Below are positions 1 through 61,160 of a stretch of DNA of 61,160 bases, piece after piece (within the stretch, counting starts at the first letter, position 1; each line of letters begins with the position of its first letter). The position numbers and the translations under genes are program-made. The notes below the pieces were generated by a model, which had not been told where the DNA came from, did not search any database, and was given only the letters and a program-made list of their open reading frames with translations. The DNA is from an uncultured Planctomycetia bacterium (GTDB lineage: Bacteria; Omnitrophota; Gorgyraeia; Tantalellales; Tantalellaceae): positions 1 through 61,160 of the forward strand of contig CAYVIW010000004.1 in the NCBI GenBank assembly GCA_964451815.1, written 5' to 3'.

Positions 1-110
1 AAAACACCTGCATGAAACCTGGTGAAGGGATATTCGGTTGTCAAAAAGCGCTCAGCGAACTATTGCGACACAGTCTCGCAGGGGAAATCGTCCGTCCCCG
101 CAAGCACATG
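1..110. repeat. Partial, degenerate third copy of the GC-rich core shared by the palindromic elements at 30.8 kb and 37.5 kb (cut by the window edge)
   Basis: 75-101 ctcgcaggggaaatcgtccgtccccgc equals the reverse complement of 37557-37583 at 25/27 positions (hand count). Weaker block similarity lies upstream (gatatt, ggttg, agcgaac). Confidence 0.45.
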
Positions 111-145
111 CCGGCGCTTCCCCGTAAACTCCACCTATCTATGAG

Positions 146-174
146 TTGACATGGCCGGGGCTGTATGCTCTAAT
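146..174 (+). promoter_or_regulatory. Putative sigma70-type promoter of the thi operon
   Basis: TTGACA at 146-151, a 17-nt spacer, then TCTAAT at 169-174, just upstream of the THI-box. Confidence 0.4.
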
Positions 175-185
175 AACTATGATAC

Positions 186-297
186 ATATGTCCGGGGAGG
201 GCGATCTTGAGGCTCTGAGAGTTCCGCTTGCCGACAGCGGATTACCCGAATAACCTGATCTGGATAACGCCAGCGTAGGGAGCTTAAAAGTATATCA
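186..297 (+). promoter_or_regulatory. TPP (THI-box) riboswitch aptamer
   Basis: Hallmark segments are present: ccgggga(g)ggc, ctgaga (215-220), accc (244-247) and aacctgatctggataacgccagcgtaggga (252-281). It sits directly 5' of thiamine biosynthesis genes. Confidence 0.85.
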
Positions 298-300
298 GGA

Positions 301-327
301 CCCCGCCCGCTACGCGCGGGGTTTTTT
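301..327 (+). terminator. Intrinsic terminator acting as the riboswitch expression platform
   Basis: ccccgc (301-306) pairs with gcgggg (316-321), followed by a T6 run at 322-327. The T-tract ends 5 nt before the thiE ATG. Confidence 0.7.
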
Positions 328-332
328 GTAAT

Positions 333-1181
333 ATGCGTAAATTAATAGATAAAAGCCTTTATTTCGTGACGGGAGAGGAATATTCCTCTCCGCGTGGCTC
401 CGTCCAGGTGGTCGCCTCCGCTATAGAAGGCGGTGTGGATATCGTTCAGATGAGAGAGAAGGCCAAGCCCCGGAGTGAACTCGTGTCTCTCGGGAAAAAC
501 CTGGCCGGCATATGCCGCGCCGCCGGCGTGACCTTTATTGTCAACGACGATCCTTTTCTGGCCGCTGAGATCGGTGCAGACGGTGTGCATCTCGGGCAGG
601 AAGATATGGTAAAATATCCCGTCGATGAGGCGCGGTCTGTTTTGGGGAAAGACGCCGTGATAGGCGTGTCTACGCACTCGTTAAGTGAATTCAATGAGGC
701 GGGCGCCAAAGATGTCGATTATATAGCTTTTGGGCCTGTTTTTCCTACCGGGACCAAGGATTACTATATAGGAGTGGATGACGTTCCCGCCGCTCTGGAA
801 GCGTCAAAAAAGCCCGTGGTATTGATAGGGGGGATAGACTTTTCCAATGTCGATAGCCTGATAGCGCTGGGCGCGAGAAATATAGCGGTCATAAGGGCCA
901 TAGCGGGAGCGGCTGACGTAAAAGAAGCTGCCGGAGAGCTCAGCGGGAAGATCAAGGGGCTGGATAGAACAGGAGAGACACTGGTCATAAAGGTGAACGG
1001 AAAAGACCATGTTATCAGGACAGGCACTGATCTTCCCGCGTTCTTGAACGCCAGTGGACTCGACAAGAGCAGGATAGTAATTGAGTATAACCGGAGGATC
1101 GTCCCGACGGAAAGATGGCATGAAGTATCTTTTGCGAGCGGCGATGTTCTTGAGATAGTGAGCTTTGTCGGCGGAGGATGA
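333..1181 (+). CDS. thiE: Thiamine-phosphate synthase ThiE fused to a C-terminal ThiS sulfur-carrier domain
   Basis: ThiE motifs ([39 protein letters not shown]) cover ~210 aa. A ~66-aa ThiS-like tail follows (LVIKVNGK...EIVSFVGGG-stop) with a free Gly-Gly terminus. Confidence 0.85.
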
Positions 1182-1213
1182 TCGGCGGAAGGTCAATAAG
1201 GGCGGGGTACTTT

Positions 1214-1987
1214 ATGGAAGACATATTAAGAATAGGCGGGAAAGAAATAAAGAGCAGGTTCTTTGTGGGCACCGGGAAGTTCGCGAAAAAAGGTCTCATA
1301 AGGGAAGTGCTTGAGGCCTCGGGCGCGGATGTGGTGACCGTGGCGTTGAGAAGGGTAGACATGGAGCATGAAGCCGAGAATGTGCTCGAACATATTCCCG
1401 AAAAGTGTATTCTCATGACCAATACCTCCGGGGCCAGGAATGCCGAAGAAGCTGTAAGGATAGCCCGCATAGCCAAACAGGCGGGATGCGGGAACTGGAT
1501 CAAGATAGAGGTGATCCCCGATAACAGGTACCTTATGCCGGACAATGCCGAGACCCTGGAGGCTGTCCGGATACTTTCCGGAGAGGGTTTTACGGTATTG
1601 CCTTATATGACACCCGACCTGGTATATGCCCGCAGGATGGAGGAGGCCGGGGCGGCGGCCGTTATGCCCCTGGGCTCTCCAATAGGCAGTAACAGAGGCT
1701 TCAGGACCGAAGAGATAGTTAAGATAATGGCGAAAGAGATCGAAGTCCCGGTCATAGTCGATGCCGGCATAGGCCAGCCTTCGGACGCCGCCAAATGTAT
1801 GGAGACGGGATGCGACGCGGTGCTTGTCAATACGGCTCTCGCTACCGCCGCCGACCCGGTCAGTATGGCTAAGGCTTTCAGTATGGCCGTGGAGGCGGGG
1901 CGGTTAGCTTATCTTTCGGGTATCGGTCAGACCGGGGAAGAGGCGAACGCGTCCTCTCCTCTTACGGGGTTTTTGAGGGACGAATAA
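1214..1987 (+). CDS. thiG: Thiazole synthase ThiG
   Basis: N-terminus [23 protein letters not shown] and the full length match ThiG. The ORF opens at 1178 (ATGA overlap with the upstream stop), but ATG 1214 fits homolog N-termini better. Confidence 0.85.
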
Positions 1988-1988
1988 T

Positions 1989-3170
1989 ATGAAAAAAAGT
2001 TTTCATGATATTTACCGCCATTACAGTGATATCGACGCCTCTCTTATATACGAGCACATAGACAGGCAGCAGGTAATGAAAGCGATAGCGTCGGACGAGC
2101 TTTCCTTAAAGGGGCTTCTTGTGCTTCTTTCTCCTGAAGGTGAAAAATTCATCGAGGCGCTTGCCCACAGGGCTCATGAACTTACCCTGCTTAACTTCGG
2201 GAAAGTGATACATCTATATACGCCCATGTATCTTTCCAACTACTGTGATAACGAGTGCGCGTATTGCGGGTTCAAGCGCGACAACGCCATAGAAAGAAGA
2301 ACACTCGGCGTGGACGAGGTCAGGGCCGAGGCCGATTTTATAGCCCGGAAAGGTTTTGAGAACATCCTGATACTCACCGGCGGTTCCAGAAAGAAAGCCC
2401 CGCTGAAATACATAAAAGATTGTGTGAAAGCGATAAGGGGAAAGTTCAGCTCTGTATCCATAGAGGTATATGAACTGACAAAAGACGAATATAAGGAACT
2501 CATAGATGAGGGGGTGGACGGCCTTACGGTCTACCAGGAGGTTTACGACGAGGAAATTTACGGCAAGGTACATATCTCGGGGCCGAAAAGAGATTATATG
2601 TTCCGTATGGATGCCCCCGAAAGGGCTCTTTCCGCCGGGATGAGGACGGTCAGCATAGGAGCGCTTCTTGGCCTGGGGGATTGGAGGAAAGAGGCCTTCT
2701 TTACGGCCCTTCACGCGAGGTATCTGCAGGACAAGTTCCCGGCCTCTGAGATAAGTGTTTCTGTTCCGAGGATAAGGCCTCAGGTTTCCTGTTTTAAGCC
2801 GGCATGCCGGGTGAGCGATAAGAATCTGGTCCAGATAATAACAGCTCTCCGGATATTTCTGCCTAGAGTGGGCATTAATCTTTCCACAAGGGAAGGCGCT
2901 TTTCTGCGCAACCATCTTCTGCCCCTCGGCATAACCAGGATGTCGGCGGGTTCCACCACAAAGGTCGGCGGGCACACCGTCTGCGACGCCGGGTTCGCGT
3001 CGGAGCAGTTCGAGATATTTGACACAAGAGAGCTTGAGGAAATAAAGGAGATGCTTTCCGACAGAGGGTATCAGCCGGTTCTCAAGGACTGGGTCAACTT
3101 CTGGGACAGCATCGGTTCGACATTAGAGTGCGGAGGCGTAAAAGCTGAGCCTGGAAGGATAAAAATATGA
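1989..3170 (+). CDS. thiH: 2-iminoacetate synthase ThiH (radical SAM)
   Basis: Radical-SAM CDNECAYCGF motif, ThiH/HydG-like length, and thi operon context. Confidence 0.8.
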   Translation: MKKSFHDIYRHYSDIDASLIYEHIDRQQVMKAIASDELSLKGLLVLLSPEGEKFIEALAHRAHELTLLNFGKVIHLYTPMYLSNYCDNECAYCGFKRDNAIERRTLGVDEVRAEADFIARKGFENILILTGGSRKKAPLKYIKDCVKAIRGKFSSVSIEVYELTKDEYKELIDEGVDGLTVYQEVYDEEIYGKVHISGPKRDYMFRMDAPERALSAGMRTVSIGALLGLGDWRKEAFFTALHARYLQDKFPASEISVSVPRIRPQVSCFKPACRVSDKNLVQIITALRIFLPRVGINLSTREGAFLRNHLLPLGITRMSAGSTTKVGGHTVCDAGFASEQFEIFDTRELEEIKEMLSDRGYQPVLKDWVNFWDSIGSTLECGGVKAEPGRIKI

Positions 3171-3784
3171 ACGCGTTCGAGAGAGCGTTACTCGGGCAAT
3201 TCGGTGAAGAGAACCTTACGAAGATCCAGAATACGCGTATAGGGATAGCGGGGGCCGGGGGGCTCGGTTCGAACTGCGCTTCTAATCTGGTAAGATGCGG
3301 GTTCAGGAAAATAAAGATAGCCGATTTTGACATTGTGGACCACTCCAACCTCAACAGACAGTTCTATTTCGCCGACCAGGTCGGCAGGAAAAAGGTAGAG
3401 GTTTTGAGAGAGAATCTGCTTAAGATAAACCCTGATGCTGAAATAGATATCTTCGACGGCAGGATAGAAAAAGAGAACTCGGGCAGTGTCTTCGAGGGTT
3501 TTGATATACTGGTCGAGGCTTTTGACAGAGCCGAGAACAAGAAAGTTTTTGTCGAAAGTGTCATAGGCAGGACCTCTCTTCTGGTCTCGGCTTCGGGCCT
3601 TGCCGGGGTGGGGTATGCCGACGAGATCAGGACCCATCGCATCAGGGACGATTTTGTGGTAGTGGGAGACCTCAGGAGCGACTATCTTAAAACCCCGCCC
3701 ATATCGCCGAGAGTGAACGTAGCCGCGGCTAAACAGGCCGATGTTATACTCGACTATGTATTAAATGGAACAATAGGGGAATAG
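3167..3784 (+). CDS. thiF: ThiF/MoeB-type sulfur-carrier adenylyltransferase (short form)
   Basis: GIAGAGGLGSN nucleotide-binding loop and FDIVDHSNLNRQ. ATGA overlap with thiH. Confidence 0.8.
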   Translation: MNAFERALLGQFGEENLTKIQNTRIGIAGAGGLGSNCASNLVRCGFRKIKIADFDIVDHSNLNRQFYFADQVGRKKVEVLRENLLKINPDAEIDIFDGRIEKENSGSVFEGFDILVEAFDRAENKKVFVESVIGRTSLLVSASGLAGVGYADEIRTHRIRDDFVVVGDLRSDYLKTPPISPRVNVAAAKQADVILDYVLNGTIGE

Positions 3785-3791
3785 TTCTGCT

Positions 3792-4787
3792 ATGAGGGCA
3801 ATATGCTCGTTTTCCGGAGGACTTGACAGTATACTAGCGGTCAGCTTGATGCGGCAGCAGGGTATAGAGGTCGAGGCGGTGCATTTCGATAACGGATTCG
3901 GAGGTTGCGGTGAACGTGACAGTAACAGACAGCCGATACGTGATAGAGCCGCCCGCCTGGGGGTTAAGATCACTTTTATCGATGTAAGCGAAGACCTTGT
4001 GCATATCCTGAAGGACCCGAAATACGGATTCGGCAAGAACATGAACCCCTGTATGGACTGCCACCTTCTTTTTTTTAAAAAATGCGGCGAATATATGCGT
4101 AAAGCAGGGGCTTCGTTCATTGTTACGGGAGAGGTCGTCGGAGAAAGGCCCATGTCTCAGAGGAAGTGGGCCATTGAAGAAATATCCGCCAGCAGCGGCC
4201 TGGATGGCCTGATATTGAGGCCTTTATCGGCCAGGCTTATGAAGGTCACGATACCCGAGAAAAAAGGATGGGTTGACCGTGAGAAGCTTCTTGCGATAAG
4301 CGGACGCTCGCGCAAGCCTCAGATGGAGCTTGCGAAGGAATTGGGAATAGATTTTTATCCAAACGCCGCCGGAGGATGTCTTTTGACCGAAAAGGACTTT
4401 TCCAGGAAGGTCCGCGATCTTATGGAGAATAAGCCCGGCTTTGATATGACGGATGTTGACCTGTTGAAGTCAGGCAGACACTTCCGTATTTCCCGTACGG
4501 CCAAGCTTATCCTTGGAAGAGACGAAAAAGAGAACGAGACACTTGTGAAAAACATGCCCGGGAAGACGTATTTTATGACCATAGAGGTTCCCGGTCCCGT
4601 GGGTGTTATAACGGGACCTTTGGTCGGAGAAGAGGAGAAACTTGTTTCGCGTATCATTTCCGCGTATAGTGACATACACCCGGGAGAGGAAATGACCATA
4701 TCTCGTAATACGGCTAAAGGCGGGAAGGCTGAGATAATCAAGGTCAAAGCTGTATCCAGGAAGGACGTAAAAAAATACCTGGTTTAG
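3792..4787 (+). CDS. PP-loop ATP pyrophosphatase, ThiI/MnmA-like thiolation enzyme family (no THUMP or rhodanese domain seen)
   Basis: SFSGGLDS PP-loop at the N-terminus, plus NPCMDCH and GGC cysteine motifs and GEVVGERPMSQ. Positioned between thiF and nifS. Confidence 0.6.
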   Translation: MRAICSFSGGLDSILAVSLMRQQGIEVEAVHFDNGFGGCGERDSNRQPIRDRAARLGVKITFIDVSEDLVHILKDPKYGFGKNMNPCMDCHLLFFKKCGEYMRKAGASFIVTGEVVGERPMSQRKWAIEEISASSGLDGLILRPLSARLMKVTIPEKKGWVDREKLLAISGRSRKPQMELAKELGIDFYPNAAGGCLLTEKDFSRKVRDLMENKPGFDMTDVDLLKSGRHFRISRTAKLILGRDEKENETLVKNMPGKTYFMTIEVPGPVGVITGPLVGEEEKLVSRIISAYSDIHPGEEMTISRNTAKGGKAEIIKVKAVSRKDVKKYLV

Positions 4788-4832
4788 AGATAGTGCGCTA
4801 TCTGATATAATAAGATCTTTCAAGGAGGGATT

Positions 4833-6026
4833 ATGCCTCAAAAGAACATATATATGGACCATAACGCGACGACACCTCTTCATCCCGAGGTTAAAAAGGC
4901 TCTGGCTGGATCAATGGACCTTTTCGGCAATCCCTCAAGCCTGCACTGGTTTGGAAGAAAAGCCAGAGCTATGATAGAAAGATCCCGGGAAAAAGTGGCT
5001 TCCTTTATAGGCGCGTCGCCCGAAGAAATAATTTTTGTCGGCAGCGGTTCCGAGGCCAATAACACTGTCCTGTCTATCTTTTCCTGTCATCCCAAGGGGT
5101 GTGACGGTTGCCGCCAGGGCAGGCACGGGATAATCACCACTTCTATCGAACATCCATGTATCATGGAGACCTCTAAATGTCTTGAGATGCAAGGAACATC
5201 GGTGAAGTATCTGAAAGTGGACAGTACGGGAAAGATAGATATGGAAGATCTTACCTCTTCCATCACCGATAATACGGGTCTTGTTTCGGTGATGATGGCC
5301 AATAACGAGATAGGCACTGTGCAGGATATAAAGGAAATAGCCCGCGTAGTTCGTGAAAAAGGAGCGCTTTTTCATACGGACGCCGTGCAGGCTGTAGGAA
5401 AGATCCCTGTGGATGTTAAGGACCTGGACGTGGACTTTTTGACCATATCGGGCCACAAGATGTACGGGCCCAAAGGTATAGGCGCGCTTTATATTAAAAG
5501 GGACGTGCCGTTCTGCCCTATGATACGCGGAGGGCATCAGGAGAGGGGAAGAAGGGCGGGTACCGAGAACACTATGGGCATAGTGGGTCTGGCTAAAGCG
5601 GTCGAGATGAGAGAGGTGGAAATGGCCGGAGAAGAAAAGAGACTTCTGGAAATGAAAAAAGCTCTTAAGAAAGGTATCGAGGATAATATACCTGAAGTTA
5701 TTTTTAACGGCCATCCCACAGATTGTCTGGCCGGCACTCTCAACGTTTCTTTTGACGGAGCTGAGGGGGAATCAGTGCTATTAGCGATGGACCTGGAAGG
5801 CATATCGGTCTCTACAGGGTCCGCCTGCGCTTCGGGGTCGCTGGACCCGTCGCATGTGCTTTTGGCCACCGGTCTACCGGTAGAGCTGGCTCATGACTCC
5901 ATGAGGATAAGCCTGGGGCGCGCCAATACAATGGAAGACGTGGAATTGTTTGTAGACGTTGCCGCCAGGGTGGTAAAGAGGATAAGAGGGATCTCGACAG
6001 CTTATGGTATGAAAAAGGGAAAATAA
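4833..6026 (+). CDS. nifS: Cysteine desulfurase (NifS/IscS class)
   Basis: PLP-lysine motif SGHKMYGPKGIGALY and active-site loop STGSACASG. Confidence 0.9.
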   Translation: MPQKNIYMDHNATTPLHPEVKKALAGSMDLFGNPSSLHWFGRKARAMIERSREKVASFIGASPEEIIFVGSGSEANNTVLSIFSCHPKGCDGCRQGRHGIITTSIEHPCIMETSKCLEMQGTSVKYLKVDSTGKIDMEDLTSSITDNTGLVSVMMANNEIGTVQDIKEIARVVREKGALFHTDAVQAVGKIPVDVKDLDVDFLTISGHKMYGPKGIGALYIKRDVPFCPMIRGGHQERGRRAGTENTMGIVGLAKAVEMREVEMAGEEKRLLEMKKALKKGIEDNIPEVIFNGHPTDCLAGTLNVSFDGAEGESVLLAMDLEGISVSTGSACASGSLDPSHVLLATGLPVELAHDSMRISLGRANTMEDVELFVDVAARVVKRIRGISTAYGMKKGK

Positions 6027-6065
6027 AGGTCGGTGAACCATAAAACCGCATTATGAGGAGATCAT

Positions 6066-6671
6066 ATGGACTGGGCATATACTGATAAAGTAAAAGAGCA
6101 TTTCATCAACCCGAGGAACGTTCTGGAAGACGAAAATGCTTATGAGCATGACGGCAAAGGTGTGGTGGGCAACATAAAGTGCGGAGACCAGATGATGATG
6201 CTCATAAAGATAGATAAGGAAAAAGGGACCATCGCCGATTGTAAATGGAAGACCTACGGGTGTGCCAGCGCTATAGCGTCCACATCTGTGCTTTCGGAAA
6301 TGATAAAAGGTATGAAGATAGACCAGGCTTACCATATTTCACCTAAGGAGATAATTAAAGAGCTGGGAGAGCTGCCCGAACATAAAATACACTGTTCGGT
6401 GCTGGGAGACAAGGCCCTTAGAGCGGCCATAAACGACTATTACCGGCGAAACGGTATGGAGAGCAGGATAGAGCGCGAAGAGGCCCGTACGGTCTGTCAG
6501 TGCATGAACGTTACCGACCACGAGATCGAAGAAGCCGTGCTGGAAGGCGCAAGGTCATATCTGGCTTTACAGGAGCGCACAAAACTGGGTACAGTTTGCG
6601 GCCAGTGTGCTGATGAGGCCGCAGCTCTTCTTGAAAAGTATATAAAAAAGCATTTCGGTGATAAGGGATGA
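6066..6671 (+). CDS. nifU: NifU/IscU-type Fe-S scaffold with a C-terminal BFD-like [2Fe-2S] domain
   Basis: IscU core (GNIKCGD, TYGCASAIAS, HCSVL) followed by CQCMNVTDHEIEEAV...GTVCGQC. Confidence 0.85.
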   Translation: MDWAYTDKVKEHFINPRNVLEDENAYEHDGKGVVGNIKCGDQMMMLIKIDKEKGTIADCKWKTYGCASAIASTSVLSEMIKGMKIDQAYHISPKEIIKELGELPEHKIHCSVLGDKALRAAINDYYRRNGMESRIEREEARTVCQCMNVTDHEIEEAVLEGARSYLALQERTKLGTVCGQCADEAAALLEKYIKKHFGDKG

Positions 6672-7081
6672 AGAAGGTGCTCTTTCTCTGTGATCGCGAG
6701 TTCTCTCGCGCCCATATCGCCGGAGGGTTTCTCCTTCATTTTGGACAGGATGAGTACGAAGTGTTACTGGCCGGGAGAGAACCGGGCGAGATCGATCCTC
6801 TGGCTATAAAGGTAATGGAAGAGTCCGGAATAGATATATCAGGACAGACGGCAAGTTCCATGGACGAGATCCTCAATGGAGTATTCGATTACGTTATAAC
6901 TGTTTGCGAGGAAGCCCGGCGCGATTGTCCGGTCTTTACGGGCGAGTACAGAAAAGCGTATTGGGATATAGATGATCCTCCGGGGATGGAAGGCGGAGAT
7001 GACGAAAGACTTGAAGCCTTGCGGTCTTTGCGTGACCAGATAGAGGAGAATGTTCTCGACCTTCTTGATTACGGGATATAA
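6668..7081 (+). CDS. ArsC/low-molecular-weight phosphatase-fold protein with a divergent P-loop
   Basis: Aligns by eye with the thioredoxin-coupled ArsC fold. Cys-X5-Arg is kept as CDREFSR instead of CTGNSCRS, and the TVCEEA and RDCP cysteines are retained. Confidence 0.6.
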   Translation: MKKVLFLCDREFSRAHIAGGFLLHFGQDEYEVLLAGREPGEIDPLAIKVMEESGIDISGQTASSMDEILNGVFDYVITVCEEARRDCPVFTGEYRKAYWDIDDPPGMEGGDDERLEALRSLRDQIEENVLDLLDYGI

Positions 7082-7112
7082 AGGGGGTTTTCCGTAGTAT
7101 TTACGATAGGCC

Positions 7113-7140
7113 TTGACAAATAAGATAAAAATGGTATCAT
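7113..7140 (+). promoter_or_regulatory. Putative sigma70-type promoter with an overlapping AT-rich dyad (possible Fur/PerR-like box)
   Basis: TTGACA at 7113-7118, a 16-nt spacer, then TATCAT at 7135-7140. The segment gataaaaatggtatcattata (7124-7144) loosely resembles Fur/PerR operators. Confidence 0.4.
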
Positions 7141-7267
7141 TATAGCTGTAAGTGTTTTTATCTGTCCCCCGTCGGGGTCTTGAGGTCAAGGTCTATAAAG
7201 GGGGATGAATTTCTCATAGTTTACATATCATCAGGCTGTGAGAAGTGCAAAGAATAAAGGAGGCGAC

Positions 7268-7351
7268 ATGGAAGTTACAGTCAGATACATGTTGCGCCCG
7301 GTAGCTCATTGTAAAGAGGGCTGCTGTACGCGGTCCCGGACAAGACTATAA
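7268..7351 (+). CDS. Candidate 27-aa Cys-rich micro-ORF in the leader (MEVTVRYMLRPVAHCKEGCCTRSRTRL)
   Basis: An AGGAGG Shine-Dalgarno lies 4 nt before the ATG, the same SD style as the rubredoxin gene. No homology could be assessed. Confidence 0.2.
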   Translation: MEVTVRYMLRPVAHCKEGCCTRSRTRL

Positions 7352-7493
7352 ACTGTCCCGGGTATCAAGCCGGCCCCCGGTAGATCGGTCCGTGGGGCCG
7401 GTGTGAACCCGCAGGATCAAGGTTATCTTCAGGGATGTTACAATAAGGTAAGAGACAACAAAAAACAGGTAAAAACCTAATAAGGAGGGGCAA

Positions 7494-7634
7494 ATGGAAA
7501 AATACAAATGCATGGTGTGCGGTTATATATATGACCCGGCGGAAAACGGGAATATAGCTTTTAATGATCTTCCGGACGACTGGGTCTGCCCTGAATGCGG
7601 CGTTGGAAAAGATCAGTTCGAGATCGAGGAATAG
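7494..7634 (+). CDS. Rubredoxin (46 aa; below the ORF-track length cutoff)
   Basis: Hand translation gives [46 protein letters not shown], with both CxxCG knuckles and an AGGAGG SD 5 nt upstream. Confidence 0.9.
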
Positions 7635-7668
7635 TTAATATAAGGTTCTAAAAACGGGAGCGCGATCT

Positions 7669-8178
7669 ATGATAAGTAAAAAAATGGAAAAAGCGTTGAA
7701 TCATCAGATAAACCGGGAGATATACTCCGGGTATATGTATCTCGCGATGGCTTCTTTTGCGAAGGACTCCGCTCTTAACGGGGTCGCTAACTGGTTTACC
7801 GTTCAGCTTGAGGAAGAACTTTCTCACGCGCGTAAGCTATATGATTATGTCCAGCAGCGTAACGGGAAGGTCGTTCTTGAGGCAATAGAGGCTCCTCCCG
7901 CTGATTTCAAATCGGCCGAGGAACTTTTTGAGAGAACCCTTGAGCATGAGAAAAAAGTCACGGCTATGATACACGACCTGGTCGCTCTGGCCCGCGAGGA
8001 AAAAGATACCGCGACCGAGATAATGCTGCAGTGGTTCGTGACCGAGCAGATAGAGGAAGAGGCGAACGCCTCGGAAATGCTCCAGAGATTCAAGGTTTTC
8101 GGGCAGTCTGGTAACGCTCTTCTGGCGATAGACCAGGAGCTTGGAAGCCGGGTGTTCTCTCCCCCGACCAAGGAATAG
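7669..8178 (+). CDS. ftn: Non-heme ferritin
   Basis: N-terminus ALNHQINREIYSGYMYLAMASF, ferroxidase Glu/His pattern (EELSHA, EHEK), 169 aa. Confidence 0.9.
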   Translation: MISKKMEKALNHQINREIYSGYMYLAMASFAKDSALNGVANWFTVQLEEELSHARKLYDYVQQRNGKVVLEAIEAPPADFKSAEELFERTLEHEKKVTAMIHDLVALAREEKDTATEIMLQWFVTEQIEEEANASEMLQRFKVFGQSGNALLAIDQELGSRVFSPPTKE

Positions 8179-8186
8179 GGAGAAAA

Positions 8187-9353
8187 ATGGTACCTGTAGA
8201 GATAAAAAAAGATATTTACTGGACAGGCGGAATAGACTGGGACCTCCGGAATTTTCACGGATATCTCACTCAGAGAGGGTCCACTTATAACTCCTATATA
8301 ATAAAGGACGAGAAGACCGTTCTTGTCGATACCGTTAAACATTATCTTTATGATGAGATGCTGTCAAGGATAAAGCGCGTAGCCGAACCCTCCTCGATAG
8401 ATTATATCATATGCAACCACGTGGAAATGGACCATTCCGGCAGTATCCCCAGGATAATGGAATTGTGCCCCGGCGCTACTGTCATAGTGTCTCCCAACGG
8501 TGAAAAGATACTTAAAAAGCATTACAATGCCGACTGGAATATAAAAGTCGCGAGTGCCGGGGATGTCCTCGATATCGGGAAGAGGCAACTTAAGTTCTTC
8601 CCCGTTCAGATGGTCCACTGGCCCGATTCAATGGTCACCTATGCGCCTGAGGATAAATTGCTTTTTTCCAACGATGCTTTCGGTCAGCATATCGCGTCAC
8701 CGGAAAGGTTCGACGATGAACTTGGCTGGGACATATTGGCAGAGGAGGCCGCTAAATATTACGCTAACATAGTGCTGCCCTACGGCTCCCAGGTCAAGAA
8801 AGCCTTAGAAGCGGTCTCCGGGCTTGATATAGATATGATAGCTCCAAGCCATGGCATTATCTGGAGGAAGAACATAAAGGAGATATCCGCTCTTTACGGA
8901 AAATGGGCGGATAACCATATGGAGAATAAGGCCGTAATAGTATATGATACCATGTGGCATTCCACCGAAAGGATAGCCCGGGCAGTCGGCGAGGCTTTCG
9001 AGAGCGCGGGGATAAATGCCGAGATGGCGAACCTTCAAGCCTTACATATATCAGATATCATGACAAAGATAATGACCGCCAAATATATATGCGTGGGGTC
9101 CCCTACGCTTAACAACGGGCTTTTACCCACAGTGGCCGCTTTTCTGGCTTACATGAAAGGATTGGCTCCTAAAAACCGGACGGCTCTGGCTTTCGGGTCT
9201 TATGGCTGGGGGGGTCAGAGCGTAGGTCTGATCGAAGAAGTGTTGTCCGGATGCGGTTTCAACCTGTGGGATAAAATAAAGATCCAGTGGGTGCCGGACA
9301 CTTCAGAGCTTGACGCGGTGAAAGAAAAAGTAAGAGCCTATCTTGAAAATTAG
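8187..9353 (+). CDS. fprA: Flavodiiron protein (rubredoxin:oxygen/NO oxidoreductase type)
   Basis: Metallo-beta-lactamase-like domain with HVEMDHSG diiron ligands, plus a C-terminal flavodoxin domain. Confidence 0.85.
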   Translation: MVPVEIKKDIYWTGGIDWDLRNFHGYLTQRGSTYNSYIIKDEKTVLVDTVKHYLYDEMLSRIKRVAEPSSIDYIICNHVEMDHSGSIPRIMELCPGATVIVSPNGEKILKKHYNADWNIKVASAGDVLDIGKRQLKFFPVQMVHWPDSMVTYAPEDKLLFSNDAFGQHIASPERFDDELGWDILAEEAAKYYANIVLPYGSQVKKALEAVSGLDIDMIAPSHGIIWRKNIKEISALYGKWADNHMENKAVIVYDTMWHSTERIARAVGEAFESAGINAEMANLQALHISDIMTKIMTAKYICVGSPTLNNGLLPTVAAFLAYMKGLAPKNRTALAFGSYGWGGQSVGLIEEVLSGCGFNLWDKIKIQWVPDTSELDAVKEKVRAYLEN

Positions 9354-9392
9354 AACATAGACCAGCTGCTACTTTAAAAGGAGGGACCGATC

Positions 9393-9770
9393 ATGACTAA
9401 GCTCAGGGAGATCTACAGATGTGAGATATGCGGGAATGTGGTTGAGATGCAGAATGAGGGTATAGGCGAACTTATTTGCTGTGGTCAGCCTATGATAAAA
9501 CTTGACGCGCGGACTGAAGATACGGGTCAGGAAAAGCATGTTCCTGTGGTAGAGGAGAGTGAAGCGGGAGTCACAGTAAAGGTGGGAAGCGTGGAGCACC
9601 CGATGGAAGAAAAACATTATATCAAATTCATAGAGGTCCTTACGGCCGACAAGGTTATAAAAGCCGAACTTAAGCCGGGACAAAAACCGGAAGCGTCTTT
9701 TTGCGTCAAAAAAGATGATATCGAGGAAGTGAGAGAATTCTGCAATGTGCATATGTTGTGGAAAGCATAA
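9393..9770 (+). CDS. dfx: Desulfoferrodoxin (2Fe superoxide reductase)
   Basis: N-terminal desulforedoxin cysteines (CEICGN...CCGQPM), EKHVPV, and the C-terminal CNVHMLW centre II ligands. 125 aa. Confidence 0.9.
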   Translation: MTKLREIYRCEICGNVVEMQNEGIGELICCGQPMIKLDARTEDTGQEKHVPVVEESEAGVTVKVGSVEHPMEEKHYIKFIEVLTADKVIKAELKPGQKPEASFCVKKDDIEEVREFCNVHMLWKA

Positions 9771-9793
9771 ACAAAAAAAGAAAGGAGATAAAA

Positions 9794-10369
9794 ATGGCGA
9801 GTTTGAAGGGAACGCAGACAGAGAAAAATCTTTTGGCCGCTTTTGCCGGTGAATCACAGGCCAGGAACCGGTATACCTATTTCGCGGGCGTGGCGAAAAA
9901 AGCTGGCTATGAGCAGATAGCGGCGGTATTTCTGGAGACGGCCGATAATGAAAAGGAACACGCCAAGATGTTCTTTAAGCATCTTGAAGGCGGCGAAGTC
10001 GAGATAACGGCTGCGTATCCGGCCGGCAAGATAGGGAATACCTCCGAGAACCTCGAGGCGGCGGCAGAAGGCGAAAAAATGGAATGGACCGCCATATACA
10101 AAGACTTCGAGAGCGTCGCGCGCGAGGAAGGATTTGAAGATGTGGCCGAGACTTTCAAGGAGATAGCGAAAGTCGAATCATGGCATGAAAAAAGGTACAG
10201 GTCTCTTCTCGCGAATGTAGAAGAAAGCAAAGTGTTCAAGAAAGGCTCCGCCGTAAAATGGCATTGCAGGAATTGCGGGTATGTGCATGAGGGCGAAGAG
10301 GCTCCCAAAGTATGCCCGGCATGTAAACACCCGCAGGCTCATTACGAATTGCTCGCGGAGAACTATTGA
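9794..10369 (+). CDS. rbr: Rubrerythrin
   Basis: TEKNLLAAFAGESQARNRY diiron domain plus a C-terminal rubredoxin-like CRNCGY...CPACKHP. ATG 9794 has a GGAG SD. The ORF-track start at 9758 overlaps dfx. Confidence 0.9.
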   Translation: MASLKGTQTEKNLLAAFAGESQARNRYTYFAGVAKKAGYEQIAAVFLETADNEKEHAKMFFKHLEGGEVEITAAYPAGKIGNTSENLEAAAEGEKMEWTAIYKDFESVAREEGFEDVAETFKEIAKVESWHEKRYRSLLANVEESKVFKKGSAVKWHCRNCGYVHEGEEAPKVCPACKHPQAHYELLAENY

Positions 10370-10381
10370 CAGGAGGGAGTT

Positions 10382-10861
10382 ATGGAGAAGAGATTTTCCG
10401 CCTGTGAGCTTATAGAGATGGGCGTACGTATAGAGGAGAACGGCAGGGACTTTTATCTGGCTCTTTGCGGAATGGCCCCGACACCGGAGGTCGAGTCCGC
10501 CTTCAGGGATCTCGCTCAAGCGGAAGAAGACCACATAAAGTTCTTTCGCGGGCTTTCCGGCCAGAGCTGCCAATTTGAGCCTATTGATGTATTCCCCGAG
10601 GAATATTTCGCGTATATACGGGCGCTGGCCGATCAATACATATTTACACGCAGTGATAGCGGCCGGGAAACGGCGGAGAACACGCAAACGTACGGTAAGG
10701 CCATAGACCTGGGCATAAAACTCGAAAAGGATTCCATCCTTTTCTACCAGGAGATGGGAAAGATACTTACGGAAAAGGACAGGGCGGTTCTCGACAAGGT
10801 GATAGATGAAGAGAGATCTCATCTCAGCAGGCTTGTGGAGATGAAAAAGACCACCGTGTAA
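10382..10861 (+). CDS. Ferritin-like/rubrerythrin-family diiron protein (no rubredoxin domain)
   Basis: Two E...ExxH pairs (IEENG / AEEDH and LEKDS / EERSH) in a four-helix-bundle-length protein. Confidence 0.65.
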   Translation: MEKRFSACELIEMGVRIEENGRDFYLALCGMAPTPEVESAFRDLAQAEEDHIKFFRGLSGQSCQFEPIDVFPEEYFAYIRALADQYIFTRSDSGRETAENTQTYGKAIDLGIKLEKDSILFYQEMGKILTEKDRAVLDKVIDEERSHLSRLVEMKKTTV

Positions 10862-10884
10862 AATAATGAACAGGGAGGGATAAC

Positions 10885-11124
10885 ATGAAGAACGTCAAAA
10901 TATACAGCACACCTACATGCCCATATTGTATCAAGGCCAAGAAATTCCTTGATGAGAACAATGTCGGCTATGAGAATGTTGATGTGTCCTCTGACCAGGC
11001 CGCCGCGCGCGAAGTAACGGAAAAGTCCGGGCAGATGGGGGTTCCGGTACTTGATATCGACGGCCGCATAATAGTAGGCTTCGACAGGGACGCTATATCG
11101 GACGCTCTCGGTATAAGTTCATAG
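10885..11124 (+). CDS. Glutaredoxin-like small redoxin (NrdH/YruB-like)
   Basis: 79 aa with a CPYC active site after an N-terminal beta strand (KIYSTPTCPYCIKAK). Confidence 0.8.
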   Translation: MKNVKIYSTPTCPYCIKAKKFLDENNVGYENVDVSSDQAAAREVTEKSGQMGVPVLDIDGRIIVGFDRDAISDALGISS

Positions 11125-11184
11125 TTCTGGTCGCCCGGTTAATGGTCGATCGAAGAGGGGCAAGGCGCGAAACAGCGGAGGAAT

Positions 11185-12096
11185 GTGGGAAAAATATATG
11201 ATGTCATAATAGCCGGGGCCGGCCCGGCGGGTATTACGGCAAGCGTTTACGCCGCGCGTAAAAGGATGGATCTTCTGGTCCTCACCGAAGATATCGGCGG
11301 ACAGACCGTATGGAGCGGAGATATAGAGAACTATACGGGGTACCAGTTCATATCCGGTGTGGAACTGGCCGGTAAGTTCGAGGAACACATAAAGCAATAC
11401 GGCATAGAGGTCAGGGAGAAAGAACCTGTTACGGCCATAGAGCGCGAAGGGGAACTTTTAAAGATCTTTACCGCTCACGGAGAATACCTGTCGAAGACCC
11501 TTATAGTGGCTTCCGGCAAGAGATCACGGGAGCTGAATGTGCCGGGAGAAAAAGAGTTCAGGAACCGGGGTCTGGCTTACTGCGCCACATGCGATGCCCC
11601 GCTTTTCGCTGATAAGGACGTGGCTGTTATCGGAGGCGGTAATTCCGCCCTCGAGGCAGGGCTCCAGCTGGTAAAAATAGCCAGAAAGATATATGTGGTG
11701 AATATCGCGCCCGATCTCACCGGCGACGCTATAATGCGAGAGAAGCTCGTGGGGCACGAAAAGGTAACGGTCATGAACAAAACAAAGGTATTGGCCGTCT
11801 CCGGGGATAAGTTCGTTGAGTCTATAAGTGTGGAGAACGAGGATGGACGCCAAGAGATCGATGCGCAGGGAGTTTTCGTTGAGATAGGCCTTATCCCTAA
11901 TACCGCTTTCAAGAGCGACCTCGAGCTTAATGAGCTTGGAGAGATAAAAGTAAATAACTGTACCGAGACCAATATCAGGGGCATTTTCGCGGCGGGAGAC
12001 GTCACGGAAGTTCCGGAAAAACAGATAATAATCGCGGCCGGGGAAGGGGCAAAGGCCGCTCTAAGAGCTTTTAATTATGTGGTAAGGTCCAGCTAG
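11185..12096 (+). CDS. trxB: Thioredoxin-disulfide reductase family flavoprotein
   Basis: VIIAGAGPAG FAD motif, CATCD redox pair, and a second GGGNSALEAG dinucleotide motif. GTG start. Confidence 0.8.
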   Translation: MGKIYDVIIAGAGPAGITASVYAARKRMDLLVLTEDIGGQTVWSGDIENYTGYQFISGVELAGKFEEHIKQYGIEVREKEPVTAIEREGELLKIFTAHGEYLSKTLIVASGKRSRELNVPGEKEFRNRGLAYCATCDAPLFADKDVAVIGGGNSALEAGLQLVKIARKIYVVNIAPDLTGDAIMREKLVGHEKVTVMNKTKVLAVSGDKFVESISVENEDGRQEIDAQGVFVEIGLIPNTAFKSDLELNELGEIKVNNCTETNIRGIFAAGDVTEVPEKQIIIAAGEGAKAALRAFNYVVRSS

Positions 12097-12119
12097 TTTA
12101 GATATCCCCGCGGTGACAT

Positions 12120-12752
12120 ATGACAGGCGCGCTTCAGTCCGAATACAGAAAAAAGAAAAAGGCCATAAAAAAAAGGCTCGAGGATTTTTCAAAAATATGG
12201 GGGCAGTCCGACAAGAGGATATTTTCCGAGCTCTGTTTTTGTATATGCACTCCCCAGTCCAAGGCGGTTTACTGTGACAGGGCGGTTTCCGAGCTCTATG
12301 ACAGCGGTAAGCTTTTTACCGGTAACGAGAAAGATGTAAGGGCCTCTCTCAGGGCGGTCAGGTTCCCGAATAATAAGGCGCGTTATATAGTCGGGGCCAG
12401 AGAGTTCTTTTCAAAAGGCGGCCGCATAAGGATAAAACAAGAAATAGATCCAGATGATATCCTGGCCACGAGAGATAGGATCGTAATGAGTGTGAAAGGC
12501 CTGGGGTATAAGGAAGCAAGTCATTTTTTGAGGAACATCGGGCACGGCAGGGACCTTGCTATTCTTGACGTGCATATACTTCGCAACATGAAACGGTATG
12601 GTGTAATAGAAGAGATACCAGAATGTATCAGCAAAAAATGTTATTTCAGCCTTGAAGACAAAATAAAGACCTTTTCGCGGGAAATAGAGATACCTGTGGC
12701 TGAGCTTGATATTCTCCTCTGGTCAATGGAGACGGGAATAATATTCAAATAA
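12120..12752 (+). CDS. ogg: 8-oxoguanine DNA glycosylase/AP lyase, OGG2 (archaeal-type) family
   Basis: HhH-GPD signature VKGLGYKEASHFLRNIG...AILDVH, ~210 aa as in OGG2 enzymes. Confidence 0.75.
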   Translation: MTGALQSEYRKKKKAIKKRLEDFSKIWGQSDKRIFSELCFCICTPQSKAVYCDRAVSELYDSGKLFTGNEKDVRASLRAVRFPNNKARYIVGAREFFSKGGRIRIKQEIDPDDILATRDRIVMSVKGLGYKEASHFLRNIGHGRDLAILDVHILRNMKRYGVIEEIPECISKKCYFSLEDKIKTFSREIEIPVAELDILLWSMETGIIFK

Positions 12753-12799
12753 GCTCCCATCCGCGCTTTCGGCAGTGCTCTTGAATTTAAAGGGGGCAG

Positions 12800-13882
12800 A
12801 TGCAGATCATCACCGGCATACTCAGAGAATCATATTTTCTTTTGGTGCGCATGGCGCCTTATCTCCTTATGGGATATATTTTCGCGGGCGCTCTGCATAT
12901 CTTTCTTAAAACAGAGACAATAACCAGACACCTGGGTAAAAGCAGTTTTCTTTCTGTTATAAAAGCATCGCTTTTCGGGATACCCTTACCTCTATGTTCG
13001 TGTTCCGTTATCCCGGCGGCTATGTCATTGCGGAAAGAAGGGGCATCGAGGGGGGCGGTGCTTTCGTTCCTCATTTCAACCCCCACCACCGGGGTGGATT
13101 CAATACTGGCCACTTATTCGCTCCTCGGGGGGCTCTTTACTGCTTACAGGGTAGCGGCATCTTTTGTGGCCGGGGTCTTTTCCGGGGTTCTGGCTAATCT
13201 GTTCCTGAAAGATCGGCCGGATGCGGAAAACCTTCCCCTGGAGGCGGAATGCAAATTATGTCATAAAGAAGAAAGCGCCGAGCATCAGGCTCACGGCCAT
13301 GGCATTGCCGAAAAGATCCGCGGCCTTTTCAGGTACGCTTTTATAGACCTTCTTAAAGATACAGGGCCGCCTCTTCTGGTGGGCATATTTATAGGCGGGG
13401 CCATAACGTTCTATATGCCCGACAGATTCATAGAGGCCCATCTTGGTTCGGGCATTATCCCGATGCTGTTGATGCTTGTCGTGGGTATTCCCATGTATGT
13501 GTGCGCGAACGCTTCTATTCCCATAGCGGCCGCCCTTATGCTCAAGGGTCTGGCTCCGGGCGCGGCCTTTGTTTTTCTTGTTGCCGGTCCAGCTACCAAT
13601 ATAGTAACGATGGCCGTAGTAGAGAAGAACATGGGCAAAGGGGCTCTGGCGATATATCTCGGTTCGATCTCTTTTTCCAGTGTGGCTATGGGGTATGGCC
13701 TCAATGTCATATGGAGATATTTTTACGCGGCCGATCCTATTCATCATCTGGCTCATCGCGGATGGATGATCCCGGCTTATGTGGGTGTCGCTTCCAGTGT
13801 GGTGCTTTTAGTTTTTATAGCTATGGACCTTGTAAAGAGATTCCTGCCGGCAAAAAAGACAGGGGGGACCTGTCATGAATAA
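12800..13882 (+). CDS. Permease of the DUF318/ArsP (SO_0444-like metal transporter) family
   Basis: Polytopic membrane protein with an LPLCSCSVIPA motif and a His/Cys-rich loop (CKLCHKEESAEHQAHGHG). Confidence 0.65.
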   Translation: MQIITGILRESYFLLVRMAPYLLMGYIFAGALHIFLKTETITRHLGKSSFLSVIKASLFGIPLPLCSCSVIPAAMSLRKEGASRGAVLSFLISTPTTGVDSILATYSLLGGLFTAYRVAASFVAGVFSGVLANLFLKDRPDAENLPLEAECKLCHKEESAEHQAHGHGIAEKIRGLFRYAFIDLLKDTGPPLLVGIFIGGAITFYMPDRFIEAHLGSGIIPMLLMLVVGIPMYVCANASIPIAAALMLKGLAPGAAFVFLVAGPATNIVTMAVVEKNMGKGALAIYLGSISFSSVAMGYGLNVIWRYFYAADPIHHLAHRGWMIPAYVGVASSVVLLVFIAMDLVKRFLPAKKTGGTCHE

Positions 13883-14603
13883 CATATCTCTTGGTGTCGC
13901 GTTCGTCGCGGGAATATTCTCTTTTCTGTCCCCATGTGTTCTGCCCCTTATTCCCGGCTATATATCTTTCATATCCGGGGTTTCGTTCGAAGAGTTGAGC
14001 GGCCCCTCTCAGAAGAAGAGATTCATGGCCAAAGTGGTCGTGACCGCCGTAGCCTTTGTTCTGGGGTTCTCTGTTGTTTTCGTTGCTCTTGGAGCCTCAG
14101 CGACCATTTTGGGGCAGGTTCTCATCAGGCATATACATATGCTCACCAGGGCTGCGGGTATCATTATAGTGATACTCGGATTACACCTCACCGGCGTCTT
14201 CCGGATCCGGTGGCTTGAATACCAGAAGAAAATGAACGTAAATAATGTGTCTCCCGGGATAATGGGAGCTTTCCTGGTAGGGCTGGCTTTCGCTTTCGGA
14301 TGGACGCCCTGCATAGGCCCCATACTGGGCGGAATACTTGTTATGGCAGCGTCCGAAGGAACGGTGACAAAAGGCATATCACTTCTTGGGATGTATTCAT
14401 TGGGGTTGGGAATACCGTTTATTGTTACGGCTTTCGCCACAGGTTTTTTTCTCAAGCTGTTCGGTAAATACCGCAGGTTCATACGGTGGGGTGAGATAGC
14501 GGCGGGGATCTTTCTTGTGATAGTGGGGATCATCGTCTTTTTCGATAAGATGGGGGTAATAGGATATTACATAGGTTCGCTCTTCGGAGCGTCATCGCCT
14601 TAA
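13875..14603 (+). CDS. ccdA: Cytochrome c biogenesis/thiol-disulfide transporter CcdA (DsbD core)
   Basis: FLSPCVLPLIPGY and WTPCIGPILG motifs, about 6 TM segments. Overlaps the upstream stop. Confidence 0.85.
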   Translation: MNNISLGVAFVAGIFSFLSPCVLPLIPGYISFISGVSFEELSGPSQKKRFMAKVVVTAVAFVLGFSVVFVALGASATILGQVLIRHIHMLTRAAGIIIVILGLHLTGVFRIRWLEYQKKMNVNNVSPGIMGAFLVGLAFAFGWTPCIGPILGGILVMAASEGTVTKGISLLGMYSLGLGIPFIVTAFATGFFLKLFGKYRRFIRWGEIAAGIFLVIVGIIVFFDKMGVIGYYIGSLFGASSP

Positions 14604-14618
14604 GAGGGGAGGTTTCAA

Positions 14619-15143
14619 ATGAGAAATTCAAAAAGACCGTTTTTCCTGGCGGTCATTTTATCTTTAATGTCTGTAAGTCTTCTGTCTTGCGGGAATGTAA
14701 CGGCTAAGGTAGACAGCTCCGCTTCCGCCCCGGATTTTACTTTAAGGACTCCCGGAGGTGAAAGCTATAATTTTTACGATAACACAAAGGGCAAGGTAGT
14801 GATATTGACCTTCTGGGCCCAGAGGTGTCCTCCCTGCAGGGCCAAGATACCTCATCTTATAGAGCTGTACAGTAAGTATAAAGACGAGGGGCTGGAAGTG
14901 ATAGGTATCGATGTGGACGCTTCAGCGCCCGCGAGAATGAAGGATTTTATGGAAGAGTGGGATATGAATTACACTGTCCTTATCGGGAGCCGGTCTGATA
15001 TAGCGGGCGTCGCTTCCAGTTACGGCGGGATCCGGTTTATTCCCGCCACTTTCATAATAGACCGCAAGGGCCGGATAGTCGAAAGGATAAACGGTCCGGG
15101 GACACCTGAACAGATGGAGGAGAGTATCAAAGAACTTCTGTGA
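14619..15143 (+). CDS. TlpA/ResA-like thiol:disulfide oxidoreductase, probable lipoprotein
   Basis: Lipobox-like LLSCG, thioredoxin fold with WAQRCPPCRAKIP. Confidence 0.8.
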   Translation: MRNSKRPFFLAVILSLMSVSLLSCGNVTAKVDSSASAPDFTLRTPGGESYNFYDNTKGKVVILTFWAQRCPPCRAKIPHLIELYSKYKDEGLEVIGIDVDASAPARMKDFMEEWDMNYTVLIGSRSDIAGVASSYGGIRFIPATFIIDRKGRIVERINGPGTPEQMEESIKELL

Positions 15144-15213
15144 TAATTGTTTGACAAATGATATCTCCGTAGCATCAAAATAAATGATAAAGCTTTAACG
15201 CGAAGAGAGATCA

Positions 15214-15648
15214 ATGAAGATCATAACAAGGGATACTGATTACGCGATAAGGGCGCTCTGTTGTATAGTGGGTTCCGCCAGCGGCAAGGTGACCGTTACG
15301 GACCTGTCGGAGGAGCTTGATATACCGAGGCCCTTTTTAAGGAAGATCTTCCAGAAACTGAATAAAAAGGGCGTATTGAGATCTTTCAAAGGTAAAAAGG
15401 GAGGGTTTTTTCTTGCTGCCGACCCTCGGAAGATAACAATACTGGACCTTGTGGAGATATTGCAGGGAGTTTTTCGTCTTAGCGACCATATGTTCAAAGG
15501 AAAGATATGCCCTGAGATCAGGACATGTTATCTTAAGAAAAGGCTCGACAAACTTGAGAAAAACGTCAAAAAAGACCTGGCCTCGATAACCATAAGTGAA
15601 CTTGTGAGACAAGGAGATAAGGGCAAAGAGCGCAGAGCCAAGAAGTAA
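15214..15648 (+). CDS. Rrf2-family transcriptional regulator
   Basis: N-terminal wHTH (TRDTDYAIRAL...LRKIFQKLNKKGVLRS). Only two clustered cysteines (CPEIRTC) are visible. Confidence 0.8.
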   Translation: MKIITRDTDYAIRALCCIVGSASGKVTVTDLSEELDIPRPFLRKIFQKLNKKGVLRSFKGKKGGFFLAADPRKITILDLVEILQGVFRLSDHMFKGKICPEIRTCYLKKRLDKLEKNVKKDLASITISELVRQGDKGKERRAKK

Positions 15649-16043
15649 GGGCAAAAGGGTAATATGCAACGTAATGCGCCCGACTACGGCGGTAACGGCA
15701 GGTTAACTCGCTCTTGACGCTTCCCGTCATTATTCCGCTTAAAATACTAAAGGTGCTGGTGGAGAATTTCGCTATAAGATCTATATTCGTTCCGGGAAAA
15801 GGCCTTATTACGGCGCTGGCTTCTCCGGCCCAATAAATGGATGGACTCTAAAAGCGGTTTAATATAGAATATACCCTCCAGAGTTCAGGTATCTTAATAA
15901 AGGAGAAAAGAGGGAAGTAGTAAGCTATGATCCCCGCAAGATCCCGGGGTCATATTTAAGACTGTTGCGGTAAAGTAGCCGCAGATCCGCTGCCGCGGAC
16001 GAGATTAAAATATAAAAGAAAAAAAGAAAGGAAGGAAAACGCA

Positions 16044-17015
16044 ATGCACAGTTACAAAGACCTGGGATTAACTCCCACAAAAGACATGTATGTCGGGGCG
16101 ATAGACGGCAAATACGGTATCCCCGGATATAATTTCAATAACCTGGAACAGCTTCAGGCCATAATGACGGCCTGCATAGAGACATCTTCTCCGGTGATAC
16201 TGCAGGTCTCTTCAGGCGCCAGAAAATACGCCAACCAGACGCTTTTACGGCATCTGGCCAACGGCGCGATGGACCTTGTCAAAGAGGCCGGTTCAAACAT
16301 TCCTGTGGCGCTTCATCTGGACCACGGGGACACTTATGAGTTATGCGTATCATGTATAGAAACAGGCTTCTCATCCGTAATGATAGACGGCAGCTCACAT
16401 TCTTTTGAGGATAATATAGCCCTTACCAAAAAAGTTGTGGAATATGCCCACAAACACGGTGTTTCTGTGGAGGGAGAGCTCGGCGTGCTGGCCGGCATAG
16501 AGGATGAAGTGAGTCATGAGGTGAGCCATTATACCAAGCCCGAAGAAGTCGAGGAATTCGTAAAAAAGACCGGGGTGGACTCTCTGGCCATATCGATAGG
16601 GACTTCCCACGGTGCGTATAAGTTCAAGCTCAAGCCGGGAGAGGAAGTTCCCCCTCTGAGGTTCGACATACTTGAAGAAGTGGAGAGGCGGATCCCGGGG
16701 TTCCCGATAGTGCTTCACGGAGCCAGTTCCGTAATGCCCGAATATGTCGAAGCTATCAATAAATACGGCGGCAAAATGGACAACGCTGTGGGTGTTCCCG
16801 AAGACCAGCTAAGGAAAGCGGCTGAGTCCTCGGTTTGCAAGATCAACATAGATTCGGACGGAAGGCTTGCTATGACGGCCAAGGTCAGGGAAGTACTGGC
16901 GACCAAACCAGGAGAGTTCGACCCCAGAAAGTATCTTGGTCCGGCGCGTGACGAGCTTATAAAGATGTATAAGCACAAGAACGAGAATGTTCTTGGAAGC
17001 GCCGGTAAAGCTTGA
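16044..17015 (+). CDS. fba: Class II fructose-1,6-bisphosphate aldolase
   Basis: LHLDHG, GTSHGAYKF and LHGASS motifs. 323 aa. Confidence 0.9.
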   Translation: MHSYKDLGLTPTKDMYVGAIDGKYGIPGYNFNNLEQLQAIMTACIETSSPVILQVSSGARKYANQTLLRHLANGAMDLVKEAGSNIPVALHLDHGDTYELCVSCIETGFSSVMIDGSSHSFEDNIALTKKVVEYAHKHGVSVEGELGVLAGIEDEVSHEVSHYTKPEEVEEFVKKTGVDSLAISIGTSHGAYKFKLKPGEEVPPLRFDILEEVERRIPGFPIVLHGASSVMPEYVEAINKYGGKMDNAVGVPEDQLRKAAESSVCKINIDSDGRLAMTAKVREVLATKPGEFDPRKYLGPARDELIKMYKHKNENVLGSAGKA

Positions 17016-17044
17016 TATATCGGAAAGAGTGAGGGAAAACAGCC

Positions 17045-17878
17045 TTAGGGGTATTCAGCGGCCAGTTGTTTGTAGATCTCGGCCTCATTATGTTTGCCGT
17101 GTTTTTTACATCCGGCGGAGAAGATGCCGCATTTTTTCCTTAATTCCATGACAGTGGCCGCGCGGTGTTTTTCCTGGAGAGAGCCCGAATGCAGCATTTT
17201 TTCAAGGGCCTTTATCCTGAACCGGTCCAGTCCCCATACTTTTGAAGACAGCTGGTCGGGCCTTCCGCCGTCCTTTATCGTAAGCTCTTCCGGGATGAGC
17301 CTGACCTCATAACGGTTAGTTATTCTGAGCCAGAGGTCATAGTCTTCACAGGCTTCCAGGGATTCGTCAAAACGCCCTGTTTCTTCCAATACGCTTTTTT
17401 CCACTACCGCCGTGGATATGCTTATACAGCAAAGAGCGAGGGCTTTTTCATATACGTGCCCGGAAGGCTTGGCGTGTTTTTTCTTTTGCGCGAGCAGGCG
17501 GCCTTTTCTGTACCAGACTTCGTTTGTATGAAAAACACTGATCTTCGGGGAATGTTCTATGTGCCAGAGAGATCTTTCGAGTTTTTCGGGTTTCCAGCGG
17601 TCATCGGAGTCAAGAAAAGCCATAAAACGTCCGCGGGCCATCTCCAGAGCCCTGTTACGCGCGCTGGATACCCCGCGGTTAGATTGGAAAACATATTTCA
17701 ACCGGCTGTCGTTAAAGGATCCTATAAGGTCTTGTGTCCTGTCGGTAGACCCGTCATCGACTATTATTAGCTCAAAGTCACCGCATGTTTGGGACAGTAC
17801 CGATCGCGCGGCTTTCTCCAGAAAGTCCCTGCGGTTGAAAGTAGGTATTATCACAGAAAAGAAAGGTTGAGCTCGCAT
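17045..17878 (-). CDS. Family 2 glycosyltransferase
   Basis: FSVIIPTFNR, VDDGSTD and LDSDD motifs. Confidence 0.85.
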   Translation of the reverse strand: MRAQPFFSVIIPTFNRRDFLEKAARSVLSQTCGDFELIIVDDGSTDRTQDLIGSFNDSRLKYVFQSNRGVSSARNRALEMARGRFMAFLDSDDRWKPEKLERSLWHIEHSPKISVFHTNEVWYRKGRLLAQKKKHAKPSGHVYEKALALCCISISTAVVEKSVLEETGRFDESLEACEDYDLWLRITNRYEVRLIPEELTIKDGGRPDQLSSKVWGLDRFRIKALEKMLHSGSLQEKHRAATVMELRKKCGIFSAGCKKHGKHNEAEIYKQLAAEYP

Positions 17879-17928
17879 GGGTTTATTATATAATATATTT
17901 AGTGATCATACCAGATTCAGGAGGAAAA

Positions 17929-18327
17929 ATGGATAATGTGAAAGTCGTTCTGAGCGGAAAGAAAAGTTTTAACGTAAGCGTTAGAGGACATAAGATGATA
18001 ACCGATCTTCCCGTTGATCAGGGAGGAGATGATACCGGGCCCACTACCGTGGAACTTTTTGTTTCTTCCATAGGCGCATGTATGGGGATATACGCGTTGA
18101 GCTACCTGAAGACCGCCGGCGTGTCGCACGAAGGTCTTTCCCTGAGCATTGACTGGACTCTCGGTAAGAACAAAAGCAGGATCAGGGAAATAAAAGCGAC
18201 ATTATCTCTCGCGGGGGCCGACCTTGGAGATAGAAGATCCGCGCTTCTATCGGCCGCCAAAAAATGTCTTCTTTATAACACAGTATACGAGCCTCCCGAG
18301 ATATCTTTGGAACTTTCCGAAGACTGA
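17929..18327 (+). CDS. OsmC/Ohr-family protein
   Basis: OsmC-like length, and the segment GPTTVELFVSSIGACMG carries one of the OsmC-type cysteines. AGGAGG SD before ATG 17929 (the ORF opens at 17902). Confidence 0.65.
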   Translation: MDNVKVVLSGKKSFNVSVRGHKMITDLPVDQGGDDTGPTTVELFVSSIGACMGIYALSYLKTAGVSHEGLSLSIDWTLGKNKSRIREIKATLSLAGADLGDRRSALLSAAKKCLLYNTVYEPPEISLELSED

Positions 18328-18364
18328 TATTCGTCTTGAGGGGTATCGGGCAGGAGGGTTTTCT

Positions 18365-18829
18365 ATGTCTGCAAAATTCATGGTAGCCGTTATAGGGGGG
18401 CATGACTGTTCAAAACAGCAGGCGTCTCTCGCCGAAAAAGTGGGCGGGATAATAGCCGGCGAGGGGGCGGTCCTTGTGACCGGCGGTCTTGGCGGAATAA
18501 TGGAAGCGGCAAGCCGCGGAGCCTCGGAGGCGGGTGGCGTGACCGTGGGGATCATTCCCGGTGAGAATAAAAAAGACGCCAACGATTCCTCGGATATAGT
18601 TGTCCCCACAGGTATGGGCAATTCAAGAAATGCCCTTGTAGCCGCTTCGGCGGACATGCTGGTAGCGTTCCCCGGCAAATACGGGACGCTTTCGGAGATA
18701 GCTTTCGCTCTTAACGCGGGAAAACCGGTTTACGGTTTAAACACTTGGGATATCGAAGGCGTGATCGAGCTTTCCTCGACGGAAGATCTCGGTGGTGAGA
18801 TAAAGAGGCGCATGGCCTCTAAAAAATGA
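18365..18829 (+). CDS. TIGR00725-type LOG/SLOG-fold protein (DprA/Smf-related family)
   Basis: VAVIGG...LVTGGLGGIMEAASRGA...GIIPG...VPTGMGNSRN pattern. ATG 18365 has a GGAGGG SD. The longer ORF from 18224 overlaps the OsmC gene. Confidence 0.7.
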   Translation: MSAKFMVAVIGGHDCSKQQASLAEKVGGIIAGEGAVLVTGGLGGIMEAASRGASEAGGVTVGIIPGENKKDANDSSDIVVPTGMGNSRNALVAASADMLVAFPGKYGTLSEIAFALNAGKPVYGLNTWDIEGVIELSSTEDLGGEIKRRMASKK

Positions 18830-18856
18830 TCTTTCCCGGCACTTTATCATTCTTTA

Positions 18857-19522
18857 TTATATAGTCCTGGCTATTGTAAGGCCGGTAACGGTTTCGGCCC
18901 CGCTGTGAAGAAGCTCAGAAGCACATTCATCCAGGGTTGTCCCCGTAGTTATTATATCATCTACCAGAAGGATGTTCCTGCCCGCCAGTTCCATGCGGTC
19001 TAAAGCGCGGAAAGCCCCTTTTAAATTTCTTTTTCTCGCGAACTTTTTGAGCCCCGATTGGGGAGATGTGTTCTTTATCTTGACCAGCGCTCTCTTTTTT
19101 ACGGGGATTGAAAGCCATTCCGATATTACCAGAGATATGAGCTCGCTCTGGTTGTAACCCCGGGCGTAATATCTGGAGGGATGAAGAGGTACGGGTATTA
19201 TAATATCCGGCCGGGGGAAAGTTATGCGATCTGATGTCAAAAAAACTCCGAGCATTTCATTGACCAGGTCCAGTATCCTGCGATTACCCCGGAACTTCAG
19301 GTCTCGCAAGCAGGATTTTATGGCGGAGCGGTAAATGCGCAGCGAATAGATCTGCTCTATATTGGTGGATGTGACATACGGAGGAATGTTCTGCTTGATA
19401 AGAGATATCCGGCAATTCCGGCAGACAGGAAGAGGATACGCGGCGCTTTCCGAGCCGCAGGAGCCGCATATAGCAGGCGCTATGATATTGACGAAAGATC
19501 CAAGTAGAGCTTGAGCGTTCAT
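18857..19522 (-). CDS. comF: ComF-family phosphoribosyltransferase-fold protein
   Basis: N-terminal CxxC pairs (CGSCGS...CRNC) and a C-terminal PRTase motif LLVDDIITTGTT. ATG at 19522 has a GGGGGAG SD. Confidence 0.8.
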   Translation of the reverse strand: MNAQALLGSFVNIIAPAICGSCGSESAAYPLPVCRNCRISLIKQNIPPYVTSTNIEQIYSLRIYRSAIKSCLRDLKFRGNRRILDLVNEMLGVFLTSDRITFPRPDIIIPVPLHPSRYYARGYNQSELISLVISEWLSIPVKKRALVKIKNTSPQSGLKKFARKRNLKGAFRALDRMELAGRNILLVDDIITTGTTLDECASELLHSGAETVTGLTIARTI

Positions 19523-19737
19523 ATCTCCCCCTTTTTTATAGAGCTTTTCAGCTTCTTCTAGTAAACATGCTGATCCTCTCGCGTCACGCGCCGCGTGAGC
19601 CCTTACCTTTATAGACACATTTTGGGCGTTTTTCCTTTCACTTTTTTTTCAAAAAACTTTCAATTTTAATGTTATTAGGTTAAAATAGCCTTAAGCGCGA
19701 GATGCCGGCATGGTCGGCGCGAAAAAGGGGGGCTGGT

Positions 19738-20145
19738 ATGAAAAGAGAAGACATGCTGGATCTGGCTATGTTCTTTGCACGGATCATTTTGGGGGTTGTG
19801 TTCGCCGCCCACGGGGCCCAGAAACTCTTCGGCATGTTCAACGGCATCGGGCTCGAAGGCTCGGCCAGGATAATGGAGGTTATGGGTATGCCCTGGCCTT
19901 ACGCGGCGGCCTCCGTGTGGGCCTCAATAGAGTTCGTCGGAGGCATATTCCTTATCTTCGGTGTTCTCGCCAGGTTCTCGGCCGCGGCAATAGCTCTTAC
20001 CATGATCATAAGGATGTGGAAGATAAACCTCGTTTATGGATTTTTTATACAGGACGGGGGAATAGAATATAACCTGCTTGTAATAGCGGCCTGTATACCG
20101 CTTATATTTGTTGGTGGGGGTAAATGGTCAGTGTGGGACGGGTAG
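19738..20145 (+). CDS. DoxX-family membrane protein
   Basis: Four hydrophobic segments with RIILGVVFAAHGAQKLFG, typical of DoxX. SD GGGGGG lies before ATG 19738. Confidence 0.7.
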   Translation: MKREDMLDLAMFFARIILGVVFAAHGAQKLFGMFNGIGLEGSARIMEVMGMPWPYAAASVWASIEFVGGIFLIFGVLARFSAAAIALTMIIRMWKINLVYGFFIQDGGIEYNLLVIAACIPLIFVGGGKWSVWDG

Positions 20146-20204
20146 GGTTGACCCTCCGGTCACATTCTGATAGAATACAAAAAAACGAAAGAGAGGTGTC
20201 TGCG

Positions 20205-20390
20205 ATGAAAGTAACAGTGGATCAGGAAGCTTGTATAGGTTGCGGTCTTTGCGCTCAGGTGGCCCCGGAGGTTTACGAGATGAAGGACGATAAAGCGGTG
20301 GCAAAGATGGAGGAAGTCCCCGCGGAAAAGTCCGAATCCGCGCAGTCGGGGGCTGATCAGTGCCCGGTTAACGCTATAACAATATCATAA
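20205..20390 (+). CDS. Small single-cluster ferredoxin
   Basis: 61 aa with CIGCGLC...CP. GAGAGG SD upstream of ATG 20205. Confidence 0.8.
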   Translation: MKVTVDQEACIGCGLCAQVAPEVYEMKDDKAVAKMEEVPAEKSESAQSGADQCPVNAITIS

Positions 20391-20420
20391 CTTTCCGGAT
20401 AGCGCTCCGGATAGAACTAA

Positions 20421-20463
20421 TCGACCCCTTGGCAAGCCTCGTAGAGGGCTTTTAAGGGGTCGA
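20421..20463 (+). terminator. 10-bp-stem hairpin after the ferredoxin gene (possible terminator, weak U-tract)
   Basis: tcgacccctt (20421-20430) pairs with aaggggtcga (20454-20463). Only a short T run follows. Confidence 0.4.
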
Positions 20464-20482
20464 ACTTTAAAGGAAGGTTTCG

Positions 20483-21271
20483 ATGAGGATCTTGAGGAAC
20501 ATATTCATATCCCTTTTAGTGATAATTGTCGCGTTGGCGGCGTTCTTCCATTTTTACATCAGGCCGAGGTATACGGTCCCGGTTCTGATGTATCACAGTA
20601 TAAGCGAGGACGATCCCGGCTCGATGTACGTAAAACCCGAAAACTTCAGGCGCCAGATGGACTTTTTGGAAAAGGCCGGATATTCGATCATTTCACTTGA
20701 AGAACTTGTCGAGGGTACAAACTCCGGCAGAAAATTTCCGTACGGCACGGTCGTTATAACTTTTGACGACGGGTTCGAGGATAACTATCTTAACGCTTTT
20801 CCCGTTATGGCGAAGTATAACTTCCCGGCTACGATATTTCTGATAACGGGCTATGTCGGTGAAAAAGAAGGATATATGAACTGGGACCAGGTCAGGGTAA
20901 TGATAGCCAACGGCATAAGTTTCGGCGGACACACACGTAATAACGTATATCTGCCTTCTCTTACCGATAACGCGAAGCTCTGGGAAGAGATATCGGGCAG
21001 CAAAAAAGATATAGAGCAAGCCACCGGTAGTGTGGTCGATCATTTCTGCTATCCCATAGGCGGTTTTAATGACAATATAAAGAACACGGTGAAAAAGGCC
21101 GGATATAAGGGCGCCTGTACCACGAACAGAGGAAATGACAGATATAATAAGGATGTTTTTGAGATCAACAGGGTAAAAATAACTAATTCAGACACTACTA
21201 AGCCCTTTAATTTCAGGGCAAAACTTTCGGGATATTATAATTTTTTCAGGTCACTTAGATCTCCGGAATGA
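20483..21271 (+). CDS. Polysaccharide deacetylase (NodB homology domain), membrane anchored
   Basis: N-terminal TM segment, ITFDDGFEDNY motif, and a downstream His motif (GGHTRNN). Confidence 0.8.
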   Translation: MRILRNIFISLLVIIVALAAFFHFYIRPRYTVPVLMYHSISEDDPGSMYVKPENFRRQMDFLEKAGYSIISLEELVEGTNSGRKFPYGTVVITFDDGFEDNYLNAFPVMAKYNFPATIFLITGYVGEKEGYMNWDQVRVMIANGISFGGHTRNNVYLPSLTDNAKLWEEISGSKKDIEQATGSVVDHFCYPIGGFNDNIKNTVKKAGYKGACTTNRGNDRYNKDVFEINRVKITNSDTTKPFNFRAKLSGYYNFFRSLRSPE

Positions 21272-21288
21272 CTTCCAGGGGGGACAAT

Positions 21289-22578
21289 ATGGGCAAATTA
21301 ATAAGTTATGATACATCTCGTATGGAAGGGTTTGTCTCTTCCAATGAGATCAAAAGCATGGAGCCGGGCATCAAAAAAGCACACGGTTTCCTCTCCGAAA
21401 AGAACGGACCGGGTGGGGAATATCTGGGGTGGATGGATCTTCCTGACCGGACAGAAGAAGAAATTATCCGTAAAATAGAGGAAACGGCGGGATATTTGAG
21501 AGAAACATCTGATACTGTGGTTGTCGTGGGTATAGGCGGTTCGTACCTCGGGTCCAGAGCGGTCATAAACGCTCTGTCAGATCCTGAAGACAGGCAAAGA
21601 GTAAAATTTGCCGGAAACAACATGTCCTCTCGCCAGATGCGCGAGCTCATGGAATATTTGAAGGAGAGGGATTTCAGCGTGAACGTTATCTCGAAATCCG
21701 GGACCACGACGGAGCCGGCGATAGCTTTCAGGATGCTCGAGGCCCTTTTGAGGGAAAAACATTCTTCCGAAGAAATAAAAAAAAGGATCATATGCACTAC
21801 CGGACCCGAAGGAGGAGCTCTGCGCAAGATAGCTGACAACAACGGTTACAGGGCTTTTGACATACCCGATGATGTGGGAGGCAGATTCTCTGTGCTTACT
21901 CCCGTGGGGCTTCTTCCGTCCGCTTGCGCGGGTGTGGATATAAGAGCGCTCCTCGAGGGGGCTGGCCGGATGAAAGAATCCTTGTCGGAATGTGATATCG
22001 AAAAGAACGCGGCGGATCGTTACGCCGCTATAAGGAACATACTGTACTCTAAAGGCAAAAAGATAGAGATACTCTCATCTTTCGAGAGCGGGCTGCATTA
22101 TCTGGCCGAGTGGTGGAGGCAGCTTTTCGGGGAAAGTGAGGGGAAATCCTCAAAAGGAATATTCCCGTCGACATGCGATCTTTCGACAGACCTTCACTCT
22201 ATGGGGCAGCTTATACAACAAGGAGAGAGGAACATTTTTGAGACTTTCGTGGCCGTTGAGAACGAAAAGATAGAGTGCCCCATACCGTTAAGAGGTGAAA
22301 ATCTGGATAATCTCGATTATCTGGCCGGACGGCAGCTCAGCGAGGTGAACTTCCAGGCGTATGAGGCCACGGCGGAGGCCCATTGCGCGGGTGGGGTGCC
22401 CAGTTCTACTATTTTTATGCCTGAGATGTCGGCATTATATCTTGGGCAGGTCCTGTATTTTTTTCAAAAAGCCGTGGCTGTATCGGCCTATCTTTTAGGG
22501 GTGAACCCCTTTGACCAGCCAGGCGTTGAGCTCTATAAGAAGAATATGTTCACCCGCCTGGGTAAACCCGGATCATAA
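21289..22578 (+). CDS. pgi: Glucose-6-phosphate isomerase (short bacterial type)
   Basis: GIGGSYLG, SKSGTTTEP and GGRFSVLTPVGLLP motifs. Confidence 0.9.
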   Translation: MGKLISYDTSRMEGFVSSNEIKSMEPGIKKAHGFLSEKNGPGGEYLGWMDLPDRTEEEIIRKIEETAGYLRETSDTVVVVGIGGSYLGSRAVINALSDPEDRQRVKFAGNNMSSRQMRELMEYLKERDFSVNVISKSGTTTEPAIAFRMLEALLREKHSSEEIKKRIICTTGPEGGALRKIADNNGYRAFDIPDDVGGRFSVLTPVGLLPSACAGVDIRALLEGAGRMKESLSECDIEKNAADRYAAIRNILYSKGKKIEILSSFESGLHYLAEWWRQLFGESEGKSSKGIFPSTCDLSTDLHSMGQLIQQGERNIFETFVAVENEKIECPIPLRGENLDNLDYLAGRQLSEVNFQAYEATAEAHCAGGVPSSTIFMPEMSALYLGQVLYFFQKAVAVSAYLLGVNPFDQPGVELYKKNMFTRLGKPGS

Positions 22579-22648
22579 AAGGGGCAGAGTTCATTAATCG
22601 CCATATATCCGGTCAATATCCTCGATCAGGAACTTTGGGGCCCATATT

Positions 22649-23611
22649 ATGGAAATAAGCTTTACTTTTACTACCATACTGGAAGCAATAATAAAATTGT
22701 TCGTCCTGGTACTGCTGGGATGTATTTTAAGACGCCGCGGACTTATAGATGACAGGTTTACCGATGTTCTCAGCCTCCTTCTCATAAAGCTGTTCTTTCC
22801 CGCGCTTATATTCTCGAAGATCATAACGCATTTCAGTTTCAGTGATTTTTCTCACTGGTGGGTGCTTCCTCTGGCCGCTATTATATTCTCTGCGGGAGGT
22901 ATGGCCCTGGGCCTTCTGGTGCACAGGGTTTTCGGGGGGAGGTTCCCGAGGAATGAGTTTATCGCCGGGTGCGGTTTTCAGAACTGCGGGTACCTTCCGA
23001 TGAACATAATATTCTTTTCGTTCGCCGGGCTGGTCCAGGACAGACTGCTTGTCTTCCTTTTTCTTTTTACAATGGGTTTCAATCTTCTGATGTGGTCTAT
23101 GATGCCGTCATTTCTCGCTCCTGACAGAAAAGGCCGTCCTGCCATAAAGGATATATTAAACGCTCCGGTGGTCGCCACGATATTATCGCTTTTATGGGTA
23201 AGGTTCTTCGGCACCGGCAGCGTTCCGCCGGTCGTATTGAACCCCCTCGAACAGCTCGGGCAGGCAGCGTTCCCTATAGCGATGATAACGCTCGGGTCTT
23301 ATCTGGTGAGGTACAGTTCACATATGCCGGATAAGAAGTTACCTGTGGCAGCGGGGGTTATTACCAAGCTTGTTGTTTTTCCCGCGCTGGTATTCGGGGT
23401 GATCGCTCTTGTGCCTTTCAGGGCGGATTATAAGTTTTTCCTTTTTCTGCAGGCGGCCATGCCTTCCGCTGTTTCGCTGGTGGTAATAGGCAGTTATACT
23501 CGCGCGGATAACGGTTACCTGAGCAGCGTTATTTTTTACACGCACCTGGTTTCGCTTCTGACCATACCGCTATGGCTTGGTATTTTCAGGATGTTTGTGC
23601 CCGGGGTTTGA
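22649..23611 (+). CDS. AEC (auxin efflux carrier) family transporter
   Basis: About 10 TM segments in a two-half architecture, 320 aa. Family call is from overall pattern only. Confidence 0.6.
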   Translation: MEISFTFTTILEAIIKLFVLVLLGCILRRRGLIDDRFTDVLSLLLIKLFFPALIFSKIITHFSFSDFSHWWVLPLAAIIFSAGGMALGLLVHRVFGGRFPRNEFIAGCGFQNCGYLPMNIIFFSFAGLVQDRLLVFLFLFTMGFNLLMWSMMPSFLAPDRKGRPAIKDILNAPVVATILSLLWVRFFGTGSVPPVVLNPLEQLGQAAFPIAMITLGSYLVRYSSHMPDKKLPVAAGVITKLVVFPALVFGVIALVPFRADYKFFLFLQAAMPSAVSLVVIGSYTRADNGYLSSVIFYTHLVSLLTIPLWLGIFRMFVPGV

Positions 23612-23669
23612 CTTGGGCGCGCATATAGGGTATTTTCATTAACTATAGGATCTACAAAAGGAGATGACC

Positions 23670-23855
23670 ATGTTGTTAGGTATAATACTGATCGTATGCG
23701 GCATACTTATAGCCGCGTATCCGCCGCTTCTGTCTCTCATAGTGGCCACGCTTTTTATATCCGCGGGCATAATCACGCTGATAGCCGGGTACAGGTATAA
23801 AAAAATGGCCAAGAAATTCGAAGACCCGTTCATCGATTTCTTTATGAGGACCTGA
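23670..23855 (+). CDS. Small two-TM membrane protein, unknown function
   Basis: Hydrophobic N-terminal ~45 aa. AAGGAG SD is 6 nt before the second ATG (the ORF opens at 23664). Confidence 0.45.
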   Translation: MLLGIILIVCGILIAAYPPLLSLIVATLFISAGIITLIAGYRYKKMAKKFEDPFIDFFMRT

Positions 23856-23892
23856 TAGGCCGATAAAACTTAATGAAAAGGAGAGAGGGCCA

Positions 23893-26322
23893 ATGAGAAA
23901 GCTTAAAGCTTCCGAGCTGAAGAAGCTCTGCGATCCGGCTGTTTTCCCGTTCAAGACGACTGAGGATTATGAGTTCGAGAGCGAGCCTGTGCATCAGGCG
24001 CGGGGCACCAGCGCCATAGATTTCGGGCTCAATGTGAAGTCGGACGGGTTTAATCTCTTCGTGTGCGGGTGCCCGGGTACCGGGAGGAACACACAGGTAA
24101 TAAAAGCGGTCAGCGCCATAGCCGGCAGGGAAAAGACCCCGGATGACTGGATATATGTGAATAACTTTATCAGCGAGGACGAACCTATAGCCATACGCCT
24201 TCCGGCAGGAAGAGGCATAATATTCAAGAAGGACATCGAGGAGCTTATCGAAGAGCTCAAAGTAGAGATCCCCAAGGCCTTTGAGAGTGAGGATTACGAA
24301 GGGCGCAAGCAGGAACTCCTCAAGGAGTACAAACAAAAAAGGGATGCCGCGCTGCAGCATGTGGAAGAGGAATCCTTCAAAGAGGGGTTCGTTCTCAAAC
24401 AGACGGCGACCGGGGTAATACTTGTCCCCCGTGTTGACGACAGGCCTATGACAACAGAGGAATATGAGAACGTGCCCGCCGAGGAAAAAGAGGTCCTCGA
24501 AAAGAAGAAGCACGATCTTCACATAAAGATAGAACAGGCCCTCAGCGAAGTACGGGCCATGGAAAAGGCCGCGAAGCAGCAAATAAAAGGTCTCGAAGAG
24601 GAAGTGGTTCTTTTTTCGGTAAAACACATAATCGATGAACTGAGGTTCAAATACAGGGAATTCGAAGATGTGGTAGAGCATCTAAACCATGTTCAGCAGG
24701 ATGTAGTGGGCAATATAGGTCTTTTTAAAGAGGATGAGGAGGAGTCTCAGGCGATAATTTTTGGCGGGAAAGCGCCTGCGAAGAAGAACGCGTTCAGAAA
24801 ATACGAGGTCAACCTTCTGGTGGATCACAGGAATTCCAAAGGCGCTCCGGTAATAAAGGAGACAAGCCCCACATACTATAACCTGATAGGCAGGATAGAA
24901 TATGTGTCGCAGTTCGGTTCCATGACGACCGATTTCGGGATGATAGCCCCCGGCGCTCTTCATAAGGCCAACGGAGGATATCTTATACTCCAGGCCATGG
25001 ATGTTGTGGTAACTTTTATGGCCTGGGACGCTTTAAAAAAGGTAATAAGAAATCGAGAAATAAAGGTTGAGGATATAAACGAGCAATATCGGCTGATAAG
25101 CACTACGAGCCTCAAACCTAAGTCCATACCCTGCGACATAAAGATAGTGATGGTCGGCCCCGCCTGGCTATATCATATGCTTTACAAGTTCGATGAGGAT
25201 TTCAGGAAGATGTTCAAGGTGAAATCGGATTTTGATACCGAGATAGACAGGGTTAAGTCCATGGTAGATAAGTACGCGGCTTTTATAAAAGTAAGATGCG
25301 AGGAAGAAGACCTCAGACATTTTGACCGTAAGGCCGTGGCCAGAGTGATAGAGTATGGTTCAAGAATGGCCGAAGACCAGGAAAAACTCAGTGCCAAATT
25401 CATGTACGTAGCCGATATTTTGAGAGAAGCCGATTACTGGGCGGGAAAGGATAATGCCGAGTATGTGGGGGATGAACATGTGGAAAAAGCAATACACGAG
25501 AAGATATACAGATCCAATATGATAGAGGAGAAGATAATAGAGCTTATAAAGGACGATGTGCTGATGATAGACTCTAAAGGATCGGCCGTCGGACAGGTGA
25601 ACGGTCTGGCTGTTATCGATATGGGAGAATATATGTTCGGCAAGCCTTCAAGGATAACTGCGAGGACCTTTTTAGGCAAGAGCGGTCTGGTCGATATAGA
25701 GCGTCAGGTCAAGATGGGTGGGAGGCTTCATTCCAAGGGAGTGCTTATACTTTCCGGTTATCTGGGTGAGAAATTCGCGCAAGAGAGGCCTCTGAGCTTG
25801 AGCGCGAGCGTATGTTTCGAGCAGTCGTACGAAGGCGTGGACGGTGACAGCGCCTCCAGCACCGAGGCCTATTGTCTTCTTTCGTCACTTTCGGGTCTGG
25901 CCATAAAACAGTCCATAGCTGTTACAGGATCGATGAACCAGCACGGTATGGTCCAGCCCATAGGAGGCGTCAACGAGAAGATAGAGGGTTTTTACCATGT
26001 ATGTAAAATTAAGGGGCTTACCGGTGACCAGGGAGTGATAATACCTGAGAGCAATGTGCGTCATCTGATGCTTAAGGATGAGGTGATCGACGCGGTCAAA
26101 AAGAAGAAATTCCATATATGGGCGGTCTCGACTGTGGATGAGGGGATAGAGATACTCACAGGGAAGAAGGCCGGCAAAAAAGACAAAGGAGGAAAGTACC
26201 CTCGGGGCACAGTTAATTATCTCGTGGATAAAAAGCTTAAAGAGTATTCGGAGAACTTTATCCGGCAGGAGCGTAAGTCCCTGCCCGGAAAGAAAGCTAA
26301 AAAGAAAGGAGCGATAAAATGA
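23893..26322 (+). CDS. Lon-like protease of the COG1067/LonC type (AAA-like module with degenerate Walker A plus an S16 protease domain)
   Basis: The Walker A position reads GCPGTGRN (Arg instead of Lys). The C-terminal Lon Ser-Lys dyad context is VDGDSASS ... GGVNEKIEGF. Confidence 0.8.
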   Translation: MRKLKASELKKLCDPAVFPFKTTEDYEFESEPVHQARGTSAIDFGLNVKSDGFNLFVCGCPGTGRNTQVIKAVSAIAGREKTPDDWIYVNNFISEDEPIAIRLPAGRGIIFKKDIEELIEELKVEIPKAFESEDYEGRKQELLKEYKQKRDAALQHVEEESFKEGFVLKQTATGVILVPRVDDRPMTTEEYENVPAEEKEVLEKKKHDLHIKIEQALSEVRAMEKAAKQQIKGLEEEVVLFSVKHIIDELRFKYREFEDVVEHLNHVQQDVVGNIGLFKEDEEESQAIIFGGKAPAKKNAFRKYEVNLLVDHRNSKGAPVIKETSPTYYNLIGRIEYVSQFGSMTTDFGMIAPGALHKANGGYLILQAMDVVVTFMAWDALKKVIRNREIKVEDINEQYRLISTTSLKPKSIPCDIKIVMVGPAWLYHMLYKFDEDFRKMFKVKSDFDTEIDRVKSMVDKYAAFIKVRCEEEDLRHFDRKAVARVIEYGSRMAEDQEKLSAKFMYVADILREADYWAGKDNAEYVGDEHVEKAIHEKIYRSNMIEEKIIELIKDDVLMIDSKGSAVGQVNGLAVIDMGEYMFGKPSRITARTFLGKSGLVDIERQVKMGGRLHSKGVLILSGYLGEKFAQERPLSLSASVCFEQSYEGVDGDSASSTEAYCLLSSLSGLAIKQSIAVTGSMNQHGMVQPIGGVNEKIEGFYHVCKIKGLTGDQGVIIPESNVRHLMLKDEVIDAVKKKKFHIWAVSTVDEGIEILTGKKAGKKDKGGKYPRGTVNYLVDKKLKEYSENFIRQERKSLPGKKAKKKGAIK

Positions 26323-26921
26323 TCAAGTCAATGAAGATGTTAACGGTTCTGGTAATTTCCTGTATAGTTGTTTCTCAAACGGCCTTTTCCCTCGAGAAAG
26401 TGAACCTTTACGATATTCTGGAAAACGCGAAGGAGGTCAACACATATATTGCCGATCTGACAGATCCTTCCGGTCAGGCCGGGGATATGCTTGAGGGCAT
26501 CAGGGAGCAGCTTGAACATGCCCTGTTATCGAGACAGTCCGCCAATTTTGTCATGGTAGATGACAAAAGTAAGGCCGACATTATTATAACATGCGATATA
26601 ATAGAGCGGATCTGGCTTGAAGTTGATCCAATAGACAAGGTATGGGGAGCCGGAGCGGTAGCTATGGATGTTATGAAAAATGATAATTACGGTCGCATAA
26701 GAGCGGATATTACGATCAGTAAGGGCCCCGCCGGCAAACGTCTTTTCAGTCGTTCCGGCGCCAGGGTAAGAAGAATGACCGTTCTATGGGATGAGATCGT
26801 TCAGGCAACAATAACCCAGACCATTATGCCCGAGCCCGAAAGCAAGATCCTGCTACAGGAAAGGCTTGCTGATATATTTATAAGAGAAGCTTTTGGCAGG
26901 AGAGCCAGTCCGCTTAACTGA
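26319..26921 (+). CDS. Secreted/exported hypothetical protein, translationally coupled to the Lon-like gene
   Basis: ATGA start/stop overlap and a signal-peptide-like N-terminus (MLTVLVISCIVVSQTAFS). No recognisable domain. Confidence 0.5.
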   Translation: MIKSMKMLTVLVISCIVVSQTAFSLEKVNLYDILENAKEVNTYIADLTDPSGQAGDMLEGIREQLEHALLSRQSANFVMVDDKSKADIIITCDIIERIWLEVDPIDKVWGAGAVAMDVMKNDNYGRIRADITISKGPAGKRLFSRSGARVRRMTVLWDEIVQATITQTIMPEPESKILLQERLADIFIREAFGRRASPLN

Positions 26922-26956
26922 CTTCCGATCTTTCCATTCTCAGATCTCCGAGATCC

Positions 26957-27095
26957 AACCCGGCGAATTTAACCTGGTTAAATCCGCCGGGTTAAATTGA
27001 TCTTTTATCAAATTTACCGCAAAAAAGCTCCAAAATTTGATTTTTCATCAAATCAACCTGGTTAAATCAACCAGGTTGATTTAACCAGGTTAATT
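26957..27095. promoter_or_regulatory. Array of palindromic operator-like sites upstream of clpB
   Basis: A 37-bp near-perfect palindrome spans 26957-26993. AACCWGGTT cores are centred at 26975, 27059, 27073 and 27087. TTGAT-N5-ATCAA dyads lie at 26997-27011 and 27037-27051 (extended ATTTGAT-N5-ATCAAAT at 27035-27053). Confidence 0.6.
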
Positions 27096-27110
27096 TCAGG
27101 TGGTTTTTTA

Positions 27111-27139
27111 TTGACTTTTAGGGGCGTGTGTTATATTAT
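27111..27139 (+). promoter_or_regulatory. Putative sigma70-type promoter of the clpB operon
   Basis: TTGACT at 27111-27116, a 17-nt spacer, then TATTAT at 27134-27139. Confidence 0.55.
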
Positions 27140-27204
27140 ATAGATAGATGTAAATGCGTCTATATGATGTGGGTTTGGGAGGGGATCGATATATATAAGG
27201 GAAG

Positions 27205-29805
27205 GTGATGGACATGATACCGGACAAGATGACTTTAAAAACTCAGGAAGCGTTAAGGAACGCTTTGAGGGAAGCGGTTGATAGAGGGCAGCAGGAGGTT
27301 ACTTTGGAACATCTGCTGTACGCCATGCTGTCGGACGGCACTGGTGTGTGTAATTCCATATTGGGTAAGATCGGGGTGGATGCGTCTGTTCTTAAAGAAG
27401 AAATAGAGCGCCAGCTTTCGGGTAAGGCCCGAGTAAGCGGAGCATCAGCTCAGCCATATCTGTCCGCGGAGGTCAACAGGGTTTTGCAGCTTGCTGACAA
27501 GGAGGCGAGGAGCCTCAAGGACGAGTATCTGAGCGTAGAGCATGTGCTTCTTGCCATGTCAAAAGAAAGCACATCCGGGGTATCTTCTATACTGGCAAAA
27601 CACAACGTTAAGAGCGAGAGCATATTGGCCGCTCTTCGGGAAATAAGGGGCGGTCACAAGGTCACCGACGAGGACCCGGAGGGAAAATACCAGGCTCTTG
27701 AGAAATACGGCAGAGATCTTGTGGAGCTGGCGGATCTCGGTAAGCTTGACCCTGTCATAGGCCGGGACGAGGAGATACGGAGGCTTATACATGTACTTTC
27801 AAGAAGGACCAAGAACAACCCTGTTCTGATAGGGGACCCGGGCACAGGCAAGACCGCTATTGTAGAGGGACTCGCTCTCAGGATATCATCAGGGGACGTA
27901 CCCTCAAGATTGCGGGACAAAAAACTTATCGCCCTCGACCTTGGAGCTCTTATAGCCGGGGCCAAATTCAGAGGTGAGTTCGAGGACAGACTTAAGGCGG
28001 TACTCCGGGAGATAAAGGAAAGGGGGACGGAGACAATACTTTTTATAGACGAACTTCATACTCTTGTAGGAGCCGGAGGCGCCGAGGGAGCGGTGGACGC
28101 GTCCAATATGCTAAAACCCGCCCTCGCGAGAGGCGAGCTGAGATGCATAGGGGCTACCACGCTGGATGAATACAGGAAGTACATAGAAAAAGACAAGGCT
28201 CTCGAGAGGCGTTTCCAGCAGATATTCATAGGGGAGCCCACAGTAGAGAACACCATTGCCATACTCAGGGGTCTTAAGGAAAAGTATGAGATACACCATG
28301 GCGTTATGATATCAGATTCGGCCATAGTGGCCGCGGCCGCGTTGTCGGACAGGTACATAACCGCCAGGTTCCTTCCTGACAAGGCCATAGATCTGATAGA
28401 TGAGGCGGCATCCAAACTCCGCATAGAGATCGATTCTGTGCCGACAGAAATAGATCGGGTCCAGCGCGGTATAATGAGGCTCGAGATAGAGAAACAGGCT
28501 CTTAAAAAAGAGAAAGATACTGATACGGGTAAGAAGAAAATTAAGGAAGTTGACGAAGAGCTGAAGGGGCTTCGTGACAAACTACAGGAGATGAAAAAAC
28601 ACTGGGACAAGGAAAAGGGTGTGATTGCAAAGATACAGAATATAAAGGAAGAGATCGACAGTTCCCGCATTGAGGAGGCCAACGCCGAAAAAGAAGGGAA
28701 CCTGACCAAGGTGTCGGAAATAAGGTACGGAAAGATGGTGGAACTTAATAAAAAACTCGAAGATGCCACCAGGGAAATGGAGAATATACAGCGGTCCAGC
28801 CGCATGCTCAAGGAAGAAGTGGATGACGAGGATATAGCCAAAATAGTGTCGCAATGGACGGGTATACCCATGACAAAGCTCATGGAGTCGGAGATAGAAA
28901 AACTGATCCATATGGAGGATGTGATAAAAACGCGTGTGGTGGGCCAGGATGAGGCGGTAACTAAGATAGCGAACGCCGTTCGCCGGTCCAGAAGCGGAAT
29001 GGCCGATCCCTCAAGGCCCATAGGCTCGTTTATTTTTCTCGGCCCCACGGGAGTGGGGAAGACCTATATGGCAAGGACCCTGGCATGGTTCCTTTTCAAC
29101 GATCCGGATGCTATGGTCCGTATAGACATGTCGGAATACATGGAAAAACATTCGGTGTCGCGTCTTATAGGGGCCCCGCCAGGATACGTAGGGTATGAGG
29201 AAGGCGGTCAGCTTACAGAAAAGGTGAGGAGAAGACCTTATTGTGTGATACTTCTGGATGAGATCGAAAAGGCCCATCATGACGTATTTAATATACTGCT
29301 GCAGATACTGGACGATGGCCGCCTCACTGATAACCAGGGGCATGTTGTCGACTTCAAGAACACGATAGTAATAATGACGTCAAATATCGGCAGCCAGCAT
29401 TTCACGTCAGAGCCCGGGAATAGGGAAAATATATCCCGTCTGGTGGGAGATGAGATCAAGAGACATTTCAGGCCGGAATTCATCAACCGAGTGGATGAAT
29501 TGATCATCTTCAACAAACTTTCGGAGGATGATATTATCAAGATCGTGGGCCTGGAACTTGGGCAGGTAGAAGAAAGGCTTAAGGCACGGGATATAAAAGC
29601 GGAAGTTACCGAAGAGGCCAGGAAGGAACTGGCAAAGAGAGGGTTCGATCCGGATTACGGGGCAAGACCTCTTAAAAGACTTATCCAGAAAGAAGTTCAG
29701 GACAAACTGGCAGTTGGTCTACTTAAGGGTGATATAGCCGACGGATCTAAAGTGGTAATAGATTATAATTCGAAAAAGGACGCTTTTGAGTTCAAGTGTT
29801 CCTGA
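27205..29805 (+). CDS. clpB: Chaperone disaggregase ClpB
   Basis: Two AAA modules ([16 protein letters not shown]), a long coiled-coil middle domain and a Clp N-domain. The start could be GTG 27205, ATG 27208 or ATG 27214. Confidence 0.95.
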
Positions 29806-29818
29806 GGGAGAGGTGGAA

Positions 29819-30478
29819 ATGTCACAAAAAGATTATTATAAAGTTCTGGGTGTAAAGGAAGACGCGAGCGAAGCAGAGATAAAAAAGGCTTACAGGAAAC
29901 TCGCGGTTAAATATCATCCTGACAAGAACCCCGGGGACTCGAAGGCGGAGGAAAAGTTCAAGGAGATATCAGAAGCCTATTATGCCCTGGGTGACGCGAA
30001 ACGGCGCAAAGAATATGACAATCTGAGGCGTATGGGGGCTTATACAGGCGACTTTTCATCAGCCCAGGGATTTGATTTTTCGGATTTCATGAGCCAGTTC
30101 TCCGGGGGAGGATTCTCGTCAAGATCGTCTTTCGGCGATATTTTCGGGGATATCTTTTCAGGTGGAGGAAGGTCCAGAGGGCCGGGCACGCACAAATTCT
30201 ATTATTCTACCGGAGGGGGCATGTCGGAAGGAGCGGGTGGCGCGTACGCGGGAGCCCAGCAGGTGGACACCGATATAAGAGCCTCGCTGCCTGTTCCCAA
30301 AAAACTCGCCAGTAAAGGAGGCGAGGCGACATTCAAGCTTTCGGGAGGAAAGAACGTTACTCTCAAAATACCTGCCGGGACCAGGCACGGTCAGAAAATG
30401 CGACTGAGGGGCCAGGGCAGGGATTGTCCGTGCTGCAGGCATAAAGGGGACCTCATAGTTACGGTCAATATAAAGTAG
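29819..30478 (+). CDS. J-domain protein (DnaJ/CbpA-like, no zinc-finger domain, truncated C-terminal domain)
   Basis: DYYKVLGV...KYHPDKN J-domain, a Gly/Phe-rich linker and a short DnaJ-CTD-like tail. GGAGAGG SD before ATG 29819. Confidence 0.8.
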
Positions 30479-30486
30479 GGGGAAAG

Positions 30487-30786
30487 ATGGACGAACATGA
30501 TCTTATAAGGATATTTAAAGCTCTGGCGGACAAGACCAGACAGGATATCCTGGAGCTTATATCCCGGCAGGAGATGAACGTTACGGATATATGTTCGGAG
30601 TTCCATGTGTCCCAGCCCACGGTGTCGCATCATCTACACATATTGAAAGATTGCGGCCTCGTGGATTACCGCAAGGAGGGCAAGAAAATATACTATTACA
30701 TAAAACAGGAAGTAATGGATGACGCTTTCGGCAGGGTCGTCAAGAAGATGCGGGTAAGGATAGTCAGAAAAAGTGAGGATGGATAG
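30487..30786 (+). CDS. ArsR/SmtB-family winged-helix regulator
   Basis: The segment MNVTDICSEFHVSQPTVSHHLHILKDCGLV is typical of the family. The CVC metal-site motif is absent. Confidence 0.8.
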   Translation: MDEHDLIRIFKALADKTRQDILELISRQEMNVTDICSEFHVSQPTVSHHLHILKDCGLVDYRKEGKKIYYYIKQEVMDDAFGRVVKKMRVRIVRKSEDG

Positions 30787-30789
30787 GGA

Positions 30790-31103
30790 TAAAGAAACAT
30801 ATTTTGGGTATTTTTTACAGTACTTTGTAGACTTGCTTTCTATCATGTTCTGACCCCTGTATGAGTATAAGGGTAAACAGATGTATGTTTGAGCGGGGCA
30901 CCGTGAAGTGAGCAAGCATGGTCCCGCCCCGCGATATCCTGGTGAGGGCGGGTTGCGAACGGAACGTCGAGCGAAGATATCACGCCGGGAGATCGAGCGT
31001 CCCCGCGAGAATATGCATCTGTTTACCCTTATTTGTTGCCTGCATAAACGTTGAATTGTGCAGAAAATACCCAAAATATGTTACAGTACTTGAATAGGAA
31101 CCA
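30790..31103. repeat. MITE-like nested-palindrome element, copy A
   Basis: Perfect 19-bp outer inverted repeat (30796-30814 / 31064-31082) and perfect 15-bp inner inverted repeat (30869-30883 / 31016-31030). The core 30893-31006 is homologous to the reverse complement of 37557-37671. Confidence 0.7.
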
Positions 31104-31144
31104 TGTTGTGCGGCGCCTGATGCTGTGATAACATAGAGAATAAT

Positions 31145-31645
31145 ATGAAGAAAACCACACTTGTCGTAGACGGGTACAACGCCATAAACGCCATACCCGA
31201 GGTCAGGAAGCTTTTGAAGGATAGCCTTCTCAGCGCCCGGAGCAGGATAATAATGCTGGCTTCGGAATATGCCAGGTCCAGCGGCTATATAACTGATTTC
31301 TGTGTGGTGTTCGACGGCCAGGACAGGTACAGGTATCTGGAACGCATGTATGTGCCCCAGGACGCTAAACACACTTTTTCAAAAAGCGGGGAAGGTGACG
31401 ACAAAATACTTGAGACGGTGAGGAACTTTTCCGAAAAAGGTAAGGTGGTCGTGGCTTCTAACGATAACTATGTGCGTAATAATTCCAGAAGCTACGGGGC
31501 CGCGATCATAGATTCAGAAGAGCTTGGCGGGAAAAAGAAAAAAAAGATGCCCGCGGACAAGGATACGAAGAGCGATGATAAGGCCCTGGCCAAGGACATC
31601 AAGGATAAGATAACCAGAGAATATATGGAAGAACTGGGACTTTAG
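31145..31645 (+). CDS. NYN/PIN-like domain protein (YacP/Rae1-like)
   Basis: N-terminus LVVDGYNAINAIPE and VVFDG ... VASND pattern, with a Lys-rich C-terminal tail. Confidence 0.65.
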   Translation: MKKTTLVVDGYNAINAIPEVRKLLKDSLLSARSRIIMLASEYARSSGYITDFCVVFDGQDRYRYLERMYVPQDAKHTFSKSGEGDDKILETVRNFSEKGKVVVASNDNYVRNNSRSYGAAIIDSEELGGKKKKKMPADKDTKSDDKALAKDIKDKITREYMEELGL

Positions 31646-31648
31646 AGC

Positions 31649-32659
31649 ATGCAGGTGGCAATGAACGCGATAGACCAGATGATCGAGGCGAAGGCCGTGC
31701 TCGCGCCGATGGCCGGTGTTACCGATCTTCCATTCCGGCTTATGTGCCGGAAGTTCGGATGTCGTTTCGCTTTTACGGAAATGGTAGATGTCAACGCCAT
31801 TGCCTACGGTAACCGCAAGACCATGAAATATCTGGAAAGGCTTCCGGGGGACATTCCTCTTGGGGCCCAGATAGTGGGACGCGATGAGAAAAAGCTCATC
31901 ATGGCGGCCGGAATATGCCAGGAAAAAGGATTTGAGGTCATAGATCTTAACGCGGGGTGTCCGGCCAGAAAAGTGATAAAGGGAGGCAAAGGGTCCGCTT
32001 TGCTCAGAGACCCGGCCACCCTGGGGAATCTGGTGGAGAGTCTCGTAAGAACCCTTTCGGTGCCGCTTACGGTAAAAATAAGAAGCGGGTGGGATGAAGA
32101 CAACCTCAACTACGCGGAAGTGGCGAAGATCCTCGAATCGGCGGGTGCCAGCGCCATATGCATCCATCCAAGGACCACGCGGCAGATGTACAGAGGAAGC
32201 AGGATATCTCACGAGCCGACAGCCGAAATAAAAGCTTCTGTCAGGATACCTGTCTTCGCGAGCGGCAACATCTTCTCAGCCGAAGACGCCCTTGGGGTAA
32301 TGGACGCGACCGAATGTGACGGCGTTTTTATAGCCAGAGGTTCACTTGGAAGGCCATGGATATTCAGGGATATAGCGGATGCTATTTCGGGCAATGACAG
32401 GCGCGAAATACCGGAGCTTGATGAGCTTAAGTCCCTTATGAAAGAGCATTTCGCGGTGTCACAGGAATTTTACGGCGCGTTCCTTACGGCAAAGAGGATG
32501 TATAAGCATGTAACGTGGTATCTCAAGAGATATAAGAACCTGGATGCTGTTATGCGCGCTTACCGTGAAGTAAAGGATATCTCGACGTTCGCGATCTTTC
32601 TGGACCGTATCGTTCTTGACGGCAGAAAACTTCGTGTTGGAACGAGGGGGAGTGTGTGA
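31649..32659 (+). CDS. dusB: tRNA-dihydrouridine synthase
   Basis: LAPMAGVTDLPFR, DLNAGCP and IHPRT motifs. Confidence 0.9.
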   Translation: MQVAMNAIDQMIEAKAVLAPMAGVTDLPFRLMCRKFGCRFAFTEMVDVNAIAYGNRKTMKYLERLPGDIPLGAQIVGRDEKKLIMAAGICQEKGFEVIDLNAGCPARKVIKGGKGSALLRDPATLGNLVESLVRTLSVPLTVKIRSGWDEDNLNYAEVAKILESAGASAICIHPRTTRQMYRGSRISHEPTAEIKASVRIPVFASGNIFSAEDALGVMDATECDGVFIARGSLGRPWIFRDIADAISGNDRREIPELDELKSLMKEHFAVSQEFYGAFLTAKRMYKHVTWYLKRYKNLDAVMRAYREVKDISTFAIFLDRIVLDGRKLRVGTRGSV

Positions 32660-33246
32660 AAAGAATAGTTCTGGCTTCGGCTTCGGAAAGGAGGGCCCGT
32701 ATACTTTCAGAATGCGGTATCCGGCATGAGGTTGTGGTTAGCGGGGCTGATGAAGACCATACGGACGGAACGCATATATCTGATATTGTCGTGGATAATT
32801 CCGTTAGAAAAGCCGAGGCCGTGGCGGCAGGCCTTACAGAAACAGTCGTTATAGGCGCAGACACATTGGTGGCCCACGGCGATGATATTATCGGCAAACC
32901 CGGAGACGAGGGAGCGGCCAGGGAACTTTTGAGGAGATTTTCCGGCTCTGACATAGAAGTGTATACCGGGCTTTGCGTGATAGACACCGCTTCAGGCAGA
33001 AAAGCCTCGGGCGTTGAAAAGAGCGGCCTTACCGTGATCGGGCTGGCAGACGATGAGTTAGAAAGATATTTCAGGCTTCTGGCGCCTTACGATAAGGCGG
33101 GCGGGTTTTCCATAGAAGGCGCGGGCTCTCTTATTTTTGACGACATAAGAGGCTCATATTTCAATATTCTCGGTCTTCCCATGATCAAGCTGGCGGGGCT
33201 GTTCAAAGAAACAGGCATCGATATACTGGATTTTATAAACTCATGA
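32656..33246 (+). CDS. maf: Maf-family nucleoside triphosphate pyrophosphatase
   Basis: ILASASERR, GADT and AGGFSIEG motifs. GTG start overlaps the dusB stop. Confidence 0.9.
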   Translation: MKRIVLASASERRARILSECGIRHEVVVSGADEDHTDGTHISDIVVDNSVRKAEAVAAGLTETVVIGADTLVAHGDDIIGKPGDEGAARELLRRFSGSDIEVYTGLCVIDTASGRKASGVEKSGLTVIGLADDELERYFRLLAPYDKAGGFSIEGAGSLIFDDIRGSYFNILGLPMIKLAGLFKETGIDILDFINS

Positions 33247-34076
33247 CAAAACATTACACAATACCGTTCTTCATGCCGCACAAAGGGTGCGCTCACCGAT
33301 GTGTGTTCTGTGACCAGAACAGGATAACCGGGGAAGAGATGCCCGATCCGGAACATGTTCCGCGGAAGATAGAAAAATATCTATCCACCATACCTAAAAA
33401 GGACTCCCACGTGCAGGTGGGTTTTTTCGGCGGGAGTTTTACGGGCATGTCGCTGGACGACCAGCAAAAGTACCTCGCGCCGGTAAGGCCTTTTTTGAAA
33501 GAGGGTCGGGTCAAGGGATTAAGGCTTTCCACGCGGCCTGATCTTATAGATGAGGAGATATTGACCTTTCTTAAAGATCTCGGGGTGAGCTGCATAGAGC
33601 TTGGCGTTCAGTCAATGTCAGAAGATGTTCTTAAAGCTTCCCGCAGAGGGCATACGCCCGCCGATACCGAGAGATCTTCCCAAATGATATCTTCAAGGGG
33701 GTTTATCCTTGCCCATCAGATGATGCTGGGGCTTCCAATGAGCGATCATGATAAAGAGATGCATACCGCTAAGCGTATAAGCGAGCTTTCGGCTTCCCAG
33801 GTAAGGATATACCCTTTACTTGTAATGCAGGGCACCGAGCTGGCCGAAATGTGGAAAAGAGGCGAATATGAGGCTCTCAGCATGGAAGATGCCGTTGAAC
33901 GGGCGGCGAGGATCATATCGCTGTTTCTCTCAAAAGGTATACGGGTAATAAGGTGCGGTCTTCATGCCACGGAAGGGCTTCTTTCGGGGCAGGAATACCT
34001 GGCCGGGCCCTTCCATCCGGCATTCGGGCATTTTGCCCGCGAAAGAGCCCATGAAATAACAGATAACGGGGTTTGA
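33243..34076 (+). CDS. Radical SAM protein (ELP3/MiaB/NifB-type core), function unknown
   Basis: CAHRCVFC (CxxxCxxC) near the N-terminus. ATGA overlap with maf. Confidence 0.7.
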   Translation: MTKHYTIPFFMPHKGCAHRCVFCDQNRITGEEMPDPEHVPRKIEKYLSTIPKKDSHVQVGFFGGSFTGMSLDDQQKYLAPVRPFLKEGRVKGLRLSTRPDLIDEEILTFLKDLGVSCIELGVQSMSEDVLKASRRGHTPADTERSSQMISSRGFILAHQMMLGLPMSDHDKEMHTAKRISELSASQVRIYPLLVMQGTELAEMWKRGEYEALSMEDAVERAARIISLFLSKGIRVIRCGLHATEGLLSGQEYLAGPFHPAFGHFARERAHEITDNGV

Positions 34077-34793
34077 ATGGGGAGTCTTGTTATCCATGAC
34101 AAGAGAGTGCCCCGCGCATATATTGACAGTCTGTCCGAGCGTCTTGGGGATATTCAATTTATCCCGTTCGGGTGGGAAGGCGCGTCGGTATATTCATCGG
34201 TTTCTTGCCATCCTGACATATACATGTTCAGGCTTGATAATAGAATTATAGTCCATTCGCCGGACCTTCCTCTTGAGTTTTTGGACAGGGTCGCTTCAAG
34301 AGGTATAAGGCTTGTCCCCGGAGAAAAGGCGCCGGGCAGGAGATACCCCCACACCGCTTTATATAATGCTGTTCGTGTGGGAGAAGTGGTGTTTCATGCC
34401 TTTAACAACACCGACCCGGCCATAGTTGAAATGGCGCGGCGGAAAAACTTGAGGAAGGTCGATATTCCCCAGGGTTACGCGAGATGTTCGGTGCTCGCCT
34501 GTTCCGATAGAGCTATAATAACATCAGACAAAAATATCCGCGAAAGCGCGCGTAGAGAGGGCATAGAAGCGCTGCTTATATCCCCCGGCCATATAGAGCT
34601 TCCCGGCGAAAGATATGGATTTATAGGTGGAACGGGAGCCCTGGCCCCGGACGGAAGGGTGGTGGTCCTGGGGGACATATCCCGCCATCCCGATGCCGAT
34701 GATATTTACGGATTTATAAGCGAGCATTCCCGGGGTTGTATTCAGGCACCCGGACTGACTCTGTACGATGCCGGCGGTTTGTTTTTTGTTTAG
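34077..34793 (+). CDS. Hypothetical protein (possibly a pentein/GME-like fold; not verifiable here)
   Basis: The start codon abuts the radical SAM stop (TGAATG). Conserved-looking CHPD, GYARCS and GFIGGTG segments. Confidence 0.5.
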   Translation: MGSLVIHDKRVPRAYIDSLSERLGDIQFIPFGWEGASVYSSVSCHPDIYMFRLDNRIIVHSPDLPLEFLDRVASRGIRLVPGEKAPGRRYPHTALYNAVRVGEVVFHAFNNTDPAIVEMARRKNLRKVDIPQGYARCSVLACSDRAIITSDKNIRESARREGIEALLISPGHIELPGERYGFIGGTGALAPDGRVVVLGDISRHPDADDIYGFISEHSRGCIQAPGLTLYDAGGLFFV

Positions 34794-34818
34794 GTGTAAA
34801 TAATAGGGGATATTTTAC

Positions 34819-34846
34819 TTGACAAATACCTGATATTTGGTAAAAT
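34819..34846 (+). promoter_or_regulatory. Putative promoter of the PilZ gene
   Basis: TTGACA at 34819-34824, a 16-nt spacer, then TAAAAT at 34841-34846. GGAGGAGG SD downstream. Confidence 0.5.
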
Positions 34847-34878
34847 AATAAAAAGCCAAAATTGGAGGAGGATCCTTA

Positions 34879-35220
34879 ATGCATACAGAAAAAAGGGATT
34901 ATTCCCGTTATAATGTGTTCCTTGAAAGGCCGTCGTGTTTGAGGTCGGATTCGGAAGGCTCCAGGATAGACATACGTGATATCTCATGCGCCGGCATAAG
35001 GATATGTACCGATGAAAGGCTGATAAAAGGCGATTCCATAGATCTTGAGATAGTCATTCCATCTGATGATATACCCATGTTCGTTGCCGGCGAGGTAGTA
35101 TGGGTAGTAAAGGATCCCGGTTTCGATAAGACCTATAACGCGGGCATACGTCTCAAGAAAGTCAACGAGTTCGACCGTAAGCGTCTTGTTAAGTATATAC
35201 ACACCAATTTTACCCCCTGA
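34879..35220 (+). CDS. Stand-alone PilZ domain protein (c-di-GMP receptor type)
   Basis: RxxxR (RDYSR) and DxSxxG (DISCAG) motifs at the canonical spacing. Confidence 0.8.
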   Translation: MHTEKRDYSRYNVFLERPSCLRSDSEGSRIDIRDISCAGIRICTDERLIKGDSIDLEIVIPSDDIPMFVAGEVVWVVKDPGFDKTYNAGIRLKKVNEFDRKRLVKYIHTNFTP

Positions 35221-35377
35221 TAAGGTCTGAAATATAAGACTTTATCGTGATCGGATTTTCACGCCATTTTCCGATCAATATATTTCTATACCCTGCCATA
35301 AGATATGCCGGGCTTTTCAACAGAAATACATATGGAACTCACCAAGATATTTCACTATATCTTTTTTTCTATAACAC

Positions 35378-35407
35378 TTGTCAAGACTCGCCGCTGGAGA
35401 GTATAAT
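35378..35407 (+). promoter_or_regulatory. Putative promoter of dinG
   Basis: TTGTCA at 35378-35383, an 18-nt spacer, then a perfect TATAAT at 35402-35407. Confidence 0.55.
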
Positions 35408-35466
35408 CATACCGCGATGATAAAAATATCTTTAAAAGCGACAGGATCTTTCCGGGAGATAGCATT

Positions 35467-37455
35467 ATGTCTTTTTCCGTAAAATGTTTCAGGGATAACG
35501 GCGCTATAGCTTCAAAGCTCGAAACCTACGAGACCCGCCTTGAGCAGATAGAAATGGTACAGGCCGTGGAGGAAGCCATAGCCTCGGGAAGTGATCTTAT
35601 AGTCGAAGCGGGTCCGGGTGTCGGGAAAAGCCTCGCGTATCTTGTCCCTTTCATACACTGGGCTGTCACCGAAGGCAAACGAGTAATGGTATCCACATAT
35701 ACCAAGGCTCTTCAGAACCAGCTTTTTGTAAAAGACCTGCCTTTTCTCAAAGAAGCCCTTGGGCTTGATCTCAGATATGTTCTTTGCATGGGATCCGATA
35801 ATTATGTCTGCCTTAAGAAAGCTTATAAGACCTGTCAGGGTGACCTTTTCGAGGGAAAATATCATAAGAGACAGGCGGACAGGATATTGGAATGGATAAA
35901 CACTACCGATACGGGTCTTGTTTCTGATATGGAGGTTGTTCCGGATCAGCGGGTATGGGATAACTTCAAGCGCGACAGTGACCTGTGCGGGGGCAGGAAA
36001 TGTCCGCATTTTGAAGATTGTTTTTACATGACCTCTCGCAGGGAGCAGGCGAAAGCTCATGTGCTTGTGGTAAATCACGCGCTTTTTTTCACATCTCTCG
36101 GGTCTGAGACGAATTTGTTCGGGGATGTTGACGCCCTTGTTCTTGATGAGGCCCATACATTGGAAGATGTCGCGACCAACTATTTTGGTAAAACGTTCTC
36201 CTCATCAGGTATAGTGTACCTTGTTGATAAGATAAGGTCTTTTCTCGAAGGGGACACGCCGCGCCCGGGTGAGGAGGAGTATCCCGCCAGCGAGGCGGAA
36301 AACGTCAAAAAAGGATGCTCTGATCTCATTGCCGCCTCTGAGTCTTTTTTCGGCAGCGCCGAGGAAAAGCTCTTTGAAAAGGATTCGGCGGTAGAGTTCT
36401 CTCCTGAGACGCTTTCTTGCGACGATGTTATGCTCTGCGCGCAAAAACTTCTATCGACGCTTCTTACTATGGCCGGTAAGTCGCGGGAGAGCGCTTTGGC
36501 GGAAACCGTCGGCTCTTACGCTGCAAGGGTCAAAGGCCTGTGTGAGTCGATCTCCGCGATATTCGATCCCCCGAAAAGCGGATGGGTTTTCTGGGCCCAG
36601 GCTCGCACCTCAAGGTCGGCCCGTAATATCGCTTTTCATGCGTCCCCTGTGGATATAAGGGACAGGATGAGAAAAGAGATTTTCGAAAACTTTTCACCTG
36701 TAGTGCTCGCGTCGGCGACGCTCTCGGTTTCCGGCAGGGCCGGGGACCTTACCTTCATAAAGGAAAGGCTGGGTATGGACGAGGCCATGGACCTTGTGGT
36801 GGATTCACCTTTTGATTACGGCAAGAACGTTCTTGTATACCTCCCTCACGGCGCGGCCGACCCCAGTAACGATAGCGGGGCGTTCAGGCGCTACCTTAAG
36901 GACAACATCATCTCCATTTACGATGTCATGGGCGGGAGGATATTCGCTCTCTTTACCAGTTATAATATGCTGGATTCGGTTGCCGCGGGTATAGCCGCCG
37001 ACAGGCCGGATATATATATCCTCAAGCAGGGGGATATGCCCAGATATGTGCTTCTTGACGTGTTTAAAAAGAACAACAGCAGTATGCTGCTGGGGACCAC
37101 CACGTTCTGGCAGGGGGTGGATGTTCCGGGCAGCGCGCTTGAATGTGTTATAATTACAAAACTTCCTTTCGGAGTTCCTTCGGACCCGGTGAACGCCGCC
37201 CGTATACGCGCCCTGCGCGAAAAGGGACATAATCCGTTCCGGGAATACCAGCTTCCCCAGGCTATGATAATGTTCAAACAGGGGTTCGGCAGGCTTATCA
37301 GAAGCCGGTCCGATAGAGGGGTCTTCGCGGTACTTGATCCCCGGGTCCGCACCCGCGAATACGGCAGAAAGTTCCTTGAATATGTTCCCGAATGCCGCAT
37401 AACCGGGGACCTGGACGAGGTCAGGGATTTCTTTATTTCTCCCCGAACGGAATAG
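35467..37455 (+). CDS. dinG: DinG/XPD-family Fe-S DNA helicase
   Basis: AGPGVGKS Walker A, the DEAH box (LVLDEAHTLED), and a four-Cys cluster region (CMGSDNYVC ... CGGRKCPHFEDC). Confidence 0.85.
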   Translation: MSFSVKCFRDNGAIASKLETYETRLEQIEMVQAVEEAIASGSDLIVEAGPGVGKSLAYLVPFIHWAVTEGKRVMVSTYTKALQNQLFVKDLPFLKEALGLDLRYVLCMGSDNYVCLKKAYKTCQGDLFEGKYHKRQADRILEWINTTDTGLVSDMEVVPDQRVWDNFKRDSDLCGGRKCPHFEDCFYMTSRREQAKAHVLVVNHALFFTSLGSETNLFGDVDALVLDEAHTLEDVATNYFGKTFSSSGIVYLVDKIRSFLEGDTPRPGEEEYPASEAENVKKGCSDLIAASESFFGSAEEKLFEKDSAVEFSPETLSCDDVMLCAQKLLSTLLTMAGKSRESALAETVGSYAARVKGLCESISAIFDPPKSGWVFWAQARTSRSARNIAFHASPVDIRDRMRKEIFENFSPVVLASATLSVSGRAGDLTFIKERLGMDEAMDLVVDSPFDYGKNVLVYLPHGAADPSNDSGAFRRYLKDNIISIYDVMGGRIFALFTSYNMLDSVAAGIAADRPDIYILKQGDMPRYVLLDVFKKNNSSMLLGTTTFWQGVDVPGSALECVIITKLPFGVPSDPVNAARIRALREKGHNPFREYQLPQAMIMFKQGFGRLIRSRSDRGVFAVLDPRVRTREYGRKFLEYVPECRITGDLDEVRDFFISPRTE

Positions 37456-37786
37456 ATAGTGTAACATATTCCGGGCATTCTTCGCGCAATTCACCATTTA
37501 CAGCAGAAATAAGTCTAAACGGCGGTATATCTCGCCCTTGGCTTTCCTGGACCCAGGCGGGGACGTACGATTTCCCCAGCGAGGAAATCGTACTCAACGT
37601 TCCGCTCGCAACCCGCCTTAGCCTTAATATCGCGAGGCGGGACCATGCTTGCTCGCTTCACGGTGCCCCGCCTGGGTCCAGGAAAGCCAAGGGCGAAACA
37701 TGCCGTTGTTAGCATAGAGGGCAGTAAGTGGACCGCTATAACACTATCAAAAAATACCCGGAATATGTTACACTATCTGAGGAACC
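37454..37786. repeat. MITE-like nested-palindrome element, copy B (best preserved)
   Basis: Perfect 22-bp terminal inverted repeat (37454-37475 / 37757-37778), perfect 30-bp inner inverted repeat (37533-37562 / 37666-37695), and an 11-bp hairpin (37565-37575 / 37583-37593). Confidence 0.75.
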
Positions 37787-37792
37787 GACGCC

Positions 37793-37821
37793 TTGCAATT
37801 ATACTATTATTATTGTATATT
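37793..37821 (+). promoter_or_regulatory. Putative promoter of the MoxR/Bat operon
   Basis: TTGCAA at 37793-37798, a 17-nt spacer, then TATATT at 37816-37821. Confidence 0.45.
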
Positions 37822-37877
37822 GACTAAATATAGGGACCAATTGCTCAACTTATTTGTTATTAAAAAGGGGGTTAAAT

Positions 37878-38870
37878 ATGGGTGAAGGCATAACTGTAAT
37901 TAACGAGAGGGTCCAGAGAGAAAGCGCTTTTATAGAGGACCTTACTTCGGAGATACGTAAGGTCATAATAGGGCAGGATTATCTGATAGAGCGCCTCCTG
38001 GTAGGACTTCTGGCCAACGGACATGTTCTTATAGAGGGCGTTCCGGGCCTGGCCAAGACCATGTCGGTAAGGGTGATAGCCGCGGCCATAAACACCGCGT
38101 TCCAGAGGCTGCAGTTCACCCCCGACCTTCTGCCGGCCGATCTTATCGGTACCCTTGTGTATAACCCCAAAGACGGGGATTTTACCACGAAAAAAGGTCC
38201 GATATTCTCGAACATAATACTTGCCGACGAAATAAACCGGGCGCCGGCCAAGGTGCAGAGCGCGCTTCTGGAGGCGATGCAGGAAAGACAGGTCACTATA
38301 GGCGCCAACACTTTCAAGCTGGACGAGCCGTTCCTGGTTCTCGCTACACAGAACCCCATAGAGCAGGAGGGTACATATCCTCTGCCGGAGGCCCAGGTCG
38401 ACAGGTTTATGCTCAAGGTGAATATCTCGTATCCCGACAGGGCGGAGGAGCTTAAAATATTGAGATCCATGGCTGTGACCGACAAGAAGTTCGAGGTAAA
38501 GGCGGTCGTGACTCCGGAGAAGATACTCGAGGCGAGAAAGATAATAAACGAGATATATATCGACGAGAAGATAGAAAAATATATAGTCGATATAGTCTTC
38601 GCTACGCGTGACCCCGAAGCTTGCGGCATAAGCGACCTGGGCGGTCTTATAGAATACGGTGCTTCGCCCAGGGCCAGCATATATCTGGCCCTTGCGTCAA
38701 AGGCGTACGCTTTTCTGAAAAGAAGAGGATATGTCACCCCGCAGGATGTTAAGTCCATAGGGCCTGATGTTTTGCGGCACAGGGTTATAGCCAGTTATGA
38801 GGCTGAAGCCGAGGATAAGACCTCCGAGGATATAGTAAAAAGGATATTTGAGGAAGTGGAAGTGCCGTAA
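37878..38870 (+). CDS. moxR: MoxR-family AAA+ ATPase
   Basis: GVPGLAKT Walker A and LADEINRA Walker B. SD AAGGGGG before ATG 37878 (the ORF opens at TTG 37854). Confidence 0.9.
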   Translation: MGEGITVINERVQRESAFIEDLTSEIRKVIIGQDYLIERLLVGLLANGHVLIEGVPGLAKTMSVRVIAAAINTAFQRLQFTPDLLPADLIGTLVYNPKDGDFTTKKGPIFSNIILADEINRAPAKVQSALLEAMQERQVTIGANTFKLDEPFLVLATQNPIEQEGTYPLPEAQVDRFMLKVNISYPDRAEELKILRSMAVTDKKFEVKAVVTPEKILEARKIINEIYIDEKIEKYIVDIVFATRDPEACGISDLGGLIEYGASPRASIYLALASKAYAFLKRRGYVTPQDVKSIGPDVLRHRVIASYEAEAEDKTSEDIVKRIFEEVEVP

Positions 38871-38913
38871 CGTGTACGGTCATGTTCCTGGAGGGTAAAA
38901 ACAGGCCAATAGT

Positions 38914-39798
38914 ATGATACCAAAAGAAGTAATAGCAAAAATACGCAAGATACAGATAACCACTACGCGGCATGTAACGGATATCTTCGCGGGGAAATAT
39001 CAGAGCGTTTTCAAGGGCGCCGGTATGGAGTTCGATGAGGTGCGCCAGTATTTTGCCGGGGACGACATCAGGTCCATAGACTGGAACGTGACCGCCCGTA
39101 CGGGGCAGCCGCATGTAAAAAAGTTCGTGGAAGAGAGAGAGCTTACCATAATGATACTTCTCGATGTCTCGATGTCCTGCCGTTATGGTACCCGGGAACG
39201 CGTTAAGAGCGACCTTGCCGCTGAGATATGCTCGGTAATAGCTTTCTCGGCGATACAGAACAACGATAAGGTGGGTATGATCACGTTCACCGACAGGGTC
39301 GAAAAGTTCATTCCCCCCAGGAAGGGTGCGCGCCATGTGCTCAGGGTAATAAGAGAATGTCTTTACAATGAGCCCGTGGGAAAAGGGACGGACATAAAGA
39401 ACGTTCTTGAGAATCTTAACAATGTAGCTACGCGCAGGACCGTTACTTTTGTCATCTCAGATTTCTTTGACGAGGGTTACACTAAAACCCTTTCCGTCAC
39501 CAACAAGAGGCATGACGTTATAGCGGTATCAATAACAGACCCTTCAGAGGAAGACCTTCCCGCGGCCGGGATAGTTAAGCTGCATGACGCCGAAACAGGC
39601 GAGCCTTTTGTGGTCGATACTTCGAGTCCCGCCGCCAGGTATTTGTACAGAAAGTTTTCCCGGCAGGTCATGGAAGGACGCTCCGGTGTGTTCAGGTCGG
39701 CCGGGGTAGACAGCATAGATATACGCACGGATAGATCATATATAGAGCCATTGATAAGGTTTTTCAAGAAAAGGGAAAAGCGTCTGGCGCGCAGATAA
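38914..39798 (+). CDS. DUF58 protein (vWA-like partner of MoxR)
   Basis: DDIRSIDWNVTART signature and the typical position after moxR. Confidence 0.85.
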   Translation: MIPKEVIAKIRKIQITTTRHVTDIFAGKYQSVFKGAGMEFDEVRQYFAGDDIRSIDWNVTARTGQPHVKKFVEERELTIMILLDVSMSCRYGTRERVKSDLAAEICSVIAFSAIQNNDKVGMITFTDRVEKFIPPRKGARHVLRVIRECLYNEPVGKGTDIKNVLENLNNVATRRTVTFVISDFFDEGYTKTLSVTNKRHDVIAVSITDPSEEDLPAAGIVKLHDAETGEPFVVDTSSPAARYLYRKFSRQVMEGRSGVFRSAGVDSIDIRTDRSYIEPLIRFFKKREKRLARR

Positions 39799-39800
39799 TT

Positions 39801-40757
39801 ATGACCATGCTGAAAAAGGATATTTTGTTTGTTTTTCTTTTGGCGGCTTTTATGGCTTTGCCGGTCGCGTCCGCCGAAACGCCGGAGAGCGGTGAAGCTA
39901 TAGAATTGGCCTATGAGATAGACACCCCCGAGGCGTATATCGGAGACAGGATAACCTTCAGCGTTACAGCGCCGGAAGAAAAGGATATAGAGATCATATT
40001 TCCCGAGGAACCGGAGAACCTCGGAGATTTTACTTTTATAAGTTCCTCTCCGGTGAGATCGCGTTTCGGCGCTCCCTCCAGGGTCGGGATGTCTTATGTC
40101 GTAACCATTTACAGCACTGGTACGCATGTAATACCTCCGGTAACGGTTCGCTATAAGAGGGTGGATGAGGATGAGTGGAGCTATGCTACTTCGCCGCAGA
40201 TACCGCTTGAGATAAAAAGCCTGCTTTCCGAGGACGATGAAGATATAAGAGATCTTAAAGGGTTTATCAGGCGCGGTATAGGGAAAAGAGCTATTTTTAC
40301 CGCGTTTCTTCTTGTCCTGGCGCTGGGAGTTGTAATACTGGCCTTGTGGTTCAGGAAAAAGCGTATCAGGGAGATAGAGGAAGCCGCCAGGAACAGGACC
40401 GCCGAGGAAATAGCCTATGAGGAACTCCGGGCTCTTAAGGCCATGGACCTTCCGGGCAAAGGGATGGTCAAAGAATATTACATAAGACTTTCGGATATAG
40501 TTAGAAGATATATAGAGAAACGCTTCGCGTTAAGGGCGCCGGAGATGACAACCGAAGAATTCCTGGAAGGCCTGAGAGAGTCTTCGCTTCTCTCTCCCGC
40601 CCACAAGGAACTTTTGAGGGAATTCCTCTCTCATTGCGACCTGGTAAAATTCGCCAGATACGGTCCGACCCAGCTCGAGATGCTTGACAGTTTCAAGTCA
40701 GCTGAAAAGCTTGTGGACCAGACAAGAAGGCCCGCGGATGATGAGGAGGAGCTATGA
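39801..40757 (+). CDS. Bat-operon membrane protein (signal peptide, Ig-like N-region, one TM, DUF4381-like C-region)
   Basis: Signal peptide, a central TM segment (IFTAFLLVLALGVVILALWF), and the position between DUF58 and batA. Confidence 0.55.
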   Translation: MTMLKKDILFVFLLAAFMALPVASAETPESGEAIELAYEIDTPEAYIGDRITFSVTAPEEKDIEIIFPEEPENLGDFTFISSSPVRSRFGAPSRVGMSYVVTIYSTGTHVIPPVTVRYKRVDEDEWSYATSPQIPLEIKSLLSEDDEDIRDLKGFIRRGIGKRAIFTAFLLVLALGVVILALWFRKKRIREIEEAARNRTAEEIAYEELRALKAMDLPGKGMVKEYYIRLSDIVRRYIEKRFALRAPEMTTEEFLEGLRESSLLSPAHKELLREFLSHCDLVKFARYGPTQLEMLDSFKSAEKLVDQTRRPADDEEEL

Positions 40758-41758
40758 TACGTTTCGCTTCGCCGCTGGTTCTGATCCTTCTCGCGTTTGT
40801 GCCTTTGCTGATCTTTATCGTAAGTAAATTTTCCCGCGGGATGACCAGTTCCATACGATTTTCGGATAAGAGGCTGCTCGAGGGCATAAAACCTTCTCTA
40901 CGAGCTCGCCTGAGCGGCAAAATGGTCTATCTTAGAGCTATAGGCATATCTCTTGTGATAATAGCTCTGGCAAGACCGCAATCGACATCCGAGCGCACAC
41001 GTATTTTTGTCGAGGGAGTAGACATAGTCCTTGCCATCGATGTCTCCACCAGCATGAGGGCTCTGGATTTCCGTATAGACGAAGAAAGGGTCGATCGTAT
41101 GGAAGCGGTCAGACATGTGGCTTCTGATTTCATAAAAAGCAGGACAGATGACAGGATCGGTATTGTGGCTTTTGCCGGGCTGGCGTACACGGTATGCCCC
41201 CTGACCCTTGATCAGTCATGGCTTGAGAAGAATCTGGAAAGAGTAAAGATAGGGATGGTCGAGGACGGCACGGCCATAGGCACGGCTTTAATAGCCTCGC
41301 TTAACAGGCTTAAGGACTCCGATGCCGCCGACAAGGTCGTAATACTTCTCACCGACGGCAGGAACAACGCCGGGCGTATAACCCCTATGTCCGCCGCTGA
41401 GGCCGCGAGAGCTCTCGGGGTGCGAGTCTATACCATAGGCACAGGGACCAGGGGAATGGCCCCTTATCCATTCAGGGACATGTTCGGCAATACCGTAATA
41501 CAGCAGGTGGATATCCCCATAGACGAAGACCTTCTGCGTGAAATGGCAGACCTCACAGGAGGAAGATATTACCGGGCGATAGACACCGCCTCGCTTGAAA
41601 GAATATATAATGAAATAGATAAACTTGAAAAGTCCCCCATAGAAGAGACGGGATACAATATATATCATGAACTTTTCTGGTATTTTCTTATTCCGGGAAT
41701 GATGTTAATAGGCCTGGAGTTATTGATGTCCAACATGTTCTTGAGGAGGATACCGTAG
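40754..41758 (+). CDS. batA: vWA-domain membrane protein BatA
   Basis: N- and C-terminal TM segments and MIDAS DVSTSM. ATGA overlap with the upstream gene. Confidence 0.8.
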   Translation: MIRFASPLVLILLAFVPLLIFIVSKFSRGMTSSIRFSDKRLLEGIKPSLRARLSGKMVYLRAIGISLVIIALARPQSTSERTRIFVEGVDIVLAIDVSTSMRALDFRIDEERVDRMEAVRHVASDFIKSRTDDRIGIVAFAGLAYTVCPLTLDQSWLEKNLERVKIGMVEDGTAIGTALIASLNRLKDSDAADKVVILLTDGRNNAGRITPMSAAEAARALGVRVYTIGTGTRGMAPYPFRDMFGNTVIQQVDIPIDEDLLREMADLTGGRYYRAIDTASLERIYNEIDKLEKSPIEETGYNIYHELFWYFLIPGMMLIGLELLMSNMFLRRIP

Positions 41759-43867
41759 ATGATATTCGCTTCTCCTCATATAGTCGTCTGGCTCTGGATG
41801 GTCCCGGCTGTCGCTTTGTTCTTTTTGCTCTGTGCCAGGAGCAGAGAAAGGGCCATGAGGAGATTCGCGCGCCAGGGCACGCTTAAGGAGATAGCCGGTT
41901 CTTACGCACCTAGGAAAAAGAAAGCCAGGGACATTATGATGTTGGCGGCTTTTCTTTTTATGATACTCGCGCTGATGAGGCCGCAATGGGGGTTCGAGTG
42001 GAGAGAGGTCAAACGGCAGGGCATCGATATAATGATCGCACTGGATACTTCCAACAGCATGCTGGCCGAAGATGTAAGGCCCAACCGTCTCAAGAGGGCT
42101 AAGCTGGCGGTAAGAGACCTTGTCAGGAAGCTGGGGGGTGACAGGGTCGGTCTGATAACTTTCGCCGGAACAGCTTTTTTGCAATGTCCTCTGACCATGG
42201 ATTACAACGGTTTTCTTATGGCGCTTGACGATGTGGACACTTATACCATACCGATAGGCGGGACTTCACTTACAAGCGCTATATACAAGGCGGTAGAGAG
42301 TTTTGAGTCGGAGATAGAAAGCGAGAAGATACTGATAATTATAACTGATGGGGAAGACCATGAGGGAGGGCTGGAAAGAGCGATACAATACGCCAAGGCC
42401 AGGGACCTGAAGATATTTTCCGTCGGGGTGGGGTCTTCTGAAGGAGAACTTATACCTGTTCCGGGTGAAAGAGGTAAAGAAGGGTTCCTGCGTGATGCCG
42501 AGGGAAATGTAGTAAGGAGCAGGCTCAATGAGATGCCCCTGCAGCGGATGGCCCTGGAGACCGGCGGTATGTATGTAAGGGGATCCGGCGCCGGGTTCGG
42601 ACTGGATCTGATATATGAACAGGAACTCTCAAAGTTACAGCAGAGAGAGATAGGGTCAAGGATGGAAAAGGACTATAATGAAAGGTTTCAGTTGCCGCTG
42701 GCCGTAGCGCTTTTGCTTCTTTTTATAGAGCCTCTGATAGGTGACAGGAAGAAGAACAAGGAAAGTGTGACCGCGGGCATCCGGGACAAAATATCAAAAA
42801 ACAAAAGAACCCCTCGCGGCAGAAAAGTTCGGAAGGCGATTACTCTTATATCGTTATTGATCATGAATTTGTATTGCGCTAATGTTCTTGCTGTAGGAGG
42901 ATCTTCAGCAGAAAGTCTTTTGCGAGAGGAAAAGTATGACGAAGCTCTTGAGAAATACGAAAAGGCTCTTGAAAAAAGACCGCATGATCCTTTACTTGAG
43001 TATAACCGGGCCATTATTTTATACCATAAGGGTGACATGGCGCGGGCCGCAGAAGCTTTTATGAGAGCCGGTGTGCTTGGAGAAGATGAGGTTGAGAGAA
43101 AAGCCGCCTATAATGTAGGCAACACCAAATATAGAATGGGTGAATTCTTAACTTCTAAGTCCCCTGAGATGTCGATAAAGGGATATAACGAAGCCCTTGA
43201 GTATTACAAGAAAGCCATGGAGCTTGACCCCGATGACATAGATGCGAAGTATAATTACGAATTCACCTTGAACAAACTGAAGGAAGCGGAAAACGAGCAG
43301 CAAGAACAAGAAGAGCAGGAAGACGAGCAGCAGGAGCAGCAAGAACAAGACCAGCAGCAGGAGCAAGAAGAGCAAGAAGACGAGCAGAAGGAGCAAGAAG
43401 AGCAGGAAGACCAGCAGCAGGAGCAGCAAGAACAAGAAGAGCAGGAAGACGAGCAGCAGGAGCAACAAGAGCAAGATCAGCAGCAGGAGCAAGAAGAGCA
43501 GGAAGACCAGCAGCAACAGGAGGAAGAAGAGCAGGAAGACGAGCAGCAACAGGAGCAACAAGAGCAAGATCAGCAGCAGGAGCAAGAACAGGACGACAAA
43601 GATGATCGTGACGAAAAGAAAGATCCCGATAAGCGGGACGGTAAAGACGAGAGAAAAGAGCCCCGGCAGCCTGATCAAGGCCCGATGTATGAAGAGCCGG
43701 TATCCCCTGACCTCACGCAGGGCGGTGAAGATGCCGCTCCGGGCGAGATGACCGAACAGCAGGCGATGATGCTTTTGAACTGGCAGGAAGAAGAAGAAAA
43801 TAGCATGAGGAACGAAATGAGAGAGGACCAGCGAGATGAACGCCCGCCGGTATTGATAGACTGGTAA
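41759..43867 (+). CDS. batB: BatB-like vWA protein fused to a BatC-like TPR region, with a long Gln/Glu repeat
   Basis: MIDAS DTSNSM, TM segments, TPR repeats (EALEKYEKALEKRP..., ALEYYKKAMELDP), then ~100 aa of Q/E/D repeats. Confidence 0.8.
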   Translation: MIFASPHIVVWLWMVPAVALFFLLCARSRERAMRRFARQGTLKEIAGSYAPRKKKARDIMMLAAFLFMILALMRPQWGFEWREVKRQGIDIMIALDTSNSMLAEDVRPNRLKRAKLAVRDLVRKLGGDRVGLITFAGTAFLQCPLTMDYNGFLMALDDVDTYTIPIGGTSLTSAIYKAVESFESEIESEKILIIITDGEDHEGGLERAIQYAKARDLKIFSVGVGSSEGELIPVPGERGKEGFLRDAEGNVVRSRLNEMPLQRMALETGGMYVRGSGAGFGLDLIYEQELSKLQQREIGSRMEKDYNERFQLPLAVALLLLFIEPLIGDRKKNKESVTAGIRDKISKNKRTPRGRKVRKAITLISLLIMNLYCANVLAVGGSSAESLLREEKYDEALEKYEKALEKRPHDPLLEYNRAIILYHKGDMARAAEAFMRAGVLGEDEVERKAAYNVGNTKYRMGEFLTSKSPEMSIKGYNEALEYYKKAMELDPDDIDAKYNYEFTLNKLKEAENEQQEQEEQEDEQQEQQEQDQQQEQEEQEDEQKEQEEQEDQQQEQQEQEEQEDEQQEQQEQDQQQEQEEQEDQQQQEEEEQEDEQQQEQQEQDQQQEQEQDDKDDRDEKKDPDKRDGKDERKEPRQPDQGPMYEEPVSPDLTQGGEDAAPGEMTEQQAMMLLNWQEEEENSMRNEMREDQRDERPPVLIDW
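43294..43596 (+). repeat. Imperfect in-frame tandem repeat made of GAG/CAG/GAA/CAA/GAC codons (Gln/Glu/Asp tract)
   Basis: Higher-order units of roughly 57-66 nt each end in cagcagcag (EQEEQEDEQQEQQEQDQQQ-like). It produces the spurious poly-Leu ORF on the minus strand. Confidence 0.85.
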
Positions 43868-43879
43868 AACAGGTTCAAA

Positions 43880-45760
43880 ATGAGAAAAATACTTATTATT
43901 ACAGCGGCACTTACTCTTATAGCCTCCGCGGCTTTTGCCCGCAATAAGCTTGAGGCTTCTATAGAGATGGAAAGGGTGTATATCGGTAACCCCGTGTATC
44001 TTTATCTCACGTTCACGGGCTCTTCGAGTGTGCCGCAGCCTGATGTTCCCGAACCCGACGGGCTTAGGATAAAGTCTGTGGGGTCGTCCACGGAGATGTC
44101 GGTCGTAAGGGGAGTTGTTTCGCAGTCCATAACCTATACATATCTCGTCATACCCGCGAAAGAGGGGAGTTACGATATAGGGCCTTTTTCCGTGATGCAT
44201 GACGGTACGGCATATCACGCGGATACGGTAAGATTAACCGTGGACCAGACGCCGCCCCCCGGGGCTGTAAGCGGTACGGCCGCTCCACGTCCTGCGCCGG
44301 CGACGGCAAGGCCCGCTACCGCTCCGTCCTCCGCGCCTCCTTCTACTTTCGCGCCGTCAGCCCGCGCCGAAAGCGCTGTGTATGAGGGAAGGGACATATT
44401 TCTTGTGATGGAGGCGGCGAAACGCACCTTGTATGTTAACGAGGCCTTGCCTGTTACAATAAAACTGTATGTGGAAGGGGTGGGGCTTAAGGACATTGAA
44501 TACCCCGTGTACTCTCACGAAGGTTTTTCCGCGGGTGAATTCCTTAAGCCGGAAAGAAAGAGGGGAAGTTACAGGGGGTCCATATACGATACCCTGGAAT
44601 TCCGCCAGCAGCTTTTTGCCATAAAAGAAGGAGAACATGTTCTGGGCCCTGCCAGGTTGAACTGCAAAATGGTATCCCGTAAAAGAACACCTTCGAGGAG
44701 GTCGTCCATATTCGGCGTGAGCGTTTTTATGGACGATCCTTTCACGACCGGGTTCGAGACATATCCTATAGTGCTTGAGTCGGAAGGTATACCAGTGACG
44801 GTACTGCCGTTTCCCGATAAAGGAAGGCCGTCGGATTTTAAAGGGGCGGTGGGAGATTTTTCTTTTGAGGCGGAAGTAAGACCAGCCGATGTAAAGGTAG
44901 GCGATCCTGTAACGCTTGTAATGACAGTAGGGGGATACGGCAATATGGACACCGTTACGGCCCCCGCGCTGGATGATTCTGACGAGTTCAAGGTCTATGA
45001 ACCGGAGGCCAGCAAAAAAGGCAACAAGAAGATCTATGAACAGATTTTAATACCCAGGAACGAGGAAGTGAAAGAGGTCCCACAGGTGAGGTTCAGCTAC
45101 TTTGATCCGGGAAAGCAGAGATATGAGACGGTGACACAGGGGCCGTTCCCGATCAAAGTCGCCAAGTCGCCTCAAGACCAGGCCGTAAGGATGGTAGCAA
45201 TGCCGATGGGCGAGCATGTTTTTGTTCCTGAAGAAGAACTTGGCCGGGACGTACTTCATATAAAGGATTCCATTGGGAAAATGGGGTCGAAAGACCGTAT
45301 GATCGCGCTCGATATCCGTTTCTGGGCTTTACAGCTTCTGCCGCCCGTGGTCTTTCTTATGTTCTATATGTCTTACCGGAAGAGGGAAAGGATAAAGACC
45401 GACAAGGGATACGCGAGATCACTGAAAGCCCCCAGAAAGGCAAGATCAGGTCTTTCCCGGGCCAGGGCTTTTCTGGACAAAAATGATACGGCCAGGTTCT
45501 ATGATACTGTGCACAAAACCCTGGAGGAATATCTGGGCAACAGGTTCAACCTTCCAAGAGGAAGCGTTACGGTCAATGACATAGATCTTAGGCTGCGGCA
45601 AGCGGGATGTGAGGAGCATATCCTTAAAAAGCTGCGTGACGTTTTCGCGAAATGCGAGATGGCCAGATATGCTTCCTCCGTATCGGAAGACATATCCCAT
45701 TCGCTGGTGCTCCACGACGTAAGGACTATCATAGATCACGTGGAGAAAATGCGATTGTAA
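43880..45760 (+). CDS. batD: BatD-like (oxygen tolerance) protein
   Basis: Signal peptide, a Pro/Ala-rich linker, a late TM segment (FWALQLLPPVVFLMFYM), and the position after batB/C. Confidence 0.7.
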   Translation: MRKILIITAALTLIASAAFARNKLEASIEMERVYIGNPVYLYLTFTGSSSVPQPDVPEPDGLRIKSVGSSTEMSVVRGVVSQSITYTYLVIPAKEGSYDIGPFSVMHDGTAYHADTVRLTVDQTPPPGAVSGTAAPRPAPATARPATAPSSAPPSTFAPSARAESAVYEGRDIFLVMEAAKRTLYVNEALPVTIKLYVEGVGLKDIEYPVYSHEGFSAGEFLKPERKRGSYRGSIYDTLEFRQQLFAIKEGEHVLGPARLNCKMVSRKRTPSRRSSIFGVSVFMDDPFTTGFETYPIVLESEGIPVTVLPFPDKGRPSDFKGAVGDFSFEAEVRPADVKVGDPVTLVMTVGGYGNMDTVTAPALDDSDEFKVYEPEASKKGNKKIYEQILIPRNEEVKEVPQVRFSYFDPGKQRYETVTQGPFPIKVAKSPQDQAVRMVAMPMGEHVFVPEEELGRDVLHIKDSIGKMGSKDRMIALDIRFWALQLLPPVVFLMFYMSYRKRERIKTDKGYARSLKAPRKARSGLSRARAFLDKNDTARFYDTVHKTLEEYLGNRFNLPRGSVTVNDIDLRLRQAGCEEHILKKLRDVFAKCEMARYASSVSEDISHSLVLHDVRTIIDHVEKMRL

Positions 45761-45867
45761 AGGCATTGCCAGAGAGACGGTCTTATTAGTGTTCGAGGAT
45801 GAGGGCGTTCTTTGGCTTCTTTAAAGTAAGTGCCTTTGACGATTACGCAATTCGAGGGAGAATATAG

Positions 45868-46638
45868 ATGAGAATTTTAAAAATAACCTTGTTCGCTGTA
45901 GCAGTCGCATTTTACGCCGGCGGAGCGGTGTTATGCTATGCCGAAGGATCCGCCGGCGCGGAGCAGCTTTTCGCCAGAGGGAACCTTTATTACGAAGAAG
46001 GGCGTTACGGTGAGGCCATAGAGGAATACTCCTCCATATTAAGGTCGGGTAAGGCCAGCGCGGCGGTATATTATAATCTGGCGGGAGCCTACTTTAAGGC
46101 GGGAGAACTTGGCAGGTCGATACTTAATTATGAGAGGGCGCTCAGCATGGACCCCCGTGACGCTGACATAAGGGCTAATTACCGTTTTGTCCGGTCGCTC
46201 ATAACCGGCCGGACCGTTCAGGACAGGGGCTTTTGGGCATGGGCGCCTGTAAGGAAGTACGCGCGCTTGTTCACTGTTAACGAGATGGCGGTCATCACTT
46301 CTTTCGCGTTCTTTCTTGTATTCGTTGTTCTAGCCGCGGCCGTCATATTGCCGCGGGGCAGAAAATATCCTTTTGCGCTGGCCGCACTACTGCTTATGTT
46401 CATAGTTTTTAGTTCCGCCGTCACTTGGCACAAAATAAGGTTGATCAAGTCCTGCGCGGTTGTCGTGGCCCCTCAGGCGGATGCCCTTTTCAGTCCGTTC
46501 GATACTGCCACAAAATTTTTCACTCTTCACGAAGGTACCGGGGTAATGGTACTTGGTGAAAGGAACGGCTGGTACAGGGTAAGGCGTTCCGACGGTCAAA
46601 AAGGCTGGGTCAGAAAGCAGGATGTGGAGAGGATGTAG
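45868..46638 (+). CDS. batE: BatE-like TPR plus SH3b-domain membrane protein
   Basis: TPR repeats (GNLYYEEGRYGEAIEEY, YYNLAGAYFKAG), two TM segments and a C-terminal SH3b-like GWYRVRRSDGQKGWVRKQDV. Confidence 0.7.
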   Translation: MRILKITLFAVAVAFYAGGAVLCYAEGSAGAEQLFARGNLYYEEGRYGEAIEEYSSILRSGKASAAVYYNLAGAYFKAGELGRSILNYERALSMDPRDADIRANYRFVRSLITGRTVQDRGFWAWAPVRKYARLFTVNEMAVITSFAFFLVFVVLAAAVILPRGRKYPFALAALLLMFIVFSSAVTWHKIRLIKSCAVVVAPQADALFSPFDTATKFFTLHEGTGVMVLGERNGWYRVRRSDGQKGWVRKQDVERM

Positions 46639-46744
46639 AGCGCAGGAGCAAAGGGGTAAGAGGGAAGAGCAGAATACAACGCAATACGCACGACGCACAC
46701 AGACAGTTCCACTTAACCGACGCACGACTAAGGAGCGGACATAG

Positions 46745-49700
46745 ATGGGGAAAAGTTTGAGGGAAAAGTTGCAGACGGATACGCTCGTTCTTGACGGAGC
46801 GTTCGGCACTTACATACAATCTATAGGTCTTGATAACTCTCATTTCGGGGAACATCCCGGGTGTATGGAATATCTTTCTGTCGTCTCGCCGGACCTCATA
46901 TCAAAAGTGCATGCCGATTATCTTGAAGCCGGTTCCGACGCGGTTGAGACCAATACGTTCGGGGGCAACTTTCTGAAACTTTCAGAATACGGCCTCGCGG
47001 AAAAGGTGTACGAGATAAACCTGGCTTCAACTCTACTCGCCAGAAAAGAAGCCGACAGGTTCTCCACGCCCGATGATCCCAGGTATGTTATAGGTACAAT
47101 GGGCCCGACGGGAAAGCTTCCGTCTTCAGGGGACCCCTCGATGGGAGACATAACTTACGGAGAGTTGAAGGATATTTTTTTTAGACAGGCCGCGGCCATT
47201 ATAGACGGGGGAGCGGACGCCATACTGGTAGAGACCGGCCAGGATCTTCTAGAGATGAAAGCCGCGGTGAACGGCGCCAGAAAAGCGGCATCCGAAAAGA
47301 ATAAAGACGTTGTGTTGATGGCCCAATGTACCCTGGCCAACAACGGCCGGATGCTCCTGGGCACGGAGGTATCGGCGTTCATGGCTGTCATGGGAAATCT
47401 CGGCCTCGACGTCATAGGTCTTAACTGCAGTACCGGTCCCGCCGAGATGGAGCCGGCTATAAAATTCCTGAGTGAAAACGCGCACTGTTCTATATCATGC
47501 GTGCCCAACGCGGGGCTTCCCGTGGACGAGGACGGCAGAACGGTCTATCCTCTTTCCCCCGAAGAGATGGCCTCGATAGTATCGTCTTTTGCCTTGAAAT
47601 ACCGCGTCGATGTAATAGGCGGATGTTGCGGGACCACCCCCCGGCATATAACCGAGATCAAAAAGGCGCTAAGCCCGCATGAAAAACGCGGCCTCAAGCG
47701 GAAAAGTTATGCCGCAAGTTCCTATCGCGCGTTCGATATCGGCGGTATTACCAGGCCCATAAAGGTCGGAGAGCGCATGAACACCCAGGGGTCAAGAAAA
47801 ATGAAAGACCTTCTGACCGCGGGGGACTACGACAGTATCGTGGAGCTCGGCAAACTTCAGGAGAAACAGGGAGCACTTGTTCTTGACCTGTGCACGGTCC
47901 TTACCGAGCGCTCTACCGAAAAGAAGGATACGGCGGAACTTACCCGCCGGGTAGCCGAAAGCGTTGAGGTCCCCTTGATGATAGATTCTACGGATGAAGA
48001 CGTGATCGCCGGAGCTCTCGAAAGCTATCCCGGCACGGCGTTCATAAATTCTGCCAATCTGGAAGACGGCGGTGAGAAAGCTGGCAGGATATTCGACCTG
48101 GCATTTGAGCACGGGGCTTTAGTGGTATGTCTTGTGATAGACGAGAATGGTATGGCCAGGACGGCTGAGAAGAAACTGGAAGTGGCCGCCCGCCTTTACA
48201 GCCTGGCGGTCGATGATCGCGGCATAGAACCATCAAGGCTTATTTTTGATATGCTTACCTTTACACTTGGTACCGGAGAAAAAGAGTACGCCACCTCGGC
48301 TTTGGATACACTTGAAGCGATAAAGGCCTTCAAAAAGCAGTACCCCGGCGCATTAACGGTGCTTGGAGTGAGTAACGTCTCTTTCGGACTGAAAAGGTCT
48401 TCCCGCAAAGTCCTTAATTCGGTCTTTCTTGAGAACGCCGTAAAGGCCGGTCTGGACATGGCGATAGTGAATCCCGCCGAGTATCAGGAAGATGTCACCA
48501 TATCGGATAAAGAGAAGACCCTCGCGGAAGACCTGATATTCAATGTCTCGCCCGGCGCTCTGGACGCTTTCGTGGAATATTTCACGAACGCGTCCCCCGA
48601 GAGCATGAAACCCGCCTCGTCAGGGGCCGAAAGCCGGCTTTCGATAGAGGAAAAACTTACCAGGTGCGTTCTTGAAAGGGACAAGACGAACATAGTGCCT
48701 CTAATAGACGAGGCCCGCGAGAAGTATCCGCCCGAAGTTATAATAAATGAAATACTCATGGAGACCATGAGAGATGTGGGAGATAAGCTCGACTCGGGAG
48801 AAATAGTCCTGCCTTATGTCCTGCAATCGGCAGAGGTGATGAAAAAGGCCATAGAATATCTTGAGAGTTTTCTGCCCAAGAATGCCGTATCCAAAAGAGG
48901 AAAGGTCATACTGGCCACCGTGGCCGGAGACGTCCATGATATCGGAAAGAACCTTGTAAAGATGATACTGAAGAACAACGGCTTTTCCGTGATAGATCTG
49001 GGTAAACAGGTTCCGGTAGAAACGATAATCGAGGAGGCGGAAAAGAACAAGGTCGATGCCGTGGGCTTGAGCGCCCTGTTGGTATCGACCTCGCGCCATA
49101 TGAAGACCTGCGTGCAGCACATGCACGAGGCGGGACTGGATTACCCCGTTATTCTGGGAGGGGCCCCTGTTAATGAAAGGTTCACCAGGTCCATATCTTT
49201 GATGGCCGACAATAGTTTTTACAAAGGCGGTGTGTTCTACGCCAGGGACGCTTTCACGGGGCTGAAGATAATGCAGGCTCTGGTGAATAAGGCCGGAAAG
49301 GAAAAAGCATTGAAAGAATATGCTGATGCCTGCGCGAGGCCGGAAGATATCTCAGTCCGCGCGGCCTTCACACCTGACCCCACGTCAAAAAAGGACAAGG
49401 CTTTTGAGGTGAAACTTCCGGAGGTGCCGTTCAAAGGTCCTCGGACAATAACCAATATACCCGTGGACGAGGTCTTTAAGCATCTGGATAAAAGGATGCT
49501 TTTTGATCTCTCCTGGGGCTCCGGTAAAGTGAGCGGCTCGGAGAGAACAGGTCTGATCGAAAAAGAGTATGGACCCAAACTTTTGGAGCTCAAGGAAGAG
49601 TCTATAAGAAAAGGGTGGCTGGACCTCAAGGCGGTTTATGGATATTTTGACTGCCTGGTAAAGGACGGACGCCGGATGGAAATACTAGGTCCAGACGGAG

Positions 49701-50137
49701 AAAGAGTTGAGGTGCTGGATCTTACGCCCGCGCCTGACGGTATGAGTATTGCTGACAATTTCGCTCCCGGAGGAGATATAGTGGCGTTCCAGGCCGTGAC
49801 CATCGGAGGCGGTATAACGGAAGCGGTAGAGGAGCTGGGAGGCAGGGGAGAGGCGTCAAAGGCTTTTTATCTTCACGGCATCGGTGTTAACCTGGCCGAG
49901 GCTCTTGCCGCGTATGTCCACGACAGGATAAGGGCCGAACTGGGCCTTGGCAAGGGCGAGGGCAGAAGGTACAGCCCGGGGTACCCGCTCTGGGAAGACC
50001 TTGAGGATCAGAGAAAGATATTCGCCCTGCTCGATGTAGAGAAGCGCATTGGTGTGCGCCTCACCGAGGATTGCCAGATGGTCCCTGAGCAGAGCACCAC
50101 TGCCATGGTCGTTCGCAGGAACAGCTTCAACAAATAA
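46745..50137 (+). CDS. metH: Cobalamin-dependent methionine synthase (all four modules)
   Basis: Hcy-binding module (GGCCGTTP), pterin-binding module, B12 motif GDVHDIGKN, and an AdoMet activation domain ([12 protein letters not shown]). Confidence 0.9.
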
Positions 50138-50147
50138 TGGAGTGGGT

Positions 50148-50354
50148 ATGGAGTGTAAAAAACAATCTAATATGGAGTTTTGCAACTGTTCTTATGAACC
50201 TTGTTCGCGCAAGGGTCTGTGCTGTGAATGCCTGCAGTATCATTTAAAGTCAAGCCAGATGCCGGCGTGTTTTTTTCCGAATGACGTGGAGAATCGATAT
50301 GACAGGAGCATAGCTAATTTTGTCAAGGTCTGGCAGGAGCGCAGACATTTATGA
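50148..50354 (+). CDS. Small Cys-rich protein (68 aa; resembles the DUF6485-type family from memory)
   Basis: Sequence [32 protein letters not shown]...PACFF. ATG 50148 lies 8 nt after the metH stop. Confidence 0.55.
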
Positions 50355-50386
50355 GGACATACACGATATTTTCACTTTGACCCGCC

Positions 50387-52201
50387 ATGGTCCATAAACA
50401 CACCGTTATTATAGTAGGAGGAGGTCACGCCGGATGCGAAGCGGCGCTTGCGTGCGCGCGCATGGGCGTAAAAACCCTCCTCATAACCATGAAAAAAGAC
50501 GCTATCGGCTACACCTCATGCAATCCTTCTATAGGAGGTATAGGAAAAGGCCAGCTGGTAAAGGAAGTGGATGCCCTGGGGGGAGAGATGGCCAAAGCGG
50601 CCGACGCGAGCTGTATCCAGTATCGCATGCTCAATTCTTCCAAGGGCTACGCGGCCCGCTCGTCGAGGATGCAGATCGACAGGAAGCTCTACAACTCTTA
50701 CATGATTAATGCTCTTTCGTCACAGAAAGGCCTGGACATCGCCGAGCGCGAGGTGACCGGCATCATTTCAGATGGCGGCGTTTGCCGCGGCGTCCGGACG
50801 TCCACGGGAGAAGAATATCTTTCGGGATGTGTAGTTGTGACGGCAGGGACCTTCCTGAACGGTATCATACATATAGGGTTAGACCACTTTCCCGGAGGGA
50901 GGATGGGCGAGGCGGCCTCGACGGGACTTTCAGAGAACCTTTCAGATATGGGGTTCAGGGTCGGTTCCCTTAAAACAGGCACACCTGCGCGGCTTGACGG
51001 CGGCACCATAGACTTTTCAGGCCTCGAAGAACAGCCCGGGGACGATCTTGTTCTCCCTTTTTCTTTTTCCTCAGAAAAGATAACGCTTCCCGCGAGATCT
51101 TGCTATCTTACCAGGACCAACAGCCGGACTCACGGGATAATACGTTCCGCTCTGGACCGATCACCTCTTTATTCCGGAAAGATAAGATCTACCGGAGTGC
51201 GTTATTGCCCGTCCATAGAAGATAAAGTCGTCCGTTTTCCCGAAAGGGACTCGCATTTAGTGTTTCTGGAACCCGAAGGACTTGAGAGCGGGGAATACTA
51301 TCCTAACGGCGTCTCCACCAGCCTGCCGCGGGATGTGCAGGAGGAGATGTACCGGAGCATAAAAGGTCTGGAAAACGTGGAGATGACCACCCCCGCCTAC
51401 GGCATAGAATATGATTATGTGGACCCCACACAGCTTTCGCATACTCTTGAGACCAGGCTCATTCCGGGGCTTTTTCTGGCAGGGCAGATAAACGGTACCA
51501 CCGGTTATGAAGAAGCCGCCGCTCTGGGCCTTATGGCGGGTATAAACGCCGCGAGAAAGGTCAGGGGAGAACTTCCTGTGGTACTGGAAAGGTCTCGGGC
51601 CTATATAGGAGTTCTTATAGATGACCTTGTAACAAAGGGAACCAGCGAACCTTACAGGATGTTCACCTCGCGCGTGGAATACAGAATGCTGATACGTGAA
51701 GATAACGCCGAGGAGAGGCTTTGCGCCGCCGGAATAGAGCTTGGCCTTGCGGATAAAAGTTCAAGGGACAGAGTAGATATCAGAAAAAAAAGAGTCGAGA
51801 GGGCTAAGCGGGCGATGTCGCTTATTAAGGTATCACCGGGCGTGAGTCTTCTGGAGTTCCTTAAAAGGCCGGAAATATCCTATGACGACGCGGTCCGGAC
51901 CTATGGTACATTGGAAAAGCTTTCATATTATGAAAAAGCCAATCTGGAGGTGGAGGTCAAGTATGCCGGGTATATTGAAAGGGAGCTTTCCAGGGTTAAG
52001 CGTTTCAGGGACCTTGAGAAGATACGCGTGCCGGATGGTCTGGATTATGATGCTATCCCGGGGCTTTCGTCAGAGGCGCGCCAGAAACTTTCTTCGGTAA
52101 GACCCGTGTCGCTGGCTCAGGCGTCCCGGATATCCGGTATAACGCCCGCCGCGATCTCTATTCTCATGGTCCGCCTCGAACACATCAGAAGGTCCAAGTG
52201 A
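50387..52201 (+). CDS. mnmG: tRNA uridine-5-carboxymethylaminomethyl modification enzyme MnmG/GidA
   Basis: [13 protein letters not shown] motif, full-length 604 aa, and C-terminal [10 protein letters not shown]. Confidence 0.95.
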
Positions 52202-52204
52202 AAA

Positions 52205-53110
52205 ATGTTTTATTATTCGTTCAGCAGATATCTTAAAGAGAAGTTCGGCTCAAAGGTCAGAAGGGTCAGCGTGAACGCCGCTTTTCCCTGTCCGCACAGG
52301 GACCGGCTTACGGGCCGGGGAGGATGCGTTTATTGTAACGAGGACGGTTTCAGCGAGTTTTCCCGTACGGACCTCACGGTAAAAGAGCAGCTTTCCCGCG
52401 GCATAGCCCGCCTTTCAGCCTCCGGTATCGACAGGTATATAGCCTATTTCCAGAACGGCACGGCGACAAACGCTTCTTTGCCGGAGCTGGCGGCGGCGTA
52501 TGACCAGATAAAAGCTTTTCCCGGTATAGTTGCTCTTAGCATATCAACACGGCCTGACTGTGTTGACCCCGAAAAACTAGACCTCATAGCGGGTTATCGG
52601 GACACATATGACGTCTGGATAGAATACGGCATGCAGAGCATGCACGATGAGACCCTCAGGCAGATAGGAAGAGGGCATACTTTCGCCTGCACCAGAGATG
52701 CCATAGAAAAGACAGCCGCGCGCGGCATAAAGTCCGCCGTCCATGTTATTCTGGGCCTTCCCGCCGAATCCAGAAAAGAGATTATCGCGACAGCCCGTCA
52801 AATAGCGGCCATGCCCATATGGGGGATCAAACTGCACCTTTTGCACGTTTTGAAGAACACCCCACTGGAAGACCTTTACCGGGCATCAAAGATAGGCCTT
52901 TTAAGCCCGCGAGAATATTCGTCCCTGGTCTGCGACTTTCTCGAGAACCTCAGGGATGACCAGGTCATATTGCGTCTTTCGCCTGACGCTTACCCGGGAA
53001 GTCTCGTCGCGCCCCTTTGGATAAACGATAAGAGTGGGGTCATAAGGCGCATTGACGCGGAATTCTCTCGAAGAGGCACAAGCCAGGGCGCGGCGATCCC
53101 GGGCCGATAA
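52205..53110 (+). CDS. TIGR01212-type radical SAM protein (YhcC/YtqA-like)
   Basis: The extended cluster motif CPHRDRLTGRGGCVYC is characteristic of this family. Confidence 0.75.
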   Translation: MFYYSFSRYLKEKFGSKVRRVSVNAAFPCPHRDRLTGRGGCVYCNEDGFSEFSRTDLTVKEQLSRGIARLSASGIDRYIAYFQNGTATNASLPELAAAYDQIKAFPGIVALSISTRPDCVDPEKLDLIAGYRDTYDVWIEYGMQSMHDETLRQIGRGHTFACTRDAIEKTAARGIKSAVHVILGLPAESRKEIIATARQIAAMPIWGIKLHLLHVLKNTPLEDLYRASKIGLLSPREYSSLVCDFLENLRDDQVILRLSPDAYPGSLVAPLWINDKSGVIRRIDAEFSRRGTSQGAAIPGR

Positions 53111-53270
53111 AAAACGTTCGGTTACCTGTTCTCCGAAGGGCGCCAGCATTTTGACAGTGCAAGGTCTTGTGATGATTTTTTCTTTTTTGTTAAGGGATGC
53201 ATATGATATACTTATAATACACAGCGGCATAGAAAGGATAATTCCAAATATCAGACAGGGAGGTATAATT

Positions 53271-53660
53271 ATGTTGGGCAGGATATTTATCGGTGTTATG
53301 ATCTTGTCTTTACTTTTCGCTTTTCCCATTGAAGAGGCGATGGCCCGGTCCAGTTCTTCCGACCTTTTGAAGCAGGGTCTTCTGGGAGCCGGGTCGGGAG
53401 CGGTGGGTGGAGCGGCCTCGGGGGCCAAGGGCAGTGATGTCTGGAAAGGCGCGCTGGCGGGAGCCGGGGTTAACATTATAGGAGGAGCTTTACTTGATTC
53501 AATGAGCGGTGAAAATGTCGAAAGCGTTCAGGCAGTCGACCAGACCTCTCCCAGGGACGCTTATTCCAGCGGGTACCAGGACGGTTATCAGAACGGTTAC
53601 AAGGCGGGATACACCGAGGGGTACAAGGATGGCCTTAGAGAAGGTATGACAGGAAGGTAA
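53271..53660 (+). CDS. Secreted glycine-zipper protein, paralog 1
   Basis: Signal peptide, GLLGAGSGAVGGAASGAKG...GALAGAGVNIIGGALL, and a GY-repeat tail (SGYQDGYQNGYKAGYTEGYKDG). GGGAGG SD before ATG 53271. Confidence 0.7.
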   Translation: MLGRIFIGVMILSLLFAFPIEEAMARSSSSDLLKQGLLGAGSGAVGGAASGAKGSDVWKGALAGAGVNIIGGALLDSMSGENVESVQAVDQTSPRDAYSSGYQDGYQNGYKAGYTEGYKDGLREGMTGR

Positions 53661-53673
53661 AAGCAGGAGAAAA

Positions 53674-54063
53674 ATGAAAATGAGATCACTTATTATTATA
53701 ACGATCTTAGTCGTGGCGGTGTTCTTTTGTCAGGCGGCCTCTTTCGCGGACAGCAATTCTTCAGATATACTCAAACAGGGTCTTCTGGGAGCCGGGTCCG
53801 GAGCGGTAGGCGGAGCGGCTTCAGGAGCCAGAGGTGGGGACATCTGGAAAGGCGCGCTGGCCGGAGCGGGTGTCAACATAGTAGGCGGGGCTCTGCTTGA
53901 CTCGATCAGCGGCAAGAAAGTTGCCGAGACAAAAAAAGTGGATAATATGAGCGCGCAGAACGCTTATTCGGACGGTTACCAGTCCGGTTATGGTAACGGG
54001 TACAAAGGCGGGTATACCGAAGGGTACAGAGAAGGAATACTTGAAGCCCAACGCGGCAACTAG
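53674..54063 (+). CDS. Secreted glycine-zipper protein, paralog 2
   Basis: Same 129-aa architecture, with a near-identical central 50 aa to paralog 1. Confidence 0.7.
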   Translation: MKMRSLIIITILVVAVFFCQAASFADSNSSDILKQGLLGAGSGAVGGAASGARGGDIWKGALAGAGVNIVGGALLDSISGKKVAETKKVDNMSAQNAYSDGYQSGYGNGYKGGYTEGYREGILEAQRGN

Positions 54064-54084
54064 AGATAGCGGACTTTTCAATAA

Positions 54085-54127
54085 GGGGGGAACCCTGTCT
54101 TTAGGGACCGGGCTCCCCCGAATTTTT
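54085..54127 (+). terminator. Intrinsic terminator after the glycine-zipper pair
   Basis: ggggga (54086-54091) pairs with tccccc (54114-54119), followed by a T5 run at 54123-54127. Confidence 0.55.
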
Positions 54128-54143
54128 CTATGAAGGATCCCGA

Positions 54144-55334
54144 ATGAGAAAGCTTTCCAGAACGTCTAAAAAAAACACAAGCCCCGCGAAAACCAGAAAG
54201 ACAAAAGGGGTAGAAGCTTCCGCGCAGGACCCCGACGCTTTATACCGGTCTCTTCTAGAGAAGGAACAAGAGATACTTCAGACCGAAGACGCTCTTGTTG
54301 AGTCCATGAAGAGGTTCCGGGATCTTTTCGAGCAGTCACCTATAGGTGTGGGTATAAACTCGCCTTCGGGAGAATCGATGGTGGTCAACAAAGCCTATCT
54401 GTCGGTTTTAGGAGCACGGTCATTTTCGTGCATATCCGGCATGAACATGTTCAGTGATCTCGGGCTTGGCGCGGAGGACATAAAGAGAATACGCTCTAAA
54501 AAAGTAGTGCAGCATGAGACCGAGTTCGATTTTGAAGTTTTCCCCTTCAGCTCCGCGAGAGAAGGAAAAGCGCATATACTTTTCACCGTATCGCCTTTGC
54601 AGAGAGACGAGGATGTAATAGGGTACATAGTCCAGGCCCAGGACATAACCCAGATAAAAAGGGTGGAGGAATCACAGCGCCTGGCGCAGCTGGGCAGACT
54701 TTTATCCGATATGGCTCATGAAGTCAATAATCCCCTGATGATAATATCGGGAAGGGCGGAGCTTTCCCTTCTTGATAGATCGCTGAACAGTAAGCTCAAA
54801 GAGTCTCTTAAAATAATACTTGACCAGTGTTTCCAGGCAAAAGACATAATCCAGAGGCTTTTAAAATACTCAAGGCTGGGCAAGGTAAAACAGGAGCCGG
54901 TAGACATCAAAGAGATACTGGAGCTTATTTCCAGTATTCTCGAGCATCATTTCAGCCTGGCGCAAATAGATCTGGCCATAAGCGTGCCAAAGAACATCCC
55001 GGACATCATGGGCAACGAGAAACAGTTACAGGAAGTTTTCATGAACATAATGAGAAATTCCGCCGACGCGATGCCGAAAGGCGGGACTATAAAGGTGAAA
55101 GTGTCACATGGCGGCGGATCTGTGAAAATAGCCATAAGAGATACAGGAGAAGGTATGTCGAAGAACGTTATGGACAGCATATTCGAACCGTTCTTCACGA
55201 CAAAACAAAAAGGGACCGGTCTCGGGCTCGCGGTGAGCCATACGATAATACAGGAACACGGAGGAAAGCTGTTATATGAGAGCGAGGAAGGTAAAGGGAC
55301 GACAGCGATCATAATGCTTCCGGTGCAGGCATGA
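54144..55334 (+). CDS. Cytoplasmic PAS-containing sensor histidine kinase
   Basis: No TM segment. H-box LSDMAHEVNNPL, with N, G1 (RDTGEGM) and G2 (GTGLGLAV) boxes. Confidence 0.85.
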   Translation: MRKLSRTSKKNTSPAKTRKTKGVEASAQDPDALYRSLLEKEQEILQTEDALVESMKRFRDLFEQSPIGVGINSPSGESMVVNKAYLSVLGARSFSCISGMNMFSDLGLGAEDIKRIRSKKVVQHETEFDFEVFPFSSAREGKAHILFTVSPLQRDEDVIGYIVQAQDITQIKRVEESQRLAQLGRLLSDMAHEVNNPLMIISGRAELSLLDRSLNSKLKESLKIILDQCFQAKDIIQRLLKYSRLGKVKQEPVDIKEILELISSILEHHFSLAQIDLAISVPKNIPDIMGNEKQLQEVFMNIMRNSADAMPKGGTIKVKVSHGGGSVKIAIRDTGEGMSKNVMDSIFEPFFTTKQKGTGLGLAVSHTIIQEHGGKLLYESEEGKGTTAIIMLPVQA

Positions 55335-55759
55335 AAAATAAAAATTCCGAGAGATCAAAAGTTCTTGTAATAGACGATGAAGTCCAGATAGCCGATATGG
55401 TAGAAGATTTTTTATCGGCGCATGGCATAGCGACCAAAAAAGCCTATTGCGGCCGCAAAGGTCTTAATATGGTCAAAAGGAACAAGGACATAGGACTGAT
55501 AATACTGGACGAGAAAATGCCCGGGATGGGTGGAGCTACTTTTATTAAAGAAGTAAGGAACTTTAACGCGGATATTTCGGTGGTTCTGCTGACAGGGTCG
55601 ATAAACCTTTCCCAGATGGACAGTCTTGACAAGGGGCAGTATAAAAAGGTCCTTGTTAAACCTGTTCGTCTTTCCGATGTTCTTAAACTGGTCAAAAAGA
55701 TCCTGGGACCCACTGCCAGGAAAAAACTTAAGAAAACAGCAAAGAGAAGTAAAAAATGA
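55331..55759 (+). CDS. Receiver-only response regulator with a Lys-rich tail
   Basis: VLVIDDE ... ILDEKMPGMGG ... K(P) receiver motifs. There is no output domain. ATGA overlaps on both sides. Confidence 0.85.
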   Translation: MKNKNSERSKVLVIDDEVQIADMVEDFLSAHGIATKKAYCGRKGLNMVKRNKDIGLIILDEKMPGMGGATFIKEVRNFNADISVVLLTGSINLSQMDSLDKGQYKKVLVKPVRLSDVLKLVKKILGPTARKKLKKTAKRSKK

Positions 55760-56913
55760 TAAAAGCAGAGATATATTCGCTGGCATACGGAGGAGCGGGT
55801 GTCGCCAGGATCGACGGGAAAGTGTGCTTTGTCGAGGGGGCTTTACCGGCAGAAGAGGTAGAGCTGAAGATTATAAAGAACACCGCGAAGTATTCGCAGG
55901 CGCGGGTAAAGCGGATAATAAAGCCTTCGCCGGACAGGGTAGAACCATTGTGCCCCTATTACGGCAAATGCGGCGGATGCCAGCTCCAACACTTATCATA
56001 TGACAAAGAGATACATTACAAGCACGAACAGGTGGCCGAGCTTTTCGGCAGGATAGCCCGTATCGATGTAAAAGATTTAATGGATCCGATGGAGCGGTCG
56101 CCATCGGAATACGGTTACAGGACAAGCGTAACACTTCATCGCGGCGGAAAGGAATACGGGTATTACGCCGCTTCCAGTCACACGGTCGTTCCCATAGACA
56201 GATGTCCGGTAGCCGTTCCCGAGATAAACAGCTCTCTTAAGGAGATCACGGCGGAAGCGGGCAAAGACCAGATAACCATAAAGGCGGACCATAATGGCAG
56301 GGTATGGTCTTCCTGCCGTATGGGCGAAAGGTTCTACATGGACCGGTACAGGGAAATGGACATATACTTTTCTACCAGGTCCTTTTCGCAATGCAACAGG
56401 CATATATCCGGGAAAATAGCCGAAACTCTGGAGCAGTGGATGGCCCCCCGGTCGGAAGACGCAGCTCTTTTTGATATATATTGCGGCTCCGGGTTCTTCA
56501 GTTTTCTTATAAAGGGCGATCTCTCTCTAAGGGTGGGTATCGATGAGAGCAGAGTTTCCATAGATTGCGCCAAGAACACCGCCAGGCATAACGGCATAAA
56601 TAATGTGAAGTTTTACAGGGGCACCGCCGAAAAGGATCTTTTTGATATTTTTGAAAGACATAAGAAAAAGAGCAACATATGTCTTCTGGACCCGCCGCGT
56701 AAAGGCGTCGCTAAGGATCTTCTCGAAAAGATAAGAGACCACGAGGACATCGGCTCCGTATTCTATATATCCTGTGACCCCGCCCGCCTGGCGAGAGATT
56801 CGGCCATAATGACACAGGGCGGCAAATGGGGCGTAAAAAGGATAAAGGCTTTCGATATGTTCCCGAGGACATCTCACATAGAGGCCCTTGCCGAGTTTAC
56901 CCGTGAAGTGTGA
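55756..56913 (+). CDS. TRAM-domain, Fe-S containing RNA (uracil-5-)-methyltransferase (RlmD/TrmA family)
   Basis: TRAM N-terminus, CPYYGKCGGCQLQH cluster, DPPRKG and SCDPARLARD motifs. Confidence 0.8.
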   Translation: MIKAEIYSLAYGGAGVARIDGKVCFVEGALPAEEVELKIIKNTAKYSQARVKRIIKPSPDRVEPLCPYYGKCGGCQLQHLSYDKEIHYKHEQVAELFGRIARIDVKDLMDPMERSPSEYGYRTSVTLHRGGKEYGYYAASSHTVVPIDRCPVAVPEINSSLKEITAEAGKDQITIKADHNGRVWSSCRMGERFYMDRYREMDIYFSTRSFSQCNRHISGKIAETLEQWMAPRSEDAALFDIYCGSGFFSFLIKGDLSLRVGIDESRVSIDCAKNTARHNGINNVKFYRGTAEKDLFDIFERHKKKSNICLLDPPRKGVAKDLLEKIRDHEDIGSVFYISCDPARLARDSAIMTQGGKWGVKRIKAFDMFPRTSHIEALAEFTREV

Positions 56914-57046
56914 TCGACTAAGTAAATATTGCTGGTAGTTTTCATTGTTTTTTTACACCCTGTATGAGAAAGAAAATAAAACGGGGATATCTTACACCCT
57001 ATGCTTATAACAGGGATGTTCGCCTAAGAGGTTAGTAAAGAGAAAA

Positions 57047-57805
57047 ATGCGGCTGATATCATGGAACGTTAACGGAATAAGGGCGATAGCGGGCAAGGGG
57101 TTCAAGGAGTGGATGATCAAAACCTCGCCCGATGTACTTTGCCTGCAGGAGACAAAAGCCTCGCCGGGACAGCTGGACGAGTCGCTGGTATCTCCGCGCG
57201 GGTATTTTTCCTATTGGAACGGTCCTGCTAGAAAGGGATATGCCGGCGTTTGCGTTTATGCCAGGGAAAAACCCGTCTCCGTGGAAAAGGATTTCCCGCC
57301 GGATGATCTTGATACCGAAGGAAGGACCCTGATAGCGCGTTTCAAGGACTTTGTTCTGATCAATGTATATTTCCCCAACGGAGGCCAGGGGCCGGAGAGG
57401 CTCAAGTATAAACTCGATTTTTATGACAGGTTCCTTGAATATGTTGACGGGTTGAAGACGAGGAACATCGTTATATGCGGCGATGTCAATACAGCCCACA
57501 AGGAGATCGACCTGGCCCGGCCCAAACAGAATGAGATTTTCACAGGGTTTCTTCCGGTAGAGAGAGAGTGGATAGACAAACTGGTGGAGCACGGTTATGT
57601 GGACACCTTCAGGCATTTCAATAATGAGCCCGGCCAGTACAGCTGGTGGGACTACAAGACGCGTTCCAGGGAAAGGAACGTCGGCTGGCGCATAGATTAT
57701 TTCTTTGTGACAAAAGAACTTTTACCGCGTCTCAAAAACGCGTTCATTATGTCCGATGTAATGGGAAGCGACCATTGCCCGGTCGGAATAGAACTGGACG
57801 ACTAA
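57047..57805 (+). CDS. xth: Exodeoxyribonuclease III
   Basis: MRLISWNVNGIRA, LCLQETK and the C-terminal SDHCPV motifs. Confidence 0.9.
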   Translation: MRLISWNVNGIRAIAGKGFKEWMIKTSPDVLCLQETKASPGQLDESLVSPRGYFSYWNGPARKGYAGVCVYAREKPVSVEKDFPPDDLDTEGRTLIARFKDFVLINVYFPNGGQGPERLKYKLDFYDRFLEYVDGLKTRNIVICGDVNTAHKEIDLARPKQNEIFTGFLPVEREWIDKLVEHGYVDTFRHFNNEPGQYSWWDYKTRSRERNVGWRIDYFFVTKELLPRLKNAFIMSDVMGSDHCPVGIELDD

Positions 57806-57985
57806 GCAGACGCTGTTTCTAAGTATCTGTAAACACACGACATCTGGCATAAACATGGGTACAAGCACATCTCGGTTATCTTAGGTCAAGAATATTGTTC
57901 ATCTACCCGTATTTATGCCAGAAGTTATTTTCTTGTATATAGTTATATAAAGCGTCTGCGGTGCTTTCCTGCGGTGCTTTCGCGG
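57804..57985. repeat. Nested imperfect palindrome followed by a 13-bp tandem duplication
   Basis: gcagacgct (57806-57814) pairs with agcgtctgc (57951-57959). tctggcataaacatgggta (57843-57861) pairs with 57904-57922 at 17/19. ctgcggtgctttc occurs twice, at 57956-57968 and 57969-57981. Confidence 0.6.
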
Positions 57986-58034
57986 GGAGATCTTAACCCG
58001 GATGAAGTGGCGGTGGACATTTGTTTAAGCTTTT

Positions 58035-59366
58035 TTGCCGATTATGACCATAGAACTTCCAAGACCGCTTGTAGCGGATAATAAAGGCAGGATATATGAT
58101 CTCCCTCATCTCAGAGCCGCGGGGATGAAAGCGGGAGTGCCTTTTCTTCTTAAGCCTTCGGACCTTATAGAGCTACATCCCGACAGCGAGCTTTTTATGC
58201 TTCCCTCAAGGAGCCCCGTGGTATACGATCCCTCTCAAGGATCTTTTGTGGAAGTGCGCGATGTCCCTATACCCGGTCAAAAAGGCCATTGTAACGCGGT
58301 GGCGGCATTTCTGGCTCCCGGGTATACCGCCACTTTCAGCGCTTCATATCTGGAAAGAGGAAAACCCGGGGTATTGCCTCTTTTTAGTTACGCCTCCGCG
58401 GTCTTTTATAAGGGCAGGATATTCGCCACCGGCACACGCGTCGATCTTGAAAAAAGGCAGGAGCTCGCGGGCATGGATACCTCAGGGGTTCAGAAAGGCG
58501 TAAGGGAGTTGAGAAAAATATTTCCCGACAATAGACTTGTGCGGCATCTTGAAAGATGCGCTTTATCTTATTGCTGCCCCGCGGCCAGGAATTTTTTTCT
58601 TAAAAGGTACGAAGCTCCGCTTCCAACGTCACCTTACTGCAATGCCGACTGCATAGGATGCATATCTTACCAGCCCGGCAGGAAGTGCCCGGTGACACAG
58701 CCGAGGATAATCTTTACGCCAACTCCCCGGGAGATAGCGGAAGTGGCTGTCTTTCACATAAAGAACGTATCCGATCCTGTGGTTAGTTTCGGCCAAGGCT
58801 GTGAAGGAGAGCCTCTTATGGTGGGCGGGGTCATAAAAGACGCGGTCAGGATCATCAGAAGAACTACCCGTAAGGGAATGATAAACATAAATACCAACGC
58901 CAGCATGCCCGGGGTGATAGGGAGTTTGTTCGACGAAGGGCTGGATTCCATACGTGTAAGCATGAACAGCGCGCGCGAAAAATATTACACCCGATATTAC
59001 CGCCCGAAAGGATACCGATTCAAGGACGTTGTTTCTTCTATAAAGGCTGCCGTGAAACGGGGAGGTTTTGTTTCCCTGAACTATCTGGTAATGCCGGGGT
59101 TCACTGACGCGGTGAACGAATTCAGCAGCCTCCGGCGTCTTCTTGATAGCACAGGCATCGGTATGATACAATGGCGCAATCTCAATTATGATCCCGCGTC
59201 TTATTTCAGGCAGATGGGCATTGAGGTCAAACCGAAGGATATGGTTTCATTACCCGGGGTTATGAGCATAATAAGGAAAGAATACCCTGATGTCATGCAT
59301 GGATATTTCAACCCTTCTCGGGGACGCATCCGCAGGTTCAAAAAAAGAGGCCGTAAGAATGCGTAG
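58035..59366 (+). CDS. Radical SAM protein with a ~190-aa N-terminal extension of unknown function
   Basis: CNADCIGC (CxxxCxxC) lies at about residue 203, and GQGCEGEPL follows. TTG 58035 or ATG 58044 could be the start. Confidence 0.7.
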   Translation: MPIMTIELPRPLVADNKGRIYDLPHLRAAGMKAGVPFLLKPSDLIELHPDSELFMLPSRSPVVYDPSQGSFVEVRDVPIPGQKGHCNAVAAFLAPGYTATFSASYLERGKPGVLPLFSYASAVFYKGRIFATGTRVDLEKRQELAGMDTSGVQKGVRELRKIFPDNRLVRHLERCALSYCCPAARNFFLKRYEAPLPTSPYCNADCIGCISYQPGRKCPVTQPRIIFTPTPREIAEVAVFHIKNVSDPVVSFGQGCEGEPLMVGGVIKDAVRIIRRTTRKGMININTNASMPGVIGSLFDEGLDSIRVSMNSAREKYYTRYYRPKGYRFKDVVSSIKAAVKRGGFVSLNYLVMPGFTDAVNEFSSLRRLLDSTGIGMIQWRNLNYDPASYFRQMGIEVKPKDMVSLPGVMSIIRKEYPDVMHGYFNPSRGRIRRFKKRGRKNA

Positions 59367-60333
59367 AGGAATATACAGACTTCGAGATATGCTGCTTGTG
59401 GTTATGCTGATCTCGGCAGGCGCGGGATACGCGATAGAGGCGCCTGATGTAGATATAGAAATTAATGCCGCCTCCGCTGTCGTTATGGATGCTGCCACAG
59501 GTAAAATACTTTTCTCTAAGAACCCGCATGACAGGTATCCCCCGGCATCTACAGTTAAGATAATGACGGCCATTCTGGCGATAGAGAACCTTCCTTTGGA
59601 TTCCGAAGTAACCCCCTCCAGGGAGGCTCTCTCGGTCCAGCCCACTATAGTAGGTCTTAAACCGGGAGTAACTTACGTTCTGAAAGACCTGGTATCAGCT
59701 ATTCTCATAAGGTCCGGTAATGACGCGGCCAGGGCCATAGCCGAAAGAGTCGCCGGCGACCAGCAAAGCTTTTCTGAGATGATGAACGAGAAAGCGCTAA
59801 AGATAGGAATGGAGAACACATATTTCCGGACCGCCTCGGGACTGCCTACAGGCAGGCAGGACGCGCAGTACACCACCGCGTTAGATCTGGCCGTAATGAT
59901 GAGATACGCCAGGCGGCACAGCATCATACTTGAGGAGATGTCCCGAAAAGGCGGGACCATAGAAGGCAGTGACGGAGTTGAAATATCCTTCAGAAGCAAT
60001 AACAAAGCTCTTCTCAGGGGTGAAGACGCGCCCTGGGGCAAAACGGGTTATACCCGCCAGGCACGACGGACCTTCGCCGGGATAGACCCATCTGCCGAAC
60101 CCAGAATAGTGTTCGGCCTCTTAAGGTCCAGCGATCTCTGGAAAGATATCGAAACTTTAAAGGATAAAGGGCTTGAACTGCATGAGATCTTACAGATATC
60201 GCTAGCGAAAGAAAGGGCCGAAAGAATGAAAAGATGGCGTTTCCGCGGCCTGAATCACATAGTAGAATGGGTTAGATCCCAGCGTTCTTCCGGGAGAAGA
60301 GCCTCGGAAATCTTGTTAAATAACAAAAAGTGA
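59359..60333 (+). CDS. D-alanyl-D-alanine carboxypeptidase (S11 / PBP5-type)
   Basis: SxxK (ASTVK), SxN (SGND) and KTG (KTGYT) motifs, plus a signal peptide. ATG 59359 overlaps the upstream stop by 8 nt. Confidence 0.85.
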   Translation: MRRGIYRLRDMLLVVMLISAGAGYAIEAPDVDIEINAASAVVMDAATGKILFSKNPHDRYPPASTVKIMTAILAIENLPLDSEVTPSREALSVQPTIVGLKPGVTYVLKDLVSAILIRSGNDAARAIAERVAGDQQSFSEMMNEKALKIGMENTYFRTASGLPTGRQDAQYTTALDLAVMMRYARRHSIILEEMSRKGGTIEGSDGVEISFRSNNKALLRGEDAPWGKTGYTRQARRTFAGIDPSAEPRIVFGLLRSSDLWKDIETLKDKGLELHEILQISLAKERAERMKRWRFRGLNHIVEWVRSQRSSGRRASEILLNNKK

Positions 60334-60438
60334 GAAAAATCGACTGGCTTTCAAGAAATGACATGGTAAACTTTTATTTAGAGATAGATATACCGGTTTT
60401 CATGTAAATGCGCGCATTGAGTAGATGAGCGCGAAAGG

Positions 60439-60477
60439 CCCCGGGCAAAAAGATGTTCTTAAGCCCGGGGTTTTTTT
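60439..60477 (+). terminator. Intrinsic terminator
   Basis: ccccgggc (60439-60446) pairs with gcccgggg (60463-60470), followed by a T7 run at 60471-60477. Confidence 0.8.
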
Positions 60478-60544
60478 AAACTCCTTTCTTTCTCTTATCA
60501 CGTGTTACGGGTTTCCCCCATCTAAAGGCTTAGTAACATTTCAC

Positions 60545-60573
60545 TTGACGGGCGGGTCTGTTACTACTATAAA
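60545..60573 (+). promoter_or_regulatory. Putative promoter placed very close to the GH57 start codon
   Basis: TTGACG at 60545-60550, a 17-nt spacer, then TATAAA at 60568-60573. The ATG is at 60582 and no SD is visible. Confidence 0.4.
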
Positions 60574-60581
60574 TATAGGCT

Positions 60582-61160
60582 ATGAAGGGCAAACTTTCTG
60601 TAGCTTTTTTATGGCATATGCACCAGCCGCTGTACAAGGACCTTGTCACGGGAAAATATCATCTTCCCTGGGTAAGACTGCACTCCACCTACTCATATCT
60701 GGACATGGCTTCGGTGCTCAAGGATTTTACGGATATAAAATGTACCTTTAACATAACTCCTTCCCTTTTGTGGCAACTGAGGGATATATCCGCAAACGGA
60801 GATATAGATGATATATATTTGCATCTTTCCTATATTGACGCCCGGGACCTTACTGACGATGACAGATGTTTTTTGCTGAAAAATTTCTTCTCATGCGATC
60901 CGCACACCGCAATATATCCGGTAAAAAGATACGCGGCCCTTTTTGAAAAAAGAGGAAGCGACCTTGACAGGGATTCTCTCCTGGAACGTTCAAGTGAGTT
61001 CAGCGTCCAGGAATACAGGGACCTGCAGGTGCTTTTTAACCTGGCATGGTGCGGGTTTACGCTGCGCCGGGAAGACAGGCTCGTAAAGGATCTGGTCGCG
61101 AAAGGGTCGGATTATACGGAAGAGGAAAAGAAAAACCTTTTAAATAAGCAAAAAGAGGTG
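60582..61160 (+). CDS. Glycoside hydrolase family 57 protein (alpha-glucan enzyme), 5' part only; runs off the window
   Basis: Hand translation gives MKGKLSVAFLWHMHQPLYKDLVTGKYHLPWVRLHS..., with the GH57 WHxHQP(L/Y)Y signature. The frame is open to the window end and is not in the ORF track. Confidence 0.8.
   Translation, partial: MKGKLSVAFLWHMHQPLYKDLVTGKYHLPWVRLHSTYSYLDMASVLKDFTDIKCTFNITPSLLWQLRDISANGDIDDIYLHLSYIDARDLTDDDRCFLLKNFFSCDPHTAIYPVKRYAALFEKRGSDLDRDSLLERSSEFSVQEYRDLQVLFNLAWCGFTLRREDRLVKDLVAKGSDYTEEEKKNLLNKQKEV

Follow-up and report, generated by a model that had tools for sequence, protein, structure and literature searches.

Results

Copy A at the arsR-NYN junction

The window, by which we mean the whole 61,160-nucleotide stretch of DNA analysed here, carries between an arsR gene and a NYN gene a non-coding element, copy A, that is composed of the following parts.

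30783..30786, no strand: left target-site duplication ATAG (possibly 5 bp, ATAGG), from the empty site of L015 and the window flanks
30787..31093, plus strand: copy A, the whole non-coding insert of 306-307 bp, missing from the spacers of L015 and L021
30794..30819, plus strand: left terminal inverted repeat (TIR), GAAACATATTTTGGGTATTTTTTACA, from inverted-repeat and TIR searches
30867..30898, plus strand: 5' arm of the closing helix, from the inverted repeat and folding
30899..31000, plus strand: conserved core, a long-range rod with purine internal loops and the hairpins P2 and P4
30923-30952, plus strand: P2 hairpin, part of the core
about 30969-30996, plus strand: degenerate P4 region, part of the core
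31001..31032, plus strand: 3' arm of the closing helix, from the inverted repeat and folding
31059..31084, plus strand: right TIR, from inverted-repeat and TIR searches
31094..31097, no strand: right target-site duplication ATAG, from the window letters compared with L015

Copy A is a true insertion: an empty site is present in a close relative, and ATAG is duplicated at the ends of the element. The relative L015 has the same gene order as the window and a DUF6873 protein 81% identical to that of the window; its arsR-NYN spacer without copy A is 47 bp long, and that of L021, likewise syntenic, is 58 bp long. The empty site of L015 reads gaggatgtATAGgaaccatg; its spacer runs ...gaggatgtATAGgaaccatgttgtgc, and the window has ...ggatggATAG, the 307-bp element and then ATAGgaaccatgttgtgc. 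At the junction itself, ...GTATAG/GAACC... of L015 corresponds to ATAG, 307 bp and a second ATAG in the window, and the stop codon of arsR, TAG (30784-30786), lies inside the left duplication. Copy A probably entered between arsR and the NYN gene after the split from the nearest sampled relative, with duplication of the 4 bp ATAG. All near-identical assemblies (L001-L007) carry the element. A strain variant of copy A in L007 reveals two polymorphisms in the population, C30928T, which gives U-G in P2 on the sense strand, and C30968T, which returns the position to the family consensus.

The two inverted repeats described in the initial annotation proved to be perfect and longer than first seen. 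The outer one (30796-30814 / 31064-31082) extends to 24 nt at 92%, and the inner one (30869-30883 / 31016-31030) extends to 32 nt (30867-30898 / 31001-31032) at 84%; all three transition mismatches in the inner repeat are G-T on the plus strand. The covariance model of the family matches copy A at 30868-31031 with 142 bits.

Copy B and its ortholog

A second element, copy B, lies in opposite orientation downstream.

37449-37452 and 37781-37784: GGAA flanking copy B
37453..37780, minus strand: copy B, 328 bp, core on the minus strand, from repeats, folding and the covariance model
37454-37482 and 37750-37778: TIRs, an outer pair of 29 nt at 93%
37518-37562 and 37666-37710: arms of the closing helix
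37534-37557 and 37671-37694: symmetric arm extension, with equivalents in the ortholog B' in L015
37563-37665, minus strand: core

Copies A and B are paralogs of the same element in inverted orientation. The similarity of their cores, first read directly from the letters as two blocks matching at 43/45 and 23/25, was recovered by BLAST between the plus-strand core of A and the minus-strand core of B (81.9% over 116 nt, E = 9e-25). The proposed TIR consensus TGTAACATATTyyGGGyATT likewise stood, occurring four times in the window against 0.07 expected; a 34-nt core block occurs twice against none expected. The modules of A and B fold with -85 and -131 kcal/mol, corresponding to z = -7.4 and -13.4 relative to shuffled sequences.

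The ortholog of copy B, B', is found in L015 at ~10085-10402, and GGAA flanks both B and B'. The more distant syntenic relative L021 is empty at the sites of both A and B; its helicase-MoxR spacer, which lacks copy B, is too diverged for base-level confirmation. Gene order and orientation between the two sites are the same in the window, in L015 (B' only) and in L021 (neither copy). Since gene order is unchanged in these three genomes, A and B bound no composite transposon and no invertible 6.3-kb segment, and this candidate was ruled out.

The DinG-like helicase gene next to copy B ends within the element: its stop codon TAG coincides with bases 1-3 of copy B (37453-37455), and in L015 the stop is TAA within the TIR at 10087-10089 (GCGTAACA). 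The C-terminal residues of the helicase differ from those of the relative without the element.

Copies, search and distribution

At least 14 copies in unrelated gene contexts were recovered, 12 of them full and two partial. The full copies, confirmed with nhmmer and a covariance model, are A, B, B', D, E, F, G, H, J, K, L and M, and a half-copy, I, was also recovered by these searches and aligned. Copy C is a 3' remnant at the very beginning of the window, seen by eye and as a weak nhmmer or BLAST match; the covariance model misses it, and its 5' half has been severed from the remnant by an insertion sequence (IS).

1..77, plus strand: right end of another, multi-copy IS (terminal repeat ...ATTGCGACACAGTCTC), which has entered copy C at its P4 loop
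78..123, plus strand: remnant of copy C, comprising the 3' half of the P4 hairpin and the 3' arm of the closing helix (CCCCGCAAGCACATGCCGGCGCTTCCCC), a weak match identified by eye

Most copies were found through alignment of a spurious open reading frame that crosses the core (RGTVKRASMVPPRDI..AGCERNVEDDFLAGEIVRPR). This alignment retrieved 15 "proteins" in a protein search, and copies E-M were located on the contigs that encode them; the sample is biased, as a copy whose frame is closed escapes such a search. Just 13 such ORFs were obtained in an exhaustive profile search of 1.84 billion representative proteins, which points to a family that is scarce in public sequence data. A six-frame ORF query joined by X linkers gave no match, although a true target (P0121) was in the database; the same frame submitted as a proper alignment was successful.

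Nucleotide searches added little. The pattern GGGGCNNNNNNAAGNGAGCAAGNNNNNNCCCGCC, which is too strict (B' has GGAG), had no matches in viral, genome and metagenome collections. A later pattern scan of genomes yielded one true copy (D, in L023) and one chance match, that of metagenomes gave chance matches only (L025-L028), and further scans of the viral collection gave no copy. BLAST against plasmids and phages gave no match, and among the loci compared neither the covariance model (R1) nor a TIR search (about 275 kb) detected further copies.

Copy D sits in a metagenome-assembled genome labelled Planctomycetia, whereas NCBI assigns homologs of a flanking protein to Candidatus Omnitrophota; the lineage is accordingly placed in the PVC group, probably in Omnitrophota. 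The JGI samples that yielded the contigs of the window also yielded most of the copies, and these probably belong to one genome. At least 11 copies appear to reside in the apparent genome of the window, and the others in a few related uncultured bacteria. The family is small, lineage-restricted and undescribed; a literature search on repeats or non-coding RNA of Omnitrophota returned nothing relevant.

The outer shell of the element is preserved unevenly. TIR pairs are significant against shuffled sequences in A, B, B', F and K; the other full copies (D, E, G, H, J, L and M) have weak pairs or none, with degenerate remnants visible by eye in J, G and M. In D, E, G and H, where TIRs are undetectable, the cores are still within a few percent of the consensus.

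Fold and conservation of the core

The consensus structure was derived with RNAalifold from a MAFFT alignment of 10 copies that was not fitted to any structure. It consists of a 30-bp closing helix, a long-range rod, the P2 hairpin capping the rod and a second hairpin, P4. The rod is built of the pairs CACCGU/ACGnUG, GC/GC and GCAA/UUGC, between which lie the purine loops GAA/GGA and GA/GA. The core of ~105 nt is almost invariant and, closed by the ~30-bp helix, forms a module of ~165 nt. The two substitutions by which A departs from the otherwise invariant rod (C to T at 30909 and G to A at 30959) are a compensatory pair: columns 44 and 94 of the alignment are CG in nine sequences and UA in one. 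Copies K and L have a different hairpin at the position of P2. The alternative hairpin ACCGTG/CATGGT is invariant in the aligned DNA and competes with the rod; RNAalifold prefers the long-range helix. In the ORF products P0133 and P0135 the residues ASTVP imply a T-to-C change, which would convert a G-U pair of ACCGTG/CATGGT into G-C.

The comparison of the orthologs B and B' separates the core from its surroundings. Outside the P2 loop, 82 of 84 core positions are identical (97.6%); identity is 63% in the P2 loop, 73-74% in the arms, 71-74% in the spacers and 77-90% in the TIRs, and fourfold-degenerate sites of four flanking genes are 67-79% identical in the same comparison. Among paralogs, the core rod is 93-97% identical versus 51-59% for the arms. 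The excess of core identity over arms, spacers (about 73%) and fourfold sites indicates that the core is constrained in situ, and the earlier argument that simple decay of a repeat would not produce such a pattern holds. In these orthologous sequences purifying constraint on the core is shown, and the arms have changed at about the neutral rate yet stayed paired.

The module does not correspond to a known RNA family: copies A, B, D, K, L and M had no match in Rfam 15 (4227 families) even at E<=10, and a tRNA/tmRNA search found none.

The closing helix

The consensus 5' arm of the closing helix in 12 copies is GGGnAAAGaCCGGTATGnnCnCGCGGGG. According to the initial annotation, the stems of A and B were unrelated, one whole helix having been replaced by another. 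This argument falls with the computed alignments, in which the stems are homologous: MAFFT and BLAST align the 3' arm, spacer and TIR of A (31021-31088) with the outer arm, spacer and TIR of B (37520-37457) at 73.5%. The arm of A is nearest to that of M (27/33 identical), and the M arm in turn corresponds to the outer portion of the arms of B' and B. Copies B and B' possess a stem of the A/M type plus 22-24 nt more in each arm, adjoining GGGG/CCCC; the earlier comparison had set the A stem against this extra block of B, that is, against a non-homologous stem segment. Judged from the alignments, the difference between the A and B stems is compensatory turnover combined with a symmetric extension in the B lineage, which may have arisen by template switching or by the nested insertion of a unit made of stem and core.

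What did survive of the earlier claim is that pairing is kept while sequence changes: both partners vary in 24 of the 30 pairs, and 95.3% of the cells of the alignment pair. None of 500 shuffles reached the observed values, and pairing falls to 39-47% when the partner is slid by 1-3 columns. Copies E, F and J have perfect arms of 26-31 bp. Flips of a pair are of the transition type in 25 cases versus 51 others, the 1:2 ratio expected at saturation, and do not discriminate between the possible causes. The covariation is statistically strong, and selection on structure is not its sole possible cause.

Genomic context of the copies

The neighbours of the copies (thi, glnA, carB, a GGDEF protein, rnpA/dnaA, cspA, OsmC, GT87) have no common functional theme, which is typical of a mobile repeat and not of a riboswitch. 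Nine of 12 independent insertions are oriented like the downstream gene, and six copies occupy divergent intergenic regions, where they precede the promoter of the neighbour.

Near-consensus sigma-70 promoters (11/12 positions) facing the downstream gene are located 67-75 nt past the module in F, H, J and L (L038 ~10215-10245, L032 ~10222-10250, L034 ~7222-7250 and L036 ~847-875), just outside the point at which the right end of the element is expected. Another promoter-like site (37793-37821) lies 13 nt past copy B. These positions suggest that the element prefers insertion just upstream of promoters. A promoter-like TTGACA (about 146-151) is found directly past the remnant of copy C. This remnant is followed by a TPP riboswitch (Rfam RF00059, 57 bits) at 183-298, upstream of the thi operon (333-4787).

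The sequence next to the ends may reflect a target-site preference. In four independent insertions (A, B/B', K and M), GGAA(C) or GAACC adjoins one end of the element (window 31098-31102 and 37781-37785; flanks in L036 and L041).

Two neighbourhoods deserve mention in their own right. Copy J is situated between dnaA and rnpA (L034 6986-7147, L035 6291-6452), a spacer in which the replication origin is often found; the dnaA call is split into two short pieces in L034 and is intact in L035. The cold-shock gene 3' of copy L is preceded by a sub-threshold match to the cspA thermoregulator 5' UTR (L037 847-1207, 48.9 bits versus a gathering threshold of 78).

A second insertion sequence in the P4 loop

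The IS that interrupts copy C has the terminal repeat GAGACTGTGTCGCAAT, and its junction with the P4 loop of this copy is CTCGCA/G. The first 77 bases of the window had been a candidate for a diverged core of copy C; this was ruled out, as they are the end of this other IS. The same IS end occupies the same P4 position in copy I (L029 1-48) and in strain variants recorded as the ORF products P0129 and P0131. In total, the P4 loop carries this IS in at least three copies, namely C, I and a strain variant of E, and the IS end also occurs at L008 1-103. Every assembly of the copy C locus breaks at the IS. It looks as if this second IS targets the P4 hairpin of the core.

Discussion

The finding is real and beyond chance: the copies form a small new family of MITE-like elements whose core is constrained and closed by a hairpin. 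We consider it probable that copy A itself is a MITE-like non-autonomous TIR transposon carrying a structured single-strand module. The copies are small and non-coding (306-328 bp), bear terminal inverted repeats (24 nt at 92% in A, 29 nt at 93% in B) and are dispersed in multiple copies; for A both a target duplication and an empty site are seen, and B has GGAA on both sides. In all these respects, including the presence/absence polymorphism between relatives, the intergenic location, the ability of the whole element to fold into a long hairpin and the fact that some copies abut or supply stop codons and promoters, they resemble bacterial MITEs of ~300 bp. Examples of the latter are Correia/CREE of Neisseria, ERIC/IRU and RU-1/2/3 of enterobacteria, RUP and MITEAba12 (PMC3184786, PMC2229807). 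They differ from MITEs in their interior, which is more than neutral filler: TIRs, spacers and arms decay or turn over around an asymmetric core of ~105 nt that is conserved at 93-97%. The core persists even in copies whose TIRs can no longer be recognised, and the family has no known parent IS. No transposase, reverse transcriptase or RAYT gene was found in the 61-kb window, nor was an autonomous partner IS sharing the TIRs found there or in about 275 kb of compared loci; the ends expected on such a partner are TCAGATAGTGTAACATATTCCGGGCATT. A DDE-type transposase supplied in trans would move the element by its TIRs.

Two conventional readings of the locus fare poorly. The initial annotation had raised the possibility that the stems act as bidirectional terminators, and intrinsic terminators or stabilisers of mRNA 3' ends would be in line with the very stable hairpins (-85 and -131 kcal/mol) and with the position of both A and B between co-directional genes. 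But no T-run follows either arm on either strand, the terminator scan is empty on the stems, the hairpins enclose a structured and conserved loop of ~105 nt that terminators do not need, the site of A corresponds to a 47-bp intra-operon spacer in L015, and many copies lie upstream of promoters in divergent regions. We therefore regard this role as very improbable. A small protein, encoded by the ORF ...RGTVKRASMVPPRDI..AGCERNVEDDFLAGEIVRPR... that several public assemblies annotate over the core, is the least credible of all explanations. The frame is called in 15 clusters as a "hypothetical protein", but an ORF search can retrieve only copies in which it is open, and in copy A it contains an in-frame TGA (AAG TGA). 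The block GGGGCACCGTGAAGCGAGCAAGCATGGTCCC has no synonymous variation in the 10-copy alignment except for the change that creates the A stop codon, and B' adds one non-synonymous difference to it; moreover, the starts and the N- and C-termini are translated variable palindromic arms, and no Pfam domain is found. The JGI and NCBI records in question (P0121-P0138) carry this spurious core ORF as "hypothetical protein".

A REPIN- or IS200/IS605-like single-stranded DNA element, with the hairpin-closed module as the relevant unit, folding during replication and recognised by HUH/Y1 (RAYT-type) proteins or otherwise at the DNA level with no RNA involved, would also keep pairing together with strand asymmetry as a top-strand substrate, and the modules have no associated promoter. 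The precise landing of another IS in the P4 loop of at least three copies implies that the hairpin is recognised as DNA; REPs are likewise targets of ISs (PMC1525189), and REPINs, too, preserve hairpin pairing (PMC3116915). REP, BIME and REPIN elements, which depend on RAYT transposases (PMC3116915, PMC3333891, PMC2817692), share with our family their dispersal as extragenic palindromes with preserved pairing that are targeted by specific insertion sequences. They are, however, 20-40 nt (REP) or about 100 nt (REPIN) long, with no large conserved loop, no TIRs and no duplication. The insertion of A includes a TIR shell and a 4-bp duplication, a DDE signature, whereas Y1/HUH elements have no TIRs and make no duplication; the window contains neither a RAYT nor a Y1 gene; and the loop is a large, invariant, asymmetric core of 105 nt with purine internal loops, unlike REP units of 20-40 nt. 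On this evidence, a purely REPIN-like or IS200/IS605-like nature of the element is unlikely.

Still less likely, in our judgement, is the absence of any function, with arms matched by quasipalindrome template switching or arm-to-arm conversion and the core kept uniform by gene conversion of a selfish repeat. Quasipalindrome template-switch mutagenesis has reportedly been studied in E. coli, from Ripley's model to work of the Lovett laboratory; it is documented mostly for short arms and short loops. It would explain why the arms diverge at a neutral rate yet remain complementary and the symmetric block of 22-24 nt in B and B', but it does not explain the conservation of the core. The perfect arms of 26-31 bp in E, F and J and the lack of a transition excess among pair flips (25 versus 51) are in keeping with this alternative. 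The core consensus is the same (93-97%) across samples and species (K, L, M and B') whose neutral sites are far more diverged, and as the core is shared across species, homogenisation within a genome cannot account for its conservation. The variable P2 loop between invariant blocks points to patchy constraint and not to conversion by tracts, and compensatory changes occur inside the non-palindromic core. Gene conversion among copies could nonetheless contribute a part of the conservation seen across copies.

We return to the MITE-like carrier and to the state in which its module would act, which is presumably that of a folded single strand. A role as RNA is given slight preference over single-stranded DNA, and pure mutational symmetry without function comes third. 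If the element is MITE-like, the chance that the module acts as RNA falls a little short of even; single-stranded DNA is a possible but weaker candidate, and selfish persistence with no further function is rather improbable. In the closing helix, G-U pairs on the sense strand outnumber A-C by 11:3 (about 15:8 with B and B' included), and the sense strand folds better than the antisense strand in 12 of 12 copies, by -7.7 kcal/mol on average; this advantage comes mostly from the shared core, so the copies are not 12 independent observations. The strain variant C30928T gives U-G on the sense strand as well. Taken together, this strand signal is weak. Tandem G-A loops such as those conserved here are typical of RNA. 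The RNA reading is weakened because the promoter scan found no site that recurs at one position within the module or ahead of it and because six copies lie in divergent regions, where read-through is not expected.

Under the RNA reading, the transcript would most likely arise from read-through or flanking transcription. The long helix would serve as a clamp or as a site of double-strand-specific processing, and the core would be a protein-binding three-way junction formed by the rod with its tandem G-A loops, P2 and P4. The symmetry of the helix, including the 22-24-nt extension of B, would be kept at least partly by DNA template switching; the neutral rate of the arms and the block added symmetrically to both arms of B speak against stepwise compensatory selection. 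Stable structured RNAs with a long terminal helix for processing or protein binding are represented by RNase III-processed precursors and Y-RNA-like RNAs. The module shares with these RNAs a variable long closing helix and a conserved multi-branched core with purine-rich internal loops; in contrast to them, it is multi-copy and transposon-borne and has no Rfam match and no promoter. It is conceivable, though on balance doubtful, that the module represents a new class of functional structured RNA or ssDNA-folded element that is carried by a transposon and then kept by its host or by the family of elements, for example as an RNP scaffold released by double-strand-specific processing or as a cis-acting cofactor of an unrecognised transposition system.

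The IS in the P4 loop resembles IS1397 and ISPpu9, insertion sequences that target REP hairpins (PMC1525189, PMC12288879). In practical terms, the element carries a false "hypothetical protein" in public annotations, and the IS in its P4 loop is a point at which assemblies break. The family also offers a natural test of whether a helix is kept up by selection or by template-switch repair, as paralogs, an orthologous pair and local neutral sites can all be compared. If the core is functional, it would be a structured nucleic-acid motif not described before, spread by a transposon in an uncultured lineage of which little is known, and the family would exemplify in nature how a mobile element can carry a folded module to different places in a genome.

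Follow-up and report, generated by a model that had tools for sequence, protein, structure and literature searches.

Copy B, the nested palindrome that begins at the dinG stop codon and lies upstream of the moxR promoter region, is in our assessment (probability about 0.8) an old and fixed member of a hitherto undescribed MITE family of Candidatus Omnitrophota, about 280–325 bp long, with an IS256/Mutator-type partner and a functional folded core. The element encodes nothing. Its terminal inverted repeats (TIRs) of ~25 bp, accompanied by a subterminal repeat, enclose spacers, a long near-perfect stem (P1) and a three-way core that comprises P2, P3 and two invariant joining strands (J2 and J3). 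In keeping with a preliminary description made from the sequence alone, further copies exist: three lie in the window, by which we mean the whole 61,160-nt stretch of DNA analysed, and others on contigs beyond it. The features are located in Table 1.

Table 1. Positions of the element copies and their parts in the window
Feature	Position	Strand	Remarks
Copy A	30788..31090, 303 bp	-	Same family, inverted; absent from L031
Target duplication of copy A, left (TGGATAGG)	30780..30787		Contains the stop codon of the arsR-family gene
Target duplication of copy A, right (TGAATAGG)	31091..31098		Empty-site comparison
Copy B, full element: TIR, left spacer, P1, core, P1', right spacer, TIR	37455..37777, 323 bp	+	Ends of copy A and alignment
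Left TIR (GATAG TGTAACATATTCCGGGCATTCTT)	37455..37482	+	Opens with the final base of the dinG stop codon
Left spacer, semi-conserved block GCAnAATTnA	37483..37517	+	Non-complementary to right spacer
P1 left arm	37518..37562	+	Longer by a ~22-nt insert in B and its ortholog; right arm mirrors it
Conserved core, ~115 nt: P1 top, P2, J2, P3, J3	37557..37670	+	nhmmer profile matches, alignment, pair counts
P2 hairpin	37565..37593	+	Arms 37565-75 and 37583-93; loop CCAGCGA, 37576-82
J2 joining strand (TCAACGTTCCGCTCGCAA)	37594..37611	+	Nearly invariant in the main family; alignment
P3 hairpin CCCGCC ... GGCGGG, variable loop	37612..37641	+	Alignment, pair counts
J3 joining strand (ACCATGCTTGCTCGCTTCACGGTG)	37642..37665	+	Nearly invariant; alignment
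P1 right arm	37666..37710	+	Repeat finding, pair counts
Right TIR	37750..37777	+	Repeat finding, end alignment
Copy C, partial: P1 left arm, P2 left arm and loop	77..126	-	Cut off by the IS end
IS end (terminal AGACTGTGTCGCAAT), outside the MITE proper	1..76	-	Interrupts copy C at the P2 loop

Insertion, ends and distribution of the family

Copy A, which alone among the copies has a clean empty site, is absent from the syntenic relative L031 of Logan SRR32456876, whose DinG is 89% identical. Where copy A is flanked by an 8-bp target duplication (TGGATAGG / TGAATAGG), L031 carries a single TGTATAGG. In the sister subfamily (subfamily 2) the target duplications measure 9 bp, with CACGGCAAG perfect on both sides. 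These findings demonstrate that the element inserts by staggered cuts that duplicate 8–9 bp of its target, and the empty site of copy A together with the further copies substantiates the earlier suggestion of a non-autonomous mobile element with terminal inverted repeats. The minus strand of copy A aligns with the plus strand of copy B, the two being placed in opposite orientations. The flanks of copy B hold no recognisable target duplication, and its mobility is deduced from its membership of the family; an orthologous copy of B is present in L031 (10080-10402). The L007 copy and the empty site in L030 were too diverged to yield exact ends.

The boundaries of copy B were transferred from the ends of copy A, as defined by its empty site, and from an alignment of the full-length copies. 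Across seven copies (A, B, L018, L020, L031, L033a and L030b) the family terminal consensus reads GAYAR-TGTAACATATTYYGGGCA; the TIR consensus is GAYARTGTAACATATTYYGGGCA, the TIR arms measure 22–29 bp and are 92–100% complementary, and complete copies other than A and B are 279–323 bp long. Since the empty site of copy A sets the start of the element at GAYAR-TGTAAC, copy B spans 37455-37777, and the G of the dinG stop codon (TAG, 37453-37455) is its first base. Copy B landed at the 3' end of dinG, whose stop codon it now supplies or abuts. The subterminal repeat of the terminus (ACACTATC, 37741-37748) lies ~30 nt inward of the right end. The homology between copies that runs past the right repeat (GGAACC), which had left the boundary uncertain, turned out to be flanking DNA that adjoins the duplication outside the element.

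The family was found by translating the core in its open frames, searching a 5.8-billion-protein set for mis-called small ORFs and fetching the corresponding contigs; as a whole, it is known from ~17 distinct copies, which were recovered from at least five Omnitrophota-like genomes. Beyond the window, at least six more copies lie on contigs from samples in which the window organism is present at 99.9% identity, and these contigs probably belong to its genome. All insertions are intergenic, among housekeeping genes and in both orientations relative to their neighbours, at a density of ~1 per 15–20 kb on the contigs examined. An unrelated IS occupies a single position of the P2 loop in three independent copies; no full copy of this IS, one end of which leads into an ORF that starts MAYRYG, was present in any fetched locus, contig extension adding 26 nt of its end.

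In 185,579 GTDB species genomes the exact 19-mer GGCGGGACCATGCTTGCTC, a strict motif, retrieved one true homologue (L001) and one chance match, and in JGI metagenome contigs the same strict motif retrieved a chance match only. Two scans of viral contigs returned chance matches in coding regions or nothing, distant-mode blastn against PLSDB plasmids and GenBank phages returned no match, and a full-text literature search on the motif and on MITEs of Omnitrophota or of the IS256 type returned nothing relevant. The preliminary description had recognised no matching Rfam family, and the searches agree: copy B matched nothing at E up to 10, copy A gave three chance-level matches only, and the whole window, scanned against Rfam 15 at the gathering score, contained only a TPP riboswitch. 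The L001 copy, from a Planctomycetia-labelled MAG, consists of the core and a 26-bp stem with no recognisable TIR. In a more distant genome (L030/L033-36), all copies have a private P3 variant in common and one TIR is a hybrid of two subfamilies. Gene conversion between copies therefore exists, and it could inflate apparent conservation in deep comparisons.

Folding and conservation of the core

The three layers of inverted symmetry described earlier were all reproduced, position for position, from the sequence and by repeat finding. The perfect 22-bp terminal repeat lies inside outer arms of 29 nt at 93% (37454-37482 / 37750-37778), and the perfect 30-bp inverted repeat (37533-37562 / 37666-37695, with 103 nt between its arms) lies inside an inner repeat of 45 nt at 89% (37518-37562 / 37666-37710). 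The 11-bp hairpin (37565-37575 / 37583-37593) is paired at 11/11 positions around a 7-nt loop, and the segments separating the two outermost layers are, as had been observed, non-complementary and mostly unpaired. This architecture is repeated in copy A and in ~15 further copies elsewhere; in one genome, P3 is replaced by CCCTAAAGG/CCTTTAGGG. Copy B folds beyond chance: the 333-nt stretch that carries it reaches -172.6 kcal/mol on the plus strand and -189.0 kcal/mol on the minus strand, compared with shuffle means of -96 and -108 kcal/mol (z = -12.9 and -14.9, respectively).

The stems are maintained by compensatory change. Analysis of 17 distinct copies with RNAalifold and explicit pair counts found 84.5% of cells paired, compared with 68.4% in shuffles, and both sides changed in 31 of 58 pairs (5 of 11 in P2). 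The covariation score was 0.39 vs 0.13 in shuffles, none of the 500 shuffles reaching the observed value, and it was 0.07–0.14 when the partners were slid.

Between the window organism and L031, four-fold sites differ by 28%. The spacers of copy B and its L031 ortholog are ~25% different (left spacer ~23%, near the neutral rate), and each P1 arm differs at 9 of 27 positions; of 11 altered pairs, 8 were altered on both sides. The same two orthologs differ at 0 of 18 positions in J2, 1 of 24 in J3 and 1 of 29 in P2, a total of 2 in 71. This comparison strongly indicates that the joining strands and P2 have been under purifying selection at a fixed chromosomal locus. Conservation is highest in the interior of this element and not at its ends; MITEs normally keep their ends best.

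In P1 and P2, G·U and A·C mismatches are equally frequent (28 vs 30), a symmetry unlike the prediction for a one-strand RNA under selection; the RNAalifold energies of the two strands are -40.9 and -52.5. All 40 of the 40 pairs in P1 and P2 of copy B are Watson-Crick, and the 22-nt insert is confined to one arm in L013a, whereas in B and L031 both arms carry it in mirror image. By sequence, the P2 loop (UGCGAG) may form a pseudoknot with two GCUCGC boxes, at positions that hardly vary. A scan of both strands and inspection of the full-length alignment by eye revealed no conserved promoter (sigma-70-like) or terminator consensus inside the element.

We consider that the core is probably a functional single-stranded nucleic-acid module rather than neutral filler. 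The reading that we prefer is a structured domain that would work when the element is single-stranded or transcribed through, and in this role the core may be the platform that a protein recognises, be it the transposase of the element or a host factor.

Transposase partner and alternative readings

The preliminary description had noticed no transposase gene in the window, and this holds for relatives of the IS256-family transposase of L016, none of which was detected by tblastn in the window or in the other loci. The transposase would act in trans, and the IS256/Mutator type is the most likely partner because of the 8–9-bp duplications, its presence in these genomes and its similar ACTGT-containing termini. 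In L016, an IS256-family IS (Pfam Transposase_mut) is situated inside one copy, with an 8/9-bp duplication, CCCCGCGAG. The ends of this IS begin GAGACTGT, and those of the MITE are AGTACTGTAAC / GATAGTGTAAC; the termini compared (GAGACTGTCAAG.. and GAGTGTATAAT.. vs GATAGTGTAACAT / AGTACTGTAACAT) exhibit partial similarity, ~55–60% over ~20 nt. Neither the window nor the 42 fetched loci contained an autonomous element whose TIRs match, and we therefore infer both the partner and its assignment to IS256.

The core and P1 could, alternatively, be a self-standing structured ncRNA (a ribozyme, a protein-binding RNA or a riboregulator) that was captured by the MITE or is its cargo, the TIRs being only the vehicle. 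We regard this as a serious possibility that nevertheless falls short of even odds. Functional RNAs are typically recognised by covarying helices and invariant joining strands around a three-way junction, and purifying selection at a fixed locus points in the same direction, as do the L001 copy with its core and stem but no recognisable TIR, and a possible helix ACCATG/CACGGT, in which a minus-strand G·U of most copies is G-C in L033a and L033B. However, P1 and P2 show no excess of G·U over A·C on either strand, a conserved promoter or terminator is lacking, copies occur in both orientations relative to neighbouring genes, and none of the hairpin loops is of a typical stable RNA type; moreover, a search of Rfam up to E = 10 found no match, and the exact core 19-mer is almost absent from the species genomes and metagenome contigs searched. 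Of the structured RNA gene suggested earlier, what stands is a possible role for the internal core, the whole element being left unexplained by it. Rather doubtful, in our view, is a reading in which the palindromes act as DNA only, the stems being corrected arm-to-arm by intrastrand template switching or by mismatch repair of a folded single strand, and the core being a cis site for transposition, with internal binding sites for the transposase or host factors and no RNA function. Selection for transposition competence alone cannot explain why one fixed copy has remained intact in two species, an unpaired centre of 115 nt far exceeds what cruciform extrusion allows, and no single-stranded intermediate is known to be required by transposons with TIRs and target duplications, even if the symmetric mismatch types, the almost perfect stems, the insert found in a single arm in one copy and mirrored in others, and the subterminal repeat of the terminus all agree with such a reading. 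Speculative, and improbable as a whole, is the proposal that the core represents a new functional class of structured nucleic acid, most plausibly RNA, which spread through Omnitrophota in a MITE, was retained by the host at certain loci and offers its P2 loop to a second, site-specific IS as a dedicated target; if true, there would be three layers, namely host, structured-core MITE and loop-targeting IS.

The remaining alternatives carry very little weight. A MITE of the Tc1/IS630 type with a TA target duplication had been proposed from the TA beside GTGTAAC at both ends of copy B, in a palindromic AGATA/TATCT context. This reading fails because copy A duplicates 8 bp and the sister subfamily 9 bp, and because the TA in question falls inside the terminal GATAG/CTATC of the element. 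The empty site places five bases outside TGTAAC within the element, and copy A ends in GATAA and AGTAC, with no TA in common; for copy A the Tc1/IS630 assignment is refuted, and overall it has next to no probability. It is likewise hardly credible that a small protein is encoded by the 66-aa minus-strand ORF (37715-37515; ..MVPPRDIKAKAGCERNVEYDFLAGEIVRP..) or by an ORF on the opposite strand. In most copies the core can be read through in three of the six frames, gene callers annotated such ORFs and several substitutions look synonymous, but the calls fall in different frames and strands in different copies, and every frame is broken in some copies by one-base indels or a stop codon (a TGA and a 1-nt deletion in copy A; 1-nt indels in L018, L029, L030a and L033B). 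The most variable stretch is a hairpin loop, base pairing explains the variation, and the only protein-database matches are hypothetical ORFs of 41–122 aa, in varied frames and strands, which lack Pfam domains; among 5.8 billion proteins, none of the homologues exceeds these fragments in length. Inverted repeats that flank an asymmetric segment, the opposite orientations of A and B and the start of copy B at the dinG stop codon would be accounted for by an invertible (phase-variation) DNA switch or, for dinG, by an intrinsic terminator or an insulator; we find either scarcely believable. Since copy A is a separate insertion, the whole element, TIRs included, is inverted there, and each of three loci, assembled from nine, five and three independent samples, always has a single orientation. 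The inner repeats differ in sequence between copies and therefore provide no common recombinase site. The terminator/insulator module put forward earlier is contradicted by stems that lack a T-run, none following P1 or P2 in the intrinsic terminator scan (which gave two marginal 5-bp stems, about the shuffle count), and by copies in both orientations relative to their neighbours.

Our preferred reading, a MITE with a functional folded core, has practical consequences for Omnitrophota, an uncultured and poorly annotated phylum. Known element ends prevent spurious gene calls of 40–120 aa, several of which are already in public protein sets; the element also explains contig breaks, and the stop codons of dinG and of the arsR-family gene lie in or at element ends. 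The family would constitute a MITE selected in its interior and not at its ends, with a three-way junction that stayed intact at an orthologous locus despite 28% divergence at neutral sites. An RNA core would be a new structured RNA class that spreads through DNA transposition, and a core acting as DNA would be a clear case of palindrome upkeep by compensatory change. The repeated insertion of an IS at one loop position would provide a second example, outside Proteobacteria, of a repeated hairpin serving as an IS landing site.

Relation to known repeats and mobile elements

The bacterial MITEs Correia/NEMIS of Neisseria, ERIC/IRU of enterobacteria, RUP of Streptococcus and MITEAba12 of Acinetobacter were compared on the level of their descriptions. 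Like them, the element described here is non-coding and ~300 bp long, with TIRs and a target duplication; it occurs in many intergenic copies with insertion polymorphism between relatives, has a rod-like fold, and inserts at gene ends, where it contributes to a transcript or stop codon. It differs in that no similarity was found to Rfam, PLSDB plasmids or GenBank phages, in that its duplication is of 8–9 bp and not TA, and in that the internal three-way junction, not the ends, is best conserved, with compensatory evolution of the stems and a core apparently under selection at a fixed locus.

IS256 and Mutator-like elements, together with their deletion derivatives, have 8–9-bp duplications and inverted repeats of ~25–30 bp, as found here, and the IS256 family resembles the element in its ACTGT-containing termini, as in the L016 IS. 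IS256 itself starts with GATAAAG, which the GATAA at some element ends resembles. In contrast to that family, the element lacks a transposase gene, and an autonomous element sharing its TIR was not recovered; the terminal similarity is partial, and the core has no counterpart in the L016 element.

The HEARO/omega RNAs of IscB-TnpB and the bridge RNA of IS110 also combine a conserved multi-helix fold and invariant unpaired strands inside a mobile element. Those RNAs, however, adjoin the gene of the protein that they guide, which has no equivalent near the element, and those elements lack the combination of TIR and 8–9-bp duplication; here, too, Rfam gave no match.

The REP, BIME and REPIN sequences are likewise abundant intergenic hairpin repeats, and the targeting of the P2 loop by an IS at one position in three independent copies has parallels among them: IS1397 and ISKpn1 insert in the loops of palindromic units, and IS621 and other IS110-family elements in REPs. 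REPs, however, measure ~35 bp, lack TIRs and target duplications and depend on RAYT (Y1) transposases for their movement, whereas the present element is about ten times larger and possesses TIRs, duplications and a conserved non-palindromic core.

Insertion, ends and relatives of the element

Gene order in the relative whose DinG is 89% identical to that of the window organism (contig L031) matches that of the window, and its arsR-yacP gap is just 47 bp (...GTGAGGA TGTATAGG AACCATG...), whereas the window reads GTGAGGA TGGATAGG (303 bp) TGAATAGG AACCATG. Thus, comparison of this empty site with the filled one identifies copy A as an insertion bordered by an 8-bp target duplication, which contains the stop of the arsR-family gene. 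The empty site that the preliminary description had suggested seeking was thereby found for copy A. Copy A runs from GATAA... to ...AGTAC, with its ends five bases outside the TGTAAC motif, and these ends were carried over to copy B to set its limits; a terminal consensus, GAYAR-TGTAACATATTYYGGGCA, is common to seven copies. No target duplication of its own was recognisable at the ends of copy B, which fits the old age of this copy. The TA duplication proposed earlier has to be given up, since the TA falls within the terminal GATAG/CTATC of copy B and the duplication at copy A is longer; derivation from Tc1/IS630 falls with it, the sister subfamily having 9-bp duplications. The mobile-element reading therefore stands as to kind, a MITE (non-autonomous transposon with terminal inverted repeats, TIRs), and not as to family. 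The element displays every testable property of a MITE, and what separates it from ordinary MITEs is its selected, covarying internal core. REP/REPIN sequences and invertons were also considered, and the element does not fit either class.

At gathering score, Rfam recognised only the TPP riboswitch in the whole window, and copy B gave zero matches even at E = 10, bearing out the earlier statement that no Rfam family describes the element. Plasmid and phage collections contained no relative. An exact core 19-mer picked out a single true relative in 185,579 species genomes, a Planctomycetia-labelled MAG (L001); in JGI metagenome contigs and in viral contigs it had no genuine match. Because the core is open in three reading frames, a large protein collection was searched for mis-called small ORFs, whose contigs were fetched; syntenic loci were obtained via DinG relatives. 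A profile search of all fetched DNA yielded approximately 17 distinct copies, so that copies beyond A and B do exist, as had been anticipated. They fall into five genome groups: the window organism, with contigs from Mono Lake-type samples matching the window at 99.9%; the relatives with a DinG 89% (L031/L032) and 66% identical (L030, L033-36); one ENA contig (L018); and L001. We infer that other element-bearing contigs from the same samples belong to one genome with the window. Judged by its DinG homologues, the window organism is a member of Candidatus Omnitrophota.

Copy B has an ortholog at the same place in L031, and the 66% relative carries a main-family copy after dinG whose right-hand junction with the conserved moxR upstream region is identical to that of B. 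This locus is remodelled in the 66% relative, the left spacer being deleted, a subfamily-2 element lying alongside and the right TIR being a hybrid of both subfamilies. The dinG stop of the window ends on the first base of copy B, and the frame in L031 is three codons longer, ending within the TIR; therefore, insertion B replaced the end of dinG. Insertions A and B each landed on a gene stop codon (..GGATAGG.. and ..GGAATAG..).

The 66% relative carries the sister subfamily (subfamily 2), L013 has a degenerate copy of it, and the window has none. Subfamily-2 elements measure approximately 300 bp and have TIR GATAATGTAAAAAATCTTGCTGAC, a core that is diverged but homologous, and 9-bp flanking duplications, CACGGCAAG (perfect) and TTGACCGGC/TTGACAGGC; they often directly adjoin main-family copies. 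Duplications of 8-9 bp are typical of the IS256/Mutator group. An IS256-family IS (encoding a 428-aa protein, Pfam Transposase_mut) with an 8/9-bp duplication (CCCCGCGAG) lies within the long stem P1 of one copy in L016, and contig L007 has the same locus without it; its ends start GAGACTGT and bear a partial likeness to the MITE ends. No autonomous element bearing the MITE's own TIRs was found in the window and fetched loci, so we only infer its transposase partner.

Coordinates of the features (window positions unless a fetched contig, L-number, is named)
Feature	Position	Strand	Detail
Copy A	30788-31090	-	
Copy B	37455-37777	+	
Copy C	77-126	-	partial
Outer inverted repeat, copy B	37454-37482 / 37750-37778		29 nt, 93%, perfect 22-mer inside
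Inner inverted repeat, copy B	37518-37562 / 37666-37710		45 nt, 89%, perfect 30-mer inside, 103 nt apart
Hairpin, copy B	37565-75 / 37583-93		11 bp
Ortholog of copy B	L031 10080-10402		
dinG stop, window	37453-37455		TAG
dinG stop, L031	L031 10087-10089		TAA
arsR-family stop	30784-30786		
Subfamily 2 copies	L030 202-529; L033 814-1138, 4023-4320, 12962-13288; L035 403-727, 3612-3904; L013 5080-5335		
IS256-family IS	L016 3875-5340		
IS end at window start	1-76		
Loop-IS junctions	window 1-126; L016 10063-10131; L017 1-105; L037 1-126		
Public core-derived gene calls, examples	L007 4759-4968; L008 10001-10219; L020 10001-10210		
TPP riboswitch	183-298	+	RF00059, 57 bits
Palindromic repeat cluster	26965-27097		TTAACCTGGTTAA / TCAACCAGGTTGA
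Periodic repeats	43238-43636		9- and 12-nt periods, 26 overlapping copies
Direct repeats	53351-53518; 53754-53921		168 nt, 77% identical, 403 nt apart

Structure and selection of the core

All copies share one plan: TIR, spacer, P1, core, P1', spacer, TIR. Five parts make up the core: the upper end of P1 (GGGGAC / GU-G-CCCC), two hairpins and the joining strand that follows each of them. P2 has the conserved loop CCUGCGA and is followed by J2 (CUCAACGUUCCGCUCGCAA); P3 (CCCGCC/GGCGGG) has a variable loop and is followed by J3 (ACCAUGCUUGCUCGCUUCACGGUG). The three nested layers of inverted symmetry described earlier in copy B were each reproduced from the sequence and with a repeat finder, and they are present also in copy A, the same element reversed, whose minus strand aligns over its full length to the plus strand of B. 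The copy B stretch folds at -172.6 kcal/mol on the plus strand (shuffles approximately -96; z = -12.9) and at -189.0 kcal/mol on the minus strand (shuffles approximately -108; z = -14.9).

In an alignment of 17 copies, 84.5% of cells were paired in the named structure vs 68.4% in shuffles, and 31/58 pairs had changes on both sides. The covariation score was 0.39 (0.13 when shuffled), a value reached by 0/500 shuffles, and it dropped to 0.07-0.14 when partners were slid by 1-3 columns. Covarying pairs number 23 in P1 and five in P2, and RNAalifold agrees with the named structure. Larger changes also occur: in one genome P3 is swapped for CCCTAAAGG/CCTTTAGGG, subfamily 2 has a 12-bp helix (GAAAGGTCTCGC/GCGAGACCTTTC) in place of two direct GCTCGC boxes, and an insert of approximately 22 nt is mirrored in both P1 arms of copy B and its L031 ortholog, a homologous insert being found in a single P1 arm only in copy L013a.

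Between the window and L031, 147/521 four-fold degenerate sites of dinG, moxR, yacP and arsR differ (28%). The two copies at the B locus differ by approximately 23-27% in both spacers and at 9/27 positions in each P1 arm, where 8/11 changed pairs were altered on both sides and seven of these eight are still Watson-Crick; J2 (0/18), J3 (1/24) and P2 (1/29) are nearly unchanged. Conversion or homogenisation is not the source of this pattern, because P1 varies strongly among the copies of a single genome, because A and B are 18% different in the core, and because a conversion tract would have erased the private P1 of B. We conclude that purifying selection acts on J2, J3 and P2 at this fixed locus. 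Against the 66% relative, divergence is 64% at four-fold sites; J2 and J3 together differ at 3/43 positions, and P1 differs by 63% while still forming a perfect stem. Concerted evolution or re-insertion may have contributed to this second comparison, since all copies of that relative share a private P3 variant.

Protein, RNA or DNA

A protein gene was considered and rejected: the called ORFs agree in neither strand nor frame, 1-nt indels break those frames (in L018, L029, L030a and L033B), copy A carries a TGA and has lost 1 nt, and the variable stretch is the P3 loop. Neither a Pfam domain in the called ORFs nor, in the large protein collection, a homologue of greater length was found. Public hypothetical proteins of 41-122 aa (P0001-P0009) are core translations in various frames, and it is almost certain that none of these calls is a gene.

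The joining regions, invariant and single-stranded between helices that covary, have the look of a folded, specifically recognised single strand. Together with a 115-nt centre too large for duplex cruciform extrusion, they point to a core that would be a structured single-strand module, one that is read through or unwound transiently and to which a protein binds. The G·U mismatches of P1 and P2 number 28 on the plus strand and 30 on the minus strand (seen as A·C), no conserved promoter-like or terminator-like motif was found in the element, and some copies point one way and some the other with respect to their neighbours. An RNA role of the core is possible rather than probable, and the element does not fit the class of Rfam RNAs; a role confined to DNA seems to us only slightly less likely than an RNA role. 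The terminator proposed earlier was dropped, as the motif is missing and the orientations are mixed.

Neighbourhood and a second IS in the P2 loop

Copies A and B lie in ordinary chromosome, in the order clpB, dnaJ, arsR-family, A, yacP, dus, maf, radical-SAM, DUF6873, dinG, B, moxR, batA-like. Copy C is immediately upstream of the TPP riboswitch, which precedes a thiE/thiS-thiG-thiH-thiF operon. The palindromic cluster immediately upstream of the operon clpB-dnaJ resembles an array of repressor operators for heat-shock genes, which we take not to be the CIRCE sequence. The long periodic run, detected with the repeat finder, is presumably a repetitive protein-coding stretch, and the direct repeats are probably a duplicated domain in one gene.

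The window starts with an IS end abutting copy C (minus strand, ...GGACGATTTCCCCTGCG / AGACTGTGTCGCAATAGTTCG..., the stroke marking the junction), and copies in L016 and L017 are broken in the same P2 loop (...CCTCGCAG / AGACTGTGTCGCAATTATCG...), with an ORF starting MAYRYG approximately 75 nt further into the IS end. The terminal 15 bp, AGACTGTGTCGCAAT, are identical at both ends. The end at copy C and that seen in L016/L017 appear to be opposite ends of a single IS, which would have a 15-bp perfect TIR, use one position and one orientation, and duplicate CGCAG. This IS sits at the same position in three different copies, and contigs from at least six samples stop at its junction. IS1397/ISKpn1 and IS110-family elements target REP hairpins, and the P2 loop IS parallels them in landing in a hairpin.
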